From an uncultured cyanobacterium (GTDB lineage: Bacteria > Cyanobacteriota > Cyanobacteriia > PCC-9006 > JAAUQQ01), in NCBI GenBank assembly GCA_963718615.1, contig OY970368.1, forward strand, positions 960,001-1,024,000: a stretch of DNA of 64,000 bases, in the 5' to 3' direction. Every line of letters starts with the position of its first letter. The first letter of the stretch is position 1. Made by a program: the position numbers and the translations under genes. This document shows, in pieces, positions 1-64,000 of this stretch. Below the pieces are notes generated by a model. That model was not told the DNA's origin. It did no database searches and saw only the letters and a program-made list of their open reading frames with translations.

Positions 1-222
1 GAAGTGAGTCAGGCCCGACAGGTAGGGATGTATTTAATGCGCCAGCACACGGATCTGAGCTTGCCTAAAATCGGCGAGGCCTTTGGCGGGAAGGACCACA
101 CCACGGTGATGTATAGCTGTGACAAAATCGCCCAGCTCAAGGACTCAGATAACCAGCTCAACCTTACGATTCGTCAGCTCAACGACAAGCTGTACATGAA
201 TAGTAAGGTTCAGAGCCGCTAA
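1..222 (+). CDS. dnaA: Chromosomal replication initiator DnaA, C-terminal domain IV (5' partial)
   Basis: [33 protein letters not shown] signature of the DnaA DNA-binding domain. Confidence 0.95.
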
Positions 223-267
223 GGATTGCGATTGACGCAAGCTTGGGATAACCGTGATTAACCGTGA

Positions 268-852
268 TTAACGGGGAATCAGCTCGGTATTGACTTCATT
301 CACCTGACGACGGCGGAGCGTGGCCGATTCTGTGCGCGGTAACAGCTCAAACACCTCTCGGAGAGTATCGTCAATTTTTTCGTAGGACACCTGGCCGACT
401 TCATCCAGGACAATTTTGCCTGCTTGGTCAAACACAACCAGTTGGGGAACCTGACCGCGATAGTAGGAGCGCTCATCGGTTTTGGGATAATCCGTGTTGA
501 GCACGGTATCGGCGCTGATAGGAATGAAATCCGCTGCTCGGCCATAGCCTGCTTGCAGCTGGGAATAGGTCGAGGCAAATTGCTTACAGTCGCGGCTGTC
601 ATCTAGATAAAACAGCAACAGTGCAGGCTTTTTCTGGGCAAAGGATGTCGCTAGGTCAACCCGTGGGGGAACAAGAGAGCCATTGCTAGCGTAGAGGGCA
701 AAAATATTGCCATCAAAGCGATCGTCTTGCAAACTGGCCCACGCGGGAACGGGGCTCCAGGTGCTCAGAACAATCAGACCGACGACGACAAGGGAGCAAA
801 CAGCCAGGGTCCAGTGCAAGCAACGACGAAACCAAGTACGCAGCATGGTCAA
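268..852 (-). CDS. Thioredoxin-like thylakoid protein (photosystem I accumulation factor family)
   Basis: N-terminal TM/signal, DDRFDGNIFALYASNGSLVPP, FYLDDSRDCK thioredoxin-like motif. Confidence 0.7.
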   Translation of the reverse strand: MTMLRTWFRRCLHWTLAVCSLVVVGLIVLSTWSPVPAWASLQDDRFDGNIFALYASNGSLVPPRVDLATSFAQKKPALLLFYLDDSRDCKQFASTYSQLQAGYGRAADFIPISADTVLNTDYPKTDERSYYRGQVPQLVVFDQAGKIVLDEVGQVSYEKIDDTLREVFELLPRTESATLRRRQVNEVNTELIPR

Positions 853-858
853 AGGGAA

Positions 859-3141
859 TTAATCCTGAAGGGTTAAGATGGAATCCTTCCCATTTTGCCC
901 TAGGACTGCGACCAAAGGACGGGGCTCGGCAATGTTATAGCCTTGAGCGTAGTCGACACCGAGCTCACACACCTTGGCAAAAATGGCGTCGCTGGAAACA
1001 AACTCGGTGATGGTTTGGATGCCCATGACGCGGCCAATTTGGCTGATGGCTTCGACCATGGCCTGGGCGACGGGGTCTTCGACAATGTCTTTGACAAAAC
1101 AGCCATCGATTTTGAGGTAGTCAATGGGCAGATTTTTCAGATAGGCCAAGGAGGACATACCGGTACCAAAGTCATCCAGAGAGAACTTACAGCCGAGACG
1201 GCGCAGGTCCTGAATGAATTCGGCAGCTTTTTGGAGATTGGCGATCGCCACCGTTTCCGTCACCTCAAAGCACAAGACCTGGGGCGGAATTTGGTAGCGG
1301 GCAATCTGCTCTCGGACAAAATGAATAAACTGATCGTCGTTGATACTGCTGCCCGAAAGATTAATCGCGTAGACACATTCGCCACCCTCCTGACGACAGC
1401 GTTCCCAGGCTTGGCGGTAGTGCTCGCCCTGGGTCGAAAATAGCGTGGTAATCACCCAACGATCGATCACCGGCATGAGATTGTAGCGTTCTGCCGCTGG
1501 CATAAACGCCGCAGGAGAAATAATCCGCCCCGCTTCGTCCCGTAGGCGGATCAGCACTTCATAATGCTCACTGGCCGGGTGATGGGTTTGCAGAGGGGCG
1601 ATCGTCTGGAAATAAAGACAGAAGCGATTTTCCGTTAGTGCCTGCTGGATGCGCGCAATCCACTGAATTTCCTCACGCTGTTGGGCGATCGCCTGGTCAT
1701 CCCCCTTACAGGCATAAACCCGACCGCGACCCTGGCGCTTGGCGGTGTAGCAAGCTACATCGGCGGTGGAAATCACATCGCCGACGCTGGCCTCATGGCC
1801 CCGAACCGGCGCAATGCCGAGGCTGGCACTGACCGAAAACATTTGTCCTGACCAAAAAAACTTGAGCGATTGGATACTGCGGCACAGATCCTGGGCGATG
1901 GCCAAAGCCCGCTGTCCCGAACATTGATAGAGTAAAATCGCGAACTCATCGCCCCCCAGCCGCGCCACCACATCCGAGCGACGCACCTTTTCCCGCAGGA
2001 GCTGGCCAATCTGACAAAGGAGGCGATCGCCCGCCAAATGGCCACAGCTATCGTTAATTAATTTGAAGCAGTCCAAATCCAGAATGCAAACACTGTGTTC
2101 AAGGTTATTCTCCTTGGCCTGGAGAATGGCGCGCTGCAAATGGCTTTCAAAATTGCTGCGATTGGCCAATTCGGTCAACGGGTCATGACTCACCTGCCAA
2201 CACAATTGCCGCTCCATTTGTCGTGCCTGAGTGACATCTCGAAACGTTAGCACCGCGCCCTGGATCGTGCCTCGGCGATCGCGAATCGGCACCAACGAAT
2301 CATCAATGGCAAATTCATCCCCCATGCGGGAAATTAGCCGCTGGGTTTGGCGATGATCCCCTAGGCGTTCCTGACCTTGTAAGATCTGCTCAAGACCGAG
2401 GTCAATGGTTTTAGCGGTTTCCTCATCAATCGTCAAAAAGACTTCCGACAGGGGGCGATTCTGCGCCTCGATCGATGACCATCCGGTTAACAATTGAGCA
2501 ATGGGGTTAATCGATTGCACCAGTCCCTGGGCATCTAGGGTGATCACGCCTTCCGCCAGGGAATCCAGCGTTGTTTGGGCAAATTCTTTTTCCTGAAGGA
2601 GCTTGGCCTCCATTTGCTTGCGATCGCTAAAATACACCGCAATTTTTTGCACCAGCCAGGTCACCACCCCCACGAGGGAGAGACTAAACACGGCAAAGGT
2701 GACCCAGAGTAAAGTTAGGGTGAGCTTGCGTTGCGCTTCGAGGGGGCGATCGCCAGTTGCAGGAGGAGAGACCAGAGAGTCAGTCACCCAGCCGCTAGCC
2801 AAGCTACTTTCTCGTGGACTTTTCGCCTGCGGGTAAATTTCGATGGAAGCCTGCTCTAGAGCCCGAAAGCTGGTTGAGATTTTCACAGCGCTGACCCCCA
2901 CCACTCCCCCCGTCGCCAACAAGGAGAGCAGAAGCGTCGGAAGAGCCAGTTTACGTCTCAAAACGTCAACAGAATCCTCCTCACGGAGAACGATCGTGTC
3001 TCGAAAACGTGCTAGGTAATGCCTCAAGTCCATGGATTGGTACAGACCCTGCTGAGCAAAAACCGAGTCAAATGCCAACAGTGACTTGCCTTGCGCAGGC
3101 ATTCCTTCAACCTTGACTCGGAATAATCCCAGTAAGCCCAA
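859..3141 (-). CDS. Membrane-bound PAS-GGDEF-EAL diguanylate cyclase/phosphodiesterase (start uncertain)
   Basis: Two TM segments, PAS, RLGGDEF, YEVLIR, LDDFGTG motifs. Confidence 0.92.
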   Translation of the reverse strand: MGLLGLFRVKVEGMPAQGKSLLAFDSVFAQQGLYQSMDLRHYLARFRDTIVLREEDSVDVLRRKLALPTLLLSLLATGGVVGVSAVKISTSFRALEQASIEIYPQAKSPRESSLASGWVTDSLVSPPATGDRPLEAQRKLTLTLLWVTFAVFSLSLVGVVTWLVQKIAVYFSDRKQMEAKLLQEKEFAQTTLDSLAEGVITLDAQGLVQSINPIAQLLTGWSSIEAQNRPLSEVFLTIDEETAKTIDLGLEQILQGQERLGDHRQTQRLISRMGDEFAIDDSLVPIRDRRGTIQGAVLTFRDVTQARQMERQLCWQVSHDPLTELANRSNFESHLQRAILQAKENNLEHSVCILDLDCFKLINDSCGHLAGDRLLCQIGQLLREKVRRSDVVARLGGDEFAILLYQCSGQRALAIAQDLCRSIQSLKFFWSGQMFSVSASLGIAPVRGHEASVGDVISTADVACYTAKRQGRGRVYACKGDDQAIAQQREEIQWIARIQQALTENRFCLYFQTIAPLQTHHPASEHYEVLIRLRDEAGRIISPAAFMPAAERYNLMPVIDRWVITTLFSTQGEHYRQAWERCRQEGGECVYAINLSGSSINDDQFIHFVREQIARYQIPPQVLCFEVTETVAIANLQKAAEFIQDLRRLGCKFSLDDFGTGMSSLAYLKNLPIDYLKIDGCFVKDIVEDPVAQAMVEAISQIGRVMGIQTITEFVSSDAIFAKVCELGVDYAQGYNIAEPRPLVAVLGQNGKDSILTLQD

Positions 3142-3267
3142 AGCTATCCCATCAATTTCACAGGGAATTTACGGAAGTCCCTGGTCGGCAAGTCCTCTAG
3201 ATGGGGTTTTCCCACCAGCCCACTCGCCCGGTTCGCCGCTGATGGACGGGGGGTTCCCTAGCTTTCC

Positions 3268-3468
3268 CTAGCGGTCTCCCTGGCTGGGCGGTTCCAGGCC
3301 CCACTCATGCCTCAGTACTTCCCGATACAGGCTTTCCCGCACCATCATTTGCTCGTACAGTTCCAGCAAAAAGTCCTGCGCCTGCATCAAGTCCATCTGA
3401 GAAACCTGAGTTTTGAACGCATGCAGACTAAACTGCTGTTCCATCGAAAGCGATTTAGATTGATCCAT
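3268..3468 (-). CDS. nblA: Phycobilisome degradation protein NblA
   Basis: LSMEQQFSL...QAQDFLLELYEQMMVRESLYR, 66 aa. Confidence 0.9.
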   Translation of the reverse strand: MDQSKSLSMEQQFSLHAFKTQVSQMDLMQAQDFLLELYEQMMVRESLYREVLRHEWGLEPPSQGDR

Positions 3469-3531
3469 GGCAACCTCCCGTTACGGATCGATAACCTTAT
3501 GTGGATCCTGTTGCAGACTTCGATAAAAATC

Positions 3532-3547
3532 TGTACGGGATCATACA
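3532..3547 (-). promoter_or_regulatory. NtcA binding site upstream of nblA
   Basis: TGTA-cgggatca-TACA (GTA-N8-TAC); a -10-like CAGGAT lies 22 nt downstream on the minus strand. Confidence 0.8.
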
Positions 3548-3649
3548 AAGATTTATTAACAAAATGGAAACAGCCGCCCATTTTCTGATCTGCGGGCGAT
3601 TGTTCCCAGTGTATTCAAAAAAATGGATCGTTGCCTGGATTAACTTGAT

Positions 3650-4699
3650 TTACTCGTCGGGTAGGACTTTGAAGCGAATCGTACGTCCAGCGGCTAAATC
3701 CCCCAGGGGTAGCGAGAGCTGATCCCCAGAAATCTGGCCGAGGGCATCTAGCATTTGGCGCAGATGCGGTGTACTGGCTCCGCTTTCGAGATAGAGCCGT
3801 TCGCTCAGGTTGCCGAGCCGTTTCCAACTGGTGTAGAGCTTGGTCATGGCCTGCTCCACCTGGGAGGCTTGATTAACCAGGTCTGCTGCTAGGTTGAGGC
3901 AATCTAGGCGCAAGGCTTCTTCCAGGGCCTGTTCAATGTCCATGGTTCCTTGATTAATGGTTTGGACCTGGGCCGATGCCTCTAGATAGCGGGAGAGATA
4001 GCGGGCCGAAAGCGTCATCTCTTTAATGGTTTCGAGGTCTGGATTTTCGGCAACCTCGGCCTGGATAGCCTCTTGATGGACCTCGGGGAGTTTTTCCATT
4101 TGCTTGACCAGCGGAGCCAAGTAGCGCGATGGCAAGCTATTGTTGGCGGCCTTCTCCCGCACGGGCTCAGGCAACATCTCGGAGGTGACGGCGGTCCATT
4201 CGTCGGTCACCTGCTTGACCTGCTGGCGGGTGATGCGTTTGCCATCCCGTGCGGCGTCGCTGAGCATCACCTGGACCTCTGGCGGGGCCTGGGCTGTTTC
4301 AATAAAGGCACTTTTGCTAAAGCGGTTGACCGAGTCGCTATCGAGGCTGCCCTGTTCCAAGAGGTGATCGGCGCTGTTGGCCAGTTCAATCAGGTTGTAG
4401 GCGCGGCTTTTGGTGATTTCCCGGTCCTTCAGCCAGTTTAAAAACCCGGCTCCACGGGTGTCGCCGCCGTAGCGTTCGCGATCGCGCACCACCCGCAAAA
4501 TTCGCCCCCGCCAGATTTCCGTTTGCAGATCAAAGCGATCGCACACCTGCCAAGCCTGTTCGACCCTGGTATTAAAGTCATGGGGCGAGATTGCGTCATC
4601 CTCAGGATCCGGCAATGCAAAGCTTAACTCCAGGTCGGCAGCTAGGGTTGCGAGCTGGTCCTGGGCCAGGGGATCCGAAGAGAGCGGCGCAGCAACCAT
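3650..4699 (-). CDS. Conserved cyanobacterial hypothetical protein
   Basis: 349-aa ORF with motifs typical of a cyanobacterial family (WQVCDRFDLQTEIWRGRILR, GFLNWLK). Confidence 0.7.
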   Translation of the reverse strand: MVAAPLSSDPLAQDQLATLAADLELSFALPDPEDDAISPHDFNTRVEQAWQVCDRFDLQTEIWRGRILRVVRDRERYGGDTRGAGFLNWLKDREITKSRAYNLIELANSADHLLEQGSLDSDSVNRFSKSAFIETAQAPPEVQVMLSDAARDGKRITRQQVKQVTDEWTAVTSEMLPEPVREKAANNSLPSRYLAPLVKQMEKLPEVHQEAIQAEVAENPDLETIKEMTLSARYLSRYLEASAQVQTINQGTMDIEQALEEALRLDCLNLAADLVNQASQVEQAMTKLYTSWKRLGNLSERLYLESGASTPHLRQMLDALGQISGDQLSLPLGDLAAGRTIRFKVLPDE

Positions 4700-4769
4700 A
4701 GCGAAAACGTCCTTAGGGAAATCGATGCCGGTTTATTATCACACGCTAAGGGAGTGCTTCAGTGGGGGG

Positions 4770-5252
4770 CTAGAGGGCAGAACGGATCAAGTGAACCAGT
4801 CCGAGAATAACCGCGCTGGCGATCGCCACCGACATCGCCAACAGCAGTCCGAGGGCGACAAACACCAACCCAACCACCCACCGATCCGCAGCAGCATGCT
4901 GAGCGGGCTGGGCCAAATGGTCTTCTAGTAGGGCAACATTGCGGGCATTGGCTTTCCAGCCCACATCAAACAGATCGCCCAAGAGCGGCACCGTTCCCAG
5001 CAACCAGTCAACGCCGAGGTTGAGCACCATCCGAATCAAGGTCTCAGCGGGCAGCTTCCAGCGTGTCGCTTGAACAACGATGTAAGCAGAAAAGACAATC
5101 CCGGCTACATCCCCCATGCCGGGAATCAAGCCCAAAAACGGGTCAAGTCCCACGCGGTAGGAAGTACCGGGAATAGCGACGGCATTGTCTAAGAGCCGAC
5201 TCAGGGTCTGAAGTTGCTTGAGGGTTTGGGACCGAGACTCAGTGGAAAGCAT
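4770..5252 (-). CDS. DUF4112 family membrane protein
   Basis: LLDNAVAIPGT...GLDPFLGLIPGMGD...VPLLGDLFDVGWKANARN. Confidence 0.85.
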   Translation of the reverse strand: MLSTESRSQTLKQLQTLSRLLDNAVAIPGTSYRVGLDPFLGLIPGMGDVAGIVFSAYIVVQATRWKLPAETLIRMVLNLGVDWLLGTVPLLGDLFDVGWKANARNVALLEDHLAQPAQHAAADRWVVGLVFVALGLLLAMSVAIASAVILGLVHLIRSAL

Positions 5253-5377
5253 GGGAAACAGCGATTCAGAAAACTATCATTCAGACAATTATCTTGCTGA
5301 TCACAGTGTTTCGAACATAAGTGTTTCGAACATCAAGGTTCAACCCAAAACCCTCAGGCTCCTGAAGCAAACCTGGT

Positions 5378-5671
5378 TTAAAAATCTGCGGCAAACTCAG
5401 CGATCGAGCGAGGGTAGGCCATCTCCTCCAACGCCATCGCTTGCGCCATGTATCCCATGGAATTGTTCACCAAAAAATAGACCAACAGAAGTGCCGCTGC
5501 CGCTGAGACCACTAGGAATCCAGCAAGCATCAGCGAAAATTCACGTTGGGTAAGAGCGGACTGCATGAGGTGCAGAGCCCAGGCCACGAGGCCAACCGTT
5601 GCTGCCAATAAAATAACCATGGGAGAGATAAGGCCAAAAATGAGCCTGTCTTTAAGTATTGTAACAGCCAT
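5378..5671 (-). CDS. Small hypothetical membrane protein
   Basis: 97-aa ORF with two hydrophobic helices. Confidence 0.55.
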   Translation of the reverse strand: MAVTILKDRLIFGLISPMVILLAATVGLVAWALHLMQSALTQREFSLMLAGFLVVSAAAALLLVYFLVNNSMGYMAQAMALEEMAYPRSIAEFAADF

Positions 5672-5745
5672 TTAAAAAATGTGCCGCTAACGCCTCCTAA
5701 GTCCTCTCCCTTGTCAAGGGGGTGATATAGGGGAAGGACGCTAGC

Positions 5746-6516
5746 CTACAGCGGACGGACGGGAACGTGATGGGCTTGGAGATGGTCCTTAATTTCAGCG
5801 ACTGAAAGCTGGCCATAGTGCAACAGAGAAGCTAAAAGTGCAGCCTCAGCATGCCCCTCGGTTAAGGCTTCGCGAATGTGCTCACAGGTACCAGCCCCCC
5901 CGGAAGCAATGACAGGGACTTCAACCCGTTGGGCGATCGCCCGCGTCAGCTCCAAGTCATACCCCGCTTGGGTGCCATCCGCATCCATACTCGTGATCAA
6001 CAGTTCACCGGCTCCCCGTCGGGTCACATCCTCAGCCCACTGCACCGCATCCAAACCCGTATTTTCTCGGCCTCCTCTCACAAACACATCCCAGCCTGGA
6101 TTGCTTTGATCCGATCGACGGCGAGCATCGATTGCCACCACAATACACTGACGACCAAAGCGATCGCTGGCCCGATCAATCAGGCTTGGATCCCGCACAG
6201 CAGCGGAGTTCAGACTTATTTTGTCCGCTCCGGCACGTAACAAATTCTTAATCATTTCTAAGTTTTGAATCCCGCCCCCCACGGTCAGAGGAATAAACAC
6301 CTGCTCCGCCGTGCGGTAAACCACATCAAAAATAATGTCCCGTTCCTCGTGGGTCGCCGTAATGTCCAAAAAGACCAATTCATCGGCCCCAGCCTCGTTA
6401 TAGATCTGGGCCAGCTCGACCGGATCACCGGCATCCTTGAGGTCGACAAAGTTAACCCCCTTGACCACGCGCCCAGCTTTAACATCCAAACAGGGCAGAA
6501 TTCGTTTTGCTAGCAT
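5746..6516 (-). CDS. hisF: Imidazole glycerol phosphate synthase cyclase subunit
   Basis: [23 protein letters not shown]; start placed at MLAKR. Confidence 0.97.
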
Positions 6517-6759
6517 GAGTCTTCCTGCTTCTCCAATGTCCTGTTTCAAGTCCTGTACAGGTTCATTGCTGAACCACAACCATCGTTCTGAACGATTCTG
6601 AATAATGCCGAATTGCCCTGGGAACCGAACTCAGGGCTAAATTCTCTGCCCTGCCATTTTTGCACTTTGCGATCGCCCGAGGGGCTGAAAGGACTGATAG
6701 ACTGTGGACTGGCTTCAAACCTGTTAAGTTATTTTGAGTGCTTTTAAGAGAGGGCTTGG

Positions 6760-6960
6760 ATGAATATTGGGCAAAAGGTTAGAGTGCAGCGGATTCGCGA
6801 TCGCATTCCCGCCAGCGTTGTCGCGCAAATTAAAAAAAATCCCGTGGGCACCGTCCAGGGCTACCGCGTGGTCGATGGCAAGGGCATTGGTTATGTTGTT
6901 AAATTTAGCGATGCCTTTAGTACCTGGTTTTTTGAAGACGAAATTAAAGCAGAGGGCTAA
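6760..6960 (+). CDS. petP: DUF2862 / cytochrome b6f subunit PetP-like SH3 protein
   Basis: IGQKVRVQRIRDR...VDGKGIG...TWFFEDE. Confidence 0.75.
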   Translation: MNIGQKVRVQRIRDRIPASVVAQIKKNPVGTVQGYRVVDGKGIGYVVKFSDAFSTWFFEDEIKAEG

Positions 6961-7008
6961 TTGTCCTCCCCCTAATTCAACCCACTCCCATTGACCCCCA
7001 GAGAAGAC

Positions 7009-8100
7009 ATGGCACTGATTCTGACATATCTAGGTAAGGGCGGCACAGGGCGGACCACCGTCGCAGTGGCAGCGGCCAAGAAACTTGCGGCCCAAGGAAA
7101 ACGGGTGCTTCTGGCTTCTGCCGAAGCGGGTCCGGCCTTGGGTCTTTTATTGGGTCAAACCCTTGGGATAGACCCGTTGGTTTTGGAACCGAGCCTCTCA
7201 GTGGTGCAGTTACAGGCCACGGCTTTGGTGCAGCGCGGTTGGGAAGTGCTCAAGCAAAAAGAGGCCCAGTACCTGCGCAGTCCCTTTTTCAAAAATGTCT
7301 ATGGCGAAGAATTAGGAATTTTGCCGGGAATGGATTCGGCGCTGACCCTGAATGCGGTGCGGGACTACGCCCAGAGCGGTCTCTATGACGTGATTGTTTA
7401 CGACGGGGATTCCAGTTTAGAAACCCTGCGCACCTTCGGGTCCCTGGAAGTGACGAGTTGGTATGTGCGGCGGTTTAAGCAGGTGATTCTAGAGTCGGAC
7501 ATTGGCAAGTCGCTGATGCCATTTATTCAGCCGATCTCGGCCACAGTGCTGCAAAACGCCTGGAGCGGAGGCGATATGAATGGGCCGATGCAAGAGGCGG
7601 AAAATTTATTAGAAGAGGGGCGTCAGGCGATTAACGATCCGGCGCGGATGATGACGTTTTTGGTGACGACGGGGGATGAGTTGGCGATCGCCACCGCCCG
7701 TCATTTTTGGGGAAGTGCCCAGCAGGTGGGCTTAACCGTCGGCGGCGTCCTGGTCACCCAAGGGGCAAATCCGGCGACCTTGGCCAGTCAATTTACCCCA
7801 TTACCCCTGCATGCCTTACCAAGCTACACCGGCGATTGGCAACCCCTGATGGACGCCCTGCCCAGTCCTTCTGAGGGGCTGGGTGCGCCGGAGCCGCTAG
7901 AAATCGATGTTCAAGCGGGGCAGGTACGGGTCTTTTTACCGGGCTTTGACAAAAAACAAGTCAAGCTGACCCAATACAACCAGGAAGTCACCATTGACGC
8001 GGGCGACCAGCGGCGTAATATTTTGCTGCCGCCGGAGTTACGGGGGCGATCGGTCACCGGAGCAAAATTTCAGGACAGTTATCTGGTGATCTCGTTTTAG
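7009..8100 (+). CDS. ArsA/Get3-family ATPase with C-terminal HSP20-like domain
   Basis: LGKGGTGRTT deviant Walker A, LPGMDSAL, C-terminal FLPGFDK...AGDQRRNI. Confidence 0.88.
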   Translation: MALILTYLGKGGTGRTTVAVAAAKKLAAQGKRVLLASAEAGPALGLLLGQTLGIDPLVLEPSLSVVQLQATALVQRGWEVLKQKEAQYLRSPFFKNVYGEELGILPGMDSALTLNAVRDYAQSGLYDVIVYDGDSSLETLRTFGSLEVTSWYVRRFKQVILESDIGKSLMPFIQPISATVLQNAWSGGDMNGPMQEAENLLEEGRQAINDPARMMTFLVTTGDELAIATARHFWGSAQQVGLTVGGVLVTQGANPATLASQFTPLPLHALPSYTGDWQPLMDALPSPSEGLGAPEPLEIDVQAGQVRVFLPGFDKKQVKLTQYNQEVTIDAGDQRRNILLPPELRGRSVTGAKFQDSYLVISF

Positions 8101-8112
8101 GAGAAAAACATT

Positions 8113-9120
8113 ATGACGGAATCAACCCCAGTACCCCAGCCTACGCCTGAGACCGCCCCAGCGGAGACCGCCAGTGGCTCTAAAGCCCGACAAATGCTGG
8201 GTATGAAAGGTGCCCAGGCGGGCGAGACGTCCCTTTGGAAAATCCGGCTCCAGCTGATGAAGCCGATTACCTGGATTCCCCTGATTTGGGGGGTGGTCTG
8301 CGGAGCGGCGGCCTCGGGAAATTATGTTTGGACCCTCGATGATGTGCTGTTGTCTGCGGCCTGCATGCTGATGGCCGGACCGATGCTGACGGGCTACACC
8401 CAGACCCTGAATGACTATTGCGATCGCGAAATCGACGCCATCAACGAACCCTACCGCCCCATTCCCTCGGGAGCCATTCCCCTCAACCAGGTAAAGGTCC
8501 AGATTGGGATTTTGCTCATGGGGGGATTGGCGATCGCCTTCGGCCTCGATCGAGCCGTGGGCCACAGCTTCCCCACCATGACTGCCCTAACGCTGTTTGG
8601 GATCTTCGTCGCCTATATCTACTCCGCCCCCCCGCTGAAGCTCAAGCAAAACGGCTGGGCTGGCAACTACGCCCTCGGGGCCAGCTACATCGCCTTGCCC
8701 TGGTGGGCCGGTCAAGCGCTGTTTGGCGAGCTCAACTGGAAAATCATGGTGATTACGTTGGTGTATAGCTTGGCTGGACTGGGCATCGCCGTGGTCAATG
8801 ATTTTAAGAGCGTCGAGGGCGATCGCCAACTCGGCCTCCAATCCCTCCCCGTCATGTTTGGTATCGACAAAGCCGCCTGGATCTGCGTCGCCATGATAGA
8901 CCTCTTCCAGCTTGGCATTGCCGCCTATTTAATCGCCATTCATCAAAATCTTTACGCCGTCTTGCTGATTCTCTTGGTTATTCCGCAAATCACCTTTCAG
9001 GATATGTACTTTCTGCGGGATCCCTTGAATAATGATGTCAAATATCAGGCTAGCGCCCAGCCATTTTTGGTTCTCGGGATGTTAGTCACGGCTTTAGCTC
9101 TGGGTCATGCTGTGATTTAA
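8113..9120 (+). CDS. chlG: Chlorophyll synthase
   Basis: IRLQLMKPITWIPLIWG, DREIDAINEPYRPIPSG, NDFKSVEGDR. Confidence 0.97.
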   Translation: MTESTPVPQPTPETAPAETASGSKARQMLGMKGAQAGETSLWKIRLQLMKPITWIPLIWGVVCGAAASGNYVWTLDDVLLSAACMLMAGPMLTGYTQTLNDYCDREIDAINEPYRPIPSGAIPLNQVKVQIGILLMGGLAIAFGLDRAVGHSFPTMTALTLFGIFVAYIYSAPPLKLKQNGWAGNYALGASYIALPWWAGQALFGELNWKIMVITLVYSLAGLGIAVVNDFKSVEGDRQLGLQSLPVMFGIDKAAWICVAMIDLFQLGIAAYLIAIHQNLYAVLLILLVIPQITFQDMYFLRDPLNNDVKYQASAQPFLVLGMLVTALALGHAVI

Positions 9121-9175
9121 TCAGTTAGATCTAGATCCAGTCGTACAAATCCAATCGTTTTGCCAGAGGGCTCAG

Positions 9176-11584
9176 GTGACTAAGTCAATTGGTGGACCCG
9201 ATCGCACACCGCCAGAGTTGTCCAAGGCTGCCGCTCAAGCTGATGAGATGACGGCCCAGGACCAAGACCTGGTGGATGATAAAGCGGACAAAACGGGCAA
9301 AGAACAAGGCAAAGAGAACAGCAAAGTTCGCCGTCGTGCCCGGAGATCTCGTAAGCGTCGTCTCCCCCCGGTAACTTTGCCACCGGCGATCGCCAAAGTG
9401 GTTAAAATGCGACGGTTTCAAGTTGTTTCCGCAATCGTTGTGGTTTCGGGGGTCGTCGTCGGCGGTTTAGCCTACGGGCGTCAGCAAATGATTGCTGCCT
9501 TGCCCGATCCTAACGGAGCCTTGACCTTTGCCCGTCGGGGCACGCTCACGATCAAGTCTGCCGATGGTCAGGTGCTGCAAAAATTGGGTCCTTCCACCCG
9601 CGAAGATGTCCCTCTCAGCAAGCTGCCTGACCAAGTGATCAAAGCCTTTATTGCCGCCGAAGATCGTCGTTTTTATAAACACGATGGCGTTGACTATCAG
9701 TCCATCGCCCGAGCTGTACGGGCCAATCTCACCGCCCAAGGCGTAGTTGAGGGAGGCAGTACAATCACTCAGCAGTTGGCTCGCATTGCCTTCCTAGACC
9801 AAGACCGAACGCTTCAGCGCAAACTGCGGGAAGCGCTGATGGCGCAAAAGCTAGAGCACGAACTGGGTAAGGACAAAATCCTAGAGCGCTATCTCAACCT
9901 CGTATATTTGGGCTCCGGCGCTTACGGTGTGGCCGATGCGGCCTGGATTTATTTTGGCAAAACGCCTGACAAGCTCACCCTATCGGAAGCCGCTACGATT
10001 GCCGGAGTCCCGCCTGCCCCAAGCGCCTATTCTCCCCTGGAAAATCCCGATTTGGCGAAGGAGCGTCGCGGCATTGTGCTGCAACGGATGGTACGAGAGG
10101 GTTTTATTAGCCAAGCTGAAGCCGACCAGGCCAATGCCTCTGAGCTAAAAACCAACTCCCAAATCCCCAAATACTTCAATAGCCAATCCCCCTATTTCAC
10201 CACCTACATTCAAAAAGAGCTCAGCAAGTTTTTGAGTAAGGAAGAAATAGAGGCAGGGGGATTAACCGTTGAAACCAGTCTCAATCTCAAATGGCAAGAT
10301 CACGCTTCTCAAATGGTTGTGGATTTTGTCAACAACGAGGGCTATTACCAAGGGTTCGAGCAGGCCGCGATGGCGATCATTGACCCAAAAACGGGTCAAA
10401 TTAAGGTGATGGTCGGGGGCGCAGATTTCAAAGATAGTCAGTTTAATCGGGTTACCCAAGCCCAGCGTCAGCCTGGGTCAACCTTCAAGACCTTTGTCTA
10501 TACCGCCGGGATTGCGGCGGGCTTTTCGCCCTACGACGTCTATAACGATGTGCCCCTTGAGGTGGATGGCTATAAACCCAAAAACTATGGCGGTAAACAC
10601 GCCGGCTCGATGAATATGATTCGGGCGCTAAGCTCTTCGGTCAATATCATTGCCCTGCGAGTTTTGCTAGATGCGGGATTTAAGCCGACGATCAACATGG
10701 CTCGGGCCATGGGCATCGAATCCAAGCTAGAGCCTACCTATTCCATGGCCCTGGGGGCTTGGGAGGTCAATCTGCTAGAGCTGACGAGTGCCTATGGGAC
10801 CTTGGCCAATAAAGGCGAGCATGTTCAGCCCCACGGCATTGTCAAAGTGGTCGATCGCACGGGCAAAGTTCTCGTGGATGGATCCAAGGAATACAAAGCG
10901 AAAAAAGCGGTAGATCCAGGTACAGCATCGATTATGACCTGGATGCTTGAGCAAGTGGTTGAAGCGGGGACCGGTGGACCTGCCTATTTGAGCGATCGCC
11001 AGGTCGCCGGAAAAACAGGAACTTCAGAGAAAGCTAGGGACCTCTGGTTTGTGGGATATATTCCGCAGCTTGTCGCTGGTGTTTGGTTAGGCAATGATGA
11101 CAACTATCCCACGGGGGGAACGAGCGGTACAGCAGCCTCCCTTTGGCATGAGGTGATGAAGGAAATCACCGCAGACCTTGATGTCGAAAAGTTTCCGAAT
11201 TTGCCGAATTTGGATACGCGCAAAGGCAGTATTAAGGCGGAGCCGATCAATCCCAATAGCTTCATTGAAGGTCGCTATGACCCAGAGCCTAAACGAAGCT
11301 ATTCGGACAATTCTGATGATGGCTATTCTAACGATAGCTATGCAGAGGACCCTTACTACGACAATAATAATTCGACGGACAATTATTACGACTCTAAACC
11401 TGAGCCCGAGCCCTACTATGAGCCCGAGCCCGAGCCCTACTATGAGCCCGAGCCCGAGCCCTACTATGAGCCCGAGCCCCAACCTGAGCCTGCTTATGAG
11501 GCACCACCACCCGAGCCTGCCTACGAGGAACCACCCCCGCCACCCCCGCCGCCCCCGTTGCCTGATGCCACTTCGGGTCAATAG
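9176..11584 (+). CDS. Class A penicillin-binding protein (transglycosylase/transpeptidase) with acidic Pro-rich tail
   Basis: EDRRFYKHDG, GGSTITQQLA, QPGSTFK, SVN, GKTGT motifs. Confidence 0.93.
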   Translation: MTKSIGGPDRTPPELSKAAAQADEMTAQDQDLVDDKADKTGKEQGKENSKVRRRARRSRKRRLPPVTLPPAIAKVVKMRRFQVVSAIVVVSGVVVGGLAYGRQQMIAALPDPNGALTFARRGTLTIKSADGQVLQKLGPSTREDVPLSKLPDQVIKAFIAAEDRRFYKHDGVDYQSIARAVRANLTAQGVVEGGSTITQQLARIAFLDQDRTLQRKLREALMAQKLEHELGKDKILERYLNLVYLGSGAYGVADAAWIYFGKTPDKLTLSEAATIAGVPPAPSAYSPLENPDLAKERRGIVLQRMVREGFISQAEADQANASELKTNSQIPKYFNSQSPYFTTYIQKELSKFLSKEEIEAGGLTVETSLNLKWQDHASQMVVDFVNNEGYYQGFEQAAMAIIDPKTGQIKVMVGGADFKDSQFNRVTQAQRQPGSTFKTFVYTAGIAAGFSPYDVYNDVPLEVDGYKPKNYGGKHAGSMNMIRALSSSVNIIALRVLLDAGFKPTINMARAMGIESKLEPTYSMALGAWEVNLLELTSAYGTLANKGEHVQPHGIVKVVDRTGKVLVDGSKEYKAKKAVDPGTASIMTWMLEQVVEAGTGGPAYLSDRQVAGKTGTSEKARDLWFVGYIPQLVAGVWLGNDDNYPTGGTSGTAASLWHEVMKEITADLDVEKFPNLPNLDTRKGSIKAEPINPNSFIEGRYDPEPKRSYSDNSDDGYSNDSYAEDPYYDNNNSTDNYYDSKPEPEPYYEPEPEPYYEPEPEPYYEPEPQPEPAYEAPPPEPAYEEPPPPPPPPPLPDATSGQ
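11400..11490 (+). repeat. 24-bp in-frame tandem repeat (EPEPEPYY x3) in PBP tail
   Basis: gagcccgagcccgagccctactat repeated. Confidence 0.9.
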
Positions 11585-11648
11585 GACGTAGGTTTAACGC
11601 CTCTGTAGTGCTGTCTGTGTTTATCTTTTTATCGATTGAGTGAGCTGC

Positions 11649-11864
11649 ATGTTTTTATCTTTGATATTTGCGATCGCCTCCGAAGCCTCCCGTCCCTTCC
11701 CCAAGCTCTTTGCCTTGGTCTACGGGGTTGGTTTTTTGGCGGCGGTTGTAGGGGGATCTTTGGCTTGGTATAACTCCAAGCGTCCTGCGGGTTGGGAAGA
11801 TGTAGAACGCCCGAGCTTTATCCCTGAGATTAAAACCAAGCTAGACGAGCAAGACAAAGATTAG
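11649..11864 (+). CDS. Small conserved cyanobacterial membrane protein
   Basis: VYGVGFLAAVVGGSLAWYNSKRPAGWED. Confidence 0.65.
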   Translation: MFLSLIFAIASEASRPFPKLFALVYGVGFLAAVVGGSLAWYNSKRPAGWEDVERPSFIPEIKTKLDEQDKD

Positions 11865-11953
11865 CGAGACTAAGGTGAGCAACACAAGTGCATCCGACGC
11901 GGGGACATGGCATTGTCATGTCCCTTAGATTAATAGATTAAGATCAGCATTCT

Positions 11954-12439
11954 TCAGGTAAGGGTTTCTAGACGATCCAGCCAATGGCGATAGATTTTCT
12001 GAACCGATTGCAACATGGCGCTAGGCGAGGGCTTCTCAACGCTACAGGCGGCATCGATTTCCTGGAGATGATTAAGCAGACGAGCCTCTTCAATCTCAAT
12101 GCTGCCATCGCTGTAGACCAGCGCACTGATGGCCTCTAGCAAATCATTGCAAGCCGTTGAATTGGGGCTACTGCCCAAATATTCCTCAATCCAGGCGTAA
12201 CACTGCTCCGGTTTGACTGAAACGAGCTCGTACAGGAAAGGCTTGAGTTCAGGGTCATTTTCTAAACCTTGCTGTTCCGCCAGATGCCGAAGATACTGCC
12301 GTTCTTCAACTTGGATGGTGCCATCAATCCAAGCCGCACCAATGAGAACCTTAAGGAGCATTTTGGTCCGGGATTGCGGGTTCCGGGATTGTGGGTTCCG
12401 GGATTGCATTACCATACTTGCCCTGCTCCTGGAATACAA
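11954..12439 (-). CDS. TerB-family (tellurite resistance-like) protein (start uncertain)
   Basis: LIGAAWIDGTIQVEERQYL...LVYSDGSIEIEEARLL. Confidence 0.8.
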   Translation of the reverse strand: MYSRSRASMVMQSRNPQSRNPQSRTKMLLKVLIGAAWIDGTIQVEERQYLRHLAEQQGLENDPELKPFLYELVSVKPEQCYAWIEEYLGSSPNSTACNDLLEAISALVYSDGSIEIEEARLLNHLQEIDAACSVEKPSPSAMLQSVQKIYRHWLDRLETLT

Positions 12440-12544
12440 TTGAGTGTTAATACATACTCTTTTAGCCTAGCCTGGGGATCAGAGCTTGGGCCTTAATCCA
12501 CTAGGATTCTTTACACCTTCACAGAAGATTAATGAGACCGCAGA

Positions 12545-13951
12545 TTAATGAGACCGCCGTAACCGCGCCATAAAGAATCCATCCTGATCGCTGCGGTGTG
12601 GCCAGACTTGATACCAGCCTTCAGGGGTGACATAGGCTAGGGCAGGGGAGTTGGCTTGGGGGGGGTCGAGTTTCCAGTGGGGATGGGTGCGTAAGAAGTC
12701 CTGAAGTTGCAGCTCGTTTTCCTGGGGCTGGAGCGTACAGGTGGCATAGACCAAGATGCCCTGAGGCTTTACCCAGGTTGCGGCGTGATGGAGCAAGTTT
12801 TTTTGCAGGTTAACCAGTGGGGCGATCGCCTCCGGTGTCTGTCGCCAGCGAGCATCTGCATGGCGGTGGATTGTTCCTAAGCCTGAACAGGGGACATCGA
12901 GCAAAACTCGATCGGCCCGGTTTTCAAACTGGGGCTGATTCGTGCTGTCGCCTTCGTGAATGCGGATATTTTTGAGCCCGAGACGTTTGGCATTTTGTTT
13001 GAGTTTGCGGAGTCGGGAAGCGGTGCGATCGCAGGCCCAAATCACCCCTTTGTTTTCCATCAGCTCAGCAATATGAGCCGTTTTTCCCCCCGGCGCAGCA
13101 CAGGCATCGATCACCGTTTCACCGGGCTGCGGGTCGAGCAAATGACTGACTAACTGAGCGCTGCTGTCTTGCACCATCCAGTGGCCTTCGGCGAAACCCG
13201 GTAGGGATTGAATGGGTCCGGCAGCTTCCTGGAGGCGGAGGGCTTGAGGTAGGTAGGGCAAACGCTCGACGGGAATGCCGGCGGCTTGAAAGGCAGCTTC
13301 GGTGGTCTCCAGGCTGGTCACGAGGGGATTGATACGCAGGTCAATGCTGGGGGTTTGGTTGAACCAATGGGCGATCGCCACCACTTCGTCGGGGGGCAGT
13401 TGCGATCGCCAGGTTTCAATCATCCAATCAGGATAGCTCTGCTCAATTCCCAAGCGTTGCACCGGGTCTTCGGGCAATTGCAATGGATCCTCACCGGCAT
13501 CCCGCTGACGCAAATACTGACGCAGAAGCCCATTGATAAACCCTGCCAATCCGGTCAGTCCTTCGGTTTTGGCCAGTTCGACGGTGGTATTGACCGCTGC
13601 GGAAGGGGGAATCTGGTCAAGATAGCGCAGTTGATACAATCCTAGGTGTAGCAACAACCGGAGTTTGGGTACCTGCTGGCGGGCTGGCTTTTGGGCCAGT
13701 TGATCGATCAAGGTATCTAGGGTACGCTGGCGGCGAATGCAGCCGTACACCAGTTCTGTGGCCAAGCGGCGATCGGCGGAGCTGAGGGCTGGGTTTTGAG
13801 CTGGATTTTGGGCTGGATTTTGGGTTGATTTTTGAGACTGGGCCAATTTTTGAGACTGGGTCAGGGCGCGATCAAGGGCAACATCGGCATAGGCTCCAGC
13901 TTCTATGGCACAGAGGGCGATAAAGGCAAGTTGGCGGGCAGGTGAGGTCAC
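12545..13951 (-). CDS. rsmB: 16S rRNA (cytosine967-C5) methyltransferase
   Basis: NusB-like N-terminus, DACAAPGGKT, DVPCSGLG, YATCT, DGFF. Confidence 0.95.
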   Translation of the reverse strand: MTSPARQLAFIALCAIEAGAYADVALDRALTQSQKLAQSQKSTQNPAQNPAQNPALSSADRRLATELVYGCIRRQRTLDTLIDQLAQKPARQQVPKLRLLLHLGLYQLRYLDQIPPSAAVNTTVELAKTEGLTGLAGFINGLLRQYLRQRDAGEDPLQLPEDPVQRLGIEQSYPDWMIETWRSQLPPDEVVAIAHWFNQTPSIDLRINPLVTSLETTEAAFQAAGIPVERLPYLPQALRLQEAAGPIQSLPGFAEGHWMVQDSSAQLVSHLLDPQPGETVIDACAAPGGKTAHIAELMENKGVIWACDRTASRLRKLKQNAKRLGLKNIRIHEGDSTNQPQFENRADRVLLDVPCSGLGTIHRHADARWRQTPEAIAPLVNLQKNLLHHAATWVKPQGILVYATCTLQPQENELQLQDFLRTHPHWKLDPPQANSPALAYVTPEGWYQVWPHRSDQDGFFMARLRRSH

Positions 13952-13991
13952 AGGTTCGAGGAAAATGGGGAAGAGAGATCATCCTAGCGGT

Positions 13992-16664
13992 TTATCGGGG
14001 CATTTCCAGCGTGCCTCGGGTGACGCCGAGCTGGTTTTGGAGTTTGAGCGATCGCCACAGCGCTTTCCCATCCAGATGACCGGCCAGGAGACGCTGGTAA
14101 GATCGCAGGATTTGGGTGACTTGGTCTGGGGTTTCTTGCAAAAACTCGATGCGGAAATGGTGGAGTCCGGCGGTTCGCAACAGGTCAATGGCCTCGGCAC
14201 CGGTTTGGGCGGTGCTGTTGAAGAGGGTATTGCGGCATCCGGCATCGGCGTGGAGGAGGTGGTCTTTGCCAACGCGATCGCGCAGTTTCACCTCGTGGGT
14301 TTCGCAGGGCCGTCCGCAGTCGCGGAAGTCTTTGCCTTCGGACAAAAAGGCGCAGAAGACGCAGTGCTCCATATGGAACATGGGCATATGCTGATGAATC
14401 GTGACCTCTAGCCAGTCGGGGGGACAGTGGCGAGCCAGGGCTGCGAGTTGCTGGGCGTTGAGATCGTAGGAGGCGGTGAGACGGCTGAGGTTGAACTGTT
14501 GCTTGAAATACTCAGCGGTGAGGGGGTTGGCCACGTTAAGCGAAAAATCGCCGATGCAGGCTTCGGCGGGGAGGTCGGCAAAATAGTCGAGCTGGTCGTA
14601 ATTGCGAATCAGGTAGCCATCGGCACCGGCCTTGCGGATTTGGTCGAGGATGTAGCGTTCTTTGGGCTTCGTAATTCGCGGTGGGGCGAGGAAGAGTTTG
14701 GGAGGGGTGATGGGGTGATGGGGGGATGGGGTCCAGGCGCGGATGAGGGCGACGGCTTGGCGATATTGGGCGGGGTCTTCGAGTTCGCAGTAGAGGGTCG
14801 TGATTCCGGCTTCGAGGGCAGGCCGGAGCTGGGCTAACCGCCGGACTAAGACCATTAGCTCGACCGTTTCATCTATTTTCTGCGGATTCTCCCCTTGCCC
14901 ACCCTGGGGAGAGGGGTCGGGGGTGAGGGGGACTGTTTGTAGATTTGCGGGTGGATTTGCGGGTGGATTCAAGGTCCAACGGGGTAGATCTTTGGCACTT
15001 GCTCCCGCCGATCGCTCCCGCAATTGATCCAACTGCTCCACCAAGGCTCGCCGCATGCGATTCAGCTCGCTCACGGGCAAAATTCCTTCGCCCTCTAGCG
15101 CCACCGTCAGCTCCGCCAACTCGTAGGCCGTATTGCCCAGGCGGCTAAACTGCTGCTGAAGTCGTTCAGGGGTGAGGGGTTGGTTTTGGGCGGGTTCGAG
15201 CACCTGGCTGGATTCGACTTGGACGCTCTGGTTTTGGGGGTCTTGGGCGATCGCCCGCAAAGGCTGTCCCACACCCCCCTGAATTGTTACCCGAATCGGG
15301 CATTTCAGCAGGGCCTTTTCACGGTTTTCACTGCTGTAGGTTTGGCGGATACGGCGGCTGAGGGCGGGATCGCTGGTTTTGTAGAGGCGATCGCCCACCT
15401 GAATCCTACGCAAATCCAAATCCCGCCGCCCGAAGGCCACTAGCGTCTCTTTCCCCCGTGCCTCGACGCCGTAAACGCGCCCCCCCTGTTCTTTCTCCTT
15501 GGCATAATCCCCGGCAAAGACCACGCCATCTCCGGCACTGAGCGGCGCTTCCAGCCGAATCGCAATTTTCGGGTCTTTCCCCGGCAAAATGCGCCGGACT
15601 TGGCCCAGGTAAACGCCCCGCTTTTTGGCAAATTCGCCATGGACCAGCTTCTGGTTATCAATCCCCTCAAACCAACCGGTGTAAAGTCCCCGCGAAAAGG
15701 CCATTTCCAGTTCATATTGAGCCTCGGGATCCGGTTGGCCCAAAGCCTGAAGAGTCACCGCTGTTTCTAAATCCGCCATCACCCGGTCCAGGGCTTCCCG
15801 ATAGACCCGTGTGACGCTGGCCACATATTCTGGGGCCTTGAGCCGTCCTTCAATTTTGAGACAGCTCACCCCCGATCGCACCAATTCCGGCAACACCGAC
15901 AGCCCCGCCAAATCCTGGGGACTGAGGAGATAGCGGCGATCGCCCAACGCCCGCACCTCCCCATCCACCACTAGTTCATAGGGCATCCGGCAAGCCTGGG
16001 CGCATTCTCCCCGATTCGCCGATCGCCCCCCCAGCGCCTCACTGGTCAAGCACTGTCCCGAATAGGCCACACAAAGCGCCCCATGGACAAAGACTTCCAG
16101 GGGGAGGGATTTCCCTGGCCGAACAGCCATCTGGGCCTGAATTTTTTCAATTTCTGCGATCGAACATTCCCGCGCCAACACCACCAGTTCACAGCCCAGG
16201 TTTTCGGCAAACGCCACCCCGGCGGCACTGGTAATCGTCATCTGAGTTGAGGCATGAATCGGGAAATCCGGCGATAGCTGGCGTATCAAGCGACAGAGCC
16301 CTACGTCCTGGACAATGGCTGCGTCTACCCCGGCGGTGATCAGCGATCGCAAATACCCCTCAATCTCCGCCAACTCTTCCGTAAAAATCAACGTATTGAC
16401 CGTTACATAGCCCCTTACCCCTCGTTGGTGTAGAAAGGTCATCAAGTCCGGCAGATCGGCTTCCGTAAAGTTGTGGGCGCGCATTCTGGCATTGAAGCGA
16501 TCGAGGCCAAAGTAAATAGCGTCGGCTCCATTTTCTACCGCCGCCTTGACACAGTCCCAATCCCCGGCTGGAGCCAATAGGACAGGTCGCTGATGGACCA
16601 AAGATCGGTGGTCATTCGCCTCAAATGGGGAAGAATTAGAGGAGAGCACAGAAGCAACATGCAT
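13992..16664 (-). CDS. Peptidase U32 family protein with DUF3656 (RlhA-like rRNA hydroxylase)
   Basis: LLAPAG, EVFVHGALCVAYSGQC, SANRGECAQACR, KIEGRLK. Confidence 0.9.
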   Translation of the reverse strand: MHVASVLSSNSSPFEANDHRSLVHQRPVLLAPAGDWDCVKAAVENGADAIYFGLDRFNARMRAHNFTEADLPDLMTFLHQRGVRGYVTVNTLIFTEELAEIEGYLRSLITAGVDAAIVQDVGLCRLIRQLSPDFPIHASTQMTITSAAGVAFAENLGCELVVLARECSIAEIEKIQAQMAVRPGKSLPLEVFVHGALCVAYSGQCLTSEALGGRSANRGECAQACRMPYELVVDGEVRALGDRRYLLSPQDLAGLSVLPELVRSGVSCLKIEGRLKAPEYVASVTRVYREALDRVMADLETAVTLQALGQPDPEAQYELEMAFSRGLYTGWFEGIDNQKLVHGEFAKKRGVYLGQVRRILPGKDPKIAIRLEAPLSAGDGVVFAGDYAKEKEQGGRVYGVEARGKETLVAFGRRDLDLRRIQVGDRLYKTSDPALSRRIRQTYSSENREKALLKCPIRVTIQGGVGQPLRAIAQDPQNQSVQVESSQVLEPAQNQPLTPERLQQQFSRLGNTAYELAELTVALEGEGILPVSELNRMRRALVEQLDQLRERSAGASAKDLPRWTLNPPANPPANLQTVPLTPDPSPQGGQGENPQKIDETVELMVLVRRLAQLRPALEAGITTLYCELEDPAQYRQAVALIRAWTPSPHHPITPPKLFLAPPRITKPKERYILDQIRKAGADGYLIRNYDQLDYFADLPAEACIGDFSLNVANPLTAEYFKQQFNLSRLTASYDLNAQQLAALARHCPPDWLEVTIHQHMPMFHMEHCVFCAFLSEGKDFRDCGRPCETHEVKLRDRVGKDHLLHADAGCRNTLFNSTAQTGAEAIDLLRTAGLHHFRIEFLQETPDQVTQILRSYQRLLAGHLDGKALWRSLKLQNQLGVTRGTLEMPR

Positions 16665-17099
16665 AGCTCAGTATTGGGCGGTCGAAATTTTCACTCAAAA
16701 ATTAGCAGTTTGGCGCTAGCGCCTTGGACTCGATTCGATCAAATCCTTCTAAAATATCGTCCCATCGATTTACAAGATTGTCTTTGCATTTTGGGGGTAT
16801 CCCCAGATTGGAGTCATCTGCCGCAAAAACCCTGTTTTTTTCTCTTGCACAAAGGACAAAAATTTGTCTTTTATTGCGTACAAACTCTGAGGATAGGAAT
16901 ATTCAAGCGACACAGCCATCTCTTTGAGGTTTTCGTAAAGTCTCTTACGGCTTCTCCGTGATGATAGCTATGATGCTCAGTAACTCCGTCCCATTTTCCC
17001 GATACACCCGATACATTGGAAACGGCTTGACCTGTTAGCTCATTACATCTATTAAAGCAATTTCATCGCAACCAGGTTGCATAGGTCCCAAGAGTAAAT

Positions 17100-18575
17100 A
17101 TGAAAAAAAATACAATCATTATTGGTGCGGGTCCTGCGGGGTTAACTGCGGCTTACGAGCTCTGTAAGCATGGAATTGCCTCAACGGTTCTCGAACAGGG
17201 CGAAAAAGTAGGAGGTATTTCTCGGACAGAAACTTATAAAGGTTATCGATTTGACATTGGTGGACATCGGTTTTTTACGAAGATTGGCGAAGTTCAAACC
17301 CTATGGAATGAAGTTCTAGGAAAGGAATTTATCAAGGTTCCTCGGCTCTCTAGGATTTATTATCAAGGTAAATTTTTTAACTATCCCCTATCGATTGGCA
17401 ATACCCTTCGAAACTTGGGACCTTTCAATAGCGCAGCCATTGGATTGAGCTATCTCAAGGCTCGGCTTCAGGCTCGATTTTTTCCAGGGAAAGAGGCCGA
17501 GAACTTCGAAGATTGGGTGAGCGAACGGTTTGGCCGTCGTCTCTATCGCACCTTTTTTAAGACTTACACCGAGAAAGTGTGGGGAATTCCCTGCGACAAA
17601 ATTCAGGCGGAATGGGCAGCTCAGCGGATTAAGGGGTTATCGCTGAAAAAGGCGGTGATGGATGCGATCGTGGGCAGCAGTGATGCCAAAACCCTAATCA
17701 AGGAGTTTGATTATCCCCTCCATGGTCCCGGCATGATGTGGGAGCGGTTTCAGGAGAAGGTAGAAGCTCAAGGGTCTGAGGTTCAGGTGGAGACGCGGGT
17801 GATTCGCCTAGACCACCACGAGGGCCGGATTCAGCGAGTGATTGCGGAGCGAGCAGGCAAAACCCTAGAGCTGGCCGGTGAGCACTTTGTCTCGACGATG
17901 CCGGTTACGGCCCTAGTTCAGCGGTTGAACCCTGCTCCTCCCGAGAAGATTCTACAGGCGGCTCGCAGCTTGAAGTACCGCGACTTTTTGATTGTGGCGC
18001 TGATTGTCGACCAAGAGGATTTATTTCCAGACAACTGGATTTATATCCATAGCCCCGAGTTTAAGGTGGGTCGTATCCAGAACTTCAAAAACTGGAGCCC
18101 TGCCATGGTGCCCGATGCCCGCAAAACCTGTTTGGGCATGGAGTATTTCTGTAGTGAAGGGGATGCCCTCTGGGAAATGTCGGAGTCGGAGCTGATTGAG
18201 CTGGCGAGCCAGGAGGTCCGGGGCTTGGGGCTGATGGCGGCGGCGACTCAAATCGAAGATGGAACGGTAATTCGCCAGCGCAAGGCCTACCCAGTGTATG
18301 ACGGAGAATACCGTGACCATCTTCAGGTTCTACGGAACTATCTCTGCCAGTTTGAGAATCTTCAAACGGTGGGCCGCAATGGGATGCACCGCTACAACAA
18401 TCAAGATCACTCGATGTTGACCGGGCTCCTCGCCGCAAAAAATATTCTGGGTGAATCCCATGATCTGTGGGAGGTCAATACGGAGCGTTCCTATTATGAA
18501 GATTTCACAAAGGAACAGTGGTCGCAGCTCAAGCAAGCCCAGCAAAAGCGTCAGCAAGAAGCCCTTGCGGCCTAG
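17100..18575 (+). CDS. FAD-dependent oxidoreductase (UDP-galactopyranose mutase/protoporphyrinogen oxidase-like)
   Basis: [35 protein letters not shown]. Confidence 0.85.
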
Positions 18576-18586
18576 AGGAGGAGCAG

Positions 18587-19492
18587 ATGGTTGCAAACGT
18601 AGTCCTGCCTTATACCTCAGTAATTATACCGACGTATAATCGACCGGAACGGCTGGGGGCTTGTCTAGGGGCGTTAGCGCGGCTGGATTATCCGGGCGAT
18701 CGCCTCGAAGTCATCGTGGTAGACGACGGCAGCCCTCAAACTCTAGAACCGGTCCTAGCCCCGTTTAACCCTCAGCTCAATCTAACGCTGATCCAGCAAG
18801 CGAATAGGGGTCCAGCCACTGCTCGCAACCGGGGAGCCGCTGCGGCCCAGGGAGATCTGCTGGTATTCACTGACGATGACTGTCTGCCTGAACCAGGATG
18901 GCTACGGGCTTTTGCTGTGTGCTGGCAATCTGCGCCGGGAGCCCTTCTGGGGGGCAAAACGCTGAATGCCTTGGCGGAGAATCTGTATTCCACGGCATCC
19001 CAGCAGTTAATTGATTATCTCTACGACTATTACAACCAGCCGAACCAAGCCATTCAGTTTTTTGCTTCGAATAACATTGCCATGGGGCGCGATCGCTTCC
19101 TCGAAATCGGCGGGTTTGATGTGACGTTCCCGCTGGCGGCGGCGGAGGACCGGGAGTTTTGCGATCGCTGGCTACACCTGGGCTATTCCCTAGAATATGT
19201 GCCGGAAGCCCAAATTCGCCATGCCCATCATCTGACGCTGGGCTCGTTTTGGCGGCAGCATTTTGGCTATGGGCGCGGGGCGTTTTGTTTTCACCAGGTG
19301 CGAGCCCAGCGCAAGGCGGAGCCGATTCAGGTGGAGCCGCTGTCGTTTTATACGGATTTGTTGACCTATCCCCTGAAGGCGAAGTCGAGCCATCCGGGGC
19401 TGTTGGTGTCGGGGCTCTTTTTTCTGTCTCAGGTTGCAACAACAACGGGATTTTTTAGGGAGCGGTGGGGAGCACCTAGATCGTCAACCTAA
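18587..19492 (+). CDS. Glycosyltransferase family 2
   Basis: SVIIPTYNR, VVDDGS, GPATARNRG, FTDDDC; RBS gaggag upstream. Confidence 0.9.
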   Translation: MVANVVLPYTSVIIPTYNRPERLGACLGALARLDYPGDRLEVIVVDDGSPQTLEPVLAPFNPQLNLTLIQQANRGPATARNRGAAAAQGDLLVFTDDDCLPEPGWLRAFAVCWQSAPGALLGGKTLNALAENLYSTASQQLIDYLYDYYNQPNQAIQFFASNNIAMGRDRFLEIGGFDVTFPLAAAEDREFCDRWLHLGYSLEYVPEAQIRHAHHLTLGSFWRQHFGYGRGAFCFHQVRAQRKAEPIQVEPLSFYTDLLTYPLKAKSSHPGLLVSGLFFLSQVATTTGFFRERWGAPRSST

Positions 19493-19820
19493 GGTCAGAT
19501 ACCGCGTGTTTTCAACCCCCCGCTTGAGCTTCCCCCATCTGAGCATTTACATTAGATTGATTGCGGATCGATCCCTTGCGGGCGAAACCGTAATGTTTGC
19601 GATGTAGGCCCAGTCCGGTGCTGTGTGGTTTCCGAGGCCAACCCTGATATCTGGAACGGCATCTCATTGCATCATAGGGCGATCGCCCACCCCCTGCTGC
19701 AACTGGCTCTCGATTACAAAAAATCTTGACAGGCAAGGAATCAAAGCAACGCTAGGATAGGAGCCGAAACCCTCGTTGTGGGGTTTCGCGATCACAACAA
19801 AACCTCTCGCCGTAACCGCC

Positions 19821-20801
19821 ATGGTGCACCACTCCCACGAGAGCCATCCCCACGCCCATCCCCCCGAGCAGCCCCCCCAACCTTCCCACCTAGGCATAGT
19901 TCGTCGCAAAGCGGTACGACGGGTGTTAGTTATTACGTTAGTCCTCAATTTAGCGGTGGTGTTGCTAAAAGGCTGGGTCGGATGGGTTACTGGCTCCCTC
20001 AGCATTATGGCCGACGCGCTCCACAGTGTGACCGACAGTATCAATAATGTTCTGGGTCTGGCAACCAATCAATTAGCGACCCCTGAGCCCGATCGCGAAC
20101 ATCCCTATGGTCACCAAAAATTTGAAGCGGTGGGAGCCCTGGGCATTGCGGCATTTCTCGGCATTGCCTGCTTTGAGATCTTGAAAACCGCAGTTTCGCG
20201 CCTGTTCACAGGGAGTAGCCCCCTAAATATCACAGCACCAGAACTATGGTTGTTGATCTTGGTCCTCGGAATTAATATTTTTGTGGCGTTCTACGAGCGC
20301 AGGGTGGGCAAACGCCTCGATAGCCCCATTCTGATCGCCGATGCCCACCACACCATGAGCGATGTCTGGATTACGATTACGGTGATTGTAGGGTTGCTAG
20401 GGGTATGGCTGCTAAAAATTCAGTGGCTGGATATGGTGCTGGCGTTTCCGGTGGCGGCCTTGGTGCTGTGGAGCGCTTGGGAGGTGTTGAAAATGAATTT
20501 GCCTTGGTTGGTGGATGAGATGGCGATCGCCCCCGAAGCCATCCACCAAACGGTCATGGAAGTACCTGGGGTCATGAATTGCCACAGCATCGCCTCGCGG
20601 GGCATGTTAGGACGGCAGGTGTTTGTGGAAATGCATTTGATTGTAGAGGCCCAGGATGTGGAGACGGCCCACAAGATTACGGAGGCGGTGGAGGCGAAAT
20701 TGAGCGATCGCTACCACCCCATTCGCCCAACGATTCACGTCGAACCCCCGGACTATGTTTCGGAGGAATTAACCTACACGCCGGACTCGCAGCATCCCTG
20801 A
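19821..20801 (+). CDS. Cation diffusion facilitator family transporter
   Basis: ADALHSVTD, PDREHPYGHQKFE, ADAHHTMSD, His-rich N-terminus. Confidence 0.92.
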   Translation: MVHHSHESHPHAHPPEQPPQPSHLGIVRRKAVRRVLVITLVLNLAVVLLKGWVGWVTGSLSIMADALHSVTDSINNVLGLATNQLATPEPDREHPYGHQKFEAVGALGIAAFLGIACFEILKTAVSRLFTGSSPLNITAPELWLLILVLGINIFVAFYERRVGKRLDSPILIADAHHTMSDVWITITVIVGLLGVWLLKIQWLDMVLAFPVAALVLWSAWEVLKMNLPWLVDEMAIAPEAIHQTVMEVPGVMNCHSIASRGMLGRQVFVEMHLIVEAQDVETAHKITEAVEAKLSDRYHPIRPTIHVEPPDYVSEELTYTPDSQHP

Positions 20802-20834
20802 ATCCAGGCTGGATTAAACCCCAAGACCTTCTCA

Positions 20835-21047
20835 GATTGATGAGCCGTTTTGGATGCCGGAGATGGGTTTGGGGCTCGGTCGGCGTGTTTTGTCCTTTGG
20901 GGGACTGGAACAGGAGGGGGTGAGCTGGTGGCAGCGGACAGCAGCTACTATCTCAACGCGGAGGAACTTGCCCAACAGGCAGAGTAAGACAAGGAACGGC
21001 TGGCGGCAAAATTGTGGGAATTGGGGGTTGATCCGGGCGAAATTTGA
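20835..21047 (+). pseudogene. Frameshifted 3' remnant of a Uma2 endonuclease gene
   Basis: gagccgttttggatgccggag...ggggttgatcc is homologous to about 22355-22613. Confidence 0.8.
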
Positions 21048-21434
21048 TCACCAAATGAGCTGAACAGGATACTGAGAGAATATTTGATCGGCACTAATCA
21101 GAGGCATTTCCTCCTGGCGGGCTTGAGAAATAATGAGCCGATCAAACGGATCGCGATGGTGCTGTTCTAATGCGCTCAGACCGTAAATGTGATGCGTTTC
21201 AATCGATAGCAATTGTAGTTGGTTGGTTTGTATTTCATCAGTGACTAGAGTTTCCAATGGGAGTGCGAGAGATAATTTACCAAGCTGCTGCTTGATTTGT
21301 ATTTCCCAGATGCTGACCTTACTCAGAAAAATTGAGTTTTCTCGGTTCTCTAGAATTCTACGCGCCTGCTCGGAAAGCCGTTCTGGACTGAGGCTGAGCC
21401 AGAGAAAAACGTGGGTGTCGATCAGGTAGTTCAC
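21048..21434 (-). CDS. VapC/PIN toxin
   Basis: YLIDTHVFLW, SIWEIQIK, HHRDPFDRLIISQA. Confidence 0.92.
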   Translation of the reverse strand: MNYLIDTHVFLWLSLSPERLSEQARRILENRENSIFLSKVSIWEIQIKQQLGKLSLALPLETLVTDEIQTNQLQLLSIETHHIYGLSALEQHHRDPFDRLIISQARQEEMPLISADQIFSQYPVQLIW

Positions 21435-21700
21435 ACATCCTCTCCAAACCAGAAGGAATCTGGGAGGGGATCGTTGAAGTCTGGGCTGATCGAACCCATG
21501 CCAGCGTGGAGACCCAGAACCCTTGGCGGTTGGGCAGTTGCAGGCTGAACTTTAGGGGGTAACGTCGAGGGTAATGACTGAAAGTGTTGATATTTATTGA
21601 GTAAGAACTCGATGAAATCAAGGACTTGTTTTTGCAGTGCGGGTGGAAGAAGGGACCATTTTTTCTGCATTTCGGCTGTTAGAGGGCTAATTTTTTCCAT
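21431..21700 (-). CDS. DUF2281-type antitoxin
   Basis: LPPALQKQVLDFIEFL...ISPDFNDPL; GTGA overlap with the toxin. Confidence 0.85.
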   Translation of the reverse strand: MEKISPLTAEMQKKWSLLPPALQKQVLDFIEFLLNKYQHFQSLPSTLPPKVQPATAQPPRVLGLHAGMGSISPDFNDPLPDSFWFGEDV

Positions 21701-21875
21701 AGCTTGCGCTTAAGGATAGAGACGGGGCATGTTCTCTCCATTTTAGCGGCAGCTTGAGGTGAGAAAGAAAGGTTGGATATTGACTGAATCGCTGAATAGG
21801 TGGCGATCGCTATGCCCCTAACCCATGTCGTATGCTTGAGGAGCACCCACGTATTTTGGGATAGACCCAGAAACT

Positions 21876-22613
21876 ATGCTTCAGGTTGATCCAAAACTCC
21901 AGTTGCCCTCCAGTACCGAGCTACCCTGCTCAGACGATATTCCTGTGGATAACGAAGACCAGAACCTGCTGCCAAATTACCTACTGTTTCTGCTGCAGCG
22001 CATTTGGGCCGATCGCCTCGACTGGTTTTTTGCGGTGGATATGGCGATTTATCACACCACCGGAGCAAACCCTAGGGTTCCCGTCGTGCCGGATGCGTTT
22101 TTGAGTTTGGGGGTCGATCGTAAGAAAAATGGCGAATCTCGCCTCAGCTATGTGATGTGGGAGGAGAATGAGACGCCGCCCGTGATGGTGCTGGAAATGG
22201 TTTCCCATACACCGGGCGGTGAGTACGACAGAAAGCTAGAAATTTACCGCAGGCTGGGGGTGCTCTACGTGGTGGTCTACAATCCCCGCTACTGGCAGCG
22301 AGAGCGGCATCAGCCTTTTGAGGTTTATAAGCTGATGGATGGAGCTTATCAGCTACAAATTGGTGAGCCGTTTTGGATGCCGGAAGTCGGCTTGGGGATT
22401 GGCAGGCATGTATTAACGCTGGGTGGGCTGGAGCAGGAAGGTTTGAGCTGGTTTGCTGTGGACGGGATCCCCTATCCCAGCGCCGAGCAACTGGCTCAGC
22501 AAGCCGAGCAACTGGCTCAGCAAGCCGAGCAACGGCAGCAGCAGGCGGAGCAGGATAGGGAGCGGCTGGCGGCAAAGCTTCGGGAGCTGGGGGTTGATCC
22601 AGACAGCGTGTGA
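21876..22613 (+). CDS. Uma2 family endonuclease
   Basis: LPCSDDIPVDNEDQ, VPDAFL, VLEMVS, LRELGVDP tail; 21-bp AEQLAQQ repeats. Confidence 0.92.
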   Translation: MLQVDPKLQLPSSTELPCSDDIPVDNEDQNLLPNYLLFLLQRIWADRLDWFFAVDMAIYHTTGANPRVPVVPDAFLSLGVDRKKNGESRLSYVMWEENETPPVMVLEMVSHTPGGEYDRKLEIYRRLGVLYVVVYNPRYWQRERHQPFEVYKLMDGAYQLQIGEPFWMPEVGLGIGRHVLTLGGLEQEGLSWFAVDGIPYPSAEQLAQQAEQLAQQAEQRQQQAEQDRERLAAKLRELGVDPDSV

Positions 22614-22677
22614 GACAGAAGTTGGGGAGCAGCGGGATACGCTAGGCTATTGAAAGCTCATCGTGGAGTGTTTTTCA

Positions 22678-23049
22678 ATGGCGCAAATTGTTCTAGAGTT
22701 GCCTGATAGCTTTGTGGAACAGGTGAGTCGTCTTTGTCCAAACCAGGATTTAGCTGGGGTTTTGGCAGACCGGCTGGTGAAACTATGGTCTTTGGGAGAG
22801 TTGTTGCCGGAGTCGTTGTCGGAAGTTTCGCTTCAGCAGTTGACGGATAGCGAGGTATTGGAGCTGGCTGAGCTGAAGATGGAGGCTGGGCAGAATCAGC
22901 GGTTGGGAGATCTACAGACAAAGGGAAAGACGCAGTCTCTGACGAAGCTTGAAAGCATTGAGCTGTTTGTTTTATTGCAGGTTTATCAGCTTGGACAGCT
23001 ACGCAAGTCTGAAGGATTAGCAGAGGCGTCACGGCGCGGAGGACGTTAA
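22678..23049 (+). CDS. Hypothetical antitoxin-like protein (type usually found upstream of an HNH nuclease)
   Basis: LQQLTDSEVL...RLGDLQ...GQLRKSEGLAEASRRG. Confidence 0.65.
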   Translation: MAQIVLELPDSFVEQVSRLCPNQDLAGVLADRLVKLWSLGELLPESLSEVSLQQLTDSEVLELAELKMEAGQNQRLGDLQTKGKTQSLTKLESIELFVLLQVYQLGQLRKSEGLAEASRRGGR

Positions 23050-23112
23050 ATTCACCGTTGGCGGTGACTGTGAGGCGGAATTGGGTAAAGGCGGGGTGGC
23101 ATCCACCAAACT
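23046..23112 (+). pseudogene. C-terminal remnant of an HNH endonuclease
   Basis: Translates LNSPLAVTVRRNWVKAGWHPP, the typical C-terminus of these HNH proteins. Confidence 0.6.
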
Positions 23113-23173
23113 TATCAGCTCAAAATAATAATTTAGAACTCTGAAGAGGCGGAAATTCCAAAACGGATAAGCT

Positions 23174-23293
23174 AGATATTGGTTGACTTGCGGGAATGTG
23201 ACGAATCGGGCTTTGCGTCAGCTTTTGGCGGAGACTTTTGCAGATGCCTTGCAACAGCTTGAGATCGGGGAAGAAATTGTGGAAATTGGGTAA
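23174..23293 (+). pseudogene. C-terminal remnant of a DUF5615 PIN-like toxin
   Basis: Translates WLTCGNVTNRALRQLLAETFADALQQLEIGEEIVEIG*. Confidence 0.6.
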
Positions 23294-23558
23294 GGTGGTG
23301 TGTGGCGGGTAGAGGCGGTGCGGCGTGGACTGTAAGGAAGCGTTGGCTGCATGAGTTTGTCAGAGTAAGGTCGATTTACGCATTTTCGACGTTTCAGCCG
23401 ATCTTGCCTTACAATTTGAAACCAAAGACTCTTAAAAAACAGGATTTTTTGAACGATTCTATAAGCTTTCAGGCGATATTTGGCTAGACCTGGCTTTTTC
23501 GGCAAGCTCTAAATAGCAAGAAATAGGATAGGTAGCGGGTACAGAGTATCGTCAAGAA

Positions 23559-23596
23559 AAAACTCCGCCTCTGACAACATCAGAAAGCGGAGTTTT
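23559..23596 (-). terminator. Rho-independent terminator downstream of pilA
   Basis: aaaactccgc...gcggagtttt stem with a T-run on the minus strand. Confidence 0.7.
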
Positions 23597-23774
23597 GGGT
23601 TCACACAATAATTAGCGTAGTTACAGAAACGCTAGTGTTAAAAGATTCAATTGAGTCAAAGCACCTACCTTTTGTGCAGTCGCAGATTTTTACTAGAAAA
23701 ACAAGCTGTTTGCGATATTAATCGTGCTTTACTCAATTGGCTAAGCTGATTTCGAACGGTATAGGGGCTTAAAC

Positions 23775-24395
23775 CTAGTTAACCGGATTATAGCCAGCAG
23801 GATCAGCCGCAAGATTGGGACATACGGGAGCACCAGCTCCAGCAGTGTATACAAACCCAAACGTGTCCGTGCCATCTGCACCAGTCTGCACAGGAGCCTT
23901 CACCGCTTCACAGAGAGTGGCAAGGGTAGTTGCTTCGCCAGTTCCGAGCTGAGTACCAATTTGGACACCACCTAGGTATGCTTTTAAGGAATCAGTTTTC
24001 GGCTGAGCCTGATTAGTGACACTTTTAAAGGTATCTGCTACTGTGCCCGCATCACCGTCCGCAACATTGTAGATGTAGTACTGGGTTGTTGTCTGAATAC
24101 CCAAGCCAAGAGCTCCAATCGCTTTATCATTAGTACCTATGGTTGTGATGCCAGGGGCTGCAAAGCTACCTTTTTCTAAGTAGTAAGCTTGCTGAGCACG
24201 GTTCATAGAACCTACATAGGTTTTGGCTTCAGACTGCTTTGCTTTGTTAGCCTGGTTTAGGAAGGAAGGCAGGGCAATGGCAGATAGAATACCAATGATG
24301 ATGATCACGACTAGCAACTCAATCAAGGTGAAACCACCTTCTTGGCGCTTTGCAACAACGTGCTGTAGAAACTTAGTCTTGAATTCAGCTTTCAT
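23775..24395 (-). CDS. pilA: Type IV major pilin
   Basis: G|FTLIELLVVIIIIGILSAIALPSFLNQANKAKQSEAK; C-terminal Cys pair. Confidence 0.93.
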   Translation of the reverse strand: MKAEFKTKFLQHVVAKRQEGGFTLIELLVVIIIIGILSAIALPSFLNQANKAKQSEAKTYVGSMNRAQQAYYLEKGSFAAPGITTIGTNDKAIGALGLGIQTTTQYYIYNVADGDAGTVADTFKSVTNQAQPKTDSLKAYLGGVQIGTQLGTGEATTLATLCEAVKAPVQTGADGTDTFGFVYTAGAGAPVCPNLAADPAGYNPVN

Positions 24396-24452
24396 TATGA
24401 TGTCTCTCCTAGAGGGGTTCGGTGCCGTCTATTGTCTAGCTCCTGAATACAA

Positions 24453-24459
24453 CTTACCC
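24453..24459 (-). promoter_or_regulatory. SigF-type promoter element (GGGTAAG) upstream of pilA
   Basis: GGGTAAG on the minus strand about 60 nt before the pilA start; matches the cyanobacterial SigF -12 motif. Confidence 0.65.
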
Positions 24460-24507
24460 AGAAGACATGGGTTTCATATCATTTAGCACAGAAGCTCTGT
24501 TTCTTCT

Positions 24508-25836
24508 TTAAGTGGATTGTTCTGCAAGCACATACCCTAACTCCATAAGGCGCTGCATCTCGACTTGAATAGCATCATGGGCTTCCTGATAAGTCGTGGG
24601 TGCTAGGGTTAGCAAATTAACCGGTTGAATTTTTCGCCACTGCTCTACTATTGCCGAAAACTCCGTTGGACCGTTAAATAGCTGGAGTAAGCAGGACGCG
24701 AGTAGGCCATTAACCAGGACGGGCGAGACGCTTTTGTCGCAAATTCTGTTAAGATCTGTCACTGTCATAGTGATTACCGATTCTGTCAAGTTTTGCTGTA
24801 GCTGCTCCGTTGCGATCTGTGGATGCAGAGCGATTCGCGAGCTTTGCCATTGTTCTGTTGTCCAATGTTCTAGAGGTATTGGATCTGCTGAATCGTCGGG
24901 GTGACCACACCAGAGATCCAGCAAGCGGTTGAATTTGGAGTTTAAAAGCTCATACATGTGGAGCTGTTCTTCTGGGCTAGCGCCTGCAAGGGCTATCGCA
25001 ACCCCAACCGGAACTTCTTCTAAGTCCTCGAACAAAGTGAGTAGGTTCCATCGTTCCCATTCGACCATACTGATGAATTCCAAGCCAGCTTTGCTCAGAG
25101 CTGAAAAAAATTGAGGGATAGTCCAGCCTTTGTCGCCCCTAAGAAGATGGTTAGCCAAAACGAGTCCGTCATCTGTTTGATAAGGTGGGCTCCAGGTCTG
25201 TGCCTTGATTGTCACCGCTGGCCTGAGTGCAGCCATGAACTCACGAAACAATGCAATCGAAGTTTCTCTGGATTCATCCATGATGCCGACCATCTGGGCG
25301 AATTCTTGAGCCTGATGATAAAGGTGACGTTGTAACGCGCTATGAAAATTGACTCGCAGCACTCCTGTTTTTTTTAAGACAGCACCCATGGTCTTGAGTC
25401 CTGCAATGGGGTCGGTAAGGAGATAAAGTACTTCATCACAATTAATGTAATCAAACTGCCTACCTAGCTGAGGTAAATTTGCCACGTCCATGACATGAAA
25501 TTCATAATTTTCAAAACCATAATGAGCAAGGCGTTTGCTTGCAAGATCAACAGATATTTCAGAGATGTCAATACCAACGATTCTTGCTCCAGGGTTGGCC
25601 GCAGCGAGAATTAAGGACTTATAACCACTTCCACAACCTACATCCAAAATGAGTTTGTCATGGGTAGAAATGATATGCTGGTTTTTCCGGTAATAACCTG
25701 TTACGAGACAATGGCTGTATAAGCGTTCTCTATCGTTGAGAGGAGATTGTTCCAAGGGAACATTGGGATAGGGGGCTTCATTAAATTGCTGGCGAATCTT
25801 TTCCAACATTTCTGAGGCGGCAATCATAGTACTCAT
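24508..25836 (-). CDS. Class I SAM-dependent methyltransferase
   Basis: ILDVGCGSG, GIDIS, FDYINCDEVLY. Confidence 0.88.
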   Translation of the reverse strand: MSTMIAASEMLEKIRQQFNEAPYPNVPLEQSPLNDRERLYSHCLVTGYYRKNQHIISTHDKLILDVGCGSGYKSLILAAANPGARIVGIDISEISVDLASKRLAHYGFENYEFHVMDVANLPQLGRQFDYINCDEVLYLLTDPIAGLKTMGAVLKKTGVLRVNFHSALQRHLYHQAQEFAQMVGIMDESRETSIALFREFMAALRPAVTIKAQTWSPPYQTDDGLVLANHLLRGDKGWTIPQFFSALSKAGLEFISMVEWERWNLLTLFEDLEEVPVGVAIALAGASPEEQLHMYELLNSKFNRLLDLWCGHPDDSADPIPLEHWTTEQWQSSRIALHPQIATEQLQQNLTESVITMTVTDLNRICDKSVSPVLVNGLLASCLLQLFNGPTEFSAIVEQWRKIQPVNLLTLAPTTYQEAHDAIQVEMQRLMELGYVLAEQST

Positions 25837-26082
25837 AAACTTTAGGGGGACTATATGCTGTAGGCGTTGTAAAAACAGCGTTACGAGTGAATATAAACTA
25901 CCCTCTACCTAGAGAAATACCGTAGAACTAACCTTTACTCCGATTGCAGAGACTCAAAGGACTCTGGGAGTGAGCAGGATTTTGTGTAAATCCCTAAAAA
26001 TCAACGAAAGAATCAAGATTTTAGGCGGGTCGTGCCCAATTTTGTGAACACTCCCCAGAGCCCAGCGTCCTGGATAGCCAAA

Positions 26083-26400
26083 ATATGTCTGCCAAAGACA
26101 TCAAAAAATCTCTAGCACTCGTGATTTTGTACCAAGACTTTCTGTTACAGAAATGGGAGGAGTTCAGAAATGCATAATCCCAACCCCCTCGCCCAAACCG
26201 TTACCTACAATCCCACCAACCTCAACATCATCGTCGGCTTTGGTGACGCTCGGCCCCCATCGAAATTAACCCCACGCTTGTCCCCGGCTGGCGCACCGTC
26301 ACCATCGACGACCTCAAAGCCGCCAAAATCGATCTTTACGGCGAGGCCATCACCCTTCCCTCCTATCCTGAGACCGAACTCTCCGTCCATTGGCTGAATC
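26083..26400 (+). pseudogene. Decayed DUF4160-DUF2442 TA copy
   Basis: Homologous to 27650-27960 (...QKWEEFRNA / MHNPNP...), 5' truncated and frameshifted. Confidence 0.85.
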
Positions 26401-26442
26401 TCAGGCTATGCATAACCCCAACTCGCATCAAACCATTCAGCC

Positions 26443-26548
26443 GTGCAGGCTGGGTGGCGCGAAGCAGAATCCGGCAAAGCCGTAGCTCAATGCAATATAG
26501 CTCAATACCCCTGCCTGTTGGGTTTCACTGCGTTTAACCCAACCTACG
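26443..26548. repeat. GTAG-family REP/REPIN-like inverted repeat
   Basis: caggctgggtggcgcgaagcag ... gttgggtttcactgcgtttaacccaacctac; related half-sites at about 27268 and 29543. Confidence 0.6.
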
Positions 26549-26773
26549 GCTGGTTTTGGGTTCAGGCTGACTGGCCGATCGCAACAACAAAACCTCCGCC
26601 ATCAGCTTTTGCAACAACGCCATCACCTCTGCCAACGTTGGCTGTGATGACCCTTGGCGAGACCGCTGGGCTAGCTCTGCCTCCCGTTCTTCTCGCTCTT
26701 GCCGCATCTCAGCGAGCTGCTCGCGAAGTGGCCCCGTACTTGGAATGATGTAGCTATCTTGAACGATCTCCAT
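26534..26773 (-). CDS. Small coiled-coil hypothetical protein
   Basis: MEIVQDSY... third gene of a coupled mini-operon. Confidence 0.45.
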   Translation of the reverse strand: MEIVQDSYIIPSTGPLREQLAEMRQEREEREAELAQRSRQGSSQPTLAEVMALLQKLMAEVLLLRSASQPEPKTSRRLG

Positions 26774-26984
26774 CTTGGTCCTCCAGCACCTGAATCCGCT
26801 TGAAAGCCGCCTTGTTTTCATCTAACAAAATTTGCAGCGTTTGGTTCAGCTCAGCAAAGCCCGCTCGCATCTCTGCCAGAATTTCTTCCTTGTCTGCATC
26901 CACAATCTCTTTCAAAATTTCCAAGCCACCTCGGAGCACCTCGGTGGTCTCGATGAGTTTGTCGATATCTTGGCGATCGCTCAC
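26754..26984 (-). CDS. Small coiled-coil hypothetical protein
   Basis: GTGA overlap with the upstream ORF; heptad pattern. Confidence 0.55.
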   Translation of the reverse strand: MSDRQDIDKLIETTEVLRGGLEILKEIVDADKEEILAEMRAGFAELNQTLQILLDENKAAFKRIQVLEDQDGDRSR

Positions 26985-27178
26985 TGCCCTGACAACTCAT
27001 CTAAGTTTTTGTCAACGATTTCCAACTGCTTCTTGAGCAGATACCTCAACTTTTGCGAATAACTCAGCTCGTTCCACATAACTGGGTCAATACCAGCCGC
27101 TTCCGGATACGCATCTATCTTGGCGAGCATGTCTGCAATGTCAATTTGGACTCTTTCCCTCGGTTTCTTTTGCGCCAT
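26981..27178 (-). CDS. Small putative ribbon-helix-helix-like DNA-binding protein
   Basis: MAQKKPRERVQIDI strand followed by two helices (LSYSQKLRYLL); identical copy at 29255-29452. Confidence 0.55.
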   Translation of the reverse strand: MAQKKPRERVQIDIADMLAKIDAYPEAAGIDPVMWNELSYSQKLRYLLKKQLEIVDKNLDELSGQ

Positions 27179-27494
27179 AAGTTTTCACTGACATTATTGA
27201 CATCGTAAACAGAATGGCAAGAAAAGGCAAACAATTTGCCAAATTTGACACCAACTTGCTCGGCCTCGTAGGCTGGGTGGCGCGCAGCAGAGCCTAGCAA
27301 AGCTCCGGTTCCACGCTGTCACCAGCGCGATCGACGATTCCAGAGCCACTAAAATAAAGTGACTCTCGTAGATAAGGAGAAAGCCCTGGGGTTGCAGAGT
27401 TCAAGGTTCAGCCCTCGTCACCATCGATGGCCTCAAAGCCTGCCAAAATAGAGTAGCTAGAACGCGGCGAGTAGAGGATTGGAGAGACACCTAG

Positions 27495-27740
27495 ATGCCA
27501 GTAATTGTTAGCGAACAAGGCTTTAGCGTCGTTCTGTACTTCAACGATCACGACCCTGCCCACGCGCATGTCAAAAAAGCAGGCGGCGAAGCCCGGATCT
27601 TTCTGGGAGACATAGACACAGAGCCAAGCCTATGGGACAGCGACGGGCTCTCCAACAAAGACGTTAAAAAGGCACTGGCAATTGTCATCTTGTTTCAAGA
27701 CCTGCTGCTCCAAAAATGGGAGGAATTTAGAAATGCATAA
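27495..27740 (+). CDS. DUF4160 family protein (TA component)
   Basis: YFNDHDPAHAHVKKAGGEARI...LLQKWEE. Confidence 0.85.
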   Translation: MPVIVSEQGFSVVLYFNDHDPAHAHVKKAGGEARIFLGDIDTEPSLWDSDGLSNKDVKKALAIVILFQDLLLQKWEEFRNA

Positions 27741-28002
27741 CCCCAACCCCCAGGCCAAGAGCGTCAGCTACAACCCCGAGAACCTCAACATTATCGTCGG
27801 TTTTGATGACGCACGCCCCCCCATCGAAATCAACCCGACGCTTGTCCCTGGCTGGCGTATCATCACGATCGACGATCTCAAAGCTGCCAAAATCGATCGC
27901 TACGGCGAAGCCATCACTGTTCCGTCCTATCCGGACACTGAACTCTCTGTCCATTGGCTGATCCGGCATTTTGGGAGCCAGACCCCAGCAGATTTACAAT
28001 AG
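27733..28002 (+). CDS. DUF2442-like protein (TA partner)
   Basis: Overlaps the DUF4160 stop; GEAITVPSYPDTELSV. Confidence 0.7.
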   Translation: MHNPNPQAKSVSYNPENLNIIVGFDDARPPIEINPTLVPGWRIITIDDLKAAKIDRYGEAITVPSYPDTELSVHWLIRHFGSQTPADLQ

Positions 28003-28062
28003 AGCGAGCCAAGCACCTAAAACCAGGGGCAGACATAGCAGTCGCAAACCACATCGCAAACC

Positions 28063-28353
28063 ATGCAAGCCTACAAATACACCGCCATCATTGATGCCAA
28101 TGGTCGCCTAGTTCTCGAAGAACCCCTTACACTCCCCGCTGGACAGATCCTCGAAATCGTAATCTGGATAAGTTCTGCGCCAATGCTCCATCCAGCTCCT
28201 CCATCGTCCTTACACCCCGAACCCATTGCTCGCCGCACCGTCCATTGCGACATCCCAATCCTGAAGGAATGGCTAGAACAAACCATTCCCCCGGCTGAGG
28301 TAGAGGCCGAACCAGCAAAATGGGAGTATCTGCGCTCCAAACATGGCCTATGA
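28063..28353 (+). CDS. Putative antitoxin
   Basis: IIDANGRLVL...KWEYLRSKHGL; ATGA overlap with the PIN gene. Confidence 0.65.
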   Translation: MQAYKYTAIIDANGRLVLEEPLTLPAGQILEIVIWISSAPMLHPAPPSSLHPEPIARRTVHCDIPILKEWLEQTIPPAEVEAEPAKWEYLRSKHGL

Positions 28354-28766
28354 AAATATTGGTAGATACAAATGTACTTTTAGACATTGCGTTAGAAAGA
28401 CAGCCTTTCTTTGCCGACAGCCTCCAAGTGCTCTCGCTGATTTTCCACAAGCAGTTGGAGGGATACCTATCGGCATCAACCGTCAGCGATCTCTACTACA
28501 TCATTCGCAGAAACAAAGGGCACGCACCATCCATCGACTTTATCCGACGCATCTTAACGTTCTGTCGGGTCGCAGTTGTCGATCAAGATGCCATCGAATC
28601 CGCGCTGGATTCCAACTTCGGTGACTTTGAAGATGCTATCCAACATAGCACCGCAATCATTAACCAGCTTGATTTAATCGTTACGCGAAATCCCAATGAC
28701 TATACGGATTCGACAATCCAAATTCTTACACCGATACAGTTGCTAGGAGAATTTCGCCGTGAGTAG
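28350..28766 (+). CDS. PIN domain toxin
   Basis: ILVDTNVLLD, DFEDAIQ, IVTRNPNDY. Confidence 0.9.
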   Translation: MKILVDTNVLLDIALERQPFFADSLQVLSLIFHKQLEGYLSASTVSDLYYIIRRNKGHAPSIDFIRRILTFCRVAVVDQDAIESALDSNFGDFEDAIQHSTAIINQLDLIVTRNPNDYTDSTIQILTPIQLLGEFRRE

Positions 28767-28777
28767 GCTGGCGTTGA

Positions 28778-28907
28778 ATGCAGAACTCTAACCCCCGAGC
28801 CCAAACCGTTACTGACAACCCCACCCTCGTTCCTGGCTGGCGTACCGTGACGGTCGATGAGCTCAAAGCCGCCACAATCGACCTGTAGGGCGAGGCGATT
28901 ACCCTCT
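28778..28907 (+). pseudogene. Internally deleted DUF2442 remnant
   Basis: atgcagaactctaacccc...cctggctggcgtaccgtgacggtcgatgagctcaaagccgcc with an in-frame stop. Confidence 0.75.
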
Positions 28908-29005
28908 GTACAATTCAGACAGAAAAGGGATTGAGAACCTTTAAACCCTGAATTGACTTGAAGTCATCTAACGTTGCGCGTCACTAACGTCAAATTGTAT
29001 TATGC

Positions 29006-29565
29006 ACTGGCCGATCGCAACAACAAAACCTCCGCCATCAGCTTTTGCAACAACGCCATCACCTCTGCCAACGTTGGCTGTGATGACCTTTGGCGAGACC
29101 GCTGGGCTAGCTCTGCCTCCCGTTCTTCTCGCTCTTACCGCATCTCAGCGAGCTGCTCGCGAAGTGGCCCCGTACTTGGAATGATGTAGCTATCTTGAAC
29201 AATCTCGGAGCGCCTCGGTGGTCTCGATGAGTTTGTCGATATCTTGGCGATCGCTCACTGCCCTGACAACTCATCTAAGTTTTTGTCAACGATTTCCAAC
29301 TGCTTCTTGAGCAGATACCTCAACTTTTGCGAATAACTCAGCTCGTTCCACATAACTGGGTCAATACCAGCCGCTTCCGGATACGCATCTATCTTGGCGA
29401 GCATGTCTGCAATGTCAATTTGGACTCTTTCCCTCGGTTTCTTTTGCGCCATAAGTTTTCACTGACATTATTGACATCGTAAACAGAATGGCAAGAAAAG
29501 GCAAACAATTTGCCAAATTTGACACCAACTTGCTCGGCCTCCTAGGCTGGGTGGCGCGAAGCAGA
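29006..29565 (-). repeat. Near-identical second copy of 26570-27291 with an internal deletion of about 160 bp
   Basis: Direct sequence identity; includes the ORF at 29255-29452. Confidence 0.92.
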
Positions 29566-29726
29566 AGACCCACTTTGAAGAGCTGACCCACCAACTTCAA
29601 CATCCTCGTCGGCGCTGGGGAAGCTCACCCACCCATACCAAAATCCATAAAAAACAGGCACTAGAGAGCCAGTCTCCAGCGCCGCAATTTGCAGCCGATG
29701 ACTTAGGACGACCTAGGACAACGGGC

Positions 29727-30341
29727 CTACAGGAGATACAGGAGGATAAAGAGGATAATCCAGACCACATCCACAAAGTGCCAGTAGAGCTCCGCCGCTT
29801 CGATGCCGAATTTGTGGTCAGCGCGGTAGTGGTTGGGTTGGCGCGATCGCCACAGCACCGCCAAAATCGTCAAAACCCCCACCAACACATGGAGCCCGTG
29901 AAATCCAGTCAGCACATAAAACGTGCTGGCAAATAGATTATCCTTCAGTCCAAAGTTGAGATTGCTGTACTCATAGAGCTGGCCCGCCAAAAAGACGATT
30001 CCCAGGACCGCCGTAATCCCAAACCATTGCTGAACCCCTTTGACGTCATTCTCATGAATAGCGTCCTCTGCCTTGTGAATGATAAAGCTACTGCTAATCA
30101 GAATCAGCGTATTGATCCCTGGCAAGAGCAGCTCCAGCTCCGGCATCTGGTCTTCCGGCAGAGACGAAACCGCCCGAAAGGTCAAATAGGCCGCAAACAA
30201 CCCCAGAAAAATCATGCTCTCTGCCACCAGGAACATAATTAATCCAAAGACCCGATGGTCCGGATGCTCCTCGTGGTGGGCAACAGAGGCAGTGCCCGCC
30301 ATATTCAACGTCGTTTCCGTATCAATCGCAGAACCTTGCAT
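29727..30341 (-). CDS. ctaE: Cytochrome c oxidase subunit III
   Basis: TGFHGLHV, YWHFVDVVW. Confidence 0.95.
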   Translation of the reverse strand: MQGSAIDTETTLNMAGTASVAHHEEHPDHRVFGLIMFLVAESMIFLGLFAAYLTFRAVSSLPEDQMPELELLLPGINTLILISSSFIIHKAEDAIHENDVKGVQQWFGITAVLGIVFLAGQLYEYSNLNFGLKDNLFASTFYVLTGFHGLHVLVGVLTILAVLWRSRQPNHYRADHKFGIEAAELYWHFVDVVWIILFILLYLL

Positions 30342-30385
30342 AGGTCAAAACCAGCAAAACATTAAAGACCAACTCACCAGGAAAA

Positions 30386-32062
30386 TTATGATTTCGCTGC
30401 CCACAAATCAGACCCGCGAATCGCTCCAATCCGCTTCCGCCCGGACTTTGTGCCATAGGCATAGGGATCCTTAATCAACGGCGGTTCACCAAACCAATTT
30501 TCGACCGGCGGTGGCGAAGTCGTCTGCCACTCCAACGTCAAGGCATTCCAGGGATTGTCCCCGGCCTTTTCGCCCTTGGACCAGGACCAAATCGCATTGA
30601 CAATAAACGGAATGGTGGAAATTGCTAGCAGAAACGACCCCACCGTACAAATCAAATTCACCGTGGCAAATTGGGGATCATACTCCGCTACCCGGCGCGG
30701 CATGCCGTTGAGCCCCAGCCAATGCATTGGCATAAAGCAGAGGTTGAAACCCAAAAACGTCAACACAAAGTGAATCCGGCCCCAGGTTTCATTCATCATT
30801 CGTCCCGTCATTTTTGGGAACCAGTGATAAATCCCGGAATAGAGTCCAAAGACGCTGCCCCCAAACAACACATAGTGCAAATGGGCGACGATGAAATAGG
30901 TATCGTGAACGTGAATATCAAAGGGGACCGAAGCCACCATCACGCCACTAAGACCGCCAACCACAAACATTGAGACAAACCCCATGGCAAACAGCATGGC
31001 GCTGTTGAGCCGAATTTTGCCGCCCCAGAGGGTTGCCACCCAGCTAAAGACCTTGATCCCCGTGGGCACCGCGATAATCATCGTCGCCACCATGAAGAAC
31101 ATGCGCAGCCAGGCCGGGGTGCCGCTGGTGAACATGTGGTGCGCCCAGACGATTAGACCTAGAAAGCTGATGGCGAGACTGGAGTAGGCGATCGCCTTAT
31201 ACCCAAAAATCGGCTTACGCGCATGAACCGGAATAATCTCCGAAATCATCCCAAACACCGGCAAAATCATGATGTAGACCGCCGGGTGGGAGTAAAACCA
31301 GAACATGTGCTGGTACACGATGGGATCGCCACCGCCAGCCGGGTTAAAGAAATTCGTGCCGACCATCAGGTCAAAACTGAGGAGCACTAAGGCCCCAGCC
31401 AAAACCGGCGTAGAGATCAAAATCAGCGCCGAAGCCGCCAGCATCGCCCAGCAAAACAGGGGCATTTGGGTGAGCTGAAGATTGGGTCGACGCATTTTCA
31501 GGATCGTCGTCGAAAAGTTGATCGCCCCCAAAATTGAAGAGGTTCCCAGGAGCAAAACGCTCAGGATCCAAATCAGTTCACCGGTCTTGCCATTGACCAA
31601 ACTCAGCGGGGGATAGGACGTCCAACCCGAGCCCGGTGCTTCCACCAGAAAGCTGCCGATGAGCAATAAACCGGCGGGCGGGATCATCCAAAACGCCACG
31701 GCATTCAGCTTTGGAAACGCCATGTCCCGTGCCCCAATCAGCAGCGGGATCAAATAATTTCCAAAGGCTCCGGTGCCTGCCGGAACGATCCAAAGAAAGA
31801 TCATCACCGTGGCATGGACGGTAAACAGTTGGTTGTAGAGTTCTCGGCTAACGAGGTCAACCTGGGGAGTCGCGAGCTCAGCCCGCACCACAGTGGCTAA
31901 AATACCCCCAATCAAATAGAAAATAAACGACGTCACCAAATACTGAATACCAATGACCTTATGGTCTTCGCTAAAGCTAAAGTAGGTGCGCCAAGTTGTG
32001 GGTTTATGCTTGGGCTCCGGGGGAGAAGCGCCTGGGAGAGATTCTTGTAGGACTTGGGTCAT
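30386..32062 (-). CDS. ctaD: Cytochrome c oxidase subunit I
   Basis: WFYSHPAVY, VWAHHMF, VAHLHYVL. Confidence 0.97.
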   Translation of the reverse strand: MTQVLQESLPGASPPEPKHKPTTWRTYFSFSEDHKVIGIQYLVTSFIFYLIGGILATVVRAELATPQVDLVSRELYNQLFTVHATVMIFLWIVPAGTGAFGNYLIPLLIGARDMAFPKLNAVAFWMIPPAGLLLIGSFLVEAPGSGWTSYPPLSLVNGKTGELIWILSVLLLGTSSILGAINFSTTILKMRRPNLQLTQMPLFCWAMLAASALILISTPVLAGALVLLSFDLMVGTNFFNPAGGGDPIVYQHMFWFYSHPAVYIMILPVFGMISEIIPVHARKPIFGYKAIAYSSLAISFLGLIVWAHHMFTSGTPAWLRMFFMVATMIIAVPTGIKVFSWVATLWGGKIRLNSAMLFAMGFVSMFVVGGLSGVMVASVPFDIHVHDTYFIVAHLHYVLFGGSVFGLYSGIYHWFPKMTGRMMNETWGRIHFVLTFLGFNLCFMPMHWLGLNGMPRRVAEYDPQFATVNLICTVGSFLLAISTIPFIVNAIWSWSKGEKAGDNPWNALTLEWQTTSPPPVENWFGEPPLIKDPYAYGTKSGRKRIGAIRGSDLWAAKS

Positions 32063-32148
32063 GGGAGCATGGAATAGGCTTTTGCGAGAATAAGCTGGGA
32101 TAGGACTAGCGATGGAACTAGTGACGCTGAAGTGAACGGTTTACAGCA

Positions 32149-33135
32149 TTAGGATCCAGAGCCATGCAGGCTGTGCATCATGGAAGGGCTCATGTCCATG
32201 GCCATGGCCTCGGCAAAGGGAGCCAGAAACTCACCCTCAGGATTAGCGGCGATCGCCTCTCCCGCCAGCTCTTCACCGCCATTCAACATCGCCACCTGGC
32301 TTTGCACCCAACTGTCATAGGCTTCCGGCGTTTCCACAATCACCTGGGACCGCATTGCGCCATGGTAACTGCCGCAGAGCTCCGCGCAGACAATGGGATA
32401 GGTCCCCGGTTCCGTTGGCACGAAGCGCAACTCCGTTTGCCGCCCCGGAATGGCGTCCTGCTTTAGCCGAAACTGGGGTACCCAAAACGCATGGAGCACA
32501 TCCTGAGCTGAAAGATTGAGCTGGACATCGCGATTAGCGGGGATGTGGAGTTCACCGCTGATAATGCCATTGGGATAATTAAAAATCCAGGCGTACTGGA
32601 GTCCGGTCACATTCACCACCACATCCGCCGGTTTTTCCTCACCCCCCGGTCGAGCCCCGATCCCACCGGCGTACTGGGAATCTTGCGAGGCTGCTTGAGC
32701 TTCACCACTGGAGGATTCATAGGCCATCATCTGGGCGGTAGGCGCACTGTGGGCGCTGTGTCCGCCGTGGTTCATGGGGTCGAGACCGCCCATGCGGTTG
32801 TAAATGTCAAAGCTGTAAACCGAGACCCCCAAAACCAAGACAGCGGGGATCGCCGTCCAGAGAATCTCTAGGGGAATATTGCCATGGATGGGAGGGCCAT
32901 CGGAGTCATCCCCAGGCCGCTGGCGAAACTTGATAGCTGCAATCACAATCAGGCCCTGAACCAACAGGAAGAGGCCCATGGCGATCGCAAACATGACATT
33001 GAACAAACTGTCAAAACCACCGGCATTTTCAGCAGCGGCGAGGGGTAGAAGATTATTATTTTGCCCAAACCAAAGGCTTAGGAGGGTAATGGCAATCCCC
33101 GCAAGCAGGGTCAGGATAGTCGTTGGAATATTCAC
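32149..33135 (-). CDS. ctaC: Cytochrome c oxidase subunit II
   Basis: DVLHAFWVP, CAELCGSYHGAM CuA motif. Confidence 0.96.
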   Translation of the reverse strand: MNIPTTILTLLAGIAITLLSLWFGQNNNLLPLAAAENAGGFDSLFNVMFAIAMGLFLLVQGLIVIAAIKFRQRPGDDSDGPPIHGNIPLEILWTAIPAVLVLGVSVYSFDIYNRMGGLDPMNHGGHSAHSAPTAQMMAYESSSGEAQAASQDSQYAGGIGARPGGEEKPADVVVNVTGLQYAWIFNYPNGIISGELHIPANRDVQLNLSAQDVLHAFWVPQFRLKQDAIPGRQTELRFVPTEPGTYPIVCAELCGSYHGAMRSQVIVETPEAYDSWVQSQVAMLNGGEELAGEAIAANPEGEFLAPFAEAMAMDMSPSMMHSLHGSGS

Positions 33136-33737
33136 AGCAGGCGATCGCAGTCTCTACGAACACAATTTGGCAAAATTTGGCCAAGGATTTGGCCCATGAG
33201 CTCTGGCCCATAACTAAACAGATGGGCCAGAGGAGGCAAGCTGTCGTGACCTAGGATTGCCCCCATTTTTTTAAGGTTCGCCTCCAATAAACCGTTCCTC
33301 TCCTACCACGGTAAAACAGTCTTCCGGGTGCGTGGGTGCTAAAACCAACATCTTTAACAATTTATTTCGACGATATTGGTTTTCCAGAGATAAATTTTGA
33401 TCATCCGTCAACCTTGGGGGCATGCTATTGCCTTCTTCATCAGTTTAGGGAGTTTTGCAAATCTTAGGGGGTTCTCAAAACTTAAGAAAAATTTAACTTT
33501 TCTTTTAGCCAATCAACGTGCTGAATAACGTTCTGAATTTTGTAGTGCCCAAATTGTCGCGAAAGTCTGCAAAAAATCAAAAGAAAGCGCGATTTTTCGC
33601 CCTGCTTGAGATTCTCTCGCTACAGTAGGGGTATCCAAAAGTTAAGCGCTGAAGCGAAAACGTTCAAGATCGAGTCGCACCGTATCGCCTTTCCCATCAC
33701 AACCCGTTGTGCTTACGCTTGCAACTATTCCGTCCCC

Positions 33738-34691
33738 ATGACTGAATCTCTTTCCCCTTTTGCCTCTCGGCTTCCTTTATTCTCGATTGTTGCGAAACCC
33801 GCACCGGATCAGGTCCATTGGTTAGCGGGACGATTAGCCGTTGCTACGCTGATTTTGATGGCTATTGGCAGCGCGACCCGTGTGATGAATGCCGGACTCG
33901 CCTGTCCCGATTGGCCTCTGTGCTACGGCCAGTTCCTACCCAGCCAGCAAATGAATGTGCAGGTTTTTTTGGAGTGGTTCCACCGACTGGATGCTTCGGT
34001 GGTCGGCTTTGGCACCATTGCCCTGCTGGGTCTTGCGGTTGGGAAGCGGCGATCGCTCCCTCATTGGGTGCCCTGGGCCGCAGCCTTGGCCTTATTTCTG
34101 GTGGTCTTTCAGGGTATTTTGGGCGCGCTGACGGTGACAGAACTCCTACGGTTTGACCTGGTCACGGCCCATTTAGGCACTGCCCTTTTGTTTTTCTCGG
34201 TGCTGCTGATGCTTACCCTTGGCCTCATGCCCTACCAAGCCGTTGGCTCAGCCGGGCGGCTGCGCTGGTTAGGTTTGGTCGCGACGGTCTTGGTCTATGG
34301 TCAGAGTCTCTTGGGCGGTGTGGTGGCATCCCGCTGGGCGCTGCACCAGTGCTTTGGCGGAGGGGAACTCTGCCTGGTAATGAATAGCCACATTGCTGGG
34401 GTTTTGCCCGCCACCCTGGCGACCCTGGGCCTGGTGGTGTGGACGGGGCGATCGCCTGCCCTTTCCCGGCCCCTGCGCCAGCTTGCCCTAGGAGCCGGAT
34501 TTGCCCTGCTGGCTCAGGTTTGCCTCGGGGTTTTGGCGCTGCGGCTGCGGCTCCAGGTTGAGCCTCTGACCGTCACTCACCAACTGGTTGGAGCCGTTCT
34601 ACTGGGGCTTTTGCTGGCCTTTACGATTTTGGCTTGGCGGGATCATCTCGAAACCCCCACCATTCTGCCCACTGAATCCCCATCCCTCTAA
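33738..34691 (+). CDS. ctaA: Heme A synthase (COX15/CtaA)
   Basis: [21 protein letters not shown]. Confidence 0.92.
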
Positions 34692-34705
34692 TTTTTGACG
34701 GCACT

Positions 34706-35698
34706 ATGCAAGAAACGTTTAATGCAGCCCCTCGTCTCCACGCCAACGGCCTGCAAGTTCTTCAAAGCTATTACCAACTGACTAAACCGCGCATCATTCT
34801 TCTGTTGCTGATCACGACCACCGCAGGCATTTGGGTGGCTTCCCAGGGCCAAGTGGATACCACGCTGCTCTTGGTGACGCTGGTGGGAGGAGCCCTGGCC
34901 TCGGGATCGGCCAATGCGATCAACTGCTACTACGATCGCGACATTGATTTCATCATGGAACGCACCCGCTGGCGACCCATCCCCTCGGGCCGAGTGCAGC
35001 CGAGGGACGCGCTGATTTTTGCCGCTGGGTTGGCGATCGCCTCCTTTGGTTTGCTCACCCTGTTTGCCAATCTACTGGCGGCGTTCTTGGCCATGGCCGG
35101 GATCGTTTTTTACGTCTTGATCTATACCCATTGGCTCAAGCGCCACAGTGTCCAAAATATTGTCATCGGGGGAGCGGCAGGAGCCATTCCGCCGTTAGTC
35201 GGCTGGGCTGCGGTCACGGGCGACTTGAGCTGGGCTCCTTGGCTGATGTTTTTAATTATTTTCCTTTGGACTCCGCCCCATTTTTGGTCCCTGGCGCTGA
35301 TGATTCGCGATGACTATGCCTCCGTCGGTGTTCCCATGCTGCCGGTGGTTGCCGGAGAGGAAGAAACCGCTTGGCAAATCTGGGTCTATTCGATCTTGCT
35401 CGTGCCTGCCACGCTTTTGCTGGTGTATCCGGTGGGGAGCAATGGTCTGATTTATGGGGCAAGTGCTCTTCTCCTCGGGGTCCAGCTTTTGGTGAAGGCT
35501 TGGCGATTATTGCGAGACCCGAGCGATCGCGTTCTGGCTCGTGCCCTCTTCAAATACTCGATCCTTTATCTGATGCTGCTTTCCGCCGCCATGGTCGTGG
35601 ATGTCCTGCCTAACATTGCCGCCTACTCCGAGCAGCTCCTCGGCGAAGTTCAAGGGGTGTTGGCCGCCATTCCCATCAATCAATTTCTCAGCCTGTAG
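34706..35698 (+). CDS. ctaB: Heme o synthase (protoheme IX farnesyltransferase)
   Basis: [34 protein letters not shown]. Confidence 0.95.
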
Positions 35699-35788
35699 CC
35701 TGAGCCTGTAAAAAGCTGGGGACGAATTGTGATTCGTCCCCAAGGTTCGTTTTTATTGAATTTGATTCTATTGAAGCTAATTCCAGGG

Positions 35789-36340
35789 CTAGTCTTGAAC
35801 CCAGATGAATGTGACTCGCTTGCCTGCGATCGCCTCCAAAATCTCATCGGTCAAAGGCATATCATAGGTTTTGGCCCGAACACCAAACATCTTGCCCTTC
35901 ACGAATACTAATTTACCGCCCTTCAGGTAGGACGTATCCACGGTGGTGCGGCGTAGACGCGTATCTCCATCCTCCGCCTCCAGCGCAATCAGCTCCCGCC
36001 CTGAGGCATCCACCACCCGCACTTCCTTCGCCCAGTCCAGCAGCGAGCGAAAGCCGAGCTCCACCTCCGTTGCCCCTAAATCAGCCTGGGATTCAAACTG
36101 GTATTGAATCTCGTCATAATCACTGAGCAGATCGACCTCACTCAATTTATAAGACCGATTACAACTCAGGTCGCGCCCTAGACAAACATTGGTATTGTTC
36201 AGGTCCTGAAAGGAAATGACTTGATCGGCAAAAGCCGGGGCCTGTCTAACCCCAACAACCAACGTGGATCCCGCCAGGACGCATCCTAGATAACCCAGCA
36301 GATGCAGCGGAACCAACCGAGAGAATGCGCTTCGTTTCAT
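35789..36340 (-). CDS. Secreted hypothetical protein
   Basis: Signal peptide ending APAFA; WAKEV and FVKGKMFGV motifs; no family recognised. Confidence 0.55.
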   Translation of the reverse strand: MKRSAFSRLVPLHLLGYLGCVLAGSTLVVGVRQAPAFADQVISFQDLNNTNVCLGRDLSCNRSYKLSEVDLLSDYDEIQYQFESQADLGATEVELGFRSLLDWAKEVRVVDASGRELIALEAEDGDTRLRRTTVDTSYLKGGKLVFVKGKMFGVRAKTYDMPLTDEILEAIAGKRVTFIWVQD

Positions 36341-36480
36341 AGCTCGTCTCAAATACTTGTCTGAATTAGGAGTTCGCGGTCTGAGATCAGAATGAACTGA
36401 TTTTAGGCGGTTTGTTCCCGCTGGCAAGGCTTTCATCAAACTTAGCCCTAGGCGAACCGGGCTTGCTTCAATATAGATAG

Positions 36481-37781
<1,301 letters not shown>

Positions 37782-38002
37782 TGACTTCTCGCTGAAAAAT
37801 CTTCTGTTCTTCCTTTCTACGTTGTTTTGCCATGATTTATGCACATCCTACAGGTGGATTCTTTCTCCGCCGATTGGCTGAAATCGCAGTATGGCGTTAG
37901 AGAGATACAGTCAGAACAAGAGATCCACGCTACATTAGGGTCGCCAAAAGGTCGCCAAAAGGTCGCCAAGAACAGCCGATGTAATGGCTACGCAATTAAA
38001 CT

Positions 38003-38851
38003 ATGTCTAATTCCCCCACGCAACGAAGCGAAACCCGCTGCTTCGGAGGCTCCTTAGGTTTTTATCGTCATTGGTCTATGGTTTGCCAATGCGAAATGAA
38101 TTTTGCGATCTATCTACCTCCTCAAATCAAAAAAGAGCCTGCTCCTGTTTTGTACTATCTGTCGGGGCTCACCTGTACGGAGGAAAACTTTATTACAAAA
38201 GCTGGGGCACAACGCTATGCGGCGGAGCAGGGACTGATTCTCGTGGCTCCGGATACCAGTCCTCGGGGGTTGAATTTGCCGGGGGACGCGGAAGCTTGGG
38301 ATTTTGGGGTAGGAGCGGGCTTTTATGTAGATGCGACGCAAGCGCCCTGGCATGACCATTACCGGATGTACAGCTATGTGGTTGAGGAATTGCCTGGGTT
38401 GATTGGGGCACATTTTCCTGCGGATATCAGTCGCCAGGGGATTTTTGGCCATTCCATGGGAGGTCATGGGGCGTTGATTTGTGCGCTGCGCAATGGCGAT
38501 CGCTACCGTTCGGTCTCAGCCTTTTCACCGATCGCGGCTCCGATGCGATCGCCCTGGGGTCAAAAAGCCTTTACCCATTATCTGGGGCCAGACCCGACCA
38601 ACTGGAAAGGGTACGATGCCAGCGAACTGGTGGGTACGGCTAATTTTGGTGGCAGTATTTTGATTGACCAGGGAACAGCCGATGGCTTCCTGGAAACCCA
38701 GCTCATGCCCCAGGTCTTTAAGCAAGCCTGCGAAGAGGCTGGACAGTTGCTGACGCTGCGGATGCAGCCGGGTTATGACCACAGCTATTACTTCATTGCC
38801 ACGTTTATGGAAGACCATATCAAACATCACGCGACAGCTTTACTGGATTAA
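38003..38851 (+). CDS. fghA: S-formylglutathione hydrolase
   Basis: LSGLTCTEENF, GHSMGGHG, GYDHSYYFI. Confidence 0.95.
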   Translation: MSNSPTQRSETRCFGGSLGFYRHWSMVCQCEMNFAIYLPPQIKKEPAPVLYYLSGLTCTEENFITKAGAQRYAAEQGLILVAPDTSPRGLNLPGDAEAWDFGVGAGFYVDATQAPWHDHYRMYSYVVEELPGLIGAHFPADISRQGIFGHSMGGHGALICALRNGDRYRSVSAFSPIAAPMRSPWGQKAFTHYLGPDPTNWKGYDASELVGTANFGGSILIDQGTADGFLETQLMPQVFKQACEEAGQLLTLRMQPGYDHSYYFIATFMEDHIKHHATALLD

Positions 38852-38863
38852 AACCTGTGTACT

Positions 38864-39871
38864 TCAGTCAACTCCTGAGGTCAGAATGAGATTGAAAAGA
38901 TATCCTACACTAATGATTCCTAAGGTTGTGATGCTAACAAACAAAGTCAAAAGCTGAGGACGAAGGACCCTCTTGAGAATGATCATTTGTGGCAGGGACA
39001 AGGCTGTGACAGCCATCGTAAAGGACAACACCGTGCCCAAAGGCATACCTTTATTGACTAAGGCTTCTGCAATGGGGAGGACCCCAGCCACGTTGGTGTA
39101 GAGGGGAACCCCCATCAAAACAGCAATGAGCACGGCGAAGGGATTGCTGGGGCCTGCCCATTGGCTAATTAGATCGGTGGGGGCATAACCGTGAATTCCA
39201 GCGCCGATGGCAATGCCGATAACGACATAGGGCCAAACTGAGCTGAGGATTTCAACGGATTGTGATTGAGCACTTTTCCATCGCTGTGCCCAGGTTTCTG
39301 GAGCTAAATCAGTCTCTATGTCTAAGGCTTTCATCTGATAGGTATCCCGAGCTTTTAAGATTAAGGGATCCACCCATTTCTCTAGATTTAACTGACCGAT
39401 GATAAACCCAGAAACAATGGCTAAAGTTACGCCAAAGCCGATGTAGAGAAGCGTTGCTTGGAGACCAAATAAACTCCAAAGCAGAAAGACAGCGATCGCA
39501 TCCACCATTGGTGCCGAAATCAAGTAAGAAAACGTGACACCGAGGGGAACTCCTGCCCCTAAAAATCCGATAAATAAAGGAACAGCAGAGCAGGAGCAAA
39601 AGGGGGTAAATGCGCCCAATAAACCCGCTAGAATATTGCCTGAAATTGTCAATTTTCCCGCCAGAAACTGGCGCACTTTTTCGGGGGAGAGAAAACTTTG
39701 TAGTATCCCAATGACAAAGCTAATGACGACCAGTAAGCTTAAAACCTTCGGCACATCATAAAGGAAAAAATGGAGACTGGCACCGAGTTGAGAGTCAGGA
39801 GATAGCCGAAATACGTAGCTGACAATCTGGGTGGCAAGCCAGTCGAAGGGATAAAAGAGATCAAACATCAT
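38864..39871 (-). CDS. ArsP/DUF318 family permease
   Basis: TPFCSCSAVP, GVPLY, ALSLPQMIIL. Confidence 0.88.
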   Translation of the reverse strand: MMFDLFYPFDWLATQIVSYVFRLSPDSQLGASLHFFLYDVPKVLSLLVVISFVIGILQSFLSPEKVRQFLAGKLTISGNILAGLLGAFTPFCSCSAVPLFIGFLGAGVPLGVTFSYLISAPMVDAIAVFLLWSLFGLQATLLYIGFGVTLAIVSGFIIGQLNLEKWVDPLILKARDTYQMKALDIETDLAPETWAQRWKSAQSQSVEILSSVWPYVVIGIAIGAGIHGYAPTDLISQWAGPSNPFAVLIAVLMGVPLYTNVAGVLPIAEALVNKGMPLGTVLSFTMAVTALSLPQMIILKRVLRPQLLTLFVSITTLGIISVGYLFNLILTSGVD

Positions 39872-39904
39872 GGACTCCGCAAGCGGGACTCTACAAACTA
39901 GGCA

Positions 39905-40147
39905 CTAGACTTGTAAGAGGGATTGAATCTCTGTGCTGCTCATAACCTTTCCTTTGCTGACGATTTTGCCATTGATCGCTAAGGCTGGGGTGGATAGGAT
40001 GCCACGCTGGGCAATTTCAAGGGGATCGGTAATGTGCAAGACTTCTGCGTCTAAATTGAGGTTGGCGATCGCCTCCTTCGCATTCGCTTCCAGTTGTTGA
40101 CATTTCTTGCAGCCTGTTCCTAATACTTCAAGTTTTAGCTGAATCAT
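39905..40147 (-). CDS. Small redox-active disulfide protein (thioredoxin_3)
   Basis: LGTGCKKC, TPALAING. Confidence 0.88.
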   Translation of the reverse strand: MIQLKLEVLGTGCKKCQQLEANAKEAIANLNLDAEVLHITDPLEIAQRGILSTPALAINGKIVSKGKVMSSTEIQSLLQV

Positions 40148-40228
40148 GGTTTAACGCCTTGGTTTAACGCTTTGGTTTAATGCCTTAGATTGACTGGCGA
40201 GATTAATGAGCAAGATTGACGATTAACG

Positions 40229-40660
40229 CTAAAGCTCTTGGGGGTCTTGCTCTAGAACAATGCATTGATGCTGTGGATCGGGGTGGTCTAGATTTTGAGC
40301 ACATTGTTCAAGGAGCGGAGCCAGTTCGTTGTGGAGAGATTGCAATTGTTGGATTTGCGCTTGAATGGCTTGGGTCTTTTGCTGGAGCCGTTGATATACT
40401 GCTTGACAGGTGAGCGATCGCCCCTCCTTCAGCGCCAGAATTTCCTGGATTTCCCCCAAGCTTAGCCCCAAGGTCTTTGCCCTGGTGATAAATGCCAGCC
40501 GCTCCACATCCGCTGGACTATAGAGCCGATAACCGGATGCATTGCGTTGAGGAATTGGAATGAGGCCGATCCGCTCATAAAAATAAAGGGTCTGCGGATT
40601 AAGTCCTAATTTTTGCGCCACCTCCCCCACTTGAAACATCGATTCTGTTGCTTTACCCAC
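40229..40660 (-). CDS. MerR-family heavy-metal-responsive regulator
   Basis: VGEVAQKLG...YERIGLIP...GYRLY; Cys in TCQ and a C-terminal C...C. Confidence 0.92.
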   Translation of the reverse strand: MGKATESMFQVGEVAQKLGLNPQTLYFYERIGLIPIPQRNASGYRLYSPADVERLAFITRAKTLGLSLGEIQEILALKEGRSLTCQAVYQRLQQKTQAIQAQIQQLQSLHNELAPLLEQCAQNLDHPDPQHQCIVLEQDPQEL

Positions 40661-40686
40661 TGTTCCTGCTCACTCCACTCTCATGG

Positions 40687-40719
40687 ATCCTAATCCTTAA
40701 TACCCAGGTATAAGGTCAA
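40687..40719 (-). promoter_or_regulatory. MerR-type promoter/operator of merR-trx-arsP
   Basis: TTGACC-N21-TAGGAT with dyad CCTTATACC-t-GGGTATTAAGG. Confidence 0.7.
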
Positions 40720-40793
40720 CGCCCATTGATGGCCACTAACCAATTCATGTTTGCACACGGACAGCCTAGACAGGCGAGACTAGATGCATCGTT

Positions 40794-41762
40794 TTAGAGC
40801 AATGAGATTCGGGTTTCATAGAAAGGCTCCACTGGACCATTCACCACCATAGCCCCTACGGGTCCTGCGGCCTGCTTAAAACGAGGGTCGAGATGGGAAT
40901 TTTCGTGGTCCCACACGGACTCCCATACCCCATGCATTAGATAAGCCCTCAAGCTTCCATCGGGAAAGGCATTGCGGAGGATTTCTGTGGTCACAGCTTT
41001 ATGGTAATGGCGATTATTGGGAGCACCGGGAAGCCCGATGCCATCCTGGGTGGTGGTGGGCTGGTAGGTTTGCTGGGCGATCGCGAGCAGTTCTGCGGTT
41101 TTAGCCTCAAAGAGGAGGAGGTCAGCATCTTGGATGAAGACATGATTTTCGACGGTCACATAGCCGCGATCGGGCAAATCTGCGGGACGGCGCAAAAATG
41201 CCAAAATCTCTTCGGGTTGGCGATAAATGGCGTTGCGATCGCCCGCCACCACCGTCTGATAAATCCCTCGATAGGATTCCATCGCCATCGGCGTTTTTTG
41301 AGGACCCTCTGGCGTCTGGCGATAGGCATAGAGGTGAGGGGCAATCACTGTGTCAAACCAGCGATCGACCTGGGCTTTTTGTAAGTGCTCATAGTCCGAA
41401 AACCGCACAAACAGCGAATAGAAATAGGGCAATGACCCATCAGCCACCGCATCCGCATAAGCCGTGGCCAACCTGCCCTTGTAGGCTTCCGGGTAGTTTT
41501 TTACCATCGTCGAGTCCCCCGTCATTTGTTTGAGCGAAAGACTGAGGAAACCAGAGGCCTTTTGTAGCGATCGCGCCTGGGTTTGAATCGCCCCCATCAA
41601 AGCCTGATTCTCCGGGACAGCCACGCGAATTTCTGCATAAAACGTTATGGCTCCCGTTGGGGCCTGAGCCACTGTCTGCGCCGCTTGGGCAGGAGATGTG
41701 ACTGCAAAACCCACAGTGGAGAGTCCAGCACCCGCACACAGAAAATGACGACGATTGAGCAT
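40794..41762 (-). CDS. Tat-exported sulfur oxygenase reductase-like / dimeric alpha-beta barrel protein
   Basis: NRRHFL Tat signal and AQA cleavage site; WESVWDHENSH...GPVEPFYE. Confidence 0.6.
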   Translation of the reverse strand: MLNRRHFLCAGAGLSTVGFAVTSPAQAAQTVAQAPTGAITFYAEIRVAVPENQALMGAIQTQARSLQKASGFLSLSLKQMTGDSTMVKNYPEAYKGRLATAYADAVADGSLPYFYSLFVRFSDYEHLQKAQVDRWFDTVIAPHLYAYRQTPEGPQKTPMAMESYRGIYQTVVAGDRNAIYRQPEEILAFLRRPADLPDRGYVTVENHVFIQDADLLLFEAKTAELLAIAQQTYQPTTTQDGIGLPGAPNNRHYHKAVTTEILRNAFPDGSLRAYLMHGVWESVWDHENSHLDPRFKQAAGPVGAMVVNGPVEPFYETRISLL

Positions 41763-41797
41763 AGAACAGTGGCTCCCTTAAATTCAGCATCACCGTG

Positions 41798-41829
41798 ATG
41801 CTAAACCCTATAGTGAGGTACAAGGTCAA
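41798..41829 (-). promoter_or_regulatory. MerR-type promoter/operator of the SOR-like gene
   Basis: TTGACC-N20-TAGCAT with dyad ACCTTGTA-N6-TATAGGGT. Confidence 0.75.
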
Positions 41830-41839
41830 CCCCAAGGAC

Positions 41840-41880
41840 CTTAAAGATTTGCTAACCCAAGGTTAAAGATTTCCTTACCT
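41840..41880 (+). promoter_or_regulatory. SphR (Pho) box upstream of phoX
   Basis: Four YTTAAYY-like units at 11-bp period: cttaaaga, gctaaccc, gttaaaga, ccttacct. Confidence 0.7.
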
Positions 41881-41941
41881 GCGACCGATAGGATGACATC
41901 GTTCCTATCCCTTTGCTTCGGTTCCTCCAGCAGATCTTGCT

Positions 41942-44173
41942 ATGGCGAAAAAACACAGCTTTTCTTCCCGGATTCAAAAGGCCATTCATTCTGAAGATAC
42001 AATTCATAACGGTTCTGCCAACGACTCCTTTGATCAGGTCTTAGCAAGAGCTCGCGTGGGGCGACGGGGGTTTCTCAAAGGCAGTTCATCCCTGGTGGCG
42101 GCTTCTATGCTGGGAACAGGGCTGTCTTTTCTGGCCGACTCAGCCCATCCTGCCCGGAAAGTTGCTCAAGCTACTACAAAGGCTTCTCTGAGCTTCAATC
42201 CAGTGGCCAAGACTATCACTGATAGCCTGACTGTTCCGGAGGGATATACGGCGAGAGTTTTATTGGCAACGGGTGATCCGATTCATCGGGATGTTACTCC
42301 CTATAAGAATGATGGGACCGACGATGACTTCGCAGGGCGGGCCGGCGATCACCATGACGCGATGCAATACTTCGGCATGGACTCCTCGGGTACGAAATGG
42401 GACTCTAAGGGTAGCGATCGCGCCCTCCTCTGTATAAACCACGAAGTTTGTGAAGACCTGGGCTTCATCCATCCCAATGGCCCAACGGACTATGGCCCCG
42501 AAGCGATCGCCCCTCGTCCTCCCACAGAAATCGATAAGGAAGTTGATGCCCATGGAGTGAGCGTGATTGAAATCCTGCGGCAGGGTGACACTTACCAGAT
42601 CAATCGTGACTCCCGGTACAACCGACGAATCACGGGCACAACCCTTTTTGAAATCACGGGGCCTGCTCGTCGCAGCCCGATGATGGCGACCGTTTTTTCT
42701 CCCAGTGGCGAACAGACCCGTGGAACCCTGAACAATTGCGGACATGGATACACGCCTTGGGGAACCTTTCTCAGTGGCGAAGAAAACTGGGCTGGATATT
42801 TCCATCGTCGCGAAGCGGATACGGCCAGAACCACCAAGGACGTAGCCTCGTTCAAACGCTACGGTATTGGTTCAGCGACTTCGGGGCGTTACAACTGGTC
42901 ACGAGCTGGAGCCACCGATAGCACCGACCACTATCGCCGTTGGGACGTCGGACAAACAGGCAGCAGCGCTGAGCAAGATTTTCGGAATGGGGCCAATGCC
43001 TTTGGTTGGGTTGTGGAAATTGATCCCTTTCATCCCAATGCTACTCCTAAAAAACGTACTGCCCTAGGTCGATTCGCCCATGAGGGAGCCTGGTCTGCTC
43101 CAGTGGTTGCTGGACAGCCCCTTGTGTTTTATATGGGCGACGATGCTCGCAACGAATACATCTATAAATTTGTTTCCGCCGCTGCCTGGGACCCTCAAGA
43201 TGCCACCAGAGGGCTGGAGGCTGGCAACAAGTATCTGGATGCCGGTACATTGTATGTGGCCCAATTTCAGGATGATGGGACTGGGGAGTGGTTGCCCCTA
43301 ACCCTCAACAATCCCAAGATTGCCAACTACACGACCTATCCCTTCGCGGATGAAGCTGATGTGGTAATCAATGCCCGTATCGCCGCCGATGCCGTTGGAG
43401 CCACGAAGATGGACCGTCCTGAGTGGGGCGGGGTCAACCCGGCCAATGGAGAGGTTTATATCACGCTGACCAACAATGTCTCAAGCAGTAATGGGCGAGG
43501 GTTTAAGACTCCCCTTGATGCCGCTAATCCCCGTTTCTATGGGGACGAGAAAGGCTCCAAAACCACTCAGGGGAATGTTAACGGCCACATCCTTCGTTGG
43601 CGTGAAACCGCTAGCAACTCTGCCGCGCTGTCCTTTTCCTGGGATGTTTATCTATTTGGAGCCCAGGCCGACGCAGAGGCGGACGTCAACCTTTCGAATC
43701 TCACGGATGAAAACGATTTTTCAAGCCCTGATGGCCTTTGGTTTAGCGAAGCAGTACCCGGTTTGCTATGGATTCAAACCGATGATGGTTATTACACCGA
43801 TCGTACCAATTGCATGATGCTAGCGGCAATCCCCGGAGCCGTGGGGGATGGTGGCACAAAAATGGTGACCAATAAGGCTGTACCCACGAATAGCAATTCG
43901 GATCAAACCCTCCAAACCTACCTGGGGCAGCCCGCTAGCCCAATGGTGTTACGGCGCTTTTTGGTTGGTCCTCGGGATTGTGAAATCACTGGCATCACTG
44001 AATCGCCCGATGGCAAGGTCCTTTTCGTGAATATTCAGCACCCCGGCGAGAATAGCCCCTCGGTTACTGATCCGAGTCAATTTACAAGCCATTGGCCGGA
44101 TGGGGGAAATGCGCGTCCCCGCTCTGCAACGGTCGTGATTACGCGCAATGATGGCGGGAAGATTGCGGTTTAG
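41942..44173 (+). CDS. phoX: PhoX-family alkaline phosphatase (Tat)
   Basis: RRGFL Tat motif, TPWGTFLSGEEN, ALGRFAHE, MDRPEW, FVNIQHPGE. Confidence 0.93.
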   Translation: MAKKHSFSSRIQKAIHSEDTIHNGSANDSFDQVLARARVGRRGFLKGSSSLVAASMLGTGLSFLADSAHPARKVAQATTKASLSFNPVAKTITDSLTVPEGYTARVLLATGDPIHRDVTPYKNDGTDDDFAGRAGDHHDAMQYFGMDSSGTKWDSKGSDRALLCINHEVCEDLGFIHPNGPTDYGPEAIAPRPPTEIDKEVDAHGVSVIEILRQGDTYQINRDSRYNRRITGTTLFEITGPARRSPMMATVFSPSGEQTRGTLNNCGHGYTPWGTFLSGEENWAGYFHRREADTARTTKDVASFKRYGIGSATSGRYNWSRAGATDSTDHYRRWDVGQTGSSAEQDFRNGANAFGWVVEIDPFHPNATPKKRTALGRFAHEGAWSAPVVAGQPLVFYMGDDARNEYIYKFVSAAAWDPQDATRGLEAGNKYLDAGTLYVAQFQDDGTGEWLPLTLNNPKIANYTTYPFADEADVVINARIAADAVGATKMDRPEWGGVNPANGEVYITLTNNVSSSNGRGFKTPLDAANPRFYGDEKGSKTTQGNVNGHILRWRETASNSAALSFSWDVYLFGAQADAEADVNLSNLTDENDFSSPDGLWFSEAVPGLLWIQTDDGYYTDRTNCMMLAAIPGAVGDGGTKMVTNKAVPTNSNSDQTLQTYLGQPASPMVLRRFLVGPRDCEITGITESPDGKVLFVNIQHPGENSPSVTDPSQFTSHWPDGGNARPRSATVVITRNDGGKIAV

Positions 44174-44314
44174 GGTATCCCTAACTACTGACGGTCTTTT
44201 TTTGAGGACACTTCTTTTCCTAAGAGCTTGATCGAGTTAAGGTCGAGCTCTTTTCTTAATTCTGAATGGGCTCGATTAAAATGGACAAGAGTTTGTTCAT
44301 CCTCATACAATCCT

Positions 44315-45340
44315 ATGGCTCCCGCAATTCTCATTGAGAAGCTTCAAAAATCCTACGGTTCGGTGCAGGCCGTCAAAGACGTCTCGCTCCAGGTGGAAGC
44401 GGGGGAGATTTTTGGACTATTGGGTCCTAACGGTGCGGGCAAAACAACGACGCTGCGCTGTCTCTGTACCTTGAGCACGCCCGACGCGGGTAAGCTGGAA
44501 GTCAGTGGGGTGTCGGTTGTGGCGCAGCCGAAGTTGGCGCGGCAGAAGCTGGGCTATGTGGCCCAGGAGGTGGCGCTGGATAAGGTTTTAACGGGGCGGG
44601 AACTACTGCGGCTTCAGGCGGCGCTGTATCACTTGCCGAAGCAACGGATTGGCGATCGCGTCCAACAAGTCATCGATCTCCTCGGCATTGGCGATTGGGC
44701 GGATCAAAAGACCGGCACCTACTCTGGCGGCATTCGTAAACGCCTAGACCTGGCGGCGGGATTGCTACACCAACCTAGCGTTCTGGTTTTGGATGAACCA
44801 ACGGTGGGTCTGGATATCGAGAGCCGCACGGTGATTTGGAATTTTTTACGCGGTCTAAAGGCCCAGGGGATTACGGTTTTGCTGACCAGCCACTATTTGG
44901 AGGAAGTGGATGCCCTGGCGGATCGGGTGGCGATTATTGACCGGGGGCAGGTAATTGCGGTAGGGACGCCGTCGGAGTTGAAGGATCGGGTGGGGGGCGA
45001 TCGCATCACGCTCCGCATTCGTGAATTCACCCCTGACGAAGAAGCCCACCAAGTCAAGCAGATGCTTGAGCAACTTCCCTTGGTGCAAGAGGTGATCCTT
45101 AATGCGGCCCAGGGCAATTCTTTAAACCTTGTGGTTGATCCCCAAGCAGATGCCTTAGCAACGGTGCAGCAAGCTTTGCGGGAGGCGGGGTTGCCGACGT
45201 TTGGGATAGCCCAGGCGCGACCTAGTTTGGATGATGTCTATTTGGCGGCGACGGGACGGACGTTGATGGATGCGGAATTGGCGGCGGCGGGGAGTCGGGA
45301 TTTGAAGAAGGAGAAGAAACAGGCGATGAAGGGTTTGTAG
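44315..45340 (+). CDS. ABC transporter ATP-binding protein (DrrA-like)
   Basis: GPNGAGKT, YSGGIRKR, LDEPTVGLD. Confidence 0.92.
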   Translation: MAPAILIEKLQKSYGSVQAVKDVSLQVEAGEIFGLLGPNGAGKTTTLRCLCTLSTPDAGKLEVSGVSVVAQPKLARQKLGYVAQEVALDKVLTGRELLRLQAALYHLPKQRIGDRVQQVIDLLGIGDWADQKTGTYSGGIRKRLDLAAGLLHQPSVLVLDEPTVGLDIESRTVIWNFLRGLKAQGITVLLTSHYLEEVDALADRVAIIDRGQVIAVGTPSELKDRVGGDRITLRIREFTPDEEAHQVKQMLEQLPLVQEVILNAAQGNSLNLVVDPQADALATVQQALREAGLPTFGIAQARPSLDDVYLAATGRTLMDAELAAAGSRDLKKEKKQAMKGL

Positions 45341-45406
45341 GGGCATGGGGCATGGGCATGGGGCAAGGGACATGGTGGTGGGGACATGGCATTGCCATAT
45401 CCCTAC
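45337..45406. repeat. REP-like palindrome plus ggggcat short tandem repeats
   Basis: ggggacatggcattgccatatccctac; a related copy lies at about 11900-11926. Confidence 0.6.
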
Positions 45407-45499
45407 TCTCGTCTTCTGTGAATTCCTGGAACAATACCCCGATGTACAAACGGCACAAGCTAGGACTGAGACCCAACTGACACAGTTCTTTCGGGGAGG

Positions 45500-45860
45500 A
45501 GCAAGGAAGCAGTTTGAACTTCAAGTGTTCCTGGAACAGGAGGATCAATATTTACAAGTTCACGACATACAACTTTAGGGATAATGACCTGATTATAGAG
45601 TTGAGGTAAAAGTTGTAAGTGATGAATTGCCGCCAGATTCGTCAGCATCGATGTATCACTGATAACGATTAAAGCCGTCCCAACTCCTGCAAGTTTTTCA
45701 AGTCTATTGCAAAATCTTCCACGTCGTAGGAGTAGAGAGGTATGTTTTGCTGCTTAAGGAGTTGACGAAAAGCATTCAGGGGCACTTCTGCTAGCTTACT
45801 AGCATAACCTATCGTCAGATAACTAGTTTGGAATAGATGTAGGGCAATGCAGATTAGGTC
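45500..45860 (-). pseudogene. Truncated UPF0175 antitoxin + DUF3368 PIN toxin remnants
   Basis: IALHLFQ...GYASKLAEV...YDVEDFAIDLKNL* followed by VISDTSMLTNLAAI...VIIPKVV. Confidence 0.75.
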
Positions 45861-46030
45861 TCTATCTTGTTGCTCGATTGAACTGCTTTAGGTTTTGAAT
45901 AAATCAAATACGAAGATGGCTCTGATAGCTCAGTTCGGCTGACAATCAAAACTGAGTATCAGGTGGTTGGGGCTGGCTTAAATTCGCTCAAACATTACTT
46001 TAGAGTTGTTTTTCACTTTCTCTATTGATC

Positions 46031-46059
46031 CCGTCCGACTCAGGACCTATGTTAGGTGT
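46031..46059 (-). other. attC left arm (R''/L'') of cassette C; right arm degenerate
   Basis: Minus strand ACACCTAAC-ataggt-cctgagtcggac, 38 nt after the stop; complementary to GTTAGGTGT at 47860-47868. Confidence 0.65.
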
Positions 46060-46096
46060 TTTCTTATGCATCCAGCTTGTTATAAAGACAATGCTA

Positions 46097-47779
46097 CTAT
46101 ACGGGGCTTAATTGCTTGCTAATTTTGTACATCTCATCATGATTTAGCTTTAAGAGAGGCATACGAATTAAACTCCCATTTAGAGAGATGCTTCCTTGTT
46201 CCCACTCTACTACTGATCTGTTGTAGATATCTATTAAAAGTCTATCTGTAACCGTCTTAACGTCTGCAAGATTCAAGTTTTCGGAGGATAGGATTCTATG
46301 TACGACTCCGTTAAGCAATTGAAGATTAAGCACAGTAATATCTTTTTTTAGCTTCCAAACTGAATGAGTGCCAAGACCAGCACGGCACAATAGTACACTT
46401 ACACATTGAACGTTCTCGACTCTTATTTCAAATATTTCCGATATTACAGAATCACGCTCATCTTGAGGTAAATCTTGAAAACGGTTAAGTTGCTCTATTC
46501 CCTCTTTTGAACGATTTTCAACAGCTTTTGTCATTCTTGCACCTTGTGGTGGAATAGCTGCTTTCGCTTGAATATGTACCACTGTATTAGCGCTTGATTG
46601 ATAGATGAGTAAATCAAATTCTCCCTTGCTCCAATTTTTATTAGAGACGATCCTTAAACCTGGTAGTCTTTCCCATATTTCTAAAGCTTGCTTTAAAAGT
46701 GTGGGTTCAAGATGCTGTGAAACAATATTGTTGAATTGAGTCGTATTGCATCTGTTAAGAACATAGAAAATGTTTCTTGTTGCCAACATTGATCGAAGAA
46801 TATATGGGCTAAATAAATAAGAATGCGAATAATCTATTAAAGGTGGGAAAAAACCTTCACCAGAATTTTCAAAATTCTGATTGACAACATCAATAGTGAA
46901 GAAATTTAATATATTTTCAATTGCAGAACTTTTAACGTTTGTTAAAGCCATTAATAACCTTATAAAAAAGCTTTTAGCATTAAAAACTGCAACCCATTCG
47001 TAAAATTCGTGAAATAGAGTTTCCTTTCTTGTTTCACTGCTTTCATTAAGCCAAAGAAATTCTAAAGCATTTGCAAGACCAATACTGTAGTCTGCATATG
47101 CGAATAGTGCAGCCCTGATCTTACAAAACTCTTCCCATGTTGTCCCAATAGATATTTGGAAAGCGTTTGGCTCTAAAATTGGTATTTCCTTAAAACTATT
47201 TAAACGATATTGAAATAGATCGGCTAATACTCTACACATCAAAGCCATATTAATATTAGGAAGTTGATCCGCTAGTTCAATAAATTCTTGCTTTAAATTA
47301 GGAGCTTCACCAACTAAGAACGTTAAGCTAAGTTCAGTTAAAAGAACATCGTACTCTTCAGCTCTTGAAAATTCTTCATTGGGATGTATAAGCTCAAACC
47401 CTTCCTCGATTTTTCTGACCTCATAGTAACCGCGCCGTACTTCAGGCATAAGTTCGCAAAAATGGGCATAGGATACTAGCTCTCGAAAATCTTTGACGAA
47501 CAGTGCAGTAGCTGAAAAAGCATCGATTGCGCTAACTCCTATTTGTGAAGTGCATTTTCTCAGCAAAGGGATTAAGTAAGAAAGTCTACTACTTAATGCT
47601 TCACCTTCTGCTTGATTCTTAGATATGTTGTGACCAAAGCGCTCACCCTGAATCAGAATGTCGATTACCACAAATAAGCTTGTTAAAACACTCCTAAGCG
47701 GTAACTGAAACATATCAGACTGAACAATTTTGTTGTCAATTTCACCTTCGAAAGAAAAAAGATCATCTCGATCGCTCAT
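46097..47779 (-). CDS. AT-rich cassette protein with a putative C-terminal PD-(D/E)XK nuclease
   Basis: 560 aa; GEFDLLIY...VHIQAK motif. Confidence 0.55.
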   Translation of the reverse strand: MSDRDDLFSFEGEIDNKIVQSDMFQLPLRSVLTSLFVVIDILIQGERFGHNISKNQAEGEALSSRLSYLIPLLRKCTSQIGVSAIDAFSATALFVKDFRELVSYAHFCELMPEVRRGYYEVRKIEEGFELIHPNEEFSRAEEYDVLLTELSLTFLVGEAPNLKQEFIELADQLPNINMALMCRVLADLFQYRLNSFKEIPILEPNAFQISIGTTWEEFCKIRAALFAYADYSIGLANALEFLWLNESSETRKETLFHEFYEWVAVFNAKSFFIRLLMALTNVKSSAIENILNFFTIDVVNQNFENSGEGFFPPLIDYSHSYLFSPYILRSMLATRNIFYVLNRCNTTQFNNIVSQHLEPTLLKQALEIWERLPGLRIVSNKNWSKGEFDLLIYQSSANTVVHIQAKAAIPPQGARMTKAVENRSKEGIEQLNRFQDLPQDERDSVISEIFEIRVENVQCVSVLLCRAGLGTHSVWKLKKDITVLNLQLLNGVVHRILSSENLNLADVKTVTDRLLIDIYNRSVVEWEQGSISLNGSLIRMPLLKLNHDEMYKISKQLSPV

Positions 47780-47937
47780 TACTCTTACCCGCTAAATATA
47801 TAGGCTAACCTAGTCTAATATAAAGGGAGCCACCAGAGGCTTGTTACAGTTCACAACTGACACCTAACGACCTCGTTAGACTGATTGGCAAGATAGCTGG
47901 CCCTTAATTTGTTCAACGCATCCTGGTAAATCATGGG

Positions 47938-48341
47938 GGTAGTGCCTTTAGCTGGGGGATGAGTATGGTGTGGCCATTAGAGAAAGAAAAAGCAAACTGG
48001 GTAAGACCCTTCTGTGCCAATTGCAATGACTCAAGAGCTGCTTCATTGTCCTAACTGTCTATCTGAAGATATCAGCCGTAACGGCTTCAACGATCGCGGT
48101 ACTCAAAGCTATAAATGTCGAGATTGCCGTCGCCGGTTTGTCCTGACTCCGAAATCCCTTCCCTTGAGCGATCTGCGGCAAAGGGTGTCGCGCTTGGTGC
48201 GAAAGGCGCTCTCGTTTTCAAAGAAACAAGAGAACCACGAGGCTGCGATCTGGAATTTCGTTCACCATTACAACCAGCCATTGCGCCTTAAGCAGGCACA
48301 TGCCGCTTCATTCTCTCCAGCACCCACATAATTGGACTACC
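47938..48341 (+). mobile_element. Internally deleted IS1-family element
   Basis: Ends ggtagt.../...actacc; InsA Zn finger (CPNC...YKCRDC) fused to the InsB tail (LRQRVSRLVRKALSFSK...HYN). Confidence 0.8.
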
Positions 48342-48727
48342 CTAAATTGTATGGGCCAATTCCTGAGTTAGATGGGTGGTTGAGGCGACGAATTCGGATG
48401 TGTTATTGGAAACAATGGCGCAGACCGAGGACTCGCATCAGTAACCTGTTGAAGTTGGGGACACCGAAGCAGCACGCTTTTTCTACTGGCTTGAGCCGGA
48501 AGGGATATTGGCGGTTGTCGCGGACGTTGGCCACGCAGACGGGTATGACAAATGAGTGGTTGGCACAACAGGGATTGCTTTCGATTCGTGACCTATGGAT
48601 GAAAGTCCAGGGCTACGAAGAGAAGCCTGTCAGTTTGTCTAGCAGTTAGGTTGAGAACCGCCCATTGCGGAGCCGCACGATGGGTGGTGTGGGAGGGGGG
48701 ATTCGTGAGGATTCTCCCTATCCCGAT
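48342..48727 (+). mobile_element. 3' remnant of a group IIC intron (maturase tail + DV/DVI)
   Basis: LDGWLRRRIRMCYWKQW maturase; DV gaaccgcc...gtggtgtgggagg; ends ctatcccgat. Confidence 0.9.
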
Positions 48728-48846
48728 TGGGCTGCTGGCAAGACACTCAAGTTAGCGGCAATGCCATAAACTCTGCTTTTCTAGTCGCAATGTTCTGGTG
48801 TTGTTTGTCAACACAAAAATGGAATCGTACTCTGCCGAAATTCCTC

Positions 48847-50427
48847 CTATAACCTGCACGCTTCTAAGCGAGAGAAAAGACTTGGCACTCCTCTAACCCA
48901 ACCTCCCGGTCGGGGTAAATGTCCTAACGGAGCCGATGAATCAAAGATCAAATCATAATACGGTATCCAAATACTTTTTAATCGCCATCCGACGCGGTCG
49001 CCAAACTTTTCATAAGTACTATCATCATAATTGTCATCAAGCTTGCCACCACATTCTAGATAAATTTGCTTCTGAATACTGAAACCAAATTTACCGCTAC
49101 TGTATTTCACCCACAATTCATCAAGGGTGCGGAGATCTAAACAGGGGAACTGTCTTATTTCTTCCTCCCTAACCCAGTCGCTTTCTCTCCGACCAATAAG
49201 CTTGAGTATGATCTTATAAGTTTCATAATCAGCTTCTTTCCATCTCCCAGCCTTTAACAAATCTCGGAGTAAAGTATAGTCCAAACCCCGCTCAGAACTA
49301 AGGTTATCGTGGGATGCTTCAACAGTCAAAGATGAATGTTGGGTGGAAGCAGACTGCTCAGCAACTACCTGTGCTTCAATTGCTGCAATATCTTCATCTC
49401 GTAAACCTAAATATTGCCGATAGTCTTTCAGATCCCTTAGAGATCCTTCACTTATAGGATTCTCCACCTGCATTACCTCAAGCAATGCCTCTTTATATTC
49501 TTGCAGTTTGCGTCGGTACTCTCGATGAGGTTGTAAAACCTCAACCTCAATTGCATGTGCCTCCGCTTCCGACAAGCCAAGTTGTTGTTTCAATACGTGC
49601 AAGACTCTACGAGCTACAGAGGATAATTCATCACGACTGGCAAAACGTTGTAATTCTTTGCGATATCTTAGTTTTGAATTGTCTACAGGTACTTTGGCTA
49701 GCAGAATCTTGTAACCTTCCGCAGCAGTGTAAAACATAGGAGTCATTGCTGGAGCAGCCGCTCTCACTTTGGCTTGAACGTACTCATGTAATTCATCAAC
49801 AGCAATAAAACCATCACTATCTAAATCGGCTGCTCCCGTTGCAATCCCCTCAACTAAATAACGGGTATAAAGTGACAGGTCAGATTCCTCCTGCCAAAAA
49901 GCATACTGGGTAGAGCTAGAGGAGGTTAGAATAGCACGTCCAACACCACCTAACTGTGCCCGGATATCGATATGGTCGTCGTCTCTGACAGGTAAAATCT
50001 TTACATCTCGACCAAATGTTCCACTAAAATCGCAATCTAAAATGACTACCTGTCTACGAGAACGACCATTACTCATCATCTCTTGAATGAATCTAGCTGA
50101 AACAGCAGTAGATTTTGCGAATCTATCCTTATCCTTTCGAGTGTTCCGAGTAGCTAAATAAATCTCTTCATTGTCGTCTTTAATTCCATGACCAGAGTAA
50201 TAGAATAATACCAAATCATTATTCTGGCTCTTAGAAAATAAATCATCTATGGCTTCTTCCATCTCTTGTCTACTTGGATTAGCTAGTAGAGAAGCCTGGT
50301 CAAATCCACCTACTTCGGGGTCTCGTAAAACGCGAGCCATTGCCTCGGCATCTACTCCTGCGCTTGGGAGTGGATTTAACCCCAGTTCATACTCACTCAC
50401 CCCTATCAATAGTGCAATTTTAGCCAT
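48847..50427 (-). CDS. Caspase (peptidase C14)-GUN4 fusion protein
   Basis: ALLIGVSEY, FYYSGHG, LDCDFSG; GUN4 DYTLLRDLLKAGRWKEAD...GKFGFSIQK. Confidence 0.88.
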   Translation of the reverse strand: MAKIALLIGVSEYELGLNPLPSAGVDAEAMARVLRDPEVGGFDQASLLANPSRQEMEEAIDDLFSKSQNNDLVLFYYSGHGIKDDNEEIYLATRNTRKDKDRFAKSTAVSARFIQEMMSNGRSRRQVVILDCDFSGTFGRDVKILPVRDDDHIDIRAQLGGVGRAILTSSSSTQYAFWQEESDLSLYTRYLVEGIATGAADLDSDGFIAVDELHEYVQAKVRAAAPAMTPMFYTAAEGYKILLAKVPVDNSKLRYRKELQRFASRDELSSVARRVLHVLKQQLGLSEAEAHAIEVEVLQPHREYRRKLQEYKEALLEVMQVENPISEGSLRDLKDYRQYLGLRDEDIAAIEAQVVAEQSASTQHSSLTVEASHDNLSSERGLDYTLLRDLLKAGRWKEADYETYKIILKLIGRRESDWVREEEIRQFPCLDLRTLDELWVKYSSGKFGFSIQKQIYLECGGKLDDNYDDSTYEKFGDRVGWRLKSIWIPYYDLIFDSSAPLGHLPRPGGWVRGVPSLFSRLEACRL

Positions 50428-52333
50428 TGTCTATCTCATGAGTAACAAATGCTAGTAAACTGTGAATCTCATCATTATCAGACTCTATATCTAATGCCTT
50501 TCTGAGTTGCTCCTTTGCTAGTTCAAACTCTTTTTGCAGTCTCAAATCTCGACCGTACCCTAACAGTGCTTGAATATAGTTTTCTTTAGTTCGTACTGAA
50601 TCAATCTGAAATCCCCTTGCATAAAGTGCTGACGCTTTACCAAAATCCTCAATCTCTAAGCACGCTGCTGCCATATTAAGTAGAGCACTAAAATGATTGG
50701 GGTTTAAATCTAGTACCTGACTGTATAGATCAAGCGTAGTTGTCATCTCACCCTTCTGATGCAACTCCATTGCTCCTTGATAAATACGATTAGCCTCTGG
50801 CTCCAACTTCTCCAACTCTCTTATTTCCTGGCGGAGTGGATAACGTTTGATTAACCAACGGCGGACAAGTTCAATTTTTACTTTATATGCGGGTGCTTTG
50901 GAATCTTTTATAAAATCTAGGAAATTCCATTCAACCAGTCGTTTTTCAGCATCAACTAATGGTTTAGTCCGAACAACTCCATATCCCTCCAACAACTCTA
51001 GTGGTAGAACTAATTTAGATTCTACTCTGGGTAGCCCAAGTGTTAGAACCTGTCCCACACGAACGTGCTGTAATTCTGTACTGACTACAACTGCCCCTAG
51101 TCTTGGATCATAGGAAGCGATCCAGGCTGTAGAGGGTAACTCACGCATCAGATAGCTATATAACCAGGTTGGAGCACGACCCGTAATGACTATTCCAATG
51201 TTCGTATCAATCTCTTCAGGTAGCTCTAGATTTACGAGATCCTGCGGCTCGATAACCCCACTTTCAGAGAGAAGTTCTATGGTTAACCACTGATATCTTA
51301 AACCTTCATAATCTTGCTGTTCACTTAATTGAAAGCGAACTGAGGCATTAGATGTTTGACTAATGTTACTTTGAATATCTAAATCACTGACTTCTTTGTT
51401 GGCTTTCTTTTGAGCTTCTGCTACAGCCGAAAAGACAACCCGTTCAGGAATGGGCAACCCATCTCGAAACCATGCTAAACCCGCTTCACCAATCTCAATT
51501 GCTCTATCTACAATTCTTTCTACATTTTCACAAATAATTTTCCAGCTTTGTTGCTCTCGTGCGTATCCAAAAAGCGTAAAACATATTAATTGTGTAAAGT
51601 AAGGATGTCCTGCTGAGAGGTTAAGAATTGCTTGTATAGCTGCTGAATCGTACTCTAATATTTCTTTAGCAGGTTCAACAATTAAACGCTTCGCACTCGT
51701 TTCATCAAGCAAACCAATCTCTTGACTAGGCGCTTCTTTGAATAAACTGAGTAACTTTGGCATGTCATCCAGTCGTCGTCCCACAACCGGAATGAGAAAA
51801 AGTTGTTTCTGTCGATGAATGATTGACTGTAAGTAGGGAAAAAAGTGTTCAACTGCTGTCTCTGGGTTATAGCTACTTAAGACATCAAACTCATCCATTA
51901 ACAAGACTAAGTTTCTGCCTCGCAATGCTTCATAAACTTGAGACAGAAAAATGCGAGAGAAAGCACTTGAATCTTCTTTCAGTTCCGTTGCTGAAGGTAA
52001 TGTTATCTCTTCTAATGGCAGTTCAAGTTGATCGACAATTTCCATAGCAAGATAGTGCAACACATCACTAAGAGGTGTTTTGCTTCTATCTTGAAGATCA
52101 AAGAGTACAAAAGAAAACTCGTTCAATCCGACACACCTTGGAATTTGAGAGAGTACAGAAGATTTGCCAATACGCCGTTGACCATGCAGCAAAATAACTT
52201 TTGCACCTGACTTCAGATTATCCTTAACGAATTGAAATAAATTTTCTCGCCCAAAAAACAGATCTGGCTTGTCGATCGGACTGCCAATGTCATAAGGATT
52301 TCTCCGAGATTGTGGAGACATCATAATCATCAA
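50420..52333 (-). CDS. STAND-like ATPase with inserted Csx3/Crn3-like domain and C-terminal TPRs
   Basis: NPY...FFGRE, GQRRIGKSS, LLMDEFD, GHPY; GIVITGRAPTWLY...YDPRLGAVVV; TPR helices. Confidence 0.8.
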   Translation of the reverse strand: MMIMMSPQSRRNPYDIGSPIDKPDLFFGRENLFQFVKDNLKSGAKVILLHGQRRIGKSSVLSQIPRCVGLNEFSFVLFDLQDRSKTPLSDVLHYLAMEIVDQLELPLEEITLPSATELKEDSSAFSRIFLSQVYEALRGRNLVLLMDEFDVLSSYNPETAVEHFFPYLQSIIHRQKQLFLIPVVGRRLDDMPKLLSLFKEAPSQEIGLLDETSAKRLIVEPAKEILEYDSAAIQAILNLSAGHPYFTQLICFTLFGYAREQQSWKIICENVERIVDRAIEIGEAGLAWFRDGLPIPERVVFSAVAEAQKKANKEVSDLDIQSNISQTSNASVRFQLSEQQDYEGLRYQWLTIELLSESGVIEPQDLVNLELPEEIDTNIGIVITGRAPTWLYSYLMRELPSTAWIASYDPRLGAVVVSTELQHVRVGQVLTLGLPRVESKLVLPLELLEGYGVVRTKPLVDAEKRLVEWNFLDFIKDSKAPAYKVKIELVRRWLIKRYPLRQEIRELEKLEPEANRIYQGAMELHQKGEMTTTLDLYSQVLDLNPNHFSALLNMAAACLEIEDFGKASALYARGFQIDSVRTKENYIQALLGYGRDLRLQKEFELAKEQLRKALDIESDNDEIHSLLAFVTHEIDNG

Positions 52334-52408
52334 TCCTGAGCCATGAGATCGAAGAGAAGACAGTAAAACAACTATAAGTAGAACACGTACTCTATACTCA
52401 ACAAGCAG

Positions 52409-53707
52409 CTAACCTGACACAAACCCTTTGGGAATGGCACTAACTAGCTTGCTAACCCATTCAATAACAGAGGGCACTTCGTCCTTATGCTGCCACAAAT
52501 ATCGAATCCCAGTTTTAACTTGCTCTGCTTGCTTGCTGCTCATTAGGTTGAGAAAAACCTTTTGGCGTTGTTGAAGTTCCTCCTCGTTGCTATTCTCGAT
52601 TTCTTTAATTACCCACCACTCCATCATTGACGAGGCAAATGCATAATTTGGTCTGCCCTGTTGCATAGTTCGGATAATTACTCCCCGTTGTTCCAAATCT
52701 GTCAATTCACGCTCTCGTTGACTAAAGACGATGCTGATGTCGCCCAAGTCATAATTCTTACGCTGTAAACGACCTTTTAGATTAGATAGAGCAATCAACA
52801 TTAGAAGTGTCTGTTCCTCCTGATTTGACATTTCCCAGGTTTGTTGGAAAAATTGTTCAGTTGCACTCAGGAAGTCTCGCGTGAATGCTTCAGGATCGGG
52901 CATCTGCCCAGTATGGAGTTTGTCATATAAAAGATAACCAGCATGTTGAATCAGTGCTGGATGTCCATCAGTAATTTCTCGAATCCCCTCCCGCAGTGCC
53001 GTTGTCATTGGCATACAACCTAATAAAGTATCAATTTCACTATCAGTAAATGGTTTGAGAGGTTGAAATAGGTAGTGATTATACCACGGAGACTTATCTG
53101 GCGAGAGCTTGGGTCCAAGTTCGTTGAGCCGACGAAATGAAGTCACGATCATTGAGAGACAACCTTTACTCTGAACTGCCAGGTTACGAGTCTCGCTCAG
53201 GAATATCTCTATGCTGCTCTCCTTATACTGATCATGCGGACGGAAAGCAGCATCATAGTTATCTAGCAGCAGCAGTAGAAACTTATTTTGTTTTCCTATT
53301 TGCTTCAAGAACTGACGTAAGTCATCCTTTGTTGCTTCAGCCTTCCTAAGGGATTGGTCGATCCCAGTTTGTAAAAGGTCATCATCAACAAGTTCGTCCT
53401 TGATCAAGCTTAGGATCTCTCGCCAGAAGGTAGCTGGTAGAAAGGGCATTATGCCCAAGCAGTCCAGGTAGATAATGATAGATTCAGAATGTTCACATCC
53501 ATAGTGTTGCCAAACTTGAGGAGAAATCAGCAGTTCCAAAAAAGATGACTTACCCATCCCCGCTCCACCCCAGATGGCTAAACTGCTACGACTAGCGATT
53601 CGATCAAAAGCAATACCAATTTCAGATGCCCATCCGACAAAGCTTTCTGAAGAAACTAACTTTCCAGGAGAAAAGGGATTTTTTGACATGGCATTCGCTG
53701 AGTCCAA
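52409..53707 (-). CDS. STAND-like P-loop NTPase
   Basis: NPF, GGAGMGKSS, LLLLDNYD, GHPALIQ. Confidence 0.8.
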   Translation of the reverse strand: MDSANAMSKNPFSPGKLVSSESFVGWASEIGIAFDRIASRSSLAIWGGAGMGKSSFLELLISPQVWQHYGCEHSESIIIYLDCLGIMPFLPATFWREILSLIKDELVDDDLLQTGIDQSLRKAEATKDDLRQFLKQIGKQNKFLLLLLDNYDAAFRPHDQYKESSIEIFLSETRNLAVQSKGCLSMIVTSFRRLNELGPKLSPDKSPWYNHYLFQPLKPFTDSEIDTLLGCMPMTTALREGIREITDGHPALIQHAGYLLYDKLHTGQMPDPEAFTRDFLSATEQFFQQTWEMSNQEEQTLLMLIALSNLKGRLQRKNYDLGDISIVFSQRERELTDLEQRGVIIRTMQQGRPNYAFASSMMEWWVIKEIENSNEEELQQRQKVFLNLMSSKQAEQVKTGIRYLWQHKDEVPSVIEWVSKLVSAIPKGFVSG

Positions 53708-53900
53708 AGGTCTTGATTAGGAGTTTTCCTTTGACTAGCTTAGCCCCACTGATACTTTTTGAGTACTACTCCTACAAATAACGAGAAGCAGCCCAACGTC
53801 GTAGCTGAGCCGCACCCGTCAATCTGCCAATACTGGCGACAACGTCGTCAGGACGGCTCGCTGAGATGTGAATGCTGTCGTGTCGGCTCCAGCGCAGTGT

Positions 53901-54370
53901 GTACGCCCAGCATGGGCGTGAGCTAATGGGGTGAAAGTCCCCTGTGGGAGAACCAGCCATCCAAATGCTCGTATTAATTGGAGCCGAGAGATGGACAACC
54001 ACTAGCCTAAGGCAAGGGCGTCTTCGCGAGAAGGGGTCGGTCGGAAACCAGACTTTTGGATTGCGTCTGCTTTCGGGTAAGTCGCTTTTCTAGGCTCTGT
54101 TTCACCGTGGGAACTCCCTATTAGCGCCAGTGTCACTTGCAATGAGTTTCTGATTGCGCCCAGCTCCTAGCTTCGATCTCCCGAATTCCGAGTCGGGTCA
54201 TCGTGGGCAGATCAGGAGTCACATCCGAGTTTGATGGAAGGGACTTTCACCCTCATCAAGAGGACAGTTCAGCTCTTGAGAGTGCTTCATGTTTGGAAGC
54301 CAAGCTGGCAGAGTTATTTATGGGCTTGCACCGTTATTCATCTGCAACGAATCGCACCCCCTATCCCGAT
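53901..54370 (+). mobile_element. Internally deleted group IIC intron
   Basis: 5' gtacgcccagcatgggcgtg...gggtgaaagtccc; 3' ctatcccgat. Confidence 0.85.
54040..54357 (-). mobile_element. 5' fragment of a second (IIB-like) group II intron nested antisense
   Basis: Minus strand starts GTGCGATTCGTT and contains gggtgaaagtccc. Confidence 0.7.
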
Positions 54371-54406
54371 TAGGTGTTGCTTAGATGTCACTTATCTAAG
54401 AACACT

Positions 54407-55234
54407 TTAAACATTTGCTTGCTGTAAAAGCTTTAAAATAGAAGTTGAACGGGTCATATAGGAAAGCCCAGTATGATGAAACATTGGTGGCACAGATGTT
54501 TCATCCCAAAAATGACCAGACATGATTCCCGCAAGCAATGCAGGTCGCCAAGTCGGATCGTCTATATCCCCGCCAGGACGAAATCCTCTCGCTGGCAAAA
54601 AGACCGGGCTACCACTTGATCCAGAAAAAGACAATCCTGATACAAGAATTATATCGTCTGTCTTTATTTGGTCGTTAGTGAATGATATCTGTGGCAGAGA
54701 AGCTACTGTACATTGACGGGCTACAGGAAGTTTCCATTTTTCATCCCACCAGTGCCGGCCATTCTTCCCTGGAAAACCGATAAAGAAGGATGTTTCCATC
54801 GGTCCAATAATTAGACTATTGGCAAAGTTTTTCTCATCAATAAGGTTTTCAAACTTAAGAATTTCTCTATTTGGATCGAATGGGGTTTCTTCATGGAATA
54901 CAGGTTCAACAAGAATAGAGCAGTCAGAAGATGGGGAAGAGAATAAACAACTTTCTATATTTGCCACATCAAAGAAATCTGTATTCTCTGCAGGCTGGTT
55001 TGATTCATAATATCGTAACTCTATAGAAATCCTATCGAGCTTTAATCCTGGCTTGTCGGGGAATCTTATAGATGGATCAACATTATGTTTGTTGGTGACA
55101 AAAATATTCTTTCCAGTCTGGGAAATCATCCAAAATCCAGTACCACAACCAGATTTTTCGTTTCCTATATCATCCGTAAAATTTACTTTGATGCGGTGGA
55201 TCATCCAAAAAATCTTTGGGTTAAGACCAAGCAT
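54407..55234 (-). CDS. Trypsin-like serine protease (cassette A)
   Basis: GTGF, VTNKH, SDCSIL, SGSSGSPVF catalytic triad motifs. Confidence 0.85.
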   Translation of the reverse strand: MLGLNPKIFWMIHRIKVNFTDDIGNEKSGCGTGFWMISQTGKNIFVTNKHNVDPSIRFPDKPGLKLDRISIELRYYESNQPAENTDFFDVANIESCLFSSPSSDCSILVEPVFHEETPFDPNREILKFENLIDEKNFANSLIIGPMETSFFIGFPGKNGRHWWDEKWKLPVARQCTVASLPQISFTNDQIKTDDIILVSGLSFSGSSGSPVFLPARGFRPGGDIDDPTWRPALLAGIMSGHFWDETSVPPMFHHTGLSYMTRSTSILKLLQQANV

Positions 55235-55298
55235 ATGGCTGTTCTCAAACTTATTTATCTAAAAAACTAGGTTAGATCTAATACTTGTTGAACTGACT

Positions 55299-55545
55299 AC
55301 ACCTAACAATTTATTCTCATGCACGATGCCTGATAACTCCCTCCTCTCGCTATTCTCAAGTATCAGCGCCGTATAATCCCCAGCCATGACCTATTACCCA
55401 TGCAATTATGCTGGATAACATCCCTGGTTAGGTATTATCAGGCAACGCCGCATGATAACAACCCATTTCCAGGCATTATCCCCGCACAGCCGCCGGATAA
55501 CATCCCTGAGCAGGTATTATCAGGCATGTCTCAGTATAATCATCC
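55299..55545 (-). other. attI-like site with about 41-bp periodic repeats
   Basis: Minus strand ...gaataaatt-GTTAGGT; repeats GGATAACATCCCTG...GGTATTATCAGGCA at 55413 and 55495. Confidence 0.55.
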
Positions 55546-55717
55546 CCTTTGAGTCAGCGTAGAAAATTACAAAATCTTCACCCCCGAGTCAGGGAATCCA
55601 AAGGCTTCAGCCTCGCTTTCCATGCAAACCCAGCCGCCCCAGACACTGTCCCAAAACTGACTCTAGCCAGGGATGCTTCTGTGACATTACACCCATGACG
55701 ACTCCCCGATTCATTGG

Positions 55718-57205
55718 CTACGCCCCCAAAACCGCCTCACCCTGCCGATACAGCTCCCGCGCATAATCCGTCCATTGTCCCTGGCCCCAGTAGCGAAAAC
55801 AGCTAGTTTCTAACAACAGCACATACAAAAGCGCCGCTTGATAATCCGAACGCTGCGTCATCGCAGGATCAGCCGCCACGAGGGCGTCGTATTTTTGATG
55901 AAACTGAATGCTCAAGCGCTGCATCGGTTCAAGGACGTTTTCATAACCCTGGACCCAGCTCAGATCATTCGTCCAGGATGCCCCGTCGAGGTGAAATTGG
56001 GGGTCTGTGTCGCGCAGGTGCTGGATGGCGATCGCCACCCCCTCCGGCGTCACAGAGTCTGTCCCCAGGTGCTGCCAAATCCTATGCTGATGCACCGCCT
56101 GACAGACAGGATAATCCTCAGGCTTAGCGCCTAGGGCTTCAATCAACTCCAAATATTCCGTCCCATTCATCGCCACCGTTCCCGCAGCATTGCCCCCCCC
56201 ATCCCGAATTTCGTGATACACCCGGAAGAGATCACGGGGATACTCGTTCATCATCACACCGCCGTTTTCACCATCCGCAATCTGAGACACCAGCGACGGA
56301 ACTTCAACCTCGCCTAACCGCTGACGGCCCCAGCCCTTGGCTTCAAAATAGGGCTGCATCTGAGCCACTAGCTTGGTGTCCGATCCCTGGGTTTTAATTA
56401 ACGCCGTGATGCTGATACTTTCTCCTTGAGCGTTGCGAGCCACTAAACGGTTGGGCAAATACTTGTCAGATTGATGCAAGCCCGAGCCATCTAGCCGCTC
56501 AACGGAATGCTCTTGCACCAACAACCAGCGATAGCCACAGTCCTTCAGGGCTTTGATATATTCATACAAAACATCGGGATGATTGGGCAAATGCATCTCC
56601 GGCGGCGAAAAGCCCTTGACCCGAGCCAGGGCTGCGGTGCCAAAGGTTGCCGCAAACTGGTGCTGCCAAGCCTGAATATGAAGCTTCAGATCCGGCACTG
56701 GCGTTGAAGGAACAACCGCATGGCTCCACATCGTCCCCAACCATTCCACCTGGAGCTGATAGCGCTGATCGCAGGCAATTCGCCGCAGCTTGTCGAGAAT
56801 GTCTTGCCGCTGCATCTGTTCCAACGCCCAAAGCAAATTGCCCGAATAGTCGAGCATAATGCGGGGATTACAGCCCTGGTCAATCAGTGCGGGGATAAAG
56901 TCCCCCATGCGTCCATAGCAATCTGCAAAGACCCCGGCGTTGTGATTGTCGCCATCGTGGGGATGCTCGAACATGTGTTGCAAATTGGAAATCAACGCAC
57001 CTTCAGGACCCGCCGGAATCGTCGGCTGATGCATATGCAGCGCGCAAGCGAAGCCAGACTGGAGGCGATCGCCCTCTAAATTCGTCCTCCCCAGAAACAC
57101 TGGCTCCGTTCCCTGAACCCAATCCCGCAACTCCGCCTCTCGGCCCGCAATGGGGGGCAAGGATTGACACAGGGCCGGCAACTGAGATGTAGTTTCAGCA
57201 ATCAT
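55718..57205 (-). CDS. Glycoside hydrolase family 57 protein
   Basis: ALHMHQP, FSPPEMHLP, IADGENGG, ETSCFRYWG. Confidence 0.88.
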   Translation of the reverse strand: MIAETTSQLPALCQSLPPIAGREAELRDWVQGTEPVFLGRTNLEGDRLQSGFACALHMHQPTIPAGPEGALISNLQHMFEHPHDGDNHNAGVFADCYGRMGDFIPALIDQGCNPRIMLDYSGNLLWALEQMQRQDILDKLRRIACDQRYQLQVEWLGTMWSHAVVPSTPVPDLKLHIQAWQHQFAATFGTAALARVKGFSPPEMHLPNHPDVLYEYIKALKDCGYRWLLVQEHSVERLDGSGLHQSDKYLPNRLVARNAQGESISITALIKTQGSDTKLVAQMQPYFEAKGWGRQRLGEVEVPSLVSQIADGENGGVMMNEYPRDLFRVYHEIRDGGGNAAGTVAMNGTEYLELIEALGAKPEDYPVCQAVHQHRIWQHLGTDSVTPEGVAIAIQHLRDTDPQFHLDGASWTNDLSWVQGYENVLEPMQRLSIQFHQKYDALVAADPAMTQRSDYQAALLYVLLLETSCFRYWGQGQWTDYARELYRQGEAVLGA

Positions 57206-57225
57206 AGACAGGTCCAGGTAGATGT

Positions 57226-57525
57226 TCAGAGGAAGCGACGTTCCATAAAATCGACGATCGGCACCAGAGGGTCAGACACTAGCCCAACCCCCGCAAAGCC
57301 CCAGCGATCGATCAAGGGCTTGAGCTGCGCCACGGCATTATGTTCGACGGCAAAGCGATCGCTCAATCCCGCCGCATGGGCATTGAGATAGCTTAAGGCT
57401 TCATGGTCTTGATGAAACAGCAACAGGTAGCGCTGGAGGGGCTCATCTGCCGTCTTCGCCGGTTGCCGCGCCGTCAAAAACTCGCCCGTTTGTCGCGATC
57501 GGATGACATAATAGCTGCCCTCCAT
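57226..57525 (-). CDS. Conserved cyanobacterial hypothetical protein
   Basis: YLLLFHQDHEALSYLN...RWGFAGVGLVSDPL. Confidence 0.7.
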   Translation of the reverse strand: MEGSYYVIRSRQTGEFLTARQPAKTADEPLQRYLLLFHQDHEALSYLNAHAAGLSDRFAVEHNAVAQLKPLIDRWGFAGVGLVSDPLVPIVDFMERRFL

Positions 57526-57569
57526 TAAAGACTCCTCGTAACGGTTCGTGGGCTGAGGGTTGGCACAAT

Positions 57570-58535
57570 CTATCCCCGAGTCAATTCCGCCAGGGCCGTT
57601 TCTGGCTCCTGAAACATCGGCGTACTGAGATAGCGTTCGCCAAAGCTCGGCTGAATCATCACAATCAACTTATTCTGATTTTCCGGACGCTTCGCCACTT
57701 GAATGGCCGCACAGAGCGCCGCGCCAGCGGAAATTCCCGACAACAGACCTTCCTCTCGGGCCAACCGACGACCGTAGGCGATCGCCTGCTCATCACTCAC
57801 CCCGATCACCTCATCCAGTAACTCAGGCCGCAACACCGCCGGCACAAACCCCGCTCCAATGCCTTGAATTTTGTGAGGGCCAGGACGTCCGCCGGAAAGC
57901 ACAGGGCTGTTCGTAGGTTCAACGGCGATCGCCTGAAATCCCGGTTTCCGCGCCTTCAAGACCTCAGCCACGCCCGTAATCGTACCGCCCGTCCCAACCC
58001 CCGCGACCAAAATATCAACTTGGCCATCACTATCCTGCCAAATCTCCTCGGCGGTGGTTTCCCGGTGAATTTTGGGGTTGGCCGGATTCTGAAACTGTTG
58101 CAGCATAAATGCATCCGGCAGGCTTTCCACAATCGTCTGGGCTCGCTGAATACAGCCCGACATCCCCTCCACACCGGGCGTCAGCTCAAGCTCCGCGCCA
58201 TAGGCCCGCAACATCGACCGACGCTCTGAGCTCATCGTATCCGGCATGGTCAAAATCAGCCGATAGCCCTTAGCTGCCGAAGCCATCGCCAAGGCAATCC
58301 CTGTGTTGCCTGAGGTTGGTTCTACAAGTACGGTTTTGCCGGGTGTAATTAGACCGTCGCGTTCCGCTTGCTCAATCATGCTGATGCCAATGCGATCCTT
58401 TACCGAAGAAGAGGGATTCATACTTTCCATCTTCACGATAATCTGAGCAACGCACCCCTCTGCAACGGGGATTCGATTGAGGCGCACAAGGGGAGTACGG
58501 CCAATAAGCTGCGTGATGTTGTCGGCAATCCGCAT
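57570..58535 (-). CDS. cysK: Cysteine synthase A
   Basis: [35 protein letters not shown]. Confidence 0.96.
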
Positions 58536-58601
58536 GGTAAATTCCTCGCTTTATCTCCTCAATGGTAAGGGGTCAGGGTCAGCGCGATCGCACCCCTGTC
58601 G

Positions 58602-59039
58602 TCAGATGTAATACATCAAATCGAGTTGTTGTTGGGCATCTCGGCGTTCTGCCAAATCCTGAAGGGTGTATCCCTGCAAAACTGCTTCCTTCGCCTGTCG
58701 AGCCTCCTGCCAAACTTCGAGGATGACTCCACCCTCTGTGGTTTTGGGACTATCTTTGACCTCTCCCACCGACGGCTCAGAGCCCTCAATACATTTAACA
58801 ATTTCCAGCAGCGTAATCTGCCAAGGTTCACGCTTGAGTAAATAGCCCCCCTTGGCACCCCGCTGGCTACGGACAAAACCGGCCCGCCGCAGCGCTGCGA
58901 GCAGTTGTTCCAGATAGCGATCGGGAATGTCTTGCTTGGCTGCAATTTGGCGAATTTGCAAGGGCTCTCCTCCACGGTAATGGGAGGCTAGCTCTAACAA
59001 CGCCAACAAGGCATATGCAGTTTTACAGGAAAGTTCCAC
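58602..59039 (-). CDS. Rrf2 family regulator (CymR-like)
   Basis: YLEQLL...SQRGAKGGYLL, C-terminal MYYI; upstream of cysK. Confidence 0.9.
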   Translation of the reverse strand: MELSCKTAYALLALLELASHYRGGEPLQIRQIAAKQDIPDRYLEQLLAALRRAGFVRSQRGAKGGYLLKREPWQITLLEIVKCIEGSEPSVGEVKDSPKTTEGGVILEVWQEARQAKEAVLQGYTLQDLAERRDAQQQLDLMYYI

Positions 59040-59113
59040 CGTTCCACACAGTCATCGACTAGGGTGCTCCTAGTATATCCCGGTTCTCCACTTGGGTTTG
59101 CGGGATTCCCCGT

Positions 59114-59914
59114 CTATTCCTGAACGTCGGTGGCAATCACAACCACGGTAATGTTGTCCCGTCCGCCGTTGTCCTTGGCGGAGGCGATCAGCTTGGTGGT
59201 AACTTTTTCGCAGGCTCGGGTGTTTTTCAAGAGTTCGGCGATTAGGTGATCCGACACCTCTTCGGTTAAGCCATCGCTACAGAGCAGGAGGCGATCGCCC
59301 GGCTGCAATTCCAATTTCTGAATGCTGATATCCGCCAAATCAGGACGCCCCAGACATTGGGACAGAACATGCCGCCAGGGATGGGTTTTCACCTGGTCGA
59401 GGCTAATCACCCCCAGCTTACTGGCTTTATTCACCCAGGTATGGTCTTCCGTAATCTGATCTAGCGTCGCCCCCCGCAATCGATAGAGGCGAGAATCTCC
59501 CACATGGGCACACCAGGGTTCGACCGTTTCCAAAGATAAGCCGTCCAGGGGAGCCGTTGCCGGATTATCGAGATCCTCGGGCGGCAGCGTGCGGTGCCGG
59601 AAAATGACCGTCACCACCGTGGTTCCCATATCCGACCGCTCAGGATGATCCTGTTGGTCTTGAATAATGACTTGGTTCGCCTCGGAAAGCGCCGCTTTAA
59701 GCAACTCGGGAGACGTCATCTTCTCTTCCCAAGCCTCCTCCAGAAAGCCCCGAATAGCTTCCGTGGCCAAGCGACTCGCTTCCTCGCCGCCGGCATGACC
59801 ACCCATGCCATCAGCCACGATAAAAAAGCGACCCTCGGGATCGATGTAATAGGCGTCCTGATTTGCCGAACGGACCAGCCCGGTATCAGTCGCTCCATCG
59901 AAATACAGCTTCAT
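59114..59914 (-). CDS. PP2C family Ser/Thr phosphatase (PphA-like)
   Basis: NQDA, VADGMGGH, VGDSR, CSDGL, GGRDNIT. Confidence 0.92.
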   Translation of the reverse strand: MKLYFDGATDTGLVRSANQDAYYIDPEGRFFIVADGMGGHAGGEEASRLATEAIRGFLEEAWEEKMTSPELLKAALSEANQVIIQDQQDHPERSDMGTTVVTVIFRHRTLPPEDLDNPATAPLDGLSLETVEPWCAHVGDSRLYRLRGATLDQITEDHTWVNKASKLGVISLDQVKTHPWRHVLSQCLGRPDLADISIQKLELQPGDRLLLCSDGLTEEVSDHLIAELLKNTRACEKVTTKLIASAKDNGGRDNITVVVIATDVQE

Positions 59915-59945
59915 CAGCCTGCGATCCTCTCTAGATTCCTGACGC

Positions 59946-61688
59946 TTACAGACGGTCTAGGCGGTTGAGACGCAACATCAACCGAATAAAGGCGATGCCA
60001 ATCCCAAGCGCCGCAATAAACAAGATCACGGCAAAGGGAAGCTTACCATAGACCAATAGAATTGATGCCGAAATTGTAAACGCCCCGAGTAATACGGCAT
60101 AGCTGGTCCCCATCTGAATACTACCCAAACGGCGGAGAAGGCGATCGCTTTCCGTCGACCGCACGCGCACGCGCACATCTCCCTGTTCCAGCTTGTCTAG
60201 GGTATCTTCAATCCGTCGCGGTAGCCCCAGGGCGGTGCTACTGACTTGCGCCGCTTGGCGACCGAGCTCATCGAAAAAGCCTGAATTGGAAGAACCGCCG
60301 TTGGTCATGATGTCGAGGGCAAAGGGTTTGGCTACCTCCATAAAGTTAAACTCGGGATCGAGCCCCTTGCCAACCCCTTCAAGGGTAGAAAAAGCCCGCA
60401 TCACAAATGTAAAGGTCGCAGGAAACCGAAAGGGCTGACCATAGGCAACCTCGTAGAGGTCATCGCTGATCGTTTCAATAGACTGCTCCTCAAAGGGCTT
60501 GTCCATGAAATGGTCGAGCATGTATTGAATGGAGCGACGGACCGGTCCCATATCCCCGGTGGGCACCAACGCCCCCAGCTCAATCAGGGAGTTCATGACC
60601 TGTCCGGCGTCTTTCTGGGCAATGCCAAAGAACGTTGACAGGAGCTTTTGACGCATATCTGAGCGAATCCGCCCCATCATGCCAAAGTCATAAAAAATTA
60701 ATGAGCCATCGGCACTCACGGCCAAATTGCCGGGATGGGGATCCGCATGAAACAGACCATAGTTTAAAATCTGCCGCAGGTAGGCCTCGGCTCCCATGCG
60801 GGCCAGCAGTTTGCGATCGAGTCCTGCGGCTTCGAGGGCCTGGTAGTGGCTAATCTTGATGCCGGGCATATATTCCAGCGTCAACACCCGAGGCGAGGAG
60901 TAGCGCCAGTAAACCCGAGGAACCTTGACCCAGGCCTGTTCTCGAAAATTGCGCCGGAACGAGTCAGCGTTGCGCCCTTCATTGAGATAATCGATTTCCT
61001 CCCAGAGGATTCGGCTACATTCTTCGTAGATTCCTAGCCAGTCCCGTCCTTGGCCCCAACGCGGATGACGCTGGAAGTAGCGCGCAATGCCCCGCAAAAT
61101 TTTGAGGTCAATCTCAAACAGCCGCCGCAATCCATAGCGCTGGATCTTGATGGCCACTTCCTCGCCGGAATGCAGTTGGGCTTTGTGGACTTGCCCGAGA
61201 CTGGCGGCGGCGATGGGCGTTGGCTCAATTTGCTGGAAGAGCACCGATACATCTTTGCCCAGATCCTGCCGGATAATCTGACAGGCCGACTCAAACGAAA
61301 AGGCCGGAACCCGATCCTGAAGCTTGGAGAGTTCCTCCACATATTCTACGGGAAACAGATCGGCCCGAGTGGAAAAGAGCTGACCGACTTTAATAAAAGT
61401 TGGCCCCAAATTCAGAAACGATTCCCGAATCCAAATCGCCAGTATCCGTCTACGGGCGGCCTTATTTTCCTCCGTGGGTCCATCTAAATAGGACCAGTCC
61501 TTGCCATCTCGCCACAGTCGAGCCGTGAGCAGCAGCACAAAGGACCAAATTTCGACAAAACGACGCTGGGACGAGTAGTTGCCTCGGTTCCAGCGATATT
61601 GGCTGCCATAGTCTCGCTCAGCCGAAGGGGCGATCGCCTTTGACGGGGGCAAAGATTTAAGATGGCGCTCAGACATTCCAGAACTCAT
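59946..61688 (-). CDS. ABC1/UbiB/AarF atypical kinase
   Basis: LGPTFIKVGQ, AAASLGQVH, HADPHPGN, YDFGM. Confidence 0.92.
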   Translation of the reverse strand: MSSGMSERHLKSLPPSKAIAPSAERDYGSQYRWNRGNYSSQRRFVEIWSFVLLLTARLWRDGKDWSYLDGPTEENKAARRRILAIWIRESFLNLGPTFIKVGQLFSTRADLFPVEYVEELSKLQDRVPAFSFESACQIIRQDLGKDVSVLFQQIEPTPIAAASLGQVHKAQLHSGEEVAIKIQRYGLRRLFEIDLKILRGIARYFQRHPRWGQGRDWLGIYEECSRILWEEIDYLNEGRNADSFRRNFREQAWVKVPRVYWRYSSPRVLTLEYMPGIKISHYQALEAAGLDRKLLARMGAEAYLRQILNYGLFHADPHPGNLAVSADGSLIFYDFGMMGRIRSDMRQKLLSTFFGIAQKDAGQVMNSLIELGALVPTGDMGPVRRSIQYMLDHFMDKPFEEQSIETISDDLYEVAYGQPFRFPATFTFVMRAFSTLEGVGKGLDPEFNFMEVAKPFALDIMTNGGSSNSGFFDELGRQAAQVSSTALGLPRRIEDTLDKLEQGDVRVRVRSTESDRLLRRLGSIQMGTSYAVLLGAFTISASILLVYGKLPFAVILFIAALGIGIAFIRLMLRLNRLDRL

Positions 61689-61771
61689 GCGAGACCTACA
61701 GGCACGCTATCACTCCCTAACTTGCATTTCCCGAACTTACAGCCGTGGCATCTATAGCCTCGATCATCTCC

Positions 61772-62086
61772 CTAGCGGTGCTGGTTGCGATATTCCTGAA
61801 GCTTGGAGCGCAGCAGTGCCACCTCAGCTCGCAGATCGTCAATCGTTTCCTGAAGATCGCCACTACTGGGCATTCCCCCCGGTGAGGTCGAGCCTCCCCG
61901 TTCGCTGCTCGCTTGCGCGGCTCGATTCAGCACCTGCTCTGAAAAGGTCCGCAGTTTTTCTCGCTGTTCCGCATCAAATTTACCCAGATCACTGAGGGCA
62001 TTGGATAATACAGCTTCGACCTGCTCATTCAGGCCCTCTGCCAGAGCGCGTCCAACAAAGAAGGCTTGTAGCACCGGATTCGTCAT
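61772..62086 (-). CDS. Conserved cyanobacterial coiled-coil protein
   Basis: AFFVGRALAE...DLQETIDDLRAEVA. Confidence 0.75.
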   Translation of the reverse strand: MTNPVLQAFFVGRALAEGLNEQVEAVLSNALSDLGKFDAEQREKLRTFSEQVLNRAAQASSERGGSTSPGGMPSSGDLQETIDDLRAEVALLRSKLQEYRNQHR

Positions 62087-62178
62087 GGTTTGCAGGCATC
62101 AGGAGGCGTAAAGGAATATAAAGAATTATAACCTGAGCCGCTTCGGCCTGTGGCGTCAAACCCTAGCTAAAACCATCC

Positions 62179-63750
62179 CTAAAACGATTCCGGCGTCGTT
62201 TCCAGCGGCAATCCCTCGTTGGGCAGCAGCGGCGGAGGCTCGGGAGCCTGTAGCTCTGGTTCCGGCAAGGACTCCAGCGGTTGCTCTACGGGGGACGGTT
62301 CAACAACGGTAGGTTCAGGTTCGGGGGCCGGTATGAACGCTTCGGGGACGGGGGCGGGTTCGGGAGCGATGGCTGCGGGTTCCTCCGGGGCCACAAACTC
62401 TCCAGGATCCGGCGATACAGAATCATGGGTAGAATCCTGCAAGATCTGCGGCTCAGGCTCACGCGGAACCGCTCGCAGGGGCGGCTCCGTCGCATCGTCG
62501 GGGATGACCTCTCGCAGGGCTCCCTCCTCCGGCAAGGCATTTTGCCAGCCTTCGAGCTGCTGTTCTGGCGGGGGTACGTCCTGGGGCAAGGTTTCTGCAC
62601 TGGAACTACCGGGCCAGCTTTCCTCTGGAAAACTCTGAGGACGACCCAGACCCGACAACCCTGCCACGGAAGCGGGGTTGGAGATGCGGAGAATGGTTCC
62701 CCCAAAGGCTCCGAGGGTTGCGGCAATGCAGCCAATGCCAATTAGGGTTTTCATGGGATTAAAATTGGGCGTCGGGAGAGTGGGACGGGAGACCCCTGAG
62801 GGGGAGGGCGATCGCGGTTTTACGGACTGGACCTGAACCGGCTCCTGAACCGGCTTGACCTGAACCGGCTGAGTCTGCACCGCTTGCGTCACCGTGATCG
62901 GCGTGGGTCGAGAGACAGGTTGAGAGACGGCTTGAGGAACAGCGGCTGGAGCCGGTGTCGCCACGGCCTCCGGCAACAAACTCAACCATGCACCCATGCT
63001 GGGAGGACGCACCTGGGGATCCGGCTCCATACCCTGCAAAATTGCCCGTTCCAGCACCGCACTTAAACGGGGCTGAATCTGACGGGGCATAATCAAGGCC
63101 GACTGCGCGCGCAACGCGGCATGGACCGGCGGCTGGCCCGTGACCAAGGCATAGAGGGTAGCCGCTAGGCCATAGACATCCAGTCCGGGATTAAAAGGAC
63201 CGCCGGGCTGAAATTGCTCGGGTGCAGCATAGCTGGAGGCACGGTTGGCCGGGAACAGCGAAGGTTGCAGGCCCCAATCTACTAAGACGGGACGGTTGAT
63301 GCCGGTGCGATAAATAATATTTTCTGGCTTGAGATCGCGATGAATAAGACCTTGGCCATGGATGCCGGTGAGGGCGATCGCCACCTGACGAATCACGGCG
63401 ATCGCCTGGGCTTCGGTCAAGGGCTTTTGATGCAGCCGTTGACTCAGGGGAATCCCAATAACTTCCTGCTGAACCAAAACCGGCAGTCCCTGGGTTTCAA
63501 AATAGTCCAGAATTCTGGCACGGTTGGGATGATGGAGCGAGGCGAGCCCTTGAACCACCCGCTGCATCCAAACCGCTTGAAACTGAATGCCCTGGGAGTT
63601 TTGCCGAGGCAGCTTCAAGATCACTGGTTGCCGGTCGCTCAAGCTATTGGCCCGCAGGGTCAGACTCCACTGTCCGCGACTGATCAGTTCACGGATGACG
63701 TAGCGATCGCCCAGGATCGTACTGGGTTGCAGAGAAAAGGGTTCAGCCAT
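62179..63750 (-). CDS. Membrane Ser/Thr protein kinase with Pro-rich tail
   Basis: HRDLKPEN, YAAPEQ, DVYGLAATLY, TM helix. Confidence 0.88.
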   Translation of the reverse strand: MAEPFSLQPSTILGDRYVIRELISRGQWSLTLRANSLSDRQPVILKLPRQNSQGIQFQAVWMQRVVQGLASLHHPNRARILDYFETQGLPVLVQQEVIGIPLSQRLHQKPLTEAQAIAVIRQVAIALTGIHGQGLIHRDLKPENIIYRTGINRPVLVDWGLQPSLFPANRASSYAAPEQFQPGGPFNPGLDVYGLAATLYALVTGQPPVHAALRAQSALIMPRQIQPRLSAVLERAILQGMEPDPQVRPPSMGAWLSLLPEAVATPAPAAVPQAVSQPVSRPTPITVTQAVQTQPVQVKPVQEPVQVQSVKPRSPSPSGVSRPTLPTPNFNPMKTLIGIGCIAATLGAFGGTILRISNPASVAGLSGLGRPQSFPEESWPGSSSAETLPQDVPPPEQQLEGWQNALPEEGALREVIPDDATEPPLRAVPREPEPQILQDSTHDSVSPDPGEFVAPEEPAAIAPEPAPVPEAFIPAPEPEPTVVEPSPVEQPLESLPEPELQAPEPPPLLPNEGLPLETTPESF

Positions 63751-63782
63751 GCGGGTTGCGTTCGGTTCAGTGGGTGGAGGGC

Positions 63783-64000
63783 TTAGGTCGTATATTCGGC
63801 ATTAATCTTGACATAGTCATAACTCAAGTCACAGCCCCAGGCGACCCCCTGTCCCAGACCGGCTCCGACCCCAACTTGGATAACGACGGGATGTTCTAGA
63901 TTCCTGGCTTCTAGGGCTGGACGGCGCTGGGCTTGGGTCGGTTCCGTTGTCGCATCCAATAGGGCATTGGCTGACTCGGAGCTGGCGATCGCCTCAGGTT
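63783..64000 (-). CDS. argJ: Glutamate N-acetyltransferase ArgJ, C-terminus (partial)
   Basis: Minus strand translates [23 protein letters not shown]. Confidence 0.9.

What the first reader, a model, noticed from the sequence alone, without database searches (positions are those of the whole stretch)
51038..51340. Degenerate CRISPR ring-nuclease (Csx3/Crn3) domain inserted inside a STAND ATPase, away from any CRISPR locus
Seen: residues about 332-432 read GVIEPQDL...LP...GIVITGRAPTWLYSYLMRELPSTAWIASYDPRLGAVVVSTE...VGQVL and split the post-ATPase helical region (VFSAVAEAQ ... PLELLEGYGV ... YKVKIELVRRWL). Established: Csx3/Crn3 carries GRxPxWLY...H..H...YDPRLGAVVVxxH and degrades cA4 using His/Asp residues. 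Here YDPR is kept, but the histidines appear replaced (MRELPS, STE). Inference: a non-catalytic cyclic-oligoadenylate-binding module repurposed as an allosteric sensor, possibly linking type III CRISPR/CBASS second messengers to an NLR-like switch.
Basis: partly seen in the sequence, partly recalled or inferred. Interest (0 to 1): 0.85.

Follow-up and report, generated by a model that had tools for sequence, protein, structure and literature searches.

The report
Dead Csx3 sensor inside STAND ATPase
A cyanobacterial NLR-like ATPase carries, inside its winged-helix domain, a complete copy of the CRISPR ring-nuclease fold Csx3 that keeps the face that binds cyclic tetra-adenylate but has lost the catalytic histidines, so it may connect the type III CRISPR alarm signal to a different kind of immune switch.

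Summary
The ORF at 50420-52333 (-) encodes 637 aa: nSTAND1 P-loop NTPase, winged helix, TPR. A 126-residue segment (318-443) is inserted between the first and second helices of the winged helix. This segment is a complete Csx3 fold: Pfam E 9e-26, AfCsx3 by sequence E 2e-13, Foldseek TM 0.75-0.84. The residues of the cA4-binding "D69 face" are kept (T/G/R, W, D, R). The catalytic H57/H60/H80 are R/P/E, and no His occupies these positions in any of the five known members.

The insert is under purifying selection (dN/dS 0.21) and is predicted to form the canonical dimer. It lies in a three-gene cassette conserved in one other genome: small STAND, Csx3-STAND, caspase-GUN4. The caspase lacks its catalytic Cys. 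The cassette sits on a low-GC island.

The genome has two distant type III-B loci with intact GGDD cyclases and a Csx1, but no CD-NTase match (Pfam SMODS model).

The most likely function is a non-cleaving cA4 sensor gating a STAND switch. Ligand binding is untested. Csx3-ATPase fusions and this idea are already published, so this is a new, rare architecture of a known kind.

The parts
52409..53707 (-). Upstream partner gene: small STAND-type P-loop NTPase (432 aa) with no repeat or sensor domain
   Evidence: Pfam AAA_22, AAA_16, NACHT and nSTAND1 all match below their cut-offs. The orthologue in L020 is 84% identical and occupies the same position. Homologues occur in 24 of 301 genomes of the class. 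In 12 of 12 loci fetched, an nSTAND1-TPR gene follows directly.
50420..52333 (-). Csx3-STAND-TPR gene (637 aa from TTG; 634 aa in the database copy P0003)
   Evidence: The full-length AlphaFold model has pLDDT 89 and pTM 0.79.
51452..52267 (-). nSTAND1 / AAA+ NTPase module (about residues 23-294). Walker A is GQRRIGKS (51-58); Walker B is LLMDEFD (D147 E148).
   Evidence: Pfam nSTAND1 scores 31.1 bits against a cut-off of 27.1. G51, K57, D147 and E148 are invariant in 93 homologues. Foldseek matches ORC/Cdc6 and the archaeal Walker ATPase 2qen.
51383..51451 (-). First helix of the winged-helix domain (residues 295-317, ...ERVVFSAVAEAQ...)
   Evidence: Secondary structure of the model; alignment A1.
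51005..51382 (-). Inserted segment (residues 318-443), absent from nSTAND1-TPR homologues
   Evidence: Alignment A1: 5 sequences carry it and 6 do not. The N- and C-terminal parts are contiguous in 12 of 12 related loci. The first residues of the insert (318-323) have pLDDT below 50, and the 10-residue blocks at both of its ends average about 60.
51035..51337 (-). Csx3 fold proper (residues 333-433). The cA4-face residues T384, G385, R386, W390, D409 and R411 are kept. The catalytic positions are R397 (H57), P400 (H60) and E420 (H80).
   Evidence: dN/dS against the L020 orthologue is 0.20.
50837..51004 (-). Rest of the winged-helix domain (residues 444-499: two helices, a two-stranded wing, and the helix YKVKIELVRRWL)
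   Evidence: conserved in all homologues.
50423..50836 (-). C-terminal TPR array (residues 500-637)
   Evidence: Pfam TPR_11, TPR_19 and TPR_12 match over their cut-offs. The model is all-helical here with pLDDT above 90.
48847..50427 (-). Downstream gene overlapping by 8 nt: caspase-fold (residues 3-232) - coiled linker - GUN4 (378-506), 526 aa. The His of the dyad is kept (H80). The catalytic Cys position is Asp (D133, motif LDCDFSG).
   Evidence: Pfam Peptidase_C14 E 1.1e-20 and GUN4 E 5.7e-40. NCBIfam 'caspase, EACC1-associated type' scores 162 bits against a cut-off of 140. All 8 paralogues in the same genome that cover the site have DCC. The profile aligns the second C with the C of metacaspase DSCHSG. 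The L020 orthologue is 61% identical and reads DCSF.
48014..48649 (+). Mobile-element debris at the edge of the island: an IS1 InsA/transposase fragment and a group II intron maturase fragment
   Evidence: Pfam Zn_ribbon_InsA E 1.3e-8, DDE_Tnp_IS1 9.5e-5, GIIM 2.6e-5. GC is 0.37-0.47 across 46-56 kb, against 0.45-0.60 in the other 2-kb windows (0.52 and 0.57 in the two adjoining ones).

Best explanation
The inserted domain is a non-cleaving, sensor-type Csx3 module. It was captured once from a lineage of already degenerate cyanobacterial Csx3 domains and placed between helix 1 and helix 2 of the winged-helix domain of an nSTAND1-TPR NTPase.

Proposed mechanism:
1. Two protomers pair through the canonical Csx3 dimer helix and build one cyclic tetra-adenylate (cA4) site on the conserved 'D69 face'.
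2. cA4 is made in trans by the genome's type III-B Cmr complexes.
3. Because the Mn/His face is gone, the bound cA4 is held rather than cut.
4. The insert sits in the domain that, in STAND proteins, moves when the switch opens. Ligand binding would therefore gate ATP-dependent oligomerisation of the STAND, probably together with the partner small STAND. It may also glue Csx3 dimers head to tail, as cA4 does with the inactive H60A AfCsx3.
5. The output would go through the co-translated caspase-fold-GUN4 protein, acting as an adaptor rather than as a protease.

What is shown: domain identity, insertion site, loss of the catalytic histidines, retention of the binding-face residues, purifying selection, conservation of the cassette, and the presence of cyclase-competent type III systems.

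What is inferred: cA4 binding, dimer-dependent gating, and the output.
For: - Identity and fold.
- Insertion site.
- Catalytic positions: 80 of 184 Csx3 domains examined carry H57/H60/H80, and so does the family consensus. The five STAND inserts carry RPE, RPE, RPQ, QPR and QPR. PMC7371418 (passages) reports H60A as inactive and H80A as strongly reduced.
- Binding face: G45 and D69 are invariant in 5 of 5. R46 is kept in 4 of 5. R71 is R in 4 and K in 1.
- Selection: dN/dS of the insert is 0.21, against 0.18 for the NTPase and 0.15 for the TPR, in the one pair window vs L020.
- Dimer: the homodimer model scores ipSAE 0.84 with a best control of 0.00. That mark was reached by 20 of 30 solved pairs and 1 of 23 single chains. 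Contacts agree at 97% or more and pLDDT is 85 or more. The interface is helix 388-398 plus strands 405-418. Csx3 dimers are solved, so this may reflect memory of those structures.
- cOA pathway in the genome: two Cmr2 proteins with YAGGDDF, CRISPR arrays of about 50 and about 32 repeats, a Csx1 CARF-HEPN (E 6e-135) and a CARF-WYL protein. This is the only Csx3 domain in the genome.
- Second genome: the other genome with the cassette also has a GGDD Cmr2 on another contig and no other Csx3 domain.
- Origin: in the domain tree the five inserts form one clade with the degenerate N-terminal Csx3 of a Csx3-P-loop-Csx3 protein (support 0.98). That clade is nested among mostly non-HHH domains of multidomain proteins.
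- Recurring association: Csx3 recurs with caspase-fold domains. P0124 is Peptidase_C14 plus two Csx3 domains, and P0006 carries a C-terminal CHAT domain.
- Filament precedent: cA4 polymerises H60A AfCsx3 (PMC7371418, passages). After AfCsx3, the next structural neighbours of the insert model are two cA4-bound Cat1 filament entries, 9mud and 9mue.
Against: - No binding data exist.
- R46 is Pro in the closest relative P0004, and R71 is Lys in P0006.
- The cassette is about 1.17 Mb or more from the CRISPR loci, on a horizontally acquired island. Co-occurrence with type III in 2 of 2 genomes is weak evidence, since type III systems are common in cyanobacteria.
- The parental two-gene pair works without any Csx3 in 12 of 12 other loci. 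In the two loci whose flanking ORFs were scanned it lies beside trpS and metF. The pair is therefore not obviously a defence system.
- The associated caspase lacks its catalytic Cys, so no executing activity has been identified.
- AfCsx3 needs the H60 face of a second dimer to sandwich cA4, and the one direct contact from that face (H80) is lost here.
Confidence: 0.5

Rival explanations
1. Integrated decoy or bait. The dead Csx3 copy mimics the host ring nuclease or cOA-binding proteins, so that a phage counter-defence protein that targets such proteins trips the STAND. This would work in the manner of integrated domains in paired plant NLRs (recalled, not from a call). It also resembles the 'inactive versions of enzymes as decoys' proposed by Kaur et al. 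2020.
For: - Two STAND genes lie in tandem and only one carries the extra domain.
- The enzyme-derived domains in the cassette are catalytically dead: Csx3 and the caspase.
- Kaur et al. (PMC7159879, passages) describe inactive domains captured by such systems and suggest a decoy role.
- The genome has no stand-alone Csx3.
Against: - No phage protein that binds Csx3 came up in my reading; I ran no search for one.
- Retention of exactly the cA4-contacting residues is not required for a protein bait.
- The genome lacks the active Csx3 that a decoy would be expected to mimic.
Confidence: 0.15
2. Ligand-independent dimerisation or scaffolding module. The Csx3 fold was kept only for its stable dimer interface, which makes the STAND a constitutive dimer.
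For: - A confident canonical homodimer model.
- The interface helix (WLYSYL) is invariant in 5 of 5.
- R46 and R71 are not strictly conserved.
Against: - D69, G45 and the YDP(R/K) motif are kept in all five although they are not part of the interface core.
- The whole insert is under purifying selection, not only the interface helix.
Confidence: 0.15
3. RNA-binding module. The domain binds a short A-rich RNA or a linear oligoadenylate, as AfCsx3 does in the 3WZI crystal, and so senses RNA rather than a cyclic messenger.
For: - AfCsx3 binds an RNA tetranucleotide on the same face (3wzi title; PMC7371418 passages).
- Kaur et al. classed the domain as an RNase.
Against: PMC7371418 (passages) reports RNA binding about 100-fold weaker than cA4 binding. 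Both ligands use the same residues, so the sequence cannot distinguish them.
Confidence: 0.1
4. Still an active ring nuclease using substitute residues, making the protein a self-limiting or cA4-clearing STAND.
For: - D69 and R71, both needed for catalysis in AfCsx3, are kept.
- E420 could in principle bind a metal ion.
Against: - H60A alone abolishes activity in AfCsx3 (PMC7371418).
- Here H57, H60 and H80 are all replaced.
- H60 is Pro in 5 of 5 members, and the H80 position varies among E, Q and R.
Confidence: 0.05

Closest known systems
Crn3/Csx3 ring nuclease (A. fulgidus AF_1864; PDB 3WZI, 6YUD, 6VJG)
   Same: Same fold (TMt 0.75-0.84). Same dimer helix. The same cA4-face motifs, G-R-x-P-x-W and Y-D-P-R-L-G-A-V-V-V.
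   Different: It is a domain inside a 637-aa ATPase, not a stand-alone protein of about 110 aa. H57/H60/H80 are replaced by R/P/E. It is not next to a type III locus.
Csx3-AAA (Shah et al. 2018 cluster 35; called Csx3' in PMC7371418) and AAA-Csx3 (cluster 67)
   Same: Csx3 joined to a P-loop NTPase. They occur mainly in cyanobacteria. cOA-dependent allosteric control of the ATPase was already proposed (PMC6546367). Function was still unknown in 2025 (PMC12409355, passage).
   Different: Those are terminal fusions to a different, small P-loop domain (GPPDSGKS type; seen in P0123, P0124 and P0207) and are encoded beside type III cas genes. Here the ATPase is an nSTAND1 STAND, the Csx3 is an internal insertion in the winged helix, and the gene is far from cas genes. 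The PADLOC Csx3-AAA and AAA-Csx3 models match only across the Csx3 part.
cOA-activated filament-forming effectors (SAVED-CHAT, Cat1 and similar)
   Same: A cyclic oligoadenylate sensor whose ligand glues subunits into higher-order assemblies that switch on an effector. After AfCsx3, the next structural neighbours of the insert model are two Cat1 entries, 9mud and 9mue (E 3.5e-5 and 4.0e-4). There is also a caspase-fold partner, as in SAVED-CHAT (10.1101/2023.06.23.546230, passages).
   Different: No STAND NTPase takes part in those systems. Their sensors are CARF or SAVED domains. Their proteases are catalytically active, whereas here the caspase lacks its Cys.
Antiviral STAND / NLR-like NTPases and the nSTAND1-TPR family of cyanobacteria
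   Same: The same NTPase-winged helix-TPR chassis, 55-65% identical over the N-terminal half to hundreds of cyanobacterial proteins. It is paired with a caspase-fold protein of the 'EACC1-associated' type.
   Different: It carries an integrated nucleotide-messenger sensor inside the winged helix. No EACC1 gene was found among ORFs of 40 aa or more in 53600-55800, or of 80 aa or more in 46000-56000. The caspase is predicted to be inactive.
Csx3 in the 'effector position' of the conflict systems of Kaur et al. 2020 (example WP_006514987.1, Leptolyngbya sp. PCC 7375)
   Same: A Csx3 domain recruited into an NTP-dependent conflict system of a filamentous cyanobacterium, away from CRISPR.
   Different: That paper describes it among effector domains of vWA-MoxR ternary systems and reads it as an RNase. 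I could not see its Figure 3B or its source data. It is not described there as an insertion in a STAND.

Membership tests
Csx3 domain family (Pfam PF09620 / TIGR02579) | Profile match above the curated cut-off | tested here: met
   PF09620 scores 90 bits against a cut-off of 21. TIGR02579 scores 84.3 against 55.4.
Csx3 domain family (Pfam PF09620 / TIGR02579) | Csx3 three-dimensional fold | tested here: met
   AF2 model of the insert: pLDDT 90. All of the first ten Foldseek ranks in the PDB are AfCsx3 chains, TMt 0.75-0.84.
Csx3 domain family (Pfam PF09620 / TIGR02579) | Homodimer through the W-L-Y helix | tested here: inconclusive
   The model supports it: ipSAE 0.84 against controls of 0.00. 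However, similar complexes have been solved, so the pass may come from memory of those structures.
Crn3 ring nuclease (enzyme) | Conserved His triad H57/H60/H80 (Mn site, 'H60 face') | tested here: not met
   R397/P400/E420 in the window. No His at these positions in any of the 5 members.
Crn3 ring nuclease (enzyme) | cA4-contacting residues of the D69 face (S44, G45, R46, D69, R71) | tested here: met
   T384, G385, R386, D409 and R411. In relatives, R46 is P in P0004 and R71 is K in P0006.
Crn3 ring nuclease (enzyme) | Binds and cleaves cA4 with Mn2+ | not testable with these tools
   Biochemical assay needed.
Crn3 ring nuclease (enzyme) | Encoded beside type III cas genes or csx1 | tested here: not met
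   No CRISPR-like array in the window, and none of the ORFs I scanned around the finding is a cas gene. The Cmr loci are at about 2.18 and 5.23 Mb, against about 1.01 Mb for this gene.
STAND NTPase, nSTAND1 (PF20703) | Profile match, intact Walker A and B, winged helix after the NTPase, C-terminal repeats | tested here: met
   nSTAND1 scores 31.1 bits against a cut-off of 27.1, and TPR models match over their cut-offs. GKS and DE motifs are invariant in 93 homologues. The winged helix and TPR are present in the model.
Csx3-AAA / AAA-Csx3 accessory families (PADLOC PDLC01045, PDLC01059) | Match over the ATPase part of the family model as well as the Csx3 part | tested here: not met
   PDLC01045 matches only profile positions 20-103 of 286. 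PDLC01059 matches only 277-379 of 382. In both cases that is the Csx3 part.
Caspase / orthocaspase (Peptidase_C14), for the neighbouring gene | His-Cys catalytic dyad | tested here: not met
   His is kept (SGHG). The Cys position is Asp (LDCDFSG), whereas all 8 paralogues covering the site have DCC. The profile aligns that second C with the C of DSCHSG in solved metacaspases. That this Cys is the nucleophile is recalled, not taken from a call.
CBASS-linked sensor | A CD-NTase in the genome | tested here: not met
   PF18144 (SMODS): no match in the complete 6.1-Mb genome, while the control rang in 3 of 14 genomes.

The most novel reading that the evidence does not exclude
A cA4-gated, paired-STAND immune switch.

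The integrated, non-cleaving Csx3 domains would polymerise head to tail on cA4 produced by type III-B CRISPR complexes elsewhere in the genome. This would nucleate assembly of the sensor STAND with its helper STAND and a pseudo-caspase-GUN4 adaptor. In effect it would be a bacterial counterpart of sensor/helper NLR pairs with an integrated domain.

It would couple an adaptive-immunity second messenger to an innate NLR-like machine, and possibly to tetrapyrrole or photosynthesis control through GUN4.
Probability: 0.15. Interest if true: 0.85.

Novelty: new variant of a known kind. Interest (0 to 1): 0.6.

Why it matters
Csx3-ATPase fusions have been listed since 2018, but a 2025 survey still calls the ATPase 'of unknown function' (PMC12409355, passage).

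This protein gives a clean, testable case. The ATPase is a well-understood kind of switch (a STAND). The insertion point lies in the domain that moves on activation. The sensor has lost cleavage residues but kept binding residues. Insert-free relatives are available as natural controls.

If cA4 gates it, type III CRISPR signalling would reach NLR-like machines encoded far from cas genes. Surveys limited to about 6 kb around Cas10 would then miss part of the effector repertoire.

The finding also points to a whole clade of degenerate, probably sensor-type Csx3 domains: tandem Csx3, caspase-Csx3-Csx3, and Csx3-P-loop-TPR-WD40.

Tried and rejected
- A mixed alignment of STAND homologues and short Csx3 proteins (A3) misplaced the short proteins: their conserved W aligned with W288. 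I dropped it. The full-length fold used A4, which contains STAND homologues only.
- phmmer of the caspase domain against the PDB found nothing. A profile built from ten paralogues did find matches.
- SAVED (PF18145) and Cas_APE2256 (PF09651) gave no match in the genome, but the control genomes were silent too, so these blanks say nothing.
- Rfam (gathering thresholds) and ARAGORN found nothing around the island. I therefore have no tRNA integration site and no explanation for the 700-nt gap at 53708-54406.
- No EACC1-like small ORF was seen next to the 'EACC1-associated type' caspase. No EACC1 profile was run.
- Plasmid search with the insert found only two canonical crn3 genes.
- Sequencing runs: no RNA holder is listed. 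There are 4 DNA rows from one study with shares of 0.22 or less, and I did not lay them. This gives no evidence on expression.
- Literature searches for a STAND-inserted Csx3 were made. None of the papers listed describes it.
- Makarova et al. 2020 (NAR) and Brown et al. 2020 (JBC) are not held. Supplements are closed. The source data of Kaur et al. 2020 and the tables of Shah et al. 2018 could therefore already list this architecture.
- I considered and rejected the idea that the insert is a decaying remnant. dN/dS is 0.21 and the fold is complete.
- I considered and rejected the idea that it is a member of the Csx3-AAA family.
Full report
**What is there**

The finding lies in ORF 50420-52333 on the minus strand, which encodes 637 aa from a TTG start.

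Pfam finds Cas_csx3 at residues 358-430 (E 9.2e-26, 90 bits, cut-off 21). It also finds nSTAND1 (31.1 bits, cut-off 27.1) and several TPR families over their cut-offs, plus AAA_16/AAA_35/AAA_22 just under theirs. The 101-aa stretch alone scores E 3.2e-27. NCBIfam's Crn3/Csx3 equivalog scores 84.3 bits against a cut-off of 55.4. Five PADLOC Csx3-type models match at E 1.6e-27 to 7.7e-19, and a sixth, AAA-Csx3, at 9.6e-5. By sequence, the only solved relatives are the A. fulgidus Csx3 entries, at E about 2e-13.

An AlphaFold model of residues 320-445, built on 51 Csx3 sequences, has pLDDT 90. All of its first ten Foldseek ranks in the PDB are AfCsx3 chains (TMt 0.75-0.84). The next hits are two entries of the cA4-bound Cat1 filament.

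**Catalytic versus binding residues**

The 6YUD chain is the H60A variant. This fixes the numbering in the alignment.

- Catalytic face: AfCsx3 H52, H57, H60, H61 and H80 correspond to Y392, R397, P400, S401 and E420.
- Binding face: S44, G45, R46, P48, W50, D69 and R71 correspond to T384, G385, R386, P388, W390, D409 and R411.

Athukoralage et al. 2020 (PMC7371418, passages read) report the following:
- cA4 is held mostly by the "D69 face": main chain of I22, S44, G45 and I49, and side chains of S44, R46 and R71.
- H57, H60 and H80 are absolutely conserved.
- H60A and D69A are inactive.
- cA4 turns the H60A protein into head-to-tail fibres.

I built an HMM from 55 short Csx3 proteins and aligned 184 Csx3 domains from 153 proteins: the window protein, P0004-P0007, and 148 of the 150 best hits (the other two are P0004 and P0006). 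Of these domains, 80 have H/H/H at the three positions. The five STAND-embedded domains have RPE, RPE, RPQ, QPR and QPR.

The binding-face quartet G45/R46/D69/R71 is GRDR in the window, GPDR in P0004 and GRDK in P0006. Loss of the catalytic face is thus old and consistent. The binding face is mostly, but not perfectly, kept.

**It is an insertion**

A search of 5.8 billion proteins gave 998 hits at E <= 1e-5 among 8000 scored candidates. Of the 120 listed, 5 carry PF09620:
- the window's own protein;
- P0004 (78% identical);
- P0005 (58%);
- P0006 (49%, 830 aa);
- P0007 (48%, 843 aa).

Nearly all the others cover only about the N-terminal half of the query, mostly at 51-65% identity. They end in TPR, WD40, kinase or solute-binding domains.

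In alignment A1, the five share a block of about 130 residues that six insert-free homologues lack. The block lies between ERVVFSAVAEAQ and PLxLLxxxGVV.

The full-length model (93 sequences, pLDDT 89, pTM 0.79) has this layout:
- helix 295-317;
- the insert at 318-443, whose first residues (318-323) have pLDDT below 50 and whose terminal 10-residue blocks average about 60;
- helices 444-450 and 457-468;
- a two-stranded wing at 472-485;
- helix 488-497;
- TPR helices up to 636.

The insert therefore sits between helix 1 and helix 2 of the winged-helix domain. The NTPase part resembles ORC/Cdc6 and the archaeal ATPase 2qen. The Walker A and B residues are invariant in the 93-sequence alignment.

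**The insert is functional and arose once**

Against the orthologue in L020, dN/dS is 0.21 for the insert and 0.20 for the Csx3 core. The NTPase gives 0.18 and the TPR 0.15. This rests on one pair of sequences.

I built a FastTree of the 169 domains, out of 184, that have at least 70 aligned positions. The five inserts form one clade with the degenerate N-terminal Csx3 of P0123, a Csx3-P-loop-Csx3 protein (support 0.98). That clade sits inside a 51-tip group (support 0.71) made mostly of non-HHH domains from tandem-Csx3 and multidomain proteins. The insert was therefore probably taken from an already non-catalytic Csx3 lineage.

Two copies of the insert are predicted to form the canonical dimer. 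The ipSAE is 0.84 with a best control of 0.00. That mark was reached by 20 of 30 solved pairs and 1 of 23 single chains. Contacts agree at 97% or more and pLDDT is 85 or more. Csx3 dimers have been solved, so this pass shows likeness to them and no more.

**Context in the window**

The gene is the middle one of three on the same strand:
- a 432-aa small STAND at 52409-53707, separated from it by a 75-nt gap;
- the Csx3-STAND itself;
- a 526-aa caspase-GUN4 protein at 48847-50427, overlapping by 8 nt.

GC falls to 0.37-0.47 between 46 and 56 kb, against 0.45-0.60 in the other windows and 0.52 and 0.57 in the two adjoining ones. IS1 and group II intron fragments lie just downstream.

The same three genes, with the same 8-nt overlap, occur in a Leptolyngbyaceae MAG (L020). 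Identities are 84%, 78% and 61%. The flanks are different and include a transposase.

In the window's own genome:
- the small STAND has no paralogue;
- the nSTAND1 module has only one remote relative (28% identity);
- the caspase-GUN4 has two paralogues of about 49% identity.

**The parental pair**

Homologues of the small STAND occur in 24 of 301 sampled genomes of the class, counting the window's own. I fetched 12 of the 23 other loci, choosing high-scoring ones with room on both sides.

- In 12 of 12, an nSTAND1-TPR gene follows directly, and its N- and C-terminal parts are contiguous. There is no insert.
- In 0 of 12 is there a caspase or GUN4 match within the stretch fetched.
- In the two loci whose flanking ORFs I scanned, the pair lies beside trpS and metF.

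The chassis is thus an old, widely kept two-STAND pair of unknown role. The Csx3 insert and the caspase-GUN4 gene are additions in a rare, mobile branch.

**The caspase looks dead**

Its His is present (YYSGHG), but the motif reads LDCDFSG. All 8 paralogues in the genome that cover the site read DCC, and the L020 orthologue reads DCSF.

A profile of these ten sequences aligns the second C with the C of DSCHSG in solved metacaspases 7QP0 and 6W8S. That this Cys is the nucleophile is recalled, not taken from a call.

Related proteins show the same theme:
- P0006 matches CHAT exactly at the cut-off (24 bits) and P0007 falls below it. By eye, both lack the Cys.
- P0124 is Peptidase_C14 + Csx3 + Csx3 + P-loop. 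Its His position is Tyr.

Kaur et al. 2020 (PMC7159879, passages) note that about 70% of caspase domains in the effector position of their systems are inactive.

**Is there a messenger to sense?**

The complete 6.1-Mb genome has exactly one Csx3 domain. It has two type III-B loci at about 2.18 and 5.23 Mb. These contain Cmr2 (YAGGDDF intact, no HD region), Cmr3, Cmr4 and Cmr6, with arrays of about 50 and about 32 repeats. There is a Csx1 CARF-HEPN (PADLOC E 6e-135), a CARF-WYL protein and a membrane accessory protein.

No CD-NTase was found, and the control genomes rang. The L020 genome also has a GGDD Cmr2 on another contig, and its only Csx3 domain is the STAND one.

Among 61 related genomes, 21 have Csx3 matches. 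Every other one lies in an open frame of 106-454 aa. Only the window's lies in a 662-aa frame.

**Interpretation**

The best reading is a non-cleaving cA4 sensor that gates a STAND switch. The domain keeps what AfCsx3 uses to hold cA4 and loses what it uses to cut it. It is under selection. It sits in the moving part of the switch. The cell makes cOA.

How the signal is passed on is inferred. There are two possibilities: dimer-dependent gating, or cA4-glued head-to-tail stacking as seen for H60A AfCsx3.

The rivals are an integrated decoy, a pure dimerisation module, an RNA binder, and a residual nuclease. I cannot exclude them without biochemistry.

**Novelty**

Shah et al. 2018 (PMC6546367, passages) described Csx3-AAA and AAA-Csx3 next to type III genes and proposed cOA control of the ATPase. 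A 2025 survey still calls that ATPase's function unknown (PMC12409355, passage). Kaur et al. 2020 mention one Csx3 among the effector domains of vWA-MoxR systems and read it as an RNase.

I found no paper describing a Csx3 inserted in a STAND winged helix. Two key papers and all supplements were not available to me. I therefore rate this a new, rare variant of a known kind.

Noticed in passing
window 46097-47779 (-): A 560-aa ORF in the lowest-GC part of the island (0.37), with no match in Pfam, NCBIfam or PADLOC. By eye, its C-terminal third contains a D...(E/Q)xK-like stretch (EFDLLIY...HIQAK) reminiscent of restriction-endonuclease-fold nucleases. This was not tested.
   Followed up: partly
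window 54407-55234 (-): A 275-aa trypsin-like peptidase (PADLOC candidate PDC-S45, E 1.1e-15; Pfam Trypsin_2 only 17.6 bits). It lies upstream of the cassette after a 700-nt gap with no long ORF, no Rfam match and no tRNA.
   Followed up: partly
window 55393-55526: Two copies of a 52-nt direct repeat, 82 nt apart and 77% identical, at the high-coordinate edge of the low-GC island.
   Followed up: no
G000:C1 about 2.174-2.194 Mb (L006) and 5.222-5.242 Mb (L007): Two type III-B CRISPR-Cas loci with short (564 and 537 aa), HD-less Cmr2 proteins carrying GGDD, and arrays of about 50 and about 32 repeats. L007 also has Csx1 (CARF-HEPN), a CARF-WYL protein and Cas1. L006 has a 2-TM accessory protein (C3a55 / Mem_02).
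   Followed up: partly
P0124 (547 aa), P0123 (447 aa), P0207 (906 aa): Other unusual Csx3 architectures.
- P0124: caspase fold (His position is Tyr) + two Csx3 domains + a GPPDSGKS P-loop.
- P0123: degenerate Csx3 + P-loop + canonical HHH Csx3.
- P0207: degenerate Csx3 + P-loop + TPR + WD40.
In addition, 31 of the 153 proteins examined carry two Csx3 domains, mostly without the His triad, which suggests single-chain pseudo-dimers.
   Followed up: partly
L038-L049 (twelve cyanobacterial genomes): A conserved gene pair, a small STAND (about 430 aa) followed by an nSTAND1-TPR gene (about 550-1070 aa). In the two loci scanned it lies next to trpS and metF, and ORFs of matching size sit there in three more. 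No effector gene is evident. Its function is unknown. In G016, G042, G064, G126 and G254 the small STAND carries an in-frame stop.
   Followed up: partly
G000:C1 about 5.050-5.052 Mb and 5.885-5.887 Mb: Two caspase-GUN4 paralogues (about 49% identical to the cassette's protein) that keep the DCC motif. They are possible active partners of the Cys-less copy.
   Followed up: no
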